Shown here in pieces: positions 1 through 64,000 of a stretch of 64,000 nucleotides of DNA. Below the pieces are notes generated by a model, which was not told the origin of the DNA, did not search any database, and saw only the letters and a program-made list of their open reading frames with translations. Position 1 is the first letter of the stretch. Each line of letters starts with the position of its first letter. The position numbers were made by a program, and so were the translations under genes. The stretch is from Schizochytrium sp. TIO01. Taxonomy: Eukaryota; Protista; Bigyra: Labyrinthulomycetes. The stretch spans positions 8,352,761 to 8,416,760 of the forward strand of contig SMSO01000031.1 in NCBI GenBank assembly GCA_004764695.1, written 5' to 3'.

Positions 1-634
1 CATCACTCTATCAATCAAATAGTTAGTACTTTTCTACAAGCACCACTAGAATGCTTAACAACTCATCGACGATCAACGTGTCAAGAGATAATCTATATAT
101 GGGACCGGGGTATACTAGGTATTGACGAGTGGTCATTAGTCACGCCTTTTTATAGCCCCTTAACAGATTAAGAGTCAAATAGCTTAAACTCTAGGAGATA
201 GAGTTGCCGTATGTTGGTCCCGGGTTCGATCCCCCCATGATGTAAGTGCCTGGAAAAAGAAGGACTTACTGGGGGGTAGGGGAGTCCTATTCCTGCTGGG
301 ATGTCGAATCAGTCTCTAACCGAAATATGAACCTTTCGCCCAGAGAATGGGGGGGTGTCAAGAGATAATCTATATATGGGACCGGGGTATACTAGGTATT
401 GACGAGTGGTCATTAGTCACGCCTTTTTATAGCCCCTTAACATTATGGTGAGAGAATAGTTTTACAAATTAGACATAAGTACTTCCATCATATTATATGC
501 TATTCTTACTGAAGTCTCCCATATCCACGAATGTCAGCAGGCGCATAAAAACTTTTTATTTTTTAAAAGAAAATATTTTCAATTCTTCTTAAAATATTTT
601 TGGTAAAACCATTGATAAATATAATGTATAATAG
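1..634. repeat. Telomere-adjacent satellite of a second chromosome end (inverted near-copy of ~1478-1747), interrupted by a TRIM
   Basis: 1-78 plus 443-634 match the reverse complement of ~1478-1747 with a few SNPs and indels. Confidence 0.9.
79..442 (+). mobile_element. Non-autonomous miniature LTR retrotransposon (TRIM family A, copy 1, 364 bp)
   Basis: Identical 87-bp LTRs at 79-165 and 356-442 (TGTCAAG...CTTAACA); GATTAAGAGTC PBS abuts the 5' LTR; purine tract AGAGAATGGGGGGG abuts the 3' LTR; absent from the homologous site near 1665. Confidence 0.9.
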
Positions 635-1031
635 TAGGTTAGGTTAGGTAAGGTTAGGTAAGGTTAGGTAAGGTTAGGTAAGGTTAGGTAAGGTTAGGTA
701 AGGTTAGGTAAGGTTAGGTAAGGTTAGGTAAGGTTAGGTAAGGTTAGGTAAGGTTAGGTTAGGTTAGGTTAGGTTAGGTTAGGTTAGGTTAGGTTAGGTT
801 AGGTTAGGTTAGTTAGGTTAGGTTAGGTTAGGTTAGGTTAGGTTAGGTTAGGTTAGGTTAGGTTAGGTTAGGTTAGGTTAGGTTAGGTTAGGTTAGGTTA
901 GGTTAGGTTAGGTTAGGTTAGGTTAGGTTAGGTTAGGTTAGGTTAGGTAGGTTAGGTTAGGTTAGGTTAGGTTAGGTTAGGTTTGCTTGGTTAGGTTAGG
1001 TTTAGGTTAGGTTAGGTTAGGTTAGGTTAGG
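635..1031 (+). repeat. Telomeric repeat (TTAGG)n with proximal variant (TTAGGTAAGG)n
   Basis: About 11 TTAGGTAAGG units (~644-755), then pure TTAGG up to the N at 1032. Confidence 0.95.
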
Positions 1032-1032
1032 N

Positions 1033-1477
1033 TAACTAACCTAACCTAACCTAACTACCTAACCTAACCTACTAACCTAACCTAACCTAAACCCTAACCT
1101 ACCTAACTATAACCTAACCTAACTCCCTAACCTAAACCTAACCTAACCTAACCTAACCTAACCTACCTAACTAACCTAACCTAACCTACCTAACCTAACC
1201 TAACCTAACCTAACCTAACCTAACCTAAACCTAACCCTAACCTAACTAAACCTAACCTAACTAACCTACCCTAACCTTACCTAACCTAACCTAAACCTAA
1301 CCTTACCTAACCTACCTAACCTACCTTAACCTTAACCCTAACCCTAACCTAAACCTTACCTAACCTTACCTAACCTTACCTAACCTTACCCCTAACCTTA
1401 CCCTAACCTTACCCTAACCTTACCTCACTTACCTTAACTTACCTAACCTTACCTAACCTTACCGTAACCTTACCTAC
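1033..1477 (-). repeat. Telomeric repeat (CCTAA)n with proximal (CCTTACCTAA)n variant
   Basis: Complement of the left tract, with many 1-nt indels suggesting low consensus quality. Confidence 0.93.
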
Positions 1478-4029
1478 TTTATACATTATATTTATCATGG
1501 TTTTACCAAAAAAATTATTTGAAGAAATTGAAAATATTTCTTTAAAAAATAAAAGCTTTTATGCGCCTGCTGACATTCGTGGATATGGGAGACTTCAATA
1601 AGAATAGCATATAATATGATGGAAGTATTTATGTCTAATTTGTAAAACTATTCTCTCACCATAATTCAACGTTGATCGTCGATGAGTTGTGAAGCATTCT
1701 AGTGGTGCTTGTAGAAAAGTACTAACTATTTGATTGATAGAGTGATGACACTACAAAGTTTCCCTTTTCTGGTGATGAGTAATATGAGAAACTAAGAAAT
1801 AACTTTCAAAAGTTAATAAAAACAAAACCATAATTTTTTTTTTTTTGAACGAACACATCTACCCGGTTGTAAATGTTTCAAGCTTTCCAATGGTACCACT
1901 GGATGATTAATATATTATCTCATTGTTGAGAAAATGAATATTATACTCATCAATTTATTCTTTATCCTGCTCACAAATAGTGACAACTTGGAGCTTCTTT
2001 TCTCAAGCTTGCAAGTATGTTTTTTCTCATAATTCAAATACATGCAACTTAATAATTCATGAGCTATCGAATGGGGCTTGGAGTAAAGCTCTGGCTATTC
2101 TAATGATAAAGTTAGAACACTACTAAACTTGGTACCTTCCCCCTATTAATAATATGAGAGACCAAAATTAAACTTTCAAAGCTCAGTAAAACTATATATT
2201 AAAAGTATTTTTTCTGAGAAAACACATCTACCTTGTTGTAAATTCAAACAGCTTTCCAATGGTACCACTCGATGATTAATATATTATCTCATTGTTGAGA
2301 TATTGAATCTTATACTATTCAATTTGCCCTTTATCCTGCTAATAAATAGAGTAACAACTTGGAGCTTCTTTTCTCAAGCTTGCAAAAATACTTTCAATCA
2401 TAAATCAGACGCGGTTATCTCAAAAATTCATGATTTATCGAATGGTGCTTGTAGCAAAGTTCTGTCTGTTCTAGTAATAGAGTTATAACACTACTAAACT
2501 CCTATTAATAATATGAGAAACAAAGAAATATCTTTCAAAAGTCAATAGAACATAGTCATATATTTTTTTTCCTCTGAACCAACACATGTATCCTGCTGTA
2601 AATGGCAACAGCTTTCCAACGGTACCAATCCATGATTAATATATTGCTTAATCATTGAGAAAATGAATCTTGTACAAATCTTTTAATTCTTTCTTTTGTT
2701 ATTAAATAGAGTAACAACTTAGAGCTTCTTTTCTCAAACTTGAAAAAATATTTTCTCTCATAAATCAAATGCGGCCATCTCCACAATTCATGCGCTATCG
2801 AAGGGTTCTTCTAGAAAAGTTCTGTGTACTCTACTCGTAGAGTTAAAACACTACTAAACTCGGTTCCTTTCCCCTATTAATAATATGAGAGACAAAAAAT
2901 ACACTTTCAAAGGTCAGTAAAACTATATGTTAAAGTATTTTTCTGAGAAATTACATCTACCCTGTTGCAATTTCAAGCTGCTTTCTAATGGTACCAGTCT
3001 ATGATTTATATATGTCCCCGTTGTTGAGAAAATGCATCTTATACTAATCATTTAATTCTTTCTTTTGTTATCAAATAGAGTGACAACTTAGAGCTTCTTT
3101 TCTCAATCTTGCAAGAAGCTTTTCTCTCATAAATCAAACGCGGCCATCTCAACAATTCTTGAGCTATCGAATTGTGTTTGTAGAAAAGTTCTGTATATTC
3201 TACTCAAAGAGTTAGGACACTACTAAACTCGGCTCCACCCCCCTATTAATAATATGAGAGACTAAAGAATAACTTTCAAAGGTCAATAAAACTATATGTT
3301 AAAAGTATTGTTTTCTGAGAAAACGCATCTACCCTGTTGTAGACCTTAACAGCTTTCCAACGGTATCACTCCATGATTAATATCTTTCCCCATTGTTGAG
3401 AAAATGAACCTTATAGTAGCAAATGTTTTCTTATCCTGCCATTAAACAAAGTAACAACTTGGAGCTTTTTTACTCGAGCTTGCAAGCAAATTTTTTCTCA
3501 TAAATCAAATACACAGATCTTAACAATTCATACGCTATCGAGTGGGACTTGTGGCAAAGCTCTGTCTATTCTATTAATAGAGTTAGAACACTACTAAACT
3601 CGGTTTCTCTCCCTATAAATAATATGAGAAACAAAAAAATATCTTTCAAAAGACAATAACACATAATCATAATTTTATTTTTTCTGAACCAACACATCTC
3701 CCCTGTCGTAAATTGAATCTACTTTCCATCGGTACCACTCCATCATTAATATCTTTCTCCGTTGTTGAGAAAATGATTTTATACTAGCCGTTTAATTCTC
3801 TATCCTGCTCACAAATAGAGTAGCAACTTGGAGCTTCTTTTCTGAAGCTTGCAAAAACATGTTTTCTCATAAATCGAATGCACGTATCTCATTAAAACGT
3901 GAACTATTGAGTGCTTTTTATAGAAAAGTTCTGGCTTTTCTTTTCATAGAGCTAGAACACTACTAAACTCAGTTATTTCTCCTTATTAATAATATGAGAA
4001 ACCAAAAATAAACTTTCAAAGGTCAGTAA

Positions 4030-4393
4030 TGTTAAGGGGCTATAAAAAGGCGTGACTAATGACCACTCGTCAATACCTAGTATACCCCGGTCCCATATAT
4101 AGATTATCTCTTGACACCCCCCCATTCTCTGGGCGAAAGGTTCATATTTCGGTTAGAGACTGATTCGACATCCCAGCAGGAATAGGACACCCCTACCCCC
4201 CAGTAAGTCCTTCTTTTTCCAGGCACTTACATCATGGGGGGATCGAACCCGGGACCAACATACGGCAACTCTATCTCCTAGAGTTTCAGCTATTTGACTC
4301 TTAATCTGTTAAGGGGCTATAAAAAGGCGTGACTAATGACCACTCGTCAATACCTAGTATACCCCGGTCCCATATATAGATTATCTCTTGACA
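4030..4393 (-). mobile_element. TRIM family A, copy 2 (364 bp) with AGTAA target-site duplication
   Basis: 87-bp LTRs at 4030-4116 and 4307-4393; AGTAA at 4025-4029 and 4394-4398; I count 2 internal substitutions versus copy 1. Confidence 0.93.
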
Positions 4394-5121
4394 AGTAAAA
4401 CTATATGTTAAAAGTATTTTTTCTGAGAAAACACATCTACCCTGTGTCAAATCTTAACAGCTTTCCAACGGTACCACTCCACGATTAATATCTTTCCCCG
4501 TTGTTGAGAAAATGAACCTTATACTAATCATTTTGCTGCGCACAAATAGACTGGCAACTTCGAGCTTCTTTTCTCAGGCTTGACAGGGTCTTTTTTCTCA
4601 CAAATCAAATTCGGGCATCTCAGCATTTCGTGTGCTATCAAGGGATTCCTATATCAAAGTCCTTTCTATTCTATGCATTGAGTTAGAACACTACTAAACT
4701 CAGTTCTTTCTCCCTATTAATGATATGGGCGACTAAGAAATAACTTTCAAAGGTCAGTAAAAATAAAGTTTAAAATATTTCGCCTGAGAAAACACATCTA
4801 CCCTGTGTCAAATCTTAACAGCTTTCCAACGGTACCACCTGATGATTAATATCTTTCCCCGTTGTTGAGAAAATGAACCTTATACTAATCCTTTTTCTGC
4901 TCACAAATAGAGTGGCAACTTAGAGCTTCTTTTCTCAGGCTTGCAAGAAGAGTTTCTCTCATAAATCAAATGCACCCACTTTCAATATTACTCAGCTATC
5001 AGACGATACTTGTAGCAAAGTTCTGTCTATTATATGCATAAAGTTACAACACTACTAAACTCGGTTCCTTCCCCCTATTAATAATATGAGAGACCAAAAA
5101 TAAACTTTCAAAGGTCAGTAA

Positions 5122-5756
5122 TGTCGCGAGGACTGTTGCTCGGTTCTTATATGCAGGTCTTATATTAGGTGGGAACACGGGTAAGCGTTTCCCACAGTAG
5201 AGGGAAAAGGGAAAGAAAAACAGAAGAGACGGGAATCGAACTCAAGACGTAAGAAACCTTTTAATTATTTTAACCAAAAGGTGGTCTTAGCACTAAGCCG
5301 AATATTGTTGCTTCGCTGTACCTTATATAGATAATAGCTCCCAACAATACACCCCTTACGGACGTGAGAAACGATTTGTTCTTCCTGTGAAAGTTGAAGT
5401 TTATTAGTACGTACCACTGGAGCTATGACTGTGAATGTCCAGCTGGCGGACACCCCTGACTGTGAGGGGGGTACGACTAAGCTTTTCACTGCTCTACCCC
5501 AGAGTGCAAGCACTTTGGGCCCATAACCTGTCGCGAGGACTGTTGCTCGGTTCTTATATGCAGGTCTTATATTAGGTGGGAACACGGGTAAGCGTTTCCC
5601 ACAGTAGAGGGAAAAGGGAAAGAAAAACAGAAGAGACGGGAATCGAACTCAAGACGTAAGAAACCTTTTAATTATTTTAACCAAAAGGTGGTCTTAGCAC
5701 TAAGCCGAATATTGTTGCTTCGCTGTACCTTATATAGATAATAGCTCCCAACAATA
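5122..5756 (-). mobile_element. TRIM family B (635 bp), Copia-type, with AGTAA target-site duplication
   Basis: Identical 228-bp LTRs at 5122-5349 and 5529-5756; minus-strand PBS GGTTATGGGCCCA directly after ...GCGACA (5528-5516); short purine tract AAGGGGTG before the 3' LTR; AGTAA at 5117-5121 and 5757-5761. Confidence 0.92.
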
Positions 5757-7384
5757 AGTAAAACTATATGTTTAAAGTATTTTTTCGGAGAAATCACATC
5801 TACCCTGTTGTAATTTCAAGCAGCTTGCCAATGGTACCACTCCATGATTTATATATTTCCCCGTTGTTGAGAAAATGCATCTTATACTAATCATTTATTT
5901 ATTTCTTTTGTTATCAAATAAAGTGACAACTTAGAGCTTCTTTTCTCAAGCTTGCAAGAAGCTTTTCTCTCATAAATCAAATGCACTCATCTCAACAATT
6001 TATGCGCTATCGAAAGATTCTTCCAGAAAAGTTCTGCTTACTCTACTCATAGAGTTAAAACACTACTAAACTCGGTTCCCTCCCCCTATTAATAATATGA
6101 GACACAAAAAATAATCTTTCAAAGGTCAGTAGAAAAACATTTTAAGAATATTTCAGCTAAGCAAACACATCAACCCTGTTGTAAATTGCCCCAGCTTTCC
6201 AACGGTACCACTCCATGATTTATATACCTCCCCGTTGTTGAGAAAATGCATCTTATACTAATCATTTATTTATTTCTTTTGTTATCAAATAGAGTGACAA
6301 CTTAGAGCTTCTTTTCTCAAGCTTGCAAGAACATTTTTTCTCATAAATCAAATGCACTCATCTTAACACTTCATAAACTATCGATTGATGTTTGTAGAAA
6401 AGCTCTGTCGATTGTATTTATAGAGATACAACACTACTAACCCAGTTCCTTCCCCCTATTAATAATATGAGAGACAAAAAAAATAACTTTTAAAGGTCAG
6501 TCAAATGCATGTTTAAAGTATTTTTTCTGAGAAAACACATTCAATCTGTTGTAAATTCAACCAGCTTTCCAATGGTACACTTCAATAATTAATATATTAT
6601 CCCGTTGTTAAGAAAATGAATCTTATACTAACCATTTAATTCTCTGTCCTGCTCACAAACAGAATGATAACTTGGAGCTTCTTTTCTCAAGCTTGACAGG
6701 GTCTGTTTTCTCACAAATCAAATTCGGGCATCTCAACAATTCGTGTTCTATCAAGGGATGTCTATAGCAAAGTCCTTTCTATTCTATTCATAGAGTTAGA
6801 GCACTACTAAACTCAGTTCTTTCTCCCTATTATTGATATGGGCGATTAAGAAATAACTTTCAAAGGTCAGTAAAAATAAATTTTAAAAACATTTCGCCTG
6901 AGAAAACACATCTACCCTGTTGTAAATTGCCCCAGCTTTCCAACGGTACCACCTGATGAGTAATATCTTTCCCCGTTGTTGAGAAAATGAACCTTATTCT
7001 AATCATTTTGCTGCTCACAAATAGAGTGGCAACTTAGAGCTTCTTATCTCAGGCTTGAAAGAAGAGTTTCTCTCATAAATCAAATGCACCCACTTTAACT
7101 ATTATTCAGCTATGCGACGATGCTTGTAGCAAAGTTCTATCTATTATATGCATAAAGTTACAACACTACTAAACTTGTTCCCTCCCCCTATTAATAATAT
7201 GAGAGACCAAGAAATAACATTCAAAGGTCAATAAAAATTAATTTTAAACATATTTCGCCTGAGAAAACACATCTCGCCTATTGTAAATCTTAACAGCTTT
7301 CCAACGGTACCACCTGTTGATTAGTATCTTTAGTGGTTAATGAAATATTGTCCCTTGTGAGGATCCATCAACTGCTTGTTTAAA

Positions 7385-8955
7385 TAAAGTGATAACTAGG
7401 AGCTTCTTTTCGCAAGCTTGAAAGCATATTTTCTCGCAACGATTACAACTATACTGTGGTAACAACGACGCACTTCCCGACGGTGCTTGTCGAAAAGACC
7501 TAACAATTTTATCAAGAAAGTTATAACAGTACTAAGTTTAGTTCTTTTCTCTTATTAATAATATAGAAGAGTAACATTTTCTTTTAAAAGTTCGAAAAAT
7601 ACTTTCAAAGATTTGTTTTTTCTGACTCATGCCATCATCCGTATTCTGTATTGCTTGCGCTTTCTACTGATCCAAATCTTTAAATGATCAATAATGTAGT
7701 TGTGGAGATAATGGGGTTTTGAAGAAGTGAGAGGCTGCTGCCAAATACCTGGAAGGGTATTTTCTCATAATTTTAGAACGATTTCCTCTGGAGAACTTCA
7801 ATAGTATAGCTCTCCATAAATTTTCTGGTCTAATGGTGCAAGAATAACATGTGTCTTTCGAGTAGTTGTCGAGAAAATATGTCTTTCTTTCTTTCGATAA
7901 TCCATCAGTTGCCTGATAAAGTGATCACTTGGAGCTTCTTTCCGCAAGCTTGAAAACATAATTTTTCGCAACGATTATAACTATACTGTGGTAAAACCGA
8001 CGCAGGTCCCGTCAGTGCTTGTCAAAAATATCTAGCTACTTTATCCAGAAAGTTACAACAGTACTAAGTTTAGTTCTTTTCTCTTATTAATAATATAGAA
8101 GAGTAACATTTTCTTTTAAAAGTTCGAAAAATACTTTCAAAGATTTGTTTTTTCTTGTTCATGTCATCGTCCGTATTCGTTATTGCTTGCGCTTTCTACT
8201 GATCCAATTCTTTAAATGATCAATAAAGTAGTTGTGGAGATAATGGGGTTTTGAAGAAGTGGGAGGCTACTGCCAAATACCTGGAAGGGTATTTTCTCAT
8301 AAATTTCGAATGCTTTCCTCTGGAGAATTTCAATAGTACAGCTCTCCATAAAATCGCTGATCTAATGGTACAAAAATAACATGTGTCTTTCAAGTATTTG
8401 TCGAGAAAATATGTCTTTCTTTCTTTCGATAATCCATCAGTTGCCTGCTAAAGTGATCACTTGAAGCTTCTTTCCGCAAGCTTGAAAACATATTTTTTCG
8501 CAACGATCATAACTACCCTGTGGTAAAACCGACGCAGGTCCCGTCAGTGCTTGTCAAAAAGATCTAGCTATTTTATCCAGAAAGTTACAACAGTACTAAG
8601 TTTAGTTCTTTTCTCTTATTAATATTATGGAAGAGTAACATTTTCTTTTCAAAGTTCGAAGAATACTTTCAAAGATTTGTTTTTTCTCACTCATGCCATC
8701 ATCCGTATTTTATATTGTTTGCGCTTTCTACTGATCCAAATCTTTAAATGATCAATAAAGTAGTTGTGGAGATAATGGGGTTTTGAAGAAATGGGAGGCT
8801 GCTGCCAAATTCCTGGAAGGGTATTTTCTCATAATTTTAGAATGGATTCCTCTTGAGAACTTTCACAGTACAGCTCTCCATAAATTTGCTGATCGAATGG
8901 TGCAAGAATAACATGTGTCTCTCAAGTAGTTGTCGAGAAAAGCTGTCTTTCTTTA
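7385..8955. repeat. Subtelomeric ~531-bp satellite (~3 units)
   Basis: AGCTTCTTT[T/C]CGCAAGCTTGAAA recurs near 7400, 7932 and 8463; first part is homologous to the 366-mer. Confidence 0.9.
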
Positions 8956-8984
8956 TTTATTCTGAGTTAAATTAAAAATAATTT

Positions 8985-11030
8985 CAAAAGATGGCAACTA
9001 CGTAGGGGTCAAACTCGATGTTGCCAAGAGTATTTTTCAATTCAGGCACACCTATTCTATGCAAAATTAAATTTCCGATCTAATGATATCATTTTTATGG
9101 ATCTCACTCTTCTTGGTGTTGATAAAATACCCCTTTGTTCAAAGTAATAGTATATTGAGAAAGACAGAGCGAGTTGAAAGAAGCGTTATAAGGATGATGT
9201 AGGGGTCTTCTGAGCCATTAATAAAATGTTTTTTAACTTTTGTGCTGTCACCATGTTCATTCTTGCCGAATCCTAGCTCGTAGTTCAAAAACGAAAAACA
9301 TCAATCAACTCCTCATCGAGAAAAGACCCCCTCAATATCAATAGCATTATTCTTACTTTCTTTTAAAAATTAAAAACCTTCAGTTCGATTTAAAAGAAAA
9401 TTAAAAGATGGCAACTACGTAGGGGTCAAACTCGATATTGCCGACCGTATTTTTCAATTCTGACACGCCTATCCTATGCAAAATTGAATTTTCTATCCAA
9501 TGATGCCACTGTTATGGACCTCTCTTTGCTTGGGGTTGATTAAATACCCCTTTGTTCAAAGTAATAGCATATTGAGAAAGACAGAGCGAGTTGAAAAAAG
9601 CGTTATAAGGATGATGTAGGGGTCTTCTGAGCCATTAATAAAATGTTTTTTAACTTTTGTGCTGTCACAATGTTCATACTTTCCGAACCCTAGCTCGTAG
9701 TCCGAAAACGAAAAACATCGATCAACTCCTTATCGAGAAAAGATCCCCTCAACAGTATCTTTTTCTTACTTTCTGTTTCAAATTAAAAACCTTTAAATAG
9801 ATTTAAAAGAAAATTAAAAGATGGCAACTACGTAGGGGTCGAATTCGATGTTGCTGACAGTATTTTGCAATTCTGGCACACCTATCCTATGCCAAATTGA
9901 ATTTCCTGTCCAATGGTACCCCTTTTAAGGATCTCACGTTTCTTGGTGTTGATAAAATACCCCTTTGTTTAAAGTAATAGTATATTGAGAAAGACAGAGC
10001 GAGTTAAAAGAAACGCATTAACTATGATGTAGGGGTCTTCTGAGTTATCAATCAAAATACTTTTTACCTTTTGGGCTGCTACAATGTTCATACGCTCTGA
10101 CGCCTAGCTCGTAGTCCAAAAACGAAAATCATCGATCAACTCCTTGTCGAGAAAATACCCCCTAAGTAGTATGTTTTCTTACTTTCTTTTTAAAAATAAA
10201 AACTTCAGTTCGATTTAAAAGAAAATTAAAAGATGGCAACTACGTAGGGGTCAAACTCGATATTGCCGACTGTATTTTTCAATTCTGACACACTTAATCT
10301 ATGCACAATTAAATTGCCGATCTAATGATACCACTTTCATAGATCTCCTTTTGCCTGGTGTCGACAAAAGACCCCTTTGTTCAAAGTAATAATATATTGA
10401 GAAAGAAAGACTGAGTTAAAAGAAACGTCTTAACTATACTGTAGGGGTCTTCTGAGCCATTAATAAAATGTTTTTTAACTTTTGTGCTGTCACAATGTTC
10501 ATACTTTCCGAACCCTAGCTCGTAGTCCAAAAACGAAAAACATCGATCAACTCCTTGTCGAGAAAAGACCCCCTCAATAGTATGTTTTCTTACTTTCTTT
10601 TAAAAATTAAAAACTTTCGGTTCGATTTTAAAGAAAATTAAAAGATGGCAACTACGTAGGGGTCAAACTCAATGTTGCTGACAGTATTTTTCATTTCTGA
10701 CTCACCTATCATATGCCAAATTGCATTCTCTGTCCAATGGTACCACTTTAATGGATCGCCCGTTGCTTGGTGTTGATAAAATACCCCTTTGATCAAAGTA
10801 ATAGTATATTGAGAAAGACAGAGCGAGTTAAAAGAAACATTAAAATGATGATGTAGGGGTCTTCTGAGCTACCAATCAAAACGTTTTTACATTTTGGAAT
10901 GTTACAATGTTTATACGCTCTGACGCCTAGCTCGTAATCCAAAAACGAAAATCATCGATCAACTCCTTGTCGAGAAAAGACCCCCTAAATAGCATTATTT
11001 TTACTTTCTTTTTTAAATTAAACATCTTTA
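8985..11030. repeat. Subtelomeric ~413-bp satellite (~5 units)
   Basis: AAAAGATGGCAACTACGTAGGGGTC near 8986, 9403, 9816, 10228 and 10640. Confidence 0.93.
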
Positions 11031-25200: not shown

Positions 25201-25916
25201 AGCCACCATCAAAGGATGGTATTGTGTGCCTCGACGGGTAATCATTGATGTTAGTGTATATGTAATTAAACATGAAATAGTGTGATCAGATCCATTGCCT
25301 CAACACACGAAATGTTAATTCTCACTTACATGAGCCCAGACATTACTGTAGTCTCCTTCAGTGCGTTTGCGAGAGCAACCCAATGATCATTGCTAATATT
25401 AATGTTCTTGAGTCTATTCATCGAGAATTTCCTCCGAAACACCGAGAAAGAACAGCTTCCGTCAGTCATTCATTAGTGATCGTCTACAATGCCGCGCGAT
25501 TACGGAATCTTTAACGAAAACTCACTTCAAGGTTGATTCCACACGATTTTCCTTGACTGCCTCAGTCAAGGCTTGCCAACCTTCGTTGCTAATTTGAACT
25601 CGTGCCCAATGGTACCCACTTAGTCTATTATTAAAAAAAAAGAGATTTTGAATCATCAACAAACTCAAAGTCAGCAACCCTTTCAAATCTGTATCCAGCA
25701 CATGAATAAAGCACGCACGGCAGATCAACACGCAAGTCGGGGAAGTCAAGTTTTTACTAACTGGCTAGATATTCTTGGTCTGGTGTTTCTGTGTCCAAAG
25801 ATCTTCTCTTACTTTTACACTTACTCTATATTTTTGGTAACCGAACCTTCATGAAGCTTTCGAAGCGTCCGCTTATTCATTTCGCCAAAGAAGTCACAAG
25901 AGTGATCTGAGATCAT
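22225..25916 (-). CDS. Multi-exon ribonuclease-inhibitor-type (28-aa) LRR protein, 13 LRR-like exons plus C-terminal helical tail
   Basis: Exons 25916-25825 (ATG), 25624-25526, 25413-25330, 25191-25108, 24930-24847, 24715-24635, 24508-24425, 24291-24208, 24017-23934, 23802-23719, 23599-23516, 23295-23212, 22968-22885, 22699-22613, 22546-22225; all GT-AG phase 2; e.g. LGNNNIDNKGCAALADALKTNHTLTMLE; terminal exon less certain. Confidence 0.88.
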
Positions 25917-27647
25917 GTTTTCTCTAATCATTTTCGTCCCTCGTTCGTGCCTGGTGACGGTACTTTCAACAGTTGGCTTCAAGAAGAACCTAAGAAAAAT
26001 CCCTCGCCACCCGTTTCTACGCTACACGATCAGCGTTTAATAGAAGCTCCCTGTGTATACTGCACTTCAAGAGCGCCCTCCCTCGCCGATCGTTCGTTCG
26101 AGCTTTGTCTCTTGTCAATCCTGGCTAAGCCAACGCTCGCGAAGAAAGGGATCGCCGACTAGCAATCGTGTTGCTCGTCGCTGCTGATGTTGCTTAAGCT
26201 CCCTGCTCTCTGCTGCGCCACACCTGCTGTTCCGTCGTAAATAGTGATTTCATCAATCTCTGCAGTGACACTTGGGTTCTGCATGCGCTGGACTTCTTTT
26301 TCTGCACTTGAGTTCTTTCTAACAATATCTACTAGGCCTATCTTTACCAAACTAGTTAATAACTTCTACTATAATATCTTTTGCAGGTGATGTTTGCTCC
26401 AGACGTTCCACTGCCACTATCTCGTTGCAATAGTAAATAACAACGAAACCAATACTAAGTATAAGTAGAGTATGAACCAATTTGATAGTACATTCGATCA
26501 TACCACGCGGGTAACACCTCATCTCATTCGCACTGAGAAGTAAAGTCGCGTAGGGCCGGGTCAGTAGTATGATAGGGGACTGCATGCGAGAAGCCCCGGT
26601 GTTGAATGTTTTTTCTCCTTTTATTTTTAACCATATCATCAAAAGAAAGCAACTCCACGGTTGATATCACAATATTATTATACACGTCAAAGATTAATTT
26701 CATGAGAATAAAACCTGCCCGAAGAGGATCAAAAGCACTATATAAAAATGTCAATTAGGCATCTATTCTCGGTCAAAGATGCTTCTCTTTTTGGAACTTT
26801 CCTCCCTTCTTTCTGGCACACCTTTGGTCGCAGCCGCCAGCAGCTCTGATCGTTGAAGGCACCTCTCTGTTTTTTTCACATTGAAGCCGTGAAGCAAACA
26901 TCCAACAACTTGAGTGAAATCCGAAAATCGACAGCTTGCTCTCCATTCTCTCCCAAGCTTTCCCGATCTCAAGATAATCTATCATAGATCGCATCACAAA
27001 CCTATTACTATCTGATAGACAAAAACCTACTCCCGACAAGCAATTTATTTCTTGTATGACACAGTTACGAGTTTTCGTCGCTTCAAGACCTCACCAAAAA
27101 CAACGAAAAGACTACAAGCTTTTGGCTCTTCTGTCAAGTTGACCCCGATACAAGGACCTCTTCTTGCCTACTACTCGTTACACAAAACGCCATGACAATC
27201 GAAACTCGACCTCCTTTTGCTCAACAAAACCCTACTCAATGCTATATATTATCAAACCAAAACAATAGCACCCATACACGATCACAAATGGATAGGGACC
27301 TTCCTACCACGTTCTGCATTGTGTGTGACTTGATAGAAGCACAACGCCTCCTCGTCTTTCTTCAAGAGCAGAATCCATTTTCACACCTTGCGCTCTCAGG
27401 AAAAAATTGACTCAACGGACCTTCGAAAACACTAGCAGCGCTTAACCTACGTATACAACCAACTATCATACCCAGCAACCTACTACTCTCGCCAAAGCCA
27501 GCCATCCTCGCAAACCCGCAACACGAGGCAGCGCGCACGCACGATATCCACGCCCCCGCGACCTCTCGCGCGCCACACCCCTCCACGCGTTCGTTACTCG
27601 TGGGCGAGGCTTGGTCTGCAGTCCGCCCGTTCCTCCTTCCTTGCTGC

Positions 27648-27752
27648 GAAGAAGAAGAAGAAGAAGAAGAAGGAGAAGAAGAAGAGAGAGCAGACGTCTC
27701 CGTTCCTGATCAGCAACGCGAGCGAAGACTCAAACTACTCTCTCTCTCTCTC
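27648..27752 (+). repeat. (GAA)n and (CT)n microsatellites upstream of the LRR-kinase gene
   Basis: GAA run at ~27648-27685; CT run at ~27738-27752. Confidence 0.8.
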
Positions 27753-27850
27753 TTTCGAGCGCCAAAGCAAAGCAAAGACAAAGACAAGCAAAGTCAATCA
27801 ACGCGATTGATCAATCCATCCATCAAAGGTGATACTCACTGCTGCAAAAC

Positions 27851-30800
27851 ATGATGACTGTGGCAAAGTACATTAAGGACATCAGAGAAGATACGACGGA
27901 GATTCGGTAAGTGCACGATGCAGAAGGGAAGAGACAGAAGAAGGAGGCATCACATCGTCGATGTGTTGTAGTAGTCAGCTTTGTAGAAGAAGAATAGTTT
28001 TGAACTAGTAGTGGCACTAATGAAGAAGTTGGAAATGGCATATACTTACTCTCACTTGTTCACACACAAACAAACAAACAAACACAGTTTTCGTGGGAAA
28101 AGAATTGGTCATGAGGGCGCAAAGGCCGTCGCAAAGGCACTCGAGGGATGCAAGAACCTTCAAACTTTAGAGTACGTTTGTGGAATCATCCACGAGGGAA
28201 AGCTATCGTAATAGTCAGGATCAAGCTTTTTCTTTCTTTCTTTTTAGTGCTTGGTGTTTGTAGTACTGCTGGTACACTACCTAAGTAGTTTACGTAGTTG
28301 GGTACGCAAAGAAAGGCAAAGAAGACTTTTCGTTTTTACAAAGAGAAGAAGGAAATCTATATAATTTGATAGGCAGCAGCAGCAGCAGAAGAAGAGGTGA
28401 TTGCTTTTTTATTGTGAGGAAAAACAAAGCAAAACAGGATCAACTGACTGGACCTGTCTTTCCTGACAACGAATGAACAAAACAAACTTATTCATTTATA
28501 CTCACAGTCTTGCGTATAACAAGATTGGCGCGGAGGCCGCAAAGGCCGTCGCAAAGTCTCTGTACAAAGCATGTCCTTCTGTTAGAATCCAGTAAGTTCT
28601 GTTCTCTCTGCTGCTATTTCCAGCTTGCGCAGAGCCTTGCCTTTGCTGGTTCTCTCCATGTCTCCATATGGACTTTCGAGGCCGTCTTTAGATGCGTTCA
28701 TCGTTTTTCTAACAATCCCTTTTCTTCTCCTTCTTTCATTTATTCACATTCGTTTACAAAACGCAGCTGTGACGTTGATATCTCGTCAGAGTTCGAATCC
28801 TATGCTTCCATTGAGGCGACAGAAAGCGAGCCGTCTGCAGAGCCCAAGAACGAGCAAGATGGCGTTAAAGGCGCCGGGCTTGTTACTTTGGATGGACCTG
28901 GGTAAGTTCATGCGGTCCGTCTTTGTTTCGGATCGTGTAATTATTCATTCCACAAATTGTGTTATTGAGATATAGGGGATCCTAACTTTTGCTTCTGCTT
29001 TTGTTACTTCTTCAACTTCGTTTTGCTCGTTTGCTGACGTTTTATTGTTCGCCTCAGAGAACGACCGGATGGAACGAGCGTGAGTTTCGCTGATGTGGTG
29101 CAACTTGCCAAGAAAGTCTCGGACTTGCGGGCGGACCGAGGCGGGGTCAGAGGAAACTCCCTGCAGACTGGGATTGCCCTGCTTGAGGAATTCGTTGGAC
29201 CGGCGATCCAGGGCTACTTTGGCCAAGTGAAATTGCGACAGGTTTTCGCTGACCTCAAGAACTCCAAAGAGGGTCTTGACGCGCTACAAGACCAGATTCG
29301 GGTAAGCCCTGCTGATGGCTTGCCCAGCCTCATCGCAAAGCGGAACGACGAACGATGTCGCCTGCATTCACTTTTGCAGGTCGTGTACCCATAAGTTCGC
29401 GCCAACCTTTGCGAAAGTGATGAGGGTGCAGTGCGAGAATTCAAAGTGAGAGTTGAAAGTTTGGTAAACGATCTAAAGATCAACCTGGCACCAGTCGATG
29501 AAGAGACCAGCACAGATGACTTCAAACAGTGCCAAGAACTCGTTGTGCAGGCTGTCCAATGTGTGGAAGGGTACAAGAGGAATGGAGAAGGTCGACCCAA
29601 CAACATTGGTGAACGAAGCCAACAAGCTGTAAAACGCGTCATCTTTCGATTGGTTGAGCTAGAACTTGGTGATGGATTATCGGTTGCTCTGAGAACACCC
29701 GAGCAAGCCATGGAGCTAGAACCCGAGTTGTCTGAACTTGAGAGTGCTCTCAAGGAAGAGATCGAAGCTCTACATGGAGATACTCTTAGTGCCCACTTGT
29801 CCAAGATACTTTGCGCGATTAGTTCAACACTCGCTCGTTTCGAATCATACTCTGAAAGCACTGTGTTGAAGGAAGCAAGCAAGTGTACACCGAAGGAACT
29901 CTCTGGGCTAAATAACTATACAATGCTGGGTTTGAGAGAACCAAATATCTTAGATGTTGAGGCATTATACCAGAAACTTGACAAGTCGAGGAAAGCTACA
30001 GAAAGTTTGAAGAGAATCAAAGAAGAACTTGAAACAGAAGAATTCGATAAGGAAGAGCGAGCATATTTTATGAATCGAATCAAGAAACAAGAGCTCGTTC
30101 TCTCTCAAGGCAACCCTATTGAGCTTAGCAAAGATTTTCGCCACAAACTTGCTGAAACTCTGCAACATGCGCAGGAGCATTATCCAGAGTTGCTGCAAGA
30201 CAGATCCTGACTAGAAAGACTTCATGTAACTGCAGAGGGTGTTTTTGAAGTAGCTTGTTCTGACCTGTGGTTGACAAATGTAACTGCTTCAGACTTCCAG
30301 ACTGTCGGCGAGCCCCTGTCCTTTAGAGGAGGCAAGAGAGTTCAGAAAGTACTTGATGGAGATGGTAAAATTATGGTTCTGAAAGAGTTTCAGCTTGGAC
30401 ATCCGGGTCAATCCAAAATTTTCTACAAACAAGTTGCCAATCTGGGCAAGGTATTTTCGCAACATGTGATCCGCATCATCGGTGCTTTTGTGGACATGGC
30501 ACATGGAGTGCCACGTGGCTGTATTATCATGCCTTTTTACGAGCGAGGCGACCTTGCCAAGTGGATCGAGAGTCATCCTAACGAAGGCAAAGCAGCGCGT
30601 GACCGACTTGCTGTGGGGCTGCTTTTCGGTGTAGCGGATTTACATACCCGCGGCATTGTGCATTGTGACATCAAACCAGAAAATGTTTTCCTTACAAGCA
30701 ACGGGACACCATTGATCGGCGACTTTGATGGCATCAAGGTTGCAGACTACACTACAACATTCACATCATTTCAAGCAACATCAAGGTATATTGCCCCTGA

Positions 30801-31746
30801 GTTGCAGAATGGGCCTGTAGATAGGTTTGAAACAGCGATGGATATGTACTCTGTGGGCATAAGCTTAAAGGAGCTGTATCCTACTGAGCGAACCGCTGCA
30901 ATGCAGAAACTTATCGATGCTCTTACAGCAACAGACCCTGGCCAGCGTCCAACCGCTCGCCAAGCACTCCAACATGAAGCTTTTGGAGCTCCTAAGATCC
31001 CTGTCAAGATATGTCTAGTATGCATGGAGGAGCATCTGCTTTGCGAGGGCACGAGCTGCGAGGAGGGAGACTTCCTTTGCAGAGACTGTATCGAATCTGC
31101 AGTAGAAGCGGCAGCTCAATCACTAGCTACCGTAAGAGTAGATGCCGATGGGACGATGGCATGCATGAAACCTGAATGTAATGGAAGAATATCAGGTCAA
31201 GAAATCACCCGTCTTGCACCAAGTGCTTTGAATCATCTTTTGTTGATTGCGAAGATGAAGGCAGAAATGGAAGCAGCAGTTTGGGCGGAGAAAGAGATCC
31301 AAAGGCGCATAGCACGAGTTCTGCGTGCAGGTGAACAGAAGAGTGACGCAGAGCATCATTTACTTCATATTCAAGAGAAGATCTTGAGCACATGTTGTCC
31401 GAATTGTAACGCTTATGTGAACGATTTTAAGGGGTGCTGTGCTGTAGAGTGTATTAATCGTGCTTGCGGTCATCACTTCTGCGCTTGGTGTCTTGGCTAT
31501 AGTTCTCAGGATACAGATAAATGTCATGCTCATGTGAGAACCTGTTCAAGAAGACTTGGGCAAGATCTACATTTCGCTGATTCATTCGAGCAGGTTCGTG
31601 AGGCTTGGCGGCTGCTACGCGCAGAACGTTTGCGCGAGTACTGGAATGCGAATATCAAAGACAGAGATCTTAGACTTGTTCTCAAAGAATTAATATCACC
31701 TTTGCTAACACCAGATATTGTTGGCCCTGAATTTATGTTGGAATAA
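27851..31746 (+). pseudogene. LRR - helical region - protein kinase - RING1/RING2 (RBR-like) fusion with two in-frame stops
   Basis: Exons 27851-27906, 28088-28171 (84 bp LRR), 28508-28591 (84 bp LRR), 28767-28901, then 29058-31746 in one frame with TAA 29392-29394 and TGA 30208-30210; kinase motifs VLKEF, HCDIKPEN, DFD, APE; RING-like CLVC..C..C-x2-C..C-x4-C and CPNC..GC..C..CGHHFCAWC. Confidence 0.8.
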
Positions 31747-32611
31747 ATTAAACAAATATTAAATGATTATATCCCGCTTAAGCGATGTTGACAAGGGCCT
31801 ACAGCGAGGCGATAATTAAGATTCCTTCCTCGAAAAATAAATGGGTATCTGCCAAACCCCTCTAACGGGATGAGACTGTTATCCGTTAACACAAGGTTCT
31901 TCGTGGGGGGAAATACTATGACTTCAATGCTGAAGTAAAACACCATGGTGATTCAGCAACATTTTACTGATATGTCGACGCAATATACAAGCGTCATTTA
32001 TTCGCAATGTAGGACATTTATATTCATTATAGTATGCGAGATCTTTCTCAATATTTGTCCTCTCAACCCATTCGATAATTCATTTAGCAAACTACAAGGC
32101 ATGAGAAACTCTGATTTTAAGCTGGAAAGCTAAGCGCTGTCTCAAAGCGTTCTCGGACATACTCGTTATGCAACTGTCTGCGATAGTTTTCTTTAGGGCC
32201 TAGCAGCTCTGACTTCGGAAACCGATTATTGGTTCATTTTCCAATTGGAGTCAAAGCGCAACAACGCTTCTTTGACAAGCCATATTTCTAGTATCCATAG
32301 TTGGATGGTTTTCTTTTCGTTTTCCCCCACCTCGTTGCAATCCTATCCAGTGTTGATTTCTTTCTGTTTTTTATATAGAGAATACAACTCCAACGTTTTA
32401 TAGTAGACTACACGGTTCGATCAGTACGGGGGATACAATTCCCCTTAACATCATCCATAAACTCTAAGTAGGATGCTCTGGGGATATCATTGCTGCTTGT
32501 TGAGGGCAGTGGCCTCACTATTTTCAATTAGTGTGAAATATTAAAAACAGGCAACCAACAATTCGATTTACCTTCAGTTATGGCTCAGTCTCAGCTGAAA
32601 TCTCCAATCGA

Positions 32612-32838
32612 GGAGCTAGTTGATAAGACAATGTTAGAGTTATTGACATCCTTCATAAGACCTCATCGATATGCAATAGAATAGAGCTAGACAGCCAGAC
32701 TTGCGTGATTAAGTAATTGTTGAGATCTCGTATCGAAGAACCGAGCTGACAAGACAATGCTAGAGCTCTAGGCATCCCTTTGTAAGAACCCATGAATATA
32801 AGGTTTACAATAGAATAGAACTAGACAACCAGACTTGC
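32612..32838. repeat. Diverged ~130-bp tandem duplication (2 copies)
   Basis: AAGACAATG[T/C]TAGAG...CAATAGAATAGA[G/A]CTAGACA[G/A]CCAGACTTGC occurs twice. Confidence 0.7.
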
Positions 32839-34565
32839 CTGGTTTGGAGGTCAAGAACCAAAAGTGTGCATGCTCTCTTCCTTGAACTAATGGCGAAATC
32901 TGAATTGATGGTTAGAGAGGCAAGTTAATCTAAACTCCTCAATGGTATCTTGCACAGTTTAAGTATGTCTACAAAATAAAACAGTCTGCCTTGAAATTAT
33001 ATTTCAAGGACAGATTCTCATGCCTTTTGCTTTGGATACACGCCGCAAGCGAAAGAAAACAATTTATAACTCCTTTAACTCAACACGGTATTGTCAATGA
33101 TCCAATAATAAAGGCAACGTTTGTAGTTTTCAAATTCCTCATCTTTCCTTTCTGGGCAACAAGATATTGCCATTTCTTACTCAGCTCAATCCTGCTGTTA
33201 TGAACACGACCCTGTGTAAGACGACTTTGTTTTACTGAAAATGCTAGAGAAAGCGCGCTTATTATAACATGTACGCAACGAAGCTCGAGAGATACCTGTT
33301 CAAGCGTTTCCTTTTTTCTTTAGAAAATTTGCCAATAAAGATCGTGCTCTCAATGTTTTTCATATTCATGTCTGAGTCTAGCAATAAGTCAACCCAAAAA
33401 ACATCGACTTTTTCCATTGTCAACAGTTATATCTCATTTAATCCTCACAAATAGCTCAAAATCCATGGTAGTATGTTTTTAATTCATGTTCTGGTATCGT
33501 TTCGCTCTCTATTGGATTCACACTCAAACGGACAGTCAATCAATCAATCAATCACATTATATTGTAAAAAAACAATCAAAGCACCATCGTGCAATGAAAC
33601 ATCTCAAAATACCCGGAGCCTCACGCACAAATAGTTCCTAGAATTGCTGCTAAGACAACCTACTGTAACAATTCCAGCGATTCGTTGACTTTCAGCCCCA
33701 CAACCATTGTCATGGCACCCTCCTCACCGTTCCGGATAAGGCTGTTCTTTTTATTGAATGGTGGAAACCACTACATTGCATTATATGACATGCATGCATG
33801 GACGTCCGTGATCTTGGTTCGTTCTAAACATTTTATCGTTGTTCTGTTGTCGTTTTACATTTTGTTGTTTTAAAATTGTAATACTCTTTCAAAAGTACAA
33901 CTTTGTGCAATAAATCATGATAGTGATTAATTTGCCTTCATTGTTTCCGCGCATGGGAGCCCTAACAGGCTCAGCCCATCTGGCTATAGTTTAACAGGCT
34001 ATAAAGTTACCTTTGGATTAAGTAAGGATAAGAATAACAGTTTTCGATGGCATAGCTTATAATCGATCGGGAATTATGTTCTCTTAGATCCACTGAATAT
34101 GTTCATTATATGCATAATCTCAAAACGTTAATCAATATTAACGCCCCTTTTCCTCCTTTGAGCCAAACACAAGTTAATGGGAATCTACTTTCAGTGAAGT
34201 CAATTTTGAAAATTTGTTTAGTTTACTACCCATATTCTTTGTTGTCAATTCAGATTAAAGCTTCATGTTAGTAGCTTTCGAAGTGTTGTTCATATAGGAC
34301 CTTTCGTGTGCAACAAACTACCGATCAACTTGAAGATCATTCAATTAGATTAGCACCCACACTATACCGTCACAACTCGAATGCTCCAGCGTAATTTGGT
34401 TTTCACATTCACAATTGCTGTATCTCAATAAAAATCCCATAGAGCTCTCAAAGGTTTGGATGGAGTTCTTGCTCAAACTTGAGTTTAATACAGAAGCGGA
34501 TCGAGCACTAACTCTAACTTCAGCACAATATACTCTTTTTCTCAGGCGCAGGCTGTCGCATTTCA

Positions 34566-36086
34566 TCAGTTATATAAACTTCGACTCTGTGAAAGCAACC
34601 AGTCTCGCAGTGCAGGAATGTCATAAGCAATAGGCCATGTCCAAACATGGCCGGAAGCACCCTCATTGCCTTCACCCTCTGGAACCACAGTCCCTTTTTG
34701 AAAATGACTGAAGCGGACGTTACTATCTACTCCTGCTTCGATCTGAGCAGTGACCGCGGCGTTAAGTTCACTTTGACCTGCTCTTCCATTCCACTGAGCT
34801 TCGGTAATGTCTGCGCCATTTGCTTCAAGAACAGTCACGATCTCTTGCATTCCGGGGTATGCTTTGGCATCATCTTCCGAAACAACAATCCACAGACGAG
34901 CCGATGCCATGTTCGCGACTTTGCTGGCATTCCATTGCCCAGCTACCAATAGTGAGGCAGCAAAGTAATTTGGGTGCGCAATATTCAGTGCGATGGAAGC
35001 CATGCACCCACCTGATTGACCAGTTGTATATATTCTATCACTGTCGATTGCCACGAATTCCTTTTTCAAGGATTCAATTAAGCGAATAGTAAGTTCACCG
35101 TAATCATTGAGCTCGCTACCGTCATTTGCCAATGTGACAGGGTACTGTGGAGCGAGGACAAAGGCAGGGTGCTTCTTTTGATCGCTGGGCGAAGCAAAGG
35201 AAATGGCTCCAAGACCCTGCTGCAGCGTGCGCAGAGGGTTGCTTCCAGTAACTCCAGCATCATGCATGAAGAGAACCAATGGTAGAGATCCTGCTTCGTC
35301 CTGGTTTGTCGAGGGGATGTATAGGTTATACCGGAGCATGAGGCCAGTTGCTGAATCTAGGAAGTTTCTTTGCTGAAAGTCATCGACTACCAGGTTTTGC
35401 AATTGAGAGTTAACCACAGATGTGGCGATTGGGGCTATGCGTGTACCGTCAGCAGCTTGTACAGAACCAGTTTGAGTCACGACCACCGAAACTTCTTGAA
35501 CATCAATATTTGGTGCATAGATGATAGCTGCATCTGTTTCTGAGTCCAGCTTCAGAACGACAAATTTCCCATCTTGTACTGTATCTTCCTCCGCTGCGAT
35601 TGCTCGGGATGTTGTAGTATACACTGCAGTAATTTGAAATCCCTCTACAGACCACGCACTTGAACTCAATCCTGCACTAGAAATGAGACGGTCATACTCA
35701 ACGATGACAGCAGTCAATCGCTGGCTACGTCCGAAAACCTCTGCCACACCACTCACAGAGAGAATTGCCCCTGCTTTAAAGGTTAAAGTTGTGAATGAAG
35801 GCCCGTCCCCATGACCCATCATCCCATTCTCTGGCGTGACTTCACCTCTAGGTGACATCAGCAGCATAGCGGCACCCCAAAAAACCATCAGTGCAGCTGC
35901 AGCTGCAAATATTTTCCTATGGGTTCTGCCCAGCCGTAGAGCTCTTGCCATGAGGCTTTCGTGCGCTTCTGTCTCATGGTGATTGGGCTCAACGATGGCG
36001 TCGCTATCCCCTGCAAGAGCTTGGTGCTCCACGTCGCGTCGCGGTGAGTCTCGCGACAGAATAAGCATTTCTTGTAGCCTGTTCAT
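34566..36086 (-). CDS. Alpha/beta-hydrolase (bacterial predicted peptidase / EstA-like esterase with Ig-like N-domain) with N-terminal membrane anchor
   Basis: 506-aa intronless ORF; LRYNLYIP, LPLVLFMHDAG, FVLAPQY, DRIYTTGQSGG nucleophile elbow, GHVWTW; hydrophobic IFAAAAALMVFWGAAMLLM. Confidence 0.85.
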   Translation of the reverse strand: MNRLQEMLILSRDSPRRDVEHQALAGDSDAIVEPNHHETEAHESLMARALRLGRTHRKIFAAAAALMVFWGAAMLLMSPRGEVTPENGMMGHGDGPSFTTLTFKAGAILSVSGVAEVFGRSQRLTAVIVEYDRLISSAGLSSSAWSVEGFQITAVYTTTSRAIAAEEDTVQDGKFVVLKLDSETDAAIIYAPNIDVQEVSVVVTQTGSVQAADGTRIAPIATSVVNSQLQNLVVDDFQQRNFLDSATGLMLRYNLYIPSTNQDEAGSLPLVLFMHDAGVTGSNPLRTLQQGLGAISFASPSDQKKHPAFVLAPQYPVTLANDGSELNDYGELTIRLIESLKKEFVAIDSDRIYTTGQSGGCMASIALNIAHPNYFAASLLVAGQWNASKVANMASARLWIVVSEDDAKAYPGMQEIVTVLEANGADITEAQWNGRAGQSELNAAVTAQIEAGVDSNVRFSHFQKGTVVPEGEGNEGASGHVWTWPIAYDIPALRDWLLSQSRSLYN

Positions 36087-37754
36087 GATGGTCTTCCGCT
36101 GTTACTTACTCGCGCCTCACACCGAACGCCGCCTGGGCGTGTTTCAACCCAAAATACTTCCTCAGGCTACAGTGCTCGCCTGCTCAATCCAGCCCAATTG
36201 CAGTGGCCTTGAGTTAAGGATTTGCAAAGAAAGAACTCCTGTTAAGTTCCCACCCAGAACAGAGAATGGCCTATCTACCTCTAATAAACCTATTATGATG
36301 TGCTCGACGAAAATAGTTTGATACTACCTTTAGCATTAAATCAGCGAGCTAATAGGCCTCTGTTTTTTGATAGCTGGCAGTTGCTATCCTCGGCATCATT
36401 AGCAGAAGAATAACCCCATTCTCATTCTCACCGGTCAGCAGGTCTACCTACTTGCCATCGCCTCTTTCTCCATTTCTAGCAAAGAACTTGAAGACAAAGC
36501 AAAACCATCCCATGGATAGGTGTTTTTAGTATATTTGGTAGGTAGGTAGATAGGTAGGAACTACCCAAGCAAGACTATCAATATAAGAGGATCAATCAAT
36601 AGGTTTCCTTGAATCATTGTGCTATACACACTCCCTCCATGGTGACCATCTCATCTTAATTGTAAACATCAAGGCTGGCTGGCGAGACATCCATCCCCCC
36701 CGCTGCCCTCTCTCTACTGGCAGCCAGGGCCTAGTCTGCATCGACTTCTGGTGTCTCTTTTCAACAACTTGAGATCGACCAGAATTGATCAACCTTTGAA
36801 AGTCAGCTCGCGTCGGAGTGGCGCCTACAACTGCTTCGAGCACGTCATGCCGTTGCCCAGCAGACCAGCGAGCCCAAAGCTGCACCAGCCAGGCCCTGCA
36901 CTCGTCGCCTTCCCTTTGTCAGCCTGGGCTCAGCTCCTGCGGCTGCTCGCTTGCTCACTCTCGGGAGCGATTCTCAAAGACGAAGCGCACGTGCGACGAT
37001 TTCATGGTGTGTCCATCCAACCCCTTTGCATGATTGCATGAATGCATGCCTCCATCCACTCGTCCGTCCAGCCCTTGGCCCCTCCAAGCGTCCACGCTTG
37101 CGCTGCAGCAAGCCCGGAAGCTGGCATGTGACCTTGTCCTGAGGCTCCGTCGCCGCCCGCTCTGCGCCAAGGGCGGCGAGCGAGTGACAGGTTGAGCGCG
37201 TGCAAAAGCGTGCTCTATGGAAGCAAATTTGCAGATCCTGGAAGAACAAGAATAGAAGAAACAAGATAAACTTGAAGGTTTGATGTACTACCTATGCGAT
37301 GAAAGTTCGCGAGGCTTGTTTTGACTCGCGTGTTTGCGCCACGAGTGATTGTTTTGGCTTGAGGTCTCACCCGAGTTGAATGATTGAGAGGAGCTGCAAG
37401 AGCGGTTGTGACTCGAGTGTTTTAGAGATTGCTTTGACCAGGTTGCTAACACCCGCCGAACAATCGGTCGGAGCATCCTTCGACCGTGAGAGTGGAGAGT
37501 CTGAGGAGCACGGAATATTCTTCGATTTCATATCTCTGGAGCGAATCTTGCTATGGAATTCATCACTGAAAGGGCAGACACTAGCACTCTGGCCCATCTG
37601 GCTGCCCAGACTTTTTGGAGCGATCTTGCTATCCTCCAAGTTCAACATTATTAATGAATCCCTGCGCTCTTTAGTCAGATATAGAGCTTCAAAATAATTA
37701 CATAGCAAAGTATATATTTTTCATTGTCCCTCTCATGATCATGTGATGAAATCA

Positions 37755-37825
37755 GCGTTAGTGGTTTAGTGGTAAAATAGCTGTTTGCCATGCGGCTGCC
37801 CCGGGTTCGATTCCCGGCTGACGCT
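37755..37825 (+). tRNA. tRNA-Gly(GCC)
   Basis: Acceptor stem GCGTTAG/CTGACGC, A-box TGGTTTAGTGG, anticodon loop TTGCCAT, T-arm CCGGGTTCGATTCCCGG, oligo-T terminator. Confidence 0.93.
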
Positions 37826-38854
37826 TCTTTTTTTTAATTTCGTGAAAATTTCCTCCTATTATGTCGCTCTTAGCACTTGGCTAAGAGAAGCCTACTATTG
37901 CTAGGCAGTGTTAGGGGAATAATATACTACTTACCTTTCCTTAACTAGGCAAGCATTGCATTTTGCAACATTTTTTTTCGCAAGTTCTTTTTTAAAACAC
38001 AGCCTAGTAATTTGAAGGTATCGGTAGGTACCTACTTGCCTTGGAATCTGGGCTGATTTTATTTTGTAGGTAGGCAGCTAGTCTGGTTGAAGTAAAGTGG
38101 TAGATGAGAACAATACTGCATTTGTAGGTAAGGACTTAAGTTTTGATCGAAGTAAAAACATTAACTAATGAGAGTGATAATTGTAAAAAGCTAGCGTAGC
38201 AGGCACGTAGGAAGTAGGTTCATATACATACACTAGGCAGAGTTAAGCAATGAGGTAAGGTGTGTAAGCTTAGGAGGTTAAGGTATAAACTCAACCAATC
38301 ACTCATAACCTCTGAGGGAGTGAGCTTGCCTAGCTATGTAATAGCAATAGGGTCTAGGTAACGCAAAATCTGCACTGACTTCAAAACCTGCATCTCTAGA
38401 GTTAGGTAGAAACCTACGTACTACTAAACTTAGAATTAATAAGTATTCAGCAGTGCAAAATCTGCAAGGATTTTATGGGGGGGGTAAAGGAAAAGAAAAA
38501 AGCGCGCGCCGTGGTGGACTCTCAGGATCTTGATTTCATCATATGAAGGTGTGACAGGCACTACTAGTACTAGGTATTATCTTTTAACCCCTTGGCACTG
38601 CTCCTGAGTATTGTTTTTCTTCAGTCTTCATAGGTTGTGTACTAGTATATGTGAGTGCTACTTTCAAGTTCGCGGCTCCTGAAAGTAAAACTTTTTTTGC
38701 AGACCGATAACAGTAGCTATGCAAATATGTACCTGCTAAGAGTATTACGAACTACGATCTCATCTAAGCGCGTGCAGCAAACTTGAATCAGGCTACCTGA
38801 GAAGAAGGTCTGACACTTTTCACGGCGTCACACTATCGGCTTTGGCGAGAAATT

Positions 38855-41800
38855 ATGGCTCCCGAAGAAAAGGCCAAGCAGAAACATGCCCGTTTCACCA
38901 GTGACGTTGATGCAGAAGAAAGTGATCGCTTGTCACCGAAGCGGCCTCGTACGAATTCTTCAGATGATAGTGAACGTATCCTTTACGTTGTCGTGCATGA
39001 TAATAATCAGAATGCCCGTGAGAAAGTCCAAAAGTGCATAAAAGCACTTCAAAACGGACTTCAAAGATTTTATGGAGATAGGCCCTATGAGTTAAAGTGT
39101 TGGCCTGACTGTGAAGATGATGCGAGCAGTGAAAATGACGCTCGCACATTTGCACGCAACGCACGAGCAGGAATTGTCTTAGTTAGCAAAGTTATGTTTG
39201 AAGAGGACTGGTGTGGACAAAACAAAGCTTTTGAAATTCTTATGAAAGGAGTCGAGAGGACCATGTTCCCTGTTGTGATTGAAGATGGCTGTGACCAGCT
39301 CCTAAATACACTTGGAATTTATATGTGCGATGACATCCGTTACTACCTCAAGTCTGAGGCAGACTTCGTACCTGGTAAAGTTGATGCTATAGTAAAATAT
39401 CTTACGTCGAGAGGCGTAGACAAAGGTCCTCCGGAAATCAAAGATGTATTTCTATCTCATGAGTGGGGTGAACAACGGGCTGTTCATGAGCGTGTAGTAG
39501 AGTTGAACCGTCAGCTAAAGAAGTATGGTGTAAAGACTTGGCTTGACGAAGATGAGGTTGATGGCCTCGTAAACAGTTCCATGGCAAGAGGCATTGACCA
39601 GTCCAGAATTTTTCTTGTTGTTGCAACACAACGCTACATGGACAAAATTAACAGTGGAAATAAAGCTGATAATTGCTTAAAGGAGTTTGAATACGGCATG
39701 AGTAGACGCTTTGAGCACACAGTAGTGATCGCATTTGAAGAGAAAATGAATAACCGTACAAATTGGGAGAACTCGTTTGGGTTGCGCCTCTCCAAGACCA
39801 ACCCAATTAACATGACTGTTATCAATGATTCGTCTGTGCGACAACTTGCTGAAACAATCAGGTTGTACCAAGCAATGCCTGCAGCAGACTTTGTTCAATC
39901 TCCGGCTATGAGAGAATTGTGGATGAAGCTGCATCCCTGTGATTCTAAATTCTGGATAGAAGAGAAAGCGAATAAATTCGCCGAAGACACTCGTATTGAA
40001 TTTTTCCAAGAAGTGGCCTCCTGGATCAGAGAGACCACCAGTACGCCTAAAGTTTTTGTTTTTAGAGGGGTTGCAGGAATAGGGAAAAGTGTCGCTCTGG
40101 CGCACCTGTGCATGCAGCACTCAAGTGAGGGATGCGAAAATGACTTTATTGCTGCATCTCACTTTTTCCGCTATGGTAGTTCCATCTACAGCAGTGCTGA
40201 AGAAGCCCTTTTTAGTATCATCTGGCAGCTTAGCAAATCACTCAAAGATGAAAAATCGAGTTTTGCAGACTTCTTCAAAGTAAACAATGCTCCTTACAGG
40301 TCGGAACGCGAACCGGACCTTTCTATGTTGTTTAAATGCTATATCATAAAGTCTGCGCAAGAATATGAGAGGAGGTACAAAGAGCATTACCAAACAAGTC
40401 CACCAAAAAAATTGATTGTCTTGGATGCTGTCGATGAATGCACCGAGGCTGAAAAGTTCATTAATCTTCTCTTAGATGACCCCCAATGGCCGAGCTGGCT
40501 TCTTGTCATCATTAGTTCCCAGCCTGACCAAAAATGTGCCAGATTATGGAATCGACTTGAGCCAAGGGTAAGTGTTTTCGAACCTAATGCCGAACACAAT
40601 GATCGGGATGTACGCTTGTATTTGTCCCATGCGTTTTCGCATCGTCCCAATCCTCTCAGTATTGATGATGACGTTATGAACGAGCTGGTTACACGTTCAA
40701 ACGGCTCGTTTCTATATGCTAGCTTTCTCCCTGATCTTGTAGAGAGAGTCATTAAGGATCGAGAAGGTGAAGATGGTCCTCGGCTTTCTGTACACAGGAT
40801 TAGTCAGTACCAAGGTTTTTTCCCTCCTGGCCTTGATACTATGCTGAGGATATATTTTGAGCGATTTCACCAATGTCTTGAAGAAAGGGGTGAAGGCTCT
40901 TATCGGAGACTTCTTCAACCCGTGGTGGTCGCGCGAGAGCCAATGAGTGTCGACATAGTGGCTAAATTTCTCCCCAGAAATATATCCGATCCTTCTGATT
41001 TTCTGGAGACTCATGCTCAAAATATTTTGTGCCTAACATCAATGCACCATGCAAACATAAGCCAAGGAAATGACAAAGAGGTTACTCTTTGCCACAAATG
41101 GATGTACGAATGGCTTCGGACACTTCAGAACAAAGATCTTTCACTTAACCAGAAAGAAGGGCACCAACAACTAGCGAACTACTGCAAGGAGTTTCCGTCC
41201 TCAAGTTTTTCTTTTAAGCATCGGGTTTTTCATCTCGTCAATTCCAACAATGTCAACGATGCCATCGCACTTCTTGATAACTACACATGGCTCAATGAAG
41301 CTATCTCAAGCCAAAATTTTACATCGTTGGAACGAAAACAGTACATCCGAAAGCTCGTTTGGGATTGTGTTCGGTTGGAAATTTTTGGTAGTAGCCATGG
41401 AGCGAGGCTTCTCAGCAAAACTACTTTAATCTTGTCTCAAAACCCAAACGAACTAGCTGCGCAAATAATCGCCCGTCTACCTGAAGAAGATACAAGTTTA
41501 CCGCTCTACCAAAGCCTAGTATTACCCGACTTACCATGGATTAGACCTGTTAGAGTATCGGTAAAGCCATTGAGTAATTCACAAGCTCCTTCCCGTGAGA
41601 AGCACAGTAAAGTTGTGTTAAGCCTAACAGCAAATGTTGCTAAAAGTATGATCATATCCACTGCTTCATCAGACAGCACCTTACGTGTCTGGGATGTAAG
41701 AACAGGCAAGTGCTTACATATTCTAGAAGGACACGACACGAACAAAGAGATATACTCCGTAGCATTTGTGGGTAACCAAATCTATTCAACGTCGTCTGAC

Positions 41801-42517
41801 GGTACAGCACGTATATGGGATGCCGAAACTGGGACTGAGATGACGTGCTTACGAGGTCATTCACAAAATGTTTATTGCGTAGCAGTTGAGGGGGGCGTGG
41901 TCGTGACAGGGTCCTCCGACTGCTCGGCACGAGTCTGGGATAGCCTTCAAGGGATCGAGCTTCATAAGCTTGAAGAACATAATATGGCTGTCAGGTGTGT
42001 GGCAATTCAACACAAGCTAATTGCTACCGGATCCGAGGACCAAACCATTGCTTTGTGGGATGCTCGGTCTGGAGAATTGATTCGAAAAATGGAGGGCCAC
42101 AAGGCAAGAATCAACACTGTTGCACTCAATGATGGCACTCTTACTTCTGGCTCTGCTGATGGAGAGGTGTTTGTATGGAATCCCTACACTGGTAGAATCC
42201 TTCATGAGATTCAAGGTCATAATTATGCTATTCGCTCCCTTTCCATTCGCGATAGTACTATACTATCTTGCGATTACGAAGGCGTAATACATTCGTGGGA
42301 TATTTCTGGCAACAAATATGTTGAGCGTATACAGGAAATCACAAAATTGAATGACTCTTCCTTTCCTCATGAAGGGCGTTGTGTAGGTTTACCAGGGTCA
42401 AAAACAGCCTTTACAATAGACAGCAAGATCATGGTGTGCCAGGTTGTTGGTACGCATATAGTAGCTGGTGACTACGATGGAAATGTCCACTTCTTTGAGT
42501 TTTGCAAAGACTCCTGA
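38855..42517 (+). CDS. TIR - NACHT (STAND NTPase) - WD40 repeat protein, NLR/HET-E-like
   Basis: 1220-aa intronless ORF; TIR motifs KDVFLSHEWG, TWLDE, MARGIDQSRIFLVV, NCLKEFEY; Walker A GVAGIGKS; Walker B LIVLDAVDE; ~6-7 GH..WD repeats at the C-terminus. Confidence 0.92.
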   Translation: MAPEEKAKQKHARFTSDVDAEESDRLSPKRPRTNSSDDSERILYVVVHDNNQNAREKVQKCIKALQNGLQRFYGDRPYELKCWPDCEDDASSENDARTFARNARAGIVLVSKVMFEEDWCGQNKAFEILMKGVERTMFPVVIEDGCDQLLNTLGIYMCDDIRYYLKSEADFVPGKVDAIVKYLTSRGVDKGPPEIKDVFLSHEWGEQRAVHERVVELNRQLKKYGVKTWLDEDEVDGLVNSSMARGIDQSRIFLVVATQRYMDKINSGNKADNCLKEFEYGMSRRFEHTVVIAFEEKMNNRTNWENSFGLRLSKTNPINMTVINDSSVRQLAETIRLYQAMPAADFVQSPAMRELWMKLHPCDSKFWIEEKANKFAEDTRIEFFQEVASWIRETTSTPKVFVFRGVAGIGKSVALAHLCMQHSSEGCENDFIAASHFFRYGSSIYSSAEEALFSIIWQLSKSLKDEKSSFADFFKVNNAPYRSEREPDLSMLFKCYIIKSAQEYERRYKEHYQTSPPKKLIVLDAVDECTEAEKFINLLLDDPQWPSWLLVIISSQPDQKCARLWNRLEPRVSVFEPNAEHNDRDVRLYLSHAFSHRPNPLSIDDDVMNELVTRSNGSFLYASFLPDLVERVIKDREGEDGPRLSVHRISQYQGFFPPGLDTMLRIYFERFHQCLEERGEGSYRRLLQPVVVAREPMSVDIVAKFLPRNISDPSDFLETHAQNILCLTSMHHANISQGNDKEVTLCHKWMYEWLRTLQNKDLSLNQKEGHQQLANYCKEFPSSSFSFKHRVFHLVNSNNVNDAIALLDNYTWLNEAISSQNFTSLERKQYIRKLVWDCVRLEIFGSSHGARLLSKTTLILSQNPNELAAQIIARLPEEDTSLPLYQSLVLPDLPWIRPVRVSVKPLSNSQAPSREKHSKVVLSLTANVAKSMIISTASSDSTLRVWDVRTGKCLHILEGHDTNKEIYSVAFVGNQIYSTSSDGTARIWDAETGTEMTCLRGHSQNVYCVAVEGGVVVTGSSDCSARVWDSLQGIELHKLEEHNMAVRCVAIQHKLIATGSEDQTIALWDARSGELIRKMEGHKARINTVALNDGTLTSGSADGEVFVWNPYTGRILHEIQGHNYAIRSLSIRDSTILSCDYEGVIHSWDISGNKYVERIQEITKLNDSSFPHEGRCVGLPGSKTAFTIDSKIMVCQVVGTHIVAGDYDGNVHFFEFCKDS

Positions 42518-45500
42518 CAAAAATTGCCTTAAAAGGGTTGTACGTGCAAAGTCCTCCCTCCAATCTCATTATCATTGTTAAGCAAAGTTACAAAACTTCC
42601 TCTACCACGAGTGCTTCTGTGGCATGCAATCATAGTTCGCTATGTCTTACGCTATGGTTCTAGAATGCAATAGTCGTGGATTAGCATTCACATCTCTATG
42701 TAGGCTCAAAGAACAGAGCTCCATCCAAGTCAAGGAAATTCAAACGCTCAAATTCTTTTTTAGTACTTATCATTTAGTCCTAAAGTGTCAAAGTATCGTT
42801 TCATATTTCAAATTACTTCGTTCCCCCTTGAAGTAAATATACAAATCCCTCAGTTTATTGTTCGATGCCGTTCCTGGGCAAACCTCTGATTTCCACTCAG
42901 GAAGACCTGCAAACAGCAAACATTTGTTGAGATGAGTAACAAAACACCCTACGGTCCTGTGGCCGCTTATTTCAAGGCAATCAATTCAAGTTAAAGCTAG
43001 AAGCACGGCAACAATGCTGGTCTCTTCTTTTCTTCTGCTAGTCTGCCAAACAAAAGACTATTACATTTGATGACGGTTCTAAATATACTCTTAGTTTTTA
43101 AACTACAAAATTTGCAAAACTTGCATTTCATAGTAGGGCTAAGACCCGATCGCGGATTAGTTAGACTAACCCGCGACTCAATGAAATGATTTTTTTTTTT
43201 AAATCATGTCCTTGGATAGGTAGCGTAAAAGGATGCCTATGGCGGCATGGACATCACGGTCTGCTAAATATACTGTTCGGAAAACTCGAAATATTCAGTA
43301 GGTAGGTCTCTCTATAGAATTATCCTACTAGTAGTAGGTACGTAGTTGCAAGATGGAACATTAAGCAAAAACCCACAAAAACTATACCAAATTATGAGCG
43401 AATTGCTTCAAGCGAGTAGCAATCCCCAAGTCAATCAACACATTGTGAAAGTATAATGTACAATAGTTTTCAAACCCGACATCCTGATTATTGAACACAG
43501 ATCACGAAGTTGGGCCTACTACAATATAAATAGAATTACGAGTTTCCAAGCTCATCACACTACTACTACCTAAGTACTACTGAATATTTTCTATGTCACC
43601 ATGGTACATCATCATCATCATAGAGATTTGGATAAGAAACATAGCTATTAGACAGTACTAATACTAGGCCTAATCTTATTACTACTCTGTAGACACTATT
43701 ATAATAAGAAACTAACCACTTTCACAAGTCAAACGCCATTGGCTCTTTAGCGTGGGTGGGTAAAAGCTCAAGCCAAAATAATCAACCATTGCATGGACCT
43801 CGTCTGTCAGGTCTGTCAGCAAAGTAAACGAAGGAAGAAAGTTGATAAACTTGGCACTCTGGCTGCTTCTTCTTGAAAACAACATTCGGCAAGTTAAACA
43901 GCTCAGCTAAAGGTACTTGACAATTGATTACCATCGACGGACCCACGTTCTCAACCAGTTTAATTAAGGCTCCTACTTGTTGGCCTATGATGTCACCCCA
44001 CGATAGAACATTTTACCTTTTGCATTACAGCGGCAAGTAAAGCTACCTAGGTAGCTTTTCAACCTATTCAAAATAGCACACATTGAAAACGAACAGGACA
44101 CGTTCTACAAATTGATACCACCATGGTGGCTAGAGCTGAGAGAATGCTGCTATGGTATGTTCATGATCTGGTATCAATTTCTCATGAATTTTCACCTCAC
44201 GAGAAAAGACTGCTCGTAGGCTTTGACAACTGCCAAATAGCACAGTGGAGTAGGCCCCAAGGTCTGGCAGTCGACCCGGGTAGGTTCAAACGTGTTGAAT
44301 TGAAAGTTACGTTCCAGCCGTCCCAATCGATTATCTAGTCAGATTGTCAACTCATAGGCCCTATGCGCAGTTGAAGAAAGGAGCAGTTTAGAGCCTATTT
44401 TTCAGATATGCACTAATGGTGCTCTCTCGAATATGTTCCTTGAAGATTCGGGAACCCAGGCGGCCGAAGGTAATGATTTATGTGCCCTCGAAGAGTTTTA
44501 AGGCATAGGCACAACTTAAATGTGGCCAAAATCTGCACCCATTGCTTGCTCATCCTCAGCCTGACCAGCGATTTATGGAAATGGTAGGGGAAGTGAAAGT
44601 TGGTACTATGTAGTATTATTTAGGTATTAGATACTGTGAAATGAAACAGATAACGAACAAGCGAGCACGTTATAAAAGGAGGAAGAGGAGGAGAAGAAGA
44701 ATAAGAAGAAGAGACAAACAAGTCTGGAGTCTTACACCCTCGCTGAGGTGAAGCGAAACAACGACTAATTATGTTGGGCAAAATATTTCCGTACTATTTA
44801 AAAGAAAAAAATCGTCAACGGTTTGTATAATCTGTGATTGAATTCTTAATTAGAGAAGCACAACGTTGAACCCTATCTTCAGTTTTTGTGTTGCTAACTA
44901 TAGTGGTGGTGAGTCAACACGATATCTCTTATCACGAGGTAGACTGTTCAATCTCAAAGAGACATTTTCCTTTCCTAGTCGAAAAAAGGAAAACAGAAAG
45001 AAAAGCAGTGCTACCGCTGTGACTGTAGGTTGTATTGTCATGCGTTAACGCAAAGTGTAGCAAAAAAAAACACAAGAGAGACACAAGACACCCAAGATTT
45101 CTGTCCTGCTCGTATCGCTTGCCAGTTTAAACACTCTTAGTAGTTGGCAAGCAGGCCAGAGTGTGGATCAACTGGTGACTTGTTCAATTGACTTTATCAT
45201 AATTATTATATTTTTACCTATATGCGGTGGATCAGAACTGACCCATCTTGCTATGCGTAATTCACCTAATTTATTTTGCGCGAGATTGCTGGTAGTGGAC
45301 AGAGATGGCGAGTGTGCGCCACAGCTAAGTCTCTGCACAAATGCAGAGTCGATCTCCGTCGCGCCCAATGCTACAGAAGATACCAACATTAATTCATGAA
45401 GAGAGCCGCTCTGTTTCAGAAAGCGTACTCCATGAAGAAGGAAGCCACCTATTCACTCAACTGAATTGTGCACCTCAACGTGGCGGGTCGGATTATTTTG

Positions 45501-45886
45501 AAAACATACAGAACGGTGATAAATGCACAAACGTTCGATTTGCTAAGAGTGTGACGATATCAACAAGCTGCCAACTTGCCTGTTAGACGGTGTTGTGACT
45601 TGCAGCTGGACCACAATTCCCAACGGAACTTAGGCCTATAAATAAAAGCAGCTAGCCAATTCAAGAATAGAACTAATTGTGTTTAGTGCGCCTGTATAGA
45701 GGATAAAGTCAATGGGCTCATCGCCTTTTCGTCTCGGGAAGAGCACTTAAGGACTCAAGCTTGAGCGTCAATTTGCTGACGCTTATGTAAAGTATTCCAA
45801 TTTAATGCTTTCGGGAGAAATTAATTTAATTTCTTAAAAGTACCTGGACCAGAGGAAAAGTTTGACAAAAGGAAACTTATAGGTAG

Positions 45887-45985
45887 AAAAGAAAACCCTG
45901 AGCAAATAAAAAGAAAACCCTGAGCAAAATAAAAAGAAAACCCTGAGCAAAATAAAAAGAAAACCCTGAGCAAAATAAAAAGAAA
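45887..45985. repeat. 23-bp minisatellite AAAAAGAAAACCCTGAGCAAAAT, ~4 copies
   Basis: Direct tandem copies with no spacers. Confidence 0.9.
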
Positions 45986-46700
45986 TGGACAAGGGGTGGT
46001 CCGCCAGAGTGGAAGAATGTTCGCCTGACAAATGTGGAAGCCCTTGACATGCTGAATTGGCTGTAACAGAATCCCCAGGGCGCTAAACTTAACTTCAAAA
46101 CAAAACTCGAAAAGACTTCAAGTTGTCGGCTTCTTCTTTAACAAAACCTAAGTTTTAAAGCGATATGCAACAGCATCGCATCTCCTTTTCGTTCCCTAAT
46201 TTGTAAAAAATGTGGATATACGTTGCTAAGAAAAAATCATGACTTCAAGCTGGATTGCGAAGTGAAAGACCAAAATAATTCAGCTGGACACTAGCGCGAT
46301 TATTTAACATTAGACTCCAAGCTAGAGTAGTAACTTTGAGAAAAGCCAATAACTTTGAAAACGGTCTAGCAGGTTTTAAAAAACTAAGAAAAAAGTACCC
46401 CTACCCACTGATAATTTAATTTAATTTATTTAAAAAAAAGTAATAAGAACAAAAAAAATAAAGCCTACTTGACGACAAGAATGTGGAAGGTAAGGAGGTC
46501 TTTCAAGAATGAGAAAAAAAAGTGGGCAGAAATTTAAATGGTTGATTCTCAACAGCTAGGGCAAATGAAATTTTTGAGCAAAAGTTATCATGATAATTTG
46601 TGAAGAATGATGTAACGATCACCAAATCCAAAACTCAAGGAAATTTGAAAGAGTGGCAAGGACCTACGTATCACACACTGCGCACTACGTACTGGGCAAA

Positions 46701-48290
46701 ATGCGCTCTGGTCAAAGCTCTGCTCTTGCTTGGGCAGTAGGAGTGCTTGCCTTACTCCTTCCTAACGATTCACGAGGTCAGGTTGCAAGTACAGGCGCTG
46801 GAGATGACTACGCGAAGACATCGTTTGTAGATCTGAACAAAATCGCAAAGCAATCAGCTCTTTATGTGAGTGCATTTGCTTATGAGCTTATTGATGGCAC
46901 AATCGATTTTGATGTTGAGGAGAGCGTGTTGATGAACTTGGTATCTACAAATGTCCTGCTTGATGAGGATGTATACGGAAGTGCCATTGCATTTCAACCA
47001 AACATGTATAGAAATAAAAGCTTGTATTGCCCTTACGCATACAATTGTACTGGGTCCACGGTGTCAACATGTCAAACAATGGATCTTGTGGTAGCCTATA
47101 ACTATACAGTGGAGGGTACAGATTGGTATTTGCAACCTGAAACAAACTTCAATATTGACGTGAGTACAAACATCGAGGGAGTTGATCATGAAGGGTATTG
47201 GACATCCCCGTACTTTGATGCAGGTGCAGGCAACGTCAATATGGTAACATTTTCGTACCCGATTAGCTTTCAGTCAACCTTCCTCGGTGTGGCAACGATT
47301 GATATCCTCGTAGACAAGCTATGCTACGGCAGTCAATGCGAAGAACACCTCAAACTTCTTGCTCGCATGAAAAACCTCTGCTATGGCCTAGGTAGCGTTA
47401 ACCTGTTCATTGCGCTAGGTACACTTATCTGGACAGTTCTTGCTCGAAAGAACATTATCGTCAAGGCATCACAGGTACCATTCCTCATGCTCACCTCCGT
47501 TGGAACCCTAGCTTCGACCATGTCCATTTTTCTTTTTACAGTTGAGTCTACTGAGGCAGCAGCTTGTCAGGGCTGGATTTGGACCTACTCCTTCGGGTGG
47601 ATGCTACAGATGGCCCCCCTTGTTGGCAAGATGAAGCGCTGCCATGAAGTATTTAACAATACACTCGCAGGAAAGAATAGTGGAAACGGCCGAAAAGGAA
47701 ACAAGAATGCTAGCATTGCACGGACTTCCCTCCTGATCTTTGCCCTCGTTCTTATCGATGCTATTCTCCTCCTGGCGTGGTCTGTAAAGGCCCCACTCAG
47801 TTATGTGGCGTCCACCGACGGTCTTGAAGGTTCCTGTACTAGCAGTGACGCAACTCCATTTCTTCTCCTCGTCCTGTTGTATCATCTTGCGGTCTTGTTT
47901 TACGGAAGTATCATGGCATACAAGGTCAGAAATGTCTCCACAGTGTTTGCTGAGTCACGCTACATTTCCATGGCAATCTTTTCTAATTTGCAAGTTCTTC
48001 TTTTGGGGGCCTGCGTACTCTTGCTTGTGTTTGATGACCCTGTGAATGGCCTTTTTCTGCGTGCTGGTATTGTCTTTCTCAATGATCTCTCAGTGCAAGC
48101 CCTGCTCTTTGGACCGAAACTCTACTACTGGGCGACAAATTCTGTGCCCAATGATGGAAAAGTTGGTACTGATATCCTTGCTGGCGCACGAGCTAAAAAG
48201 TCTAGCAAGGTAGAAGCTGGAAGCCGATACACTCCATCTGCAACAAGCACTGTAACAAATATTACAAGCAAGGTTCACCGTTCCCACTAG
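46701..48290 (+). CDS. Class C (GABA-B/GPR158-like) GPCR with extracellular Cache domain
   Basis: Signal peptide from ATG 46701; Cache-like AIAFQP, YCPYAY, DWY, YWTSPYFDAG, MVTFSYPI, FLGVATIDI; 7TM_3-like IVKASQVPFL, AYKVRNVSTVFAESRYI, LFGPK. Confidence 0.88.
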   Translation: MRSGQSSALAWAVGVLALLLPNDSRGQVASTGAGDDYAKTSFVDLNKIAKQSALYVSAFAYELIDGTIDFDVEESVLMNLVSTNVLLDEDVYGSAIAFQPNMYRNKSLYCPYAYNCTGSTVSTCQTMDLVVAYNYTVEGTDWYLQPETNFNIDVSTNIEGVDHEGYWTSPYFDAGAGNVNMVTFSYPISFQSTFLGVATIDILVDKLCYGSQCEEHLKLLARMKNLCYGLGSVNLFIALGTLIWTVLARKNIIVKASQVPFLMLTSVGTLASTMSIFLFTVESTEAAACQGWIWTYSFGWMLQMAPLVGKMKRCHEVFNNTLAGKNSGNGRKGNKNASIARTSLLIFALVLIDAILLLAWSVKAPLSYVASTDGLEGSCTSSDATPFLLLVLLYHLAVLFYGSIMAYKVRNVSTVFAESRYISMAIFSNLQVLLLGACVLLLVFDDPVNGLFLRAGIVFLNDLSVQALLFGPKLYYWATNSVPNDGKVGTDILAGARAKKSSKVEAGSRYTPSATSTVTNITSKVHRSH

Positions 48291-49928
48291 CGATAAGTAA
48301 ATACTTAAAGAAATAAAACACTCGTTCTGTACATACGCAGCATTCCGCACTGCTTTTGTGATTTTCTATTTTGCTCACACTGTATTACGATGGACAGAAC
48401 TAAGGAAAAATTGAAGACCACATCCCACACTCACCCCAAGGCCTTTGTGATTTCTTCGTTCACTTGATCCTTCATTAAGTGGTCTCCAAGGTCCAAAGTG
48501 GCGTGTGTTTTCCCTTGCGACTATTTCGCATCACTGGCACCTCGATCCCGGTATTTTCACTGACGGTTCCACTCGTTCTGGTCGGTTCATTACGAACGCA
48601 CACATGAAGTGAGGCATAACTCGGTTGCCTCAGTAGAGTATCATGATCTCTTTTCATGAATTTCTAATTCCTGGAACCAATAAGAACAAGGTTAGATTTC
48701 AATTTTAACCCACTCTCATCTTTTCTTTTCTTTTCTTTTCTTTTTTCCGTAAAAAAGAGAGCAAAAGAAGAACCGCGACCGCATTAGCCGCCATTGGCCA
48801 ATTCTTGATCGGTTTGGCCCCCTTTCCACACTCACATAGCCCCCTTAAATTGGATGTGTCGTTGTACGGCACAGGCTACTAAAAAGACAGAACCGCAAGA
48901 CATCCCGATTCTCTTTCAGTGTGGTTCAGCTGTAGATGCCAATCTTATGCCAAGCGCGAGCAACGATTCAAGGTTTGTTTTCAACACTTCGTTCTTGAAC
49001 TCAAGCTTGCCTAGCTAGAGGGGCTGACCGACCGCCTTCTTTCCATAGTCACTTCTTCGAAGGAGCGAATCTGCTCACTGATCTCCGTAAACTTCGTCAG
49101 AACAATAGCCAGCAGGCAGCTCAGCTATAGAGTTATGTCTTCACATAAGCTTGAATCACAAAATAATGTACCTTGTTCACGTTGGCGCCTAGGTTCCTAC
49201 GTCTTTGGGACTTTGGGCCAAACTTTTGGCAACCAAACTTATCACAATCATAATACACAGTTCCTACTACCACAAGTAGGGTTCTGCATAACTAGATTAC
49301 ACAGGTTTGAGGAACAGTCGTATTGGAAACGCCGGGAATAAGAACACTATCAAACCTAACCAATCCTCCATGAAACCTAACCGAATCCTCGCCGCGGTGT
49401 GAGTCTGCATGGCTGCCAGGAGAGGCAAGAAGAGGAGATAGGAGGAGGAGTAGAGAGCCAAGTCCGCGGTAAGTATCTGCTCGCTCGCGCGCGTGCTGGG
49501 GCTGGGAGGGCACGGGTCGCCTCCAGGGCGCTGTTAACCTGAATGTTCCGATGTTATTAGCGCGCCTTTGGGTTGGAAAGCCGCCCAGAACACCTGCGGC
49601 GGCCGGTTGGTCATCATTGCGGTCAAGCTAACCTTTGCTTTCTTTGACGTGTGCTTTTTCTCCTTGCTGTGCTTCTGGGTATTCGCTCGTGTTGGTCTTC
49701 GTTTTGGTCTTCGTCTTGGCCTTGGTTTTGAACTCAACCTTTGCTGATGCCTTCGGTTTCGTCTCTTTGTGGCTGTGTGGATATTCTTCGATTCTCTTGT
49801 GCTTCTTGTTTGCGGTTGTAATCAATATGGGATGTTGCTGATGGGGCAATGCAATCGACTGGGTACGCTTGTTGGGTTTCTTTTGGGTCTGTAGCGGAGA
49901 TACGAATCGCCACAGTCCAGTCGCCACG

Positions 49929-50985
49929 ATGAACTACATCAAGGCTGTGCAGACCTGGGGTGTGAAGGAGACCTTCAAGAAGTTCTTCACCCTCAAGCAG
50001 ATCAAGTTCGGCACCTTGGTTGGAGTCGATGAGAACGGCAACAAGTACTTCGAGAACTTGAATGAGCCGTACGGTAAGTTACCCATTTTTGGAAAGCCTG
50101 GCTAGGATATTGTTTCTATCGCGCCACCGCATCATCTCCCAACCCTCCTCCTACTCTCTTCACGTTTCTTTCCAAACCATGTTAGGACTGAGACTTTCCA
50201 ACGCTCTCTATTGAGTGCTGCTTCACGAGCTTGATGACAAAGAAATCAGCCCTGTTCGATTCTTTGACACCAGACACAATGTGAAACAAAGCTTGCGCAT
50301 GGGGTTCGGAAGATGGGGAGTTTGCAAACGCAAGATATGTATGCACTGGCCATTTGTGTAATGAAGCGATAAGGGGAGTTTAGCTAACACTATTCTCGGA
50401 TGGGAAATCATTAATGTTTTTTTGTGTGCATGTGAAATCCAAATAAAAACTACTGAACATGTGCTTTTCCATGTTTTATGAACACGTATCGAACTTTGAT
50501 GGATGAATTATTACTGCATAGGCCAACACCGTTGGGTCGAGCCCCCATACGCCGTGCACGGCTCCTCCTGGGACGCCTCCAACATTGCCCCGGCTTGGCA
50601 CCCGTGGATCCACTGCGCAACCGACAAGGTTCCCACCTCTGCTGCGCCGCAGGGCGAGACTGGCGTTCACATTGTGGATGGTGTCGACACCCCCGTTCGC
50701 CACCACATTAACCTTGACCACAGGAAGCCGTGGCGCCCGAACCCCACCCTCCACCGCGAGCGTGGCCACAATGTTGACCACTCCTCTGGCAAGGCTGGCG
50801 AGAACGATTACTACGTTCAGCCTGGTCACGTTGCCAGCCCTCTGTTTGAAGAAAAGGGCCCTAAGATTGAGTCTTGGGGCGGTCTGCCCACTGACGACTC
50901 TGCCTCGCACGTTGGTGAGCCCAAGAAGGAGAAGAGCCGCTGGGAGCTCTTCTACGAGCAGCGCCAGCGCATGAACCAACAGTAA
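49929..50985 (+). CDS. NDUFA12: NADH:ubiquinone oxidoreductase subunit NDUFA12-family protein
   Basis: Exon 1 49929-50073 (GTLVGVDENGNKYFE), GTAAGT..CATAG intron, exon 2 50522-50985 (QHRWVE..DASNIAPAWHPWIH). Confidence 0.88.
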
Positions 50986-52408
50986 GCATGATGTAATGCG
51001 CCACAAGCAACGCATGAAATCAGCGCACAGAGTGTTCCGTATCACCTTTCTCATCTTGCGATGAGCAATCGATTCACTCATTGGAGTATAACACTAGCAA
51101 GCTAGGCAATTGGAACGAGACCTCCTTGGCTCGCCATCATCGTCGATTATGACAGCCCCCCTTAATACGTTTTTAAAAGTAACAAAAAACATAATAGTAC
51201 ATGTCCTGGTGCCTTGGGAGAGAAAATCTTTTTGTCATTACATTATTCATGAGCCTGCCAGAATCTGGCAAATGATTGTGTACCGTAATCTTGTCTATCA
51301 CGTCCACAGAGACTGATTAAGATCCAATTGAAGCATAAATAGAAAGATCGGCTTTATGGCATGATGTAACACATGCGCATTTTCTGATTTAGCCTTGCTG
51401 ATCCTCTTTTGAGCGTCCAGGTATTTATGTGCGTTCAGATGTACTCTGTTTCTGTAGATATTATGCGTTTTTAATTTTTTAAGAAACGACTGAAATACTA
51501 ATGCTTGCTAGTTCTCGAGAAAAATTCTTGGTCATGCATTTTGCCAGACCTTATTTTTATTTATTATTATTATAAAATACAAACAGAGAAAGGTTTGTGT
51601 ATATACTTGTTTTGTCTACTCTCGAATAAATAATTCTTTCATCAGATGAAAAAAATATAATTTCACAAGACTCACAACTCTTGGAAATCATATTTTTTTT
51701 TAAATTAAAAGAAACTACAAACAGAAAATTAAAATAAGTCACATTTCAGTATTTACTTAAACATATAGATGACACAGAAAAAGATGATACAGTTACATTT
51801 TTGTATTTCTTGATTTGGTTCGAGGCCTGTATGAAAGAAACATTTGACGAATACCAGTTAGTTAAAGAGCTCCTAAATAGAACCAATTGGTCGAACAAAT
51901 TACGCCTTTCCAAATAAGCATATTTCCTGTGGTAGAGGAACATGCTCTGAACATTTAAGTTACATATTCACGACAAGAACAATCATCCTCAGACCTATCC
52001 TGCATGAGCAAAGTTGTCTTCATTATGTCGGCGAGTTGCCTGGTCGAGCCCCTCGCCTCAGGTGCAAATGAAAATTTCTTCATGGGACGTTGTATATGTG
52101 CGTGAACACTCTAAAAAATGTCGAAGCTTCTATCCAGTAAAAAACAACACGCTTCATAGTGATGTCTTAACCCCCCCTAATCCTCTCCTATAACGCCAAT
52201 AAAGATAAAACTTACATTTGCCAAACATACAACAGAAATGAAAAACACATTCAAAGAAGAAGGCTTATCCTCTTGATCAATCAAACACTACCACAAAACG
52301 AAAACTTGATAAACCTCATACAGCCTAGTCCTACTACAAAGGATAGCCTGCCCACAGCGATATCTCCTTCAACAGAAGGTATCAAAAGTATACCATTCAT
52401 CACTTGAA

Positions 52409-54886
52409 TTACATGACCATTAGCTCAATTTCACCAGCATTTTGGGATTCTTCCTGGCGATGCATTCTCGTAGATCGTGGTGCCCGATGGAAATATGGAG
52501 GCCTCTCAAAGGAATAACCTAACACATCAGCAAGAGCTGAAGCCAGACGCCAAGGCATATGGTCAACAAACATATCATTGGAAAGAACAATGTCCTGCAA
52601 TGGGCGGGACTGAGGAAGGCAAGGTCTAGCTATAAAAGCCGGAGTACCTTCTGGGAGACGATGCCTTTGAATATGGACAATTTTGCCGACGACATAGAGG
52701 CGCGGGTACACGAAGGTATCCTCTTGTCCAAAGCCGTCATTCGAGGCATTAAGAATATCGTTCTCAACATCATCGTCTTCACTATCGTAGTTATCAACAC
52801 GCCAGTGTGCCGAGTTCTTTTTATAGTCCAAACCATGATCTTGATGTTGTGCTTGATTTTCAGGATCAACACGTCTTCGTGGAATTTTGGCCCGAAGACC
52901 AGCATCTTCGACACGCGAGATTCGATCCCGACCCTTCCAGAGGCAACCTAGCGGTACTAAGATACCAAACCGAAAAGAATACCATGCTGCAACAAATCGA
53001 TTACGGATAGCTTTATCCAGAGCGCCATCATGGGCGTCTTGGCGTTTAGCCTCAACTCGGCGGCTGAGGCGGTGCAACCGTTGCAGCGAGAGACGACTCA
53101 CAATATCATCAGCAAACGGCAGGCTCAAGATCGCATCAGGGCAAACCTGATCCACATGGTCGCGGCCGATTGAGTCTAGACATGGTAGAGGCTGGTAGGC
53201 CATTGCCCGTACCCCACCCAAGTGGGGAAACTCAGTCTCACTTTTGTCACGTACAGCTACAGTGAAAAGAGCAGCTACAGAAGCCCCGAGGGAATGGCCT
53301 ACTATCCAAACTGGAGCATTAGGATCGGACGCTGCGACTTTTTCAAGAACAGGCGCTACTTCTGCAAAAAGATTGCGTACACAAAGAAGAACTCCGAGAT
53401 GAACATGTGCCCCAACTGGTAGACCAAGCTCTTCGTAGTCAAGATGACACGGCCACATGAGTGAGTCAGTGATCATGTCATGTACATCCTCCGTTCCGCG
53501 AATCGCGAGAACGATCTCTGCTTGCTTGCCCGGGGGGTGACGTGATACTAATTGATATGCCACGCGACAGGCACCTTGGCCTACTCTTCCTTCATGCAAA
53601 ACAAGCTCTTCTTCTGCAAGGTAATTCAAAAACTTGGTGCGATGCCCTTGGACACAGTTATCACCTTTAATATGGCCCTGATGCCGATGCGGAAGAGCTT
53701 TACATGGGCAAAAGATGCCTTGAGTGTGATACCACTGAAGGATGTAGCAGCACCATGATCGCTCAGCATCCAGAAGCATGCCAGTGTAGGCTGCTATGGC
53801 AAACCTGTTCAGGTCAAGCGCCTTTTCGAGTAGCTCTGCAAGTGCAAGACCAAGGTCTGGCTGAGGTGGCACTCGTGCCTCTCGCCGAAGCAGATCAACA
53901 ATGAATCTTGGGCGTTGCAAGCTCCATCGGGGTGCACCATCTTGGCCAGTTTCATGTGCAACTTCGTCTACGTGCTGGAGAAATGCCTCCTTTTCTTCCT
54001 TGAGTCGCTTTGCTTCATCGTAAAGGAGTTTACTAAGGAGGCCAAGCATCTCAAATCTTTTAAGGCCCAGAGAACGATAGTTCAAAACGTATGCCATCAT
54101 AGTTGCTGCACCCGTAAGCTCATCCTGATCGAACCTGCCCTTCAAAACCGGTTCACTTGCACGTCTACCACACATGTAATCCCATCTACAACAAAATGCA
54201 CACATTAGCCACCGTAGAGTTGCAGAGACTCGCAATCTATAATGGGTAAACCATAACAAGCGATCTGTTCCAAAGGCTCCTTGCCAGCGCATACACAGTG
54301 CACTTGCACCTAAACGCATAAGAATACCAACCCACATGCAAGCAAGAGCGGCTGTAAGTGTTCCCAGGGCAGCTTTATTCGTTGACAGGTCTGATGAAAG
54401 CGGAGACAAGATTGTCAACAATACCGCAAGAGCTATTTCCGCAGCACCTAGTAACAAACCAGCTGATAGGACCAAAGCAAGCCACAAATGAAGTGATAGA
54501 CTTCCAGGCTTTGCTGCAGCAAGTTCTTCTGTTCCGACTACAAACGGTCTTGAGCCTCGTTCAATGCCATTCAAGCGGGCTAAACGTTTCGTCTGCAATA
54601 TAGCCAAAAGCTGCAAAACTAGCAGTACGAAGCCTTGGCCCAAGCGCGTTGCCTGGATACCGATAGCAGCAGCGACAAGTCGTGAAAAATGATGCGAAAA
54701 CAGCGGCTGACGGATCACTAGTGCAGGATGTGCTAGACGCCACGCTGTGATGAGTAATGCAAGCGAGGCTCCTGTAGCACAAAAGCCCAAGATTGCAGGA
54801 ACGCGAACTGCCTGTGTACTAGTCTCCCGAGGATGCAGAGCCTCCATGAGCCGTACGTGCGGTGTATTGACTGTCGATGAAGGCAT
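52409..54886 (-). CDS. Class 3 lipase with N-terminal transmembrane segments (sn1-diacylglycerol lipase-like)
   Basis: 825-aa ORF; ~4 hydrophobic helices; IVLAIRGT, HVHLG, WIVGHSLGA, DDIVSRLS, MFVDHMP. Confidence 0.88.
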   Translation of the reverse strand: MPSSTVNTPHVRLMEALHPRETSTQAVRVPAILGFCATGASLALLITAWRLAHPALVIRQPLFSHHFSRLVAAAIGIQATRLGQGFVLLVLQLLAILQTKRLARLNGIERGSRPFVVGTEELAAAKPGSLSLHLWLALVLSAGLLLGAAEIALAVLLTILSPLSSDLSTNKAALGTLTAALACMWVGILMRLGASALCMRWQGAFGTDRLLWFTHYRLRVSATLRWLMCAFCCRWDYMCGRRASEPVLKGRFDQDELTGAATMMAYVLNYRSLGLKRFEMLGLLSKLLYDEAKRLKEEKEAFLQHVDEVAHETGQDGAPRWSLQRPRFIVDLLRREARVPPQPDLGLALAELLEKALDLNRFAIAAYTGMLLDAERSWCCYILQWYHTQGIFCPCKALPHRHQGHIKGDNCVQGHRTKFLNYLAEEELVLHEGRVGQGACRVAYQLVSRHPPGKQAEIVLAIRGTEDVHDMITDSLMWPCHLDYEELGLPVGAHVHLGVLLCVRNLFAEVAPVLEKVAASDPNAPVWIVGHSLGASVAALFTVAVRDKSETEFPHLGGVRAMAYQPLPCLDSIGRDHVDQVCPDAILSLPFADDIVSRLSLQRLHRLSRRVEAKRQDAHDGALDKAIRNRFVAAWYSFRFGILVPLGCLWKGRDRISRVEDAGLRAKIPRRRVDPENQAQHQDHGLDYKKNSAHWRVDNYDSEDDDVENDILNASNDGFGQEDTFVYPRLYVVGKIVHIQRHRLPEGTPAFIARPCLPQSRPLQDIVLSNDMFVDHMPWRLASALADVLGYSFERPPYFHRAPRSTRMHRQEESQNAGEIELMVM

Positions 54887-57800
54887 TTTCCTAAAAACGC
54901 GTACAGATGAACAAGTTTGTACTCTATCTAGGTAGGAAAAAAAAGCTCAGATCGGTCCGTGGATAAGGTTTTGCGCAAAGTGTTTGTTGTCTCGGGCAAT
55001 GCAATCTCGTCTTCCTTACACGTGTTTGTTTGGTTTTAACAACTAAGCAGTGGTGCCTCCTTTCACAGCCAAGCGTTTTGGCCAGCAGACATGAATATAG
55101 ATAAACTTGTGTGTCCAATACTTTTTTGTATTCAACAGACGACCGAGCCGAGTCAGCCCAACTTGCAGCACGGAGCGACGACGCTTCCCCGTGCCGCGAG
55201 GGCTTTCTTTCAAGGTTTGCCATCTCCGCTTCAGCGAGCTTTGATGCACTTCAGGCCACCTGTATCTCCTATGGTTTTACCTAGGGGACTGTTCTAGTTG
55301 CACTGGTGTTGATGACCAACCCAATGATGGAACGGAACAGAACAATGTGCTGCGAACGAAACAAGAGAACTAAACGTCAGAGTTGTGTTTCAGGGTTTCG
55401 TGTGTCGAGAAGCTGGCTGCAGGGAGGTCTGGCATGCGTAGGTCACGTGATATCTATTTAGATAGGCTGGTATCTAGCTTGCTTGAAACGGCGCTGAGTG
55501 TGAGCTGAGCCTCCTTTTAAGGCAAGCCGAAAATAACTAAAAACTTTTGCGGTCAGCATGTTGATTTTGACAACAAAGGACGAAGAACCAGCAACTGTCG
55601 TACGTCGTGAATGACAGTATGGATCAAACGGCAGTACCGCGAAGCGCTTCAGAATTATGAAATATGCACTGTAGCGGTCCATCAGTTAACCTTTTCGGTG
55701 GAGGCCGACCAAGAGCGAGGGTCTCTATATTTGTTTACCACTTGCCCTAGATCAAACTAAGTTCAGGCCGCAGCTGCATCGCCAAAAAGTCTCATCGTAC
55801 CTGCATAGAGGCTTGGGTGGGTGTGTGTATGAACGATACACGTCGCGCGAGTGGGGCCATGCAGGCACCAACTCGATGGCCCGGTTGGAGTCACGACCGG
55901 AGATCGATGACTGCTGCAGTCGATTCTTCGTTCTCGTGGTATTTTGATTCAATCTCTTGATTTGTTTATTTTTTTTTCATATTTTCAAATTAATAATAAT
56001 ATGAAGAAGAGTTGTTTTAGTAGAAATCTAGTGGCAATTATTTCTTCCTTCTCCTGATGGCAGAAACCGACGGGGATAAAGATACAATAGATTAGAAACT
56101 ACTTTTACACTCATTTATATAAATCAAGCAAAATGTACGGACAGTACCATTTGTTTTGGATGGACCTACAAACCCTTTGGCTCATGATATTAGAAGGTAC
56201 ATATGTAGAGCTAGGGTCGCTTATTCCATCACGAGAAATGGATGGACACGAATACACCACATCAGATCATTCACGCCTTCTTCCTGCGAGTATGCTCGGT
56301 ATCACGAATTCGTAGAATCAATGGTTGCCAGCACTGCACGTCATAAGGACTAAGTATGCTAGAAACTCATGATGGTGGTCTTTGAACGCAGGGGTAAAGA
56401 TAAAGGAGGTACAAGAAAAGGGGCCAAAGGTAATAGTATCATATATTAACTAAAACATGAGATAACCTAAACATTAATAATGCCCGTTAGAGGGAAATGT
56501 TAAGTTCGCATTCTATATGTGAGATTACAGTCAGGTAAGCAAGTAGCATCTTAACGCTATTTAATTTCATTCTATTTTATTTTATTGTTATAGCCTACCT
56601 GTTACGAGAAAAGCCCTTTCTATGTTCGCGGCGCAAAAAGGTGAGCTGCTTTCATTTTCTAGACATGTTGTGCTTTCTCAAGACAAAATTGCAGTAAGCC
56701 ATACTCTTGGTCAAACTTCTTCATATTTAAATATCTTCAATCCTACAGGACAGCTATTCTGAGCTACGCCTAGACCCAGAGTATGAAGCAGTCAATGTCT
56801 TAAGGTGATACGATCGTGTGATCATCCAAACTTCTAAATTTCTTTATGAAGATAGGTATCTGCATCCAACGATGAAAGTAAAACTTTAGAAGTAAGATAT
56901 TTATGAGTGATTATTATATGCCTTGAATTTTCAACCGGGCTAAAGTATTTTCACTCATGGTCCCTATTAGAAGTAAAAAATGAGAAATTCTGTTCAACCT
57001 TAGGCTCAGTAACTTCTCCAACTTAAACGATAGAAGTACTCTGCGAAGGTTCTTGGTTGGGGTTCTAATTTGTAGGGTTCGCAAATATATTTATGCACGA
57101 AATCAAGATTGATCAATTCATTTACTCGAAATCCAAAGCATCCAAACAACTAAAAACGAACTAATGAATTGACAAACACTGAAGCTCACATGGGCAATAT
57201 CCACGATGTTGATAGATCTTATTCTTATGTGCAGACCTTCAGCAATATAGACTATCCTCCGGTCAACAAATACTCGATGCAGTTAAAGCTTTAGTCTAGC
57301 GGCTTCTATCCATGCTTGCTTCAACTCCATCTGGATCACATTTGAGATACACTCTAAAACGTTCGCTTAGGCAGTGATTGTAGTAGACCATCTAATCATG
57401 ACACCATAGTTCCAATGCTAGAATACAATCTCCGAACATAGATTGAATCTTTGTATGTTGAATAAAATTAACAAACTTTGCTCACGCTTGTCAACATAGA
57501 GGGGTTTCCTTTTTAACAGAACCTTGTCTGGCAAGATCTGCGGCAAATATCTTGCTTTGGCATGTTGTAACTTCCCCCCCCCCCCAGATAAATAGTAAAA
57601 ACGACCACTTTCTATTTTCTCCATATTTGCATCACAACAAAATAGCAGAAGACACTAACTGGATTAGCATTGGTGCCTTCTTTATCGTGTACGATAACAG
57701 CTTTGAAATAGGATGGAGGCAGTGATAAACTAGCAGTACGGAATTGGAGCATCTGATCATGATACTAAATTTCTGGATAGTCTGAACTGACCTTCTAAGA

Positions 57801-58412
57801 CTTCGTTTTCTAAACCACTAGCCCCATTTACGACTGTGGTTATAGATTAGGTTCGCTCCCATTCACAGGGAAATTAAACACTCTATTCTTTTCTGTTTCC
57901 CCTACTACATTGATTAAAAAATGATAGGGATTCACTATGATGTGTATAAATATTAATTTTCTGATTATAAAATTCAGGGACAATCTATTTCTGTCACTAT
58001 CAGTAAGTACTCCATAGTTGGTTGTAGGTGGACAAAACGAGGAGGAAGGCAAAGCCAAATTATTACCCCTTAAAAGAGTCCCTTATTTTAACCTAGTAAA
58101 TCAATGTACATGATGGTTTTCATCGTATTTGATACTGTACAAACATGTTTTGATCCACCTTAAATAATATTTACAGAATCCCTTTTGCTTCTCACTTTGT
58201 TCCAAAGATCAATATTTTCAAGATAATGTAGTGCCAGGGATAGTGCACAAAGCATTGTTTCTTTCCCAAACCCAAACTGACTAACTGTTGTTGGGAAGGG
58301 CGACCACACGCACCTTGGAGCAAGGTCCGACGCGCATCCCTTCTGCCTTGCATCATCTGGCCGGCCCTAGTGCGTTTGCCCGATTTTCGAGCATATAGTA
58401 GTTCGTTTCTCC

Positions 58413-60314
58413 ATGTGCTTTGAATGCCGTATCCTGGGCGCCCTCATCAACGGGGGGCGGCCGGACTCCAAGAGGTTTAAACTGCACGAGCAAGGTGTGG
58501 ACCAATTTGATTTCAGTCCTTCTATTGTCGAAGTGGAGAATAAGGATTTACGCGACCATGAGGCTGAAGAGTATCTTAGCGAAACTTTGGCAAAATTGCA
58601 AGAGAACTTCGGTGTGGAGCTCGTGCCGGTCAAGGTGGACTCTGATGGGTCGTGCTTACCACACGCGGTCTCGCGATGCCTCGCCGGCAAAGAAATCTTT
58701 TATGATGTATTACGTTTAGAACTTGAGCACGAGCTCCGCGATTATACAGAATTTTACAGAGGCATTCTGGGTGCTGGTATGGATGACGAAACTTTTCAGA
58801 ATTACTGGGATGCCATTATCGAGGAAGCAAGGCCTGTCTATGGTGGTCTCACTGGGCGCTGGCTTGGTCCAGAGCACATTTTAGGTCTTGCCAATGTCTT
58901 AAAGAGACCAATTCTTCTTCTTGATGTGCCAGAGTTCATGGAAAAGGACGACAATCGTTGTGGAATGTACCTGCCTCTGCGACATTCACGCGCTGATTGT
59001 ATCAGTGATCACGGTTCCGGAGAGGTGGGAACTCCGTTGGTCATTGGCTGGGCTAGTGCGGCACGCAATCACTTTGTATCTCTCATAAGGCCATCTCGGA
59101 ACCGTCTTTTAGCAAGTGAAGAAGAAGAATGGACCAATCGAGCTCGCTCAGCTGCGCCAGAACTGTGGAAAGATATCGATGACTTGGTGGATGCCATGCG
59201 TTCGCGCTCTACTGCTGAGCAAGTCGAGATTGTTATTCCTTTAGACAAAACGCCTGGGGACGTATGCGTGTTGCAAGATCCGGAGTCCGGGGAGGAGATC
59301 TTGGTGCAAATCCCGCCGGGCAAGGGTCCCGGGGATACATTCATGTGGAACCCAGATGTGGAGAATGGCATCACCAGGCTATATAGCGCTCTGGTGCATT
59401 TCTTTGCAACAAACCCACCAGTTATACGAGATCAGTCACGGAAAACTCTATACACGGTGTTGAAGAACCTTGTGGATGCAATCCTTGTAGATCACGACAA
59501 GCTTCTCCAGCGATCCAAGCTGCGAACAAATAATAAGATTGTTAAGCGCACTATTACAAGTGTCAGCAGCGCGGTGGATATTCTTCGTGCAGTAGGCTTT
59601 TCTGATTTCGTAGACCCCGCTTCTGGAGACTCCTTTTTAAACTTTGAGGGAGATTTAACGAAGCCGGAATCATGCGATGCCCTCGTGCTTGCCCGCGACG
59701 TGCTCGCACGTATGCAGGGAAATAACAGTGTTGTGCAAGGCGCGGGTCAGATTAATATGTCACAAACCGAAGCAGCTTTTGGCCTGATACCAGCATTTTG
59801 CAAGCGCGACAAAAATGGGGAACCTATGCTATCGTGGGAACACTATCGCGAATATGCCCTAGGATTTGACACTGAAAAGCCAGACTTAGGAGCTTGGGTG
59901 TTTGGACTCGGTAACCCTCTGCGCCTTTCACAAATGCGATTGATCACTTCACTGATGTCCTCCCTAAAGGACCGCTTCGTTAATCTGACAAGAAATACCG
60001 AATATGAGGATGTTGCTTGGGATGACGAGATGCTCTATGCATCACGTTTGGCACATGTGAAGTGTCCAAATTGTAGAATGGATCAAACGTGGGTAGGTGA
60101 GATTGATGGCTTTCGCGCGGAGTCAAGAACTCAGGAGTGTGAGAACTGCAACGAAACGCTGGATGTAAGTCTCACTGACCAGCGCTGTATTGCTGCCTTT
60201 GTGCATAATGCGCTATCTGATTCCAAGGGCACTTTATGGTGTGAAAAGCATGAAGAGCTGCGCCTTTCATCACTACAACCAGATTGCCCTCGCTGTAAAT
60301 GTGCATCTGAATGA
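58413..60314 (+). CDS. OTU deubiquitinase (VCPIP1/VCIP135-like) with PUB-like domain and C-terminal Zn-finger motifs
   Basis: VDSDGSCLPHAVSRCL, PEHILGLANVLKRPILLLD, IGWASAARNHFV; PUB-like LYTVLKNL..KLRTNNK..AVDILRAVGF; CPNC, CENC, CPRC; frame stays open back to a possible acceptor at 58370, so an upstream exon may exist. Confidence 0.85.
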   Translation: MCFECRILGALINGGRPDSKRFKLHEQGVDQFDFSPSIVEVENKDLRDHEAEEYLSETLAKLQENFGVELVPVKVDSDGSCLPHAVSRCLAGKEIFYDVLRLELEHELRDYTEFYRGILGAGMDDETFQNYWDAIIEEARPVYGGLTGRWLGPEHILGLANVLKRPILLLDVPEFMEKDDNRCGMYLPLRHSRADCISDHGSGEVGTPLVIGWASAARNHFVSLIRPSRNRLLASEEEEWTNRARSAAPELWKDIDDLVDAMRSRSTAEQVEIVIPLDKTPGDVCVLQDPESGEEILVQIPPGKGPGDTFMWNPDVENGITRLYSALVHFFATNPPVIRDQSRKTLYTVLKNLVDAILVDHDKLLQRSKLRTNNKIVKRTITSVSSAVDILRAVGFSDFVDPASGDSFLNFEGDLTKPESCDALVLARDVLARMQGNNSVVQGAGQINMSQTEAAFGLIPAFCKRDKNGEPMLSWEHYREYALGFDTEKPDLGAWVFGLGNPLRLSQMRLITSLMSSLKDRFVNLTRNTEYEDVAWDDEMLYASRLAHVKCPNCRMDQTWVGEIDGFRAESRTQECENCNETLDVSLTDQRCIAAFVHNALSDSKGTLWCEKHEELRLSSLQPDCPRCKCASE

Positions 60315-63300
60315 GTAAGCAAACTATGCTTTTGTTCTGTTGGTCCAATGTGCGTTCTCCACCATCTCTGTGCTCGTGCCTGGCATTTCTCGGACCTCTA
60401 TGATGACTTCGAGAAATTCTATTAAAATTGCAATGTTGCACATTATGTCTATTCCTAACAGAGATGAATCCCCCTACGGGGGCATATACAAAGCACTCCA
60501 AGTTTATTTTTAGAAAGAAAAAAATGAAAATTACTTTTATCAATGACTGGTTCTTTAGGCTCAGGAACCAAAACATTATAAGACCATGTTGTATGGTTGA
60601 AGTTGTTTTTACGCTCCACGCTCTCTCTACCATTACACGAAAACCTCACTATAATGTTTATTTTCTGTTACATTTGCAAGTACGAGGTGAAGATTGCAAT
60701 GTTATGCAATATACAGCATAAGAAAGTCCATATCTTGAACACGTTTGCCTTAAGAGTGCGCAATGAGGGCAGCGGTGTTTTCAAAATTCAGTCTCAATAG
60801 TTTAAGCCCGATTGAATTACAAAGTACAATTGAACAAGACCAGGGCTCGAGTAAGGGATGATTTAAAAAAAAAAGACCATCATCTTAAAACGTAGCATCG
60901 TAGCTAGGCTTGATGAGATCCTATCTGTGTCCGGATGAAAGCTCGCGAACCCGACTTGGAGAGCCATACCTAAATTTAGTTTCGATTTCAAAGGAGATTC
61001 GGTGCTCAAAAGTGACTGGCGGCAATGTAGTGCCGGTGGCAGTGGCCGATGAACGAGGACCTTGAGTCGAGCTGGGTCTAAAGGGATATATGTACTTTCT
61101 TTTCTTCAGCATATTGAACTGGCTAGTGGATGAGTACAAGACATTATGACTCTTTCATAGAATCTCAAGTCATATGCTAAACAGCTTCAAGGATAACTCT
61201 GGATTTCTATAGTCATTTCTCCATCGAAGAGATAAGCAAATTAATATTTGTATTTTGCTAAAACCCACATCTTTTCTCTGAGACAAGTTTGTCAAAGTTG
61301 TTTGGTTAGAGTGCTCAAAAAATCTTTCATATTTTTCATAGAATCGCGAAGTCAAAATATGAGACTCCAGTGAGGGCAATTAGATCATAGTGCGAATCAA
61401 AAAGTGTATATGAGCTTTGGTCGTTGTACTAGAAACATCAAGTTGAATCCTGGGCGTTGTTATAATCGTAAATTCTTCAAGCAAATAAGCCACAGTGGGT
61501 ACTAGATGTGGTAAAAGAGAGAGATTCTGTTGCATGCGGACCCATGGCAGTTGCATTGTATGCGCGAGGGCCGCCTAGGAGGAGACAATGACAAATCACT
61601 GAAGCGCCTGGGCGTGTCTTCTACCCACGGAATGCTAGCGAGTAAGAATTTTGGCGAACTGAGGGTAACTTTATAAATGTGACTGAATTTATGAGCTCCC
61701 GAGCGAAGCAAGTGTCGAAATCTCCTCCCCCGAAACATTTGAATCACCAAGGCGAGGTATTTCAGGATACTCTTGATTCCTTCGAGCTTGCACCAGAAAT
61801 ATGCTATCATCTGTTTGGCCAATCAACATCTGTGGGGGTTGAATGGTTGGAAGCTGGTTAGTCAGCTCTTGTTCACTATGGAGACGAGGTCAGAACCAGC
61901 GACGATTTTAAAGAAGTAGATGTCTTGAAATCATTCAGAAAGAGCCTAACAACCAAAAATACCATCGCCTTCTCGATGTCACGTCGACGTTTGCGATAGG
62001 ATTCGGAACCACGATTTATCGAGAATGTCTTACAATGGATAGTCTGACTAGGTTGTTGATGAACCAAATGGGCGTGTAATGTCACTTGAAGGGGGCAGTT
62101 GCAACATAATAACTACTGATGATGACCGATTAAAATTCCTTGGAGGTTTGCTCTGACTTGAATTTTAATTTAGAATGCTCATGTGGTGTGACAGAAAATG
62201 AGCTTACGCAATCAACGACCAATAATCTTGCACTAAAAAAGAAAGCTATTTTATCCAATTCCATTAAACAAATAAACTCACGCATTCAGGTAAAAGCATC
62301 AGCCTAGATCATGGAATGTCATAGTTTCTATCTAGTACTAGACTGCTTGTCCTCTATAAATTGTTGGCCTTTGTACGCAATTCGGGGGACATCCTAGCTT
62401 CCGTTAATTTTCAAAATATCTTAGATCTTCAGAGCTTCTAAACTTTAAAAAATCTGCGCAGGCTTGGAAGATATTTGAATGTTCTGCTGAGCTGATTCTT
62501 ATGAAGTTGCATCATAAAATTCGTTGCGAGTTGGTCTTGAACAATATCCTTAAAGTCTCTCCTTCCTCAACTGTCCCCTTTTATGTTATTCGTAAAAAAA
62601 CCAAAAAAAAAACCAAAAAACTGATGGATCACTCTTCAAACATCGAGCCTACCTCGACCTGTCTTCTGCAGCCAAGTATCCACAGCAACCCGTTCGCTGG
62701 TGCATACTACTGCGTACACGGCCAATGTACCATTCCAGCTCGAGATAACCGTGTAAAACGAAGAGTAAAAGGAAAAGAAACGGGAATTAGCGATTGACTG
62801 TTTCGTCCAATCCCGTAAGAAACGAGAGGAAGGAAGTTACCGCGTCCTGACTCTGCTCGCAATAAGTGTTTTTCTGCTCGCACTACTCTGCTTGGCGTCG
62901 CCCCCTCTACTGAACCTACAAAAACGTTAGAACTTATATAGCCTCTAAATGGTAGTGACTATTCCATATTAATATAGTTATTTAGTTCTTTCTTATAATA
63001 AGAACTAAGAAATAGAATGGCTCCCCAAATGAAGCAAACCTTCAATGCAAACCATCAAAGTACTTCAACCAGAAATTTGGCGTCTCCGCAGGGGCGCTTC
63101 GGTGCTTTCCCAGAGACATCGCATACACGCAAGTGGCGACGTTGAGCGCGTCTATGGCTGCGGCTTATTCCGGGGCTGACCGTACCATTTATGTACGCCA
63201 GAAAAGCAAAGAGAGAATTTCAAATGGCAGATTGGTGATATCTATCCAGACGCACGCCTCCGTCGTCTATAAAGACATCGGTGGCTGGGTCAACGACAAC

Positions 63301-64000
63301 AGGATGGGTTTGCGCGGCCTACTGGGCTACCGAGATTCACCGCCAGCTTGCACATTGGCTCTGTGAAAGCTACCGTGTTATCCTTGTGTCTAAACTTGAA
63401 AATTCAACAGGTTAAGACAAGATGGATCAAAACCAGGACAGCTCGAACGAGGCGTCGGTGGCTTCTTCTGCCAAGCGCTCATTCTCAAAGACGGACGATC
63501 ATTCCTCCTGCCAGTGGTGCAAGCTGGTTATCTGCCGAGAGGATTGCGTTTCAAAGCCATGCAATGAATCTGGTACCATCCACGGCAACCTCGGAACATC
63601 CAAGGTTTTCAAATGCCTCAAATGCAAACACATCGTGCTATCCACGGTGCCAGAGGCATGCTGTTGCGTTGCCTACCTATCCAAGGCCATGCCTTGAGAA
63701 TCGAATTGGGTCTAACCCGCGATGGGGCCTAGACCCCGCTTTGTCACCATAGGAAATGCAAGTTTTGCAATTTTAGAGGTGCCCTTGAAGCGATGCTTTC
63801 GCCACATCGCTGTCCGCATTGCCACTCAGAACGTAGTACCTATCTACTGCCCACTAAGAGTTTGGGTACTACGGACTGAAGCAGGGCGCCAGAACGTCTG
63901 GAACCGCAGCAGATTCACAATGACGAAGAGCAGCGTTGTTGGGGTTGTTGGCAGCATTGTAAACGGCCTGTCGTGAAACGTGATGGTGCTGCAGTGGTCT

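Follow-up and report, generated by a model that had tools for sequence, protein, structure and literature searches.

Two unrelated miniature LTR retrotransposons, TRIM A and TRIM B, are inserted at one offset in separate 366-bp units of a subtelomeric satellite, and we regard Ty5-like regional targeting combined with local structural hot spots as the best reading of this coincidence, with a probability of about 0.6.

Organization of the chromosome ends

The window, namely the whole 64,000-nt stretch analysed, includes two chromosome ends placed head to head, which corrects the preliminary description. The telomere joint (635–1476) is composed of (TTAGG)n at 635–1031 and (CCTAA)n at 1036–1476, and the junction is an N at position 1032. 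The Group-2 LORE-TEARS array, with units of 361–372 bp, spans 1780–7313 and was the target of both TRIM insertions. It is followed by 532-bp units (Group 3 LORE-TEARS, 7384–8950) and 412-bp units (Group 1, 8986–11022), which at other loci of the genome carry insertions of A, B and Copia Y as well. The spacer is bounded by the 28S-5.8S-18S rDNA (12024–17549, minus strand), transcribed toward the telomere. The 366-mers have been published as Group-2 LORE-TEARS in Aurantiochytrium limacinum, with the TTAGG telomere on one side and the 28S gene on the other; in that publication LORE-TEARS are unexplained repeats, and mobile elements are not mentioned. An empty 366-bp unit reads CTTTCAAAGGTCAGTAAAACTATATG (e.g., at 2904). 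Note that joints lacking A or B in short Logan contigs were indistinguishable from other empty units and hence carry no information on polymorphism among strains.

TRIM A and TRIM B share an insertion site

TRIM A and TRIM B belong to the Ty1/copia kind of LTR retrotransposon and are miniature, young and non-coding. Specifically, both show the LTR, primer site and polypurine tract layout and a 5-bp target-site duplication (TSD), and their longest ATG open reading frames encode 34 aa (A) and 46 aa (B), so that neither has coding capacity. This classification had been proposed in the preliminary description, and it stands. In the literature searched, we found no description of either family.

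TRIM A (4030–4393, sense on the minus strand) is 364 bp long (87 + 190 + 87). Its LTRs (4030–4116 and 4307–4393), reading TGTCAAGAG...CCTTAACA with TG...CA termini, are 87 nt each and 100% identical, as examined by direct reading and repeat finding. The TSD, AGTAA, lies at 4025–4029 on the telomere side and at 4394–4398. The polypurine tract AGAGAATGGGGGGG (4117–4130, minus strand) adjoins the 3' LTR, and the primer binding site GATTAAGAGTCAAATAGC (4289–4306, minus strand) is complementary to the anticodon arm of tRNA-Lys(CUU) as far as position 40. At least 14 nt of this site are complementary to a putative 17-nt anticodon stem-loop (anticodon CTT) that occurs 26 times in the genome; 14 of the 26 occurrences of TTTGACTCTTAATCAAA form one tandem array with a period of 208 bp, and these are candidate host tRNA-Lys loci. 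The third copy in the window is also a TRIM A (78–442, plus strand; LTRs 78–164 and 356–442) and belongs to the neighbouring chromosome end. On one side, 10 bp of its flank are missing, and its paralogue at position 5694637 of contig C13 has a CGTTG TSD.

TRIM B (5122–5756, sense on the minus strand) is 635 bp long (228 + 179 + 228), with LTRs at 5122–5349 and 5529–5756 that are 228 nt each and again 100% identical by both methods. The LTR reads TATTGTTGGG...CGCGACA, and the termini are TA...CA in every copy. AGTAA is present at 5117–5121 and 5757–5761, and a polypurine-like tract, GTAAGGGGTG (5350–5359, minus strand), adjoins the 3' LTR. The core of the primer binding site, GGTTATGGGCCC (5517–5528, minus strand), is the same as the site in most family-1 Copia copies, and we take it to be the complement of the canonical initiator-tRNA (iMet) anticodon arm. 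Genome pattern searches for a host iMet found no contiguous anticodon-arm match outside the elements, the approximately six 12-mer hits being the number expected by chance. Judged from these sites, the primer for reverse transcription would be a tRNA fragment ending at anticodon-arm position 40, namely Lys(CUU) for A and an initiator-Met-like tRNA for B. As to expression, an oligo-dT RNA-seq contig covered TRIM B but included none of the far more abundant satellite.

The two elements are thus flanked by AGTAA at one offset in different units, whose flanks are ~80% identical, and both this shared site and the lack of relationship between the elements were borne out. The sole likeness between TRIM A and TRIM B was an 18-nt TATA-like stretch with 15 of 18 positions identical, which was matched by 12 of 500 shuffles. 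Both elements also contain a GGTTCGA-type T-loop motif, yet a tRNA-derived or Pol III (SINE-like) module was not supported: ARAGORN called no tRNA at these motifs, and Rfam searches (E up to 10) returned a 13-nt T-arm match only.

Copia-type elements as candidate partners

A search for full-length Copia elements with shared termini or primer sites yielded a partner candidate for TRIM A. Copia X is intact and ~6 kb long, with a single 1671-aa open frame in which the gag-pre-integrase and integrase SH3 domains lie upstream of RVT_2, and it was found solely in these chromosome-end spacers. A and X have in common the TGTC start, the last two LTR bases CA, a G-run polypurine tract and 16 nt of the primer site (4291–4306 in TRIM A) without a mismatch. 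Copia X is a likely protein donor for TRIM A, as judged from these shared features. Alignment showed that Copia X and Copia Y have LTRs of their own, distinct from LTR A. LTR A was also considered as the LTR of Copia copies ~4.9 kb away, and the alignment identified these matches as solo A LTRs in the satellite.

For TRIM B, the donor may be a Copia family, 1 or Y, whose primer site is of the iMet type. More than 20 copies of family-1 Copia contain GGTTATGGGCCC 3.1–3.9 kb upstream of RVT_2; this is a more dispersed family, whose comparison with TRIM B concerns the 12-nt primer site only. The match of the B primer site to a dispersed family does not fit a simple account in which the integrase of the partner targets subtelomeres.

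Intact copies of Copia X and Y, each with its own 5-bp TSD, were found 3–15 kb from chromosome ends. In both, the ~220–300 aa after the integrase SH3 domain had no Pfam match, and this region was not conserved between X and Y. The suggestion that an integrase is supplied in trans hence retains a partner candidate for A and, for B, a family with an identical primer site; its site specificity was not upheld, as described below.

Scored copies lie in a telomere-to-5S rDNA zone or in other retroelements

After duplicates were collapsed, 30 A and 15 B insertions with differing flanks and TSDs remained as independent events genome-wide, where the A census covers 40 of 54 candidate loci and copies elsewhere may exist. 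Every scored copy lay in the zone from the telomere to the 5S rDNA or inside another retroelement, in agreement with the proposed Ty5-like subtelomeric distribution. The settings comprised LORE-TEARS, telomere-adjacent sequence, telomeric repeats, positions 145–303 bp downstream of the 28S gene, a position ~1 kb from a 5S gene, and other retroelements. Clean 5-bp TSDs were recovered for 38 insertions (24 A and 14 B); nearly all differed, with 71% A+T and without a consensus, and no target motif was detected within 10 nt on either side of the TSD.

Among these, 25 TRIM insertions were in the 366-mer, at ~20 different offsets and in both orientations. The earlier impression that TRIMs point toward the telomere holds for the window, where all three copies face their own telomere when the primer site and polypurine tract are used to define the sense strand, but it is not general, and an orientation bias was dismissed with 13 insertions toward and 12 away from the telomere.

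Hot spots within the 366-mer

We then pooled the independent A, B, X and Y insertions on the 366-mer, 36 in all. With offsets mapped through units of 75–90% identity, and hence uncertain by 1–2 bp, 21 pairs fell within 2 bp of each other compared with 8.5 expected (p = 0.0008 against a uniform and p = 0.007 against an AT-weighted null), in a test that was partly post hoc because it was prompted by the AGTAA coincidence. Several of the coincident pairs were oppositely oriented, indicating that they do not go back to one event. Approximately eight recurrent hot spots were common to the four Copia-type families, among ~25 distinct offsets used altogether; in the unit starting at 2904 of the window their centres are 15, 35, 93–97, 136–138, 195–197, 278–281, 322–323 and 353–355. 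AGTAA is one of these hot spots. When the test was restricted to the 25 TRIM insertions, p was 0.012–0.065.

Weighing the explanations

The main alternative is that integration was near random, that copies in the gene-dense regions making up most of the genome were lost while those in the non-coding chromosome-end spacers survived, and that shared sites reflect chance or a mild AT preference. We consider this less likely, though by no means negligible. The TSDs, A+T-rich and without a consensus, are as it would predict, known genes are absent from the LORE-TEARS spacers, the sharing of sites between A and B taken alone was not significant on the 366-mer (p = 0.08–0.33), and it was the AGTAA coincidence itself that first drew attention. 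On the other hand, all 45 independent TRIM events fell within ~1–2% of the genome, a figure that describes where surviving copies sit rather than where new integrations occur, so that selection in a gene-dense genome could look similar. Other, larger Copia copies and fragments nevertheless remain hundreds of kb to Mb from chromosome ends, indicating that retention outside the zone is possible, yet no scored TRIM copy was found there. The copies are also very young, as judged from the identical LTR pairs, and the clustering within 2 bp persisted under the AT-weighted null.

A site-specific integrase recognising ...GGTC-AGTAA-AAC... of the 366-mer, as initially put forward, is refuted by the genome-wide set of TSDs: copies occupy scattered sites with diverse TSDs, an outcome that the preliminary description had itself named as counting against it. 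Three independent insertions, namely an A, an A solo LTR and B, did use AGTAA at a single offset and all face one way, and the flanks of the second A insertion are just 76–80% identical to those of the window site. However, 35 of the 38 clean TSDs were not AGTAA, the two orientations were used about equally, and 412-mers, 532-mers, telomere repeats, sequence downstream of 28S and other retroelements were targeted too. Spread of one or a few insertions per family among chromosome ends by subtelomeric recombination, the other possibility raised at the outset, agrees with several insertions found on a pair of contigs with 200-bp flanks that do not differ (e.g., C3/C36, C13/C24, C16/C33 and C12/C31) and with the tandem LTR-internal-LTR arrays and TSD-less solo LTRs, which indicate that recombination is active, but as a sole explanation it is refuted by the 45 distinct events left after collapse and has a negligible probability.

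Under regional targeting with local hot spots, the TRIMs would depend on intact Copia elements of their own genome for proteins supplied in trans. The integrases would lack sequence specificity and would be steered to the chromatin of the telomere-rDNA-5S domain, most likely by tethering through the long C-terminal region of the integrase, by analogy with Ty5, and such tethering would place essentially all insertions in this zone. Within it, fixed offsets of the 366-bp unit would be favoured, probably since DNA or nucleosomes are positioned alike in each unit, and all Copia-type integrases would use them in either orientation. With AGTAA as one such hot spot, two unrelated TRIMs and a third independent A insertion come to share it.

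More tentatively, the telomere-to-5S rDNA domain of Aurantiochytrium might be a dedicated landing pad for Copia X, Copia Y, TRIM A and TRIM B, with unrelated integrases all tethered to its chromatin. Recurrent insertion at given offsets in either orientation might then mirror a fixed phasing of nucleosomes or proteins on LORE-TEARS, and the elements could aid turnover and homogenisation of chromosome ends.

LORE-TEARS and the adjoining parts of the telomere-to-5S zone are home to all scored copies of two active-looking TRIM families, save those inside other retroelements. Two Copia families have their intact copies there as well, and insertion hot spots are shared. Caution is called for because some portions of these "satellites", the 406-bp B arrays among them, are in fact retroelements. 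The TRIM A and TRIM B findings do not reveal a new kind of integrase; they make available, outside yeast, a transformable protist for tests of Ty5-like, region-targeted LTR integration.

Comparison with known systems

TRIMs (terminal-repeat retrotransposons in miniature) are known chiefly from plants, with further examples in bivalves (bioRxiv 10.1101/010850; PMC6934838). The elements here resemble them in having a non-coding internal domain of ~180–190 nt enclosed by two short LTRs, a primer site and polypurine tract adjoining the LTRs, a 5-bp TSD, tandem LTR-internal-LTR arrays and the need for an autonomous partner. They differ in their thraustochytrid protist host, in the LTR of just 87 bp in A, in the TA rather than TG start of B, in the apparent half-tRNA priming of both, and in that copies sit at chromosome ends, not near genes.

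With respect to priming, Kikuchi et al. are said to have found in 1986 that Drosophila copia is primed by a 5' fragment of initiator tRNA-Met. As in copia, the primer sites here pair with the anticodon arm and end at about position 39–40, rather than pairing with the tRNA 3' end. Copia uses iMet, whereas A and Copia X would use tRNA-Lys(CUU) in the same register, so that tRNA-Lys would join the short list of half-tRNA primers.

Residence at telomeres or rDNA is also known for SART/TRAS in TTAGG repeats and for R1/R2 in 28S, all of them non-LTR elements whose endonucleases are sequence-specific and which have one target sequence each. The elements here are, in contrast, of the LTR type and use many targets. 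Ty5 of Saccharomyces, a Ty1/copia element, integrates into telomeric and silent chromatin through binding of the integrase C-terminus to Sir4. The likeness to Ty5 extends to the Copia type, a primer site of the half-tRNA-iMet type, a regional preference for chromosome ends that involves no sequence specificity, and an integrase with a long C-terminal region. Ty5 has been reviewed (PMC5911963; PMC7459421); for the elements here, a targeting motif and a host partner are hypothetical. In contrast to Ty5, the target domain here is a subtelomeric rDNA/satellite zone, and this zone and its local hot spots are common to no fewer than four families, some of them non-autonomous.

Chromosome-end setting

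In the window, a (TTAGG)n telomere that ends one chromosome (635-1031) is linked head to head, through a single N at 1032, to the (CCTAA)n telomere that starts another (1036-1476), indicating that the 9.8-Mb "contig" C30 is a set of concatenated chromosomes. Telomere-telomere junctions of a similar type were found within contigs C13, C24, C30, C31, C33, C34 and C36. Inward of the (CCTAA)n telomere follow ~300 bp of unique telomere-adjacent sequence, an array of 361-372-bp satellite units (1780-7313; hereafter 366-mer), 532-bp units (7384-8950), 412-bp units (8986-11022), a 28S-5.8S-18S rDNA unit on the minus strand that is transcribed toward the telomere (12024-17549) and, beyond it, a 5S gene (26490). 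The same architecture, with TTAGG telomeres and LORE-TEARS groups 2, 3 and 1, has been published for Aurantiochytrium limacinum (bioRxiv 10.1101/2023.06.15.545109); neither that paper nor, in the literature searched, the others that cover both Aurantiochytrium and retrotransposons mention retroelements in these spacers.

Structure and expression of TRIM A and TRIM B

TRIM A (4030-4393) and TRIM B (5122-5756), both with the minus strand as sense, have LTRs of 87 and 228 nt, respectively, each pair being 100% identical, and the longest ORF in either element is at most 46 aa. In the sense direction, the A LTR (TGTCAAGAG...CCTTAACA) is followed by the primer site GATTAAGAGTCAAATAGC (4289-4306, minus strand), and the polypurine tract AGAGAATGGGGGGG (4117-4130, minus strand) adjoins the 3' LTR. 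The B LTR (TATTGTTGGG...CGCGACA) is followed by the primer site GGTTATGGGCCC (5517-5528, minus strand), with a polypurine-like tract, GTAAGGGGTG, on the same strand ahead of the 3' LTR. AGTAA is present on both sides of A and of B, which occupy two separate 366-bp-type units with a flank identity of ~80%, and unoccupied units read ...CTTTCAAAGGTC-AGTAA-AACTATATG. The sole similarity between A and B is an 18-nt TATA-like stretch at an equal LTR position (ATAATCTATATATGGGAC, A LTR 10-27; ATTATCTATATAAGGTAC, B LTR 15-32; sense strand), which matches at 15/18 positions and was equalled by 12 of 500 shuffles; it is likely a TATA box at a similar distance from the LTR start in otherwise unrelated elements. 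Inspection of LTRs, TSDs and flanks therefore bore out the preliminary description, in which two unrelated elements share one offset of different units and the AGTAA duplication. Note that the third A copy of the window (78-442) lacks 10 bp of flank (TTCAACGTTG) beside one LTR; its paralogue at C13:5694637-5695000 has an intact CGTTG TSD. T-loop or B-box-like motifs occur in the A internal region (GGGTTCGATCCCC; 4238-4250, minus strand) and in the B LTR (GAGTTCGATTCCCGTC; 5122-5349 and 5529-5756), and neither ARAGORN nor Rfam supported a tRNA there.

One contig of 388 nt from an oligo-dT RNA-seq run, which does not define the transcript ends, lay over TRIM B (5283-5670). The same run showed no coverage of the satellite, which is far more abundant, and this speaks for transcription and against carry-over of DNA. 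The window stretch, whole or in parts, was present in sequencing runs of 14 studies under several organism labels.

Primer sites and autonomous Copia relatives

The A primer site complements the anticodon stem-loop TTTGA-CTCTTAA-TCAAA (anticodon CTT, lysine) and ends at tRNA position 40. The genome has 26 occurrences of this 17-mer (reversed control, 0), of which 14 are arranged in tandem with a period of 208 bp at C35:885929-888647, presumably as an array of tRNA-Lys genes. We take the B primer site to complement the canonical arm of initiator tRNA, GGGCCCATAACC, in the register seen in A; genome pattern searches found no host match for the B site that continues without a break into the 3' stem strand. 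Drosophila copia and Ty5 are characteristically primed by a 5' tRNA half.

Matches to the Copia reverse transcriptase domain (RVT_2) fell into three groups, family 1, X and Y. Family 1 scores 124 bits, has open frames of up to 1700 aa and matches rve in about half of its copies. These number more than 20, at distances between 15 kb and over 1 Mb from chromosome ends, and in nearly all of them GGTTATGGGCCC precedes the RT by 3.1-3.9 kb. X has an open frame of 1671 aa, a 582-bp LTR (TGTCGGAGC...CGCTTGTCA) directly followed by GATTAAGAGTCAAATAAGC, and a polypurine tract (...GGGGGCAGGGGG); one copy lies at C21:2907-8895 with the TSD AGTTA. The X frame reaches ~170 nt into its own 3' LTR before the first stop (L040:2985-3155). 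Y has open frames of 1675-1695 aa and a 472-bp LTR (TGTTGTC...CAACAAAA), followed by GGTTATTGGCC. In both X and Y, a gag-pre-integrase and an integrase SH3 domain precede RVT_2, and the two families are 31% identical across the integrase, with ~220-300 unconserved residues between integrase and RT. Nearly all X and Y copies were found 3-15 kb off chromosome ends, flanked by 5-bp TSDs and inserted in LORE-TEARS or telomeric repeats.

A agrees with X at the last two LTR bases and 16 nt of the primer site, and the TGTC start and a G-run polypurine tract are common to both; no further similarity between them was found. This likeness is of the kind usual for a TRIM and its helper. The proposal that A and B are Copia-type TRIMs needing proteins in trans is supported. 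A candidate gag-pol Copia partner sharing LTR ends and primer site was found for A; B matches family 1 at the primer site. Since family 1 is dispersed, such a helper would not fit neatly with region-directed integration, and Y, which is alike at 10/11 bases of the B primer site, is an alternative candidate.

Distribution of copies across the genome

We searched the 64-Mb assembly for A and B, scoring 40 of 54 A candidates and all 19 B candidates, which gave 44 matches for A (among the scored candidates) and 27 for B. Copies with identical flanks, representing subtelomeres duplicated between contigs, were merged, leaving 30 A and 15 B independent events. With chromosome ends located by the telomere-adjacent sequence, B events lay 1-12.5 kb and most A events 0-8 kb from an end. 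The 366-mer, accounting for about half of the spacer, contained about 60% of the events of each element; the remaining hosts were the 532-mer, the 412-mer, telomere-adjacent sequence and telomeric repeats proper. Off the satellite, A lay 145 and 303 bp past the 3' end of the 28S gene, at a distance of ~1 kb from a subtelomeric 5S gene, and within a Copia Y LTR. The sole A copy found beyond the telomere-5S zone (C5:65880-66240; TSD GACTT) lies in a Ty3/gypsy-type element (RVT_1 and RT_RNaseH matches), whose RT/RNase H open frame it breaks. None of the scored A or B copies was in a host gene or ordinary intergenic DNA. The restriction of the elements to subtelomeres is supported. At one chromosome end (C13:4037710-4038663 = C24:5807472-5808430), telomere-type repeats directly host a solo LTR of Copia X (TSD TAACC) and a variant of TRIM A (LTR start TGTGAA, TSD TAGGT).

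All 45 independent events are confined to some 1-2% of the genome, the copies are of very recent origin (LTRs identical, 98-100% identity between copies), and larger Copia copies and fragments survive far from chromosome ends, indicating that tolerated places exist elsewhere. For these reasons we favour region-directed integration, with a probability of about 0.6; random integration followed by loss of the insertions elsewhere, against which the same three points speak, is the less likely reading. A site-specific, satellite-targeting integrase, as had been proposed, is refuted, since the 38 clean 5-bp TSDs are nearly all different: those of 24 A events include AAACG, TTTTG, GACTT, TACAG, TAAGT, ATTAT and CGTTG, those of 14 B events include TGCTA, ATCAA, CTAGC, GGAAG and TCGAT, and no target consensus was found among them (A+T 71%). 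The spread of one insertion per family by recombination is contradicted by the 30 A and 15 B events. The telomere-ward orientation holds for the window and not generally; because TRIM events in the 366-mer split into 13 toward and 12 away from the telomere, the uniform pattern is a coincidence.

Tandem LTR-internal-LTR arrays contain three LTRs at C12:21435, C24:27388 and C6:5415 and eight at C36:2341642. Solo LTRs occur with and without TSDs, the latter probably by recombination between neighbouring insertions. A solo B LTR within a solo Copia Y LTR (C12:140616-140843), where 17 nt are replaced and no TSD is present, looks like the product of recombination between two B insertions ~20 bp apart. 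Tandem ~1.9-kb units at C31:5933000-5942999 contain sequence 68-71% identical to the B LTR and lack a primer site of the iMet type; they may represent a related non-autonomous element of greater age.

Shared insertion offsets in the satellite

Independent insertions were placed on one reference unit (window 2904-3272), taking the TSD centre as the site. The 25 TRIM events centred on 15 (three events), 35 (two), 45, 74, 90, 93, 97, 108, 137, 138, 195, 196, 246, 250, 278, 280, 281, 300, 304, 335, 342 and 353. Of the three events at 15, the third, a solo A LTR at C12:77257 (identical to C31:3194709), counts as independent because the identity of its flanks to those of the A site in the window is only 76-80%. 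TRIMs alone gave four same-offset pairs versus 0.8 expected (p=0.012) and a triple at one offset (p=0.017), which is suggestive only, since the AGTAA coincidence itself prompted the test. Separate data came from 11 X and Y insertions (63, 95, 136, 196, 197, 290, 311, 322, 323, 353 and 355), often on TRIM clusters: X/Y sites at most 2 bp from TRIM sites numbered 10 versus 3.7 expected (p=0.012). For all 36 events, 21 pairs fell within 2 bp versus 8.5 expected (p=0.0008 under a uniform null, 0.007 when A+T-weighted). Coincident pairs in opposite orientation (A/A at 35, A/A at 137/138, Y/Y at 196/197 and X/X at 322/323) are not one event moved by recombination. Sites were slightly commoner in better-conserved parts of the unit (p=0.03).

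We conclude that integration recurs at several hot spots of the satellite, which are common to four families and include AGTAA. Their use in both orientations fits hot spots that depend on the target and not on recognition of a sequence, and phasing of nucleosomes or proteins on the satellite could produce such fixed offsets. TRIMs, half-tRNA priming and a regional bias like that of Ty5 are of known kinds; the less ordinary feature is the sharing of hot spots at fixed satellite offsets.
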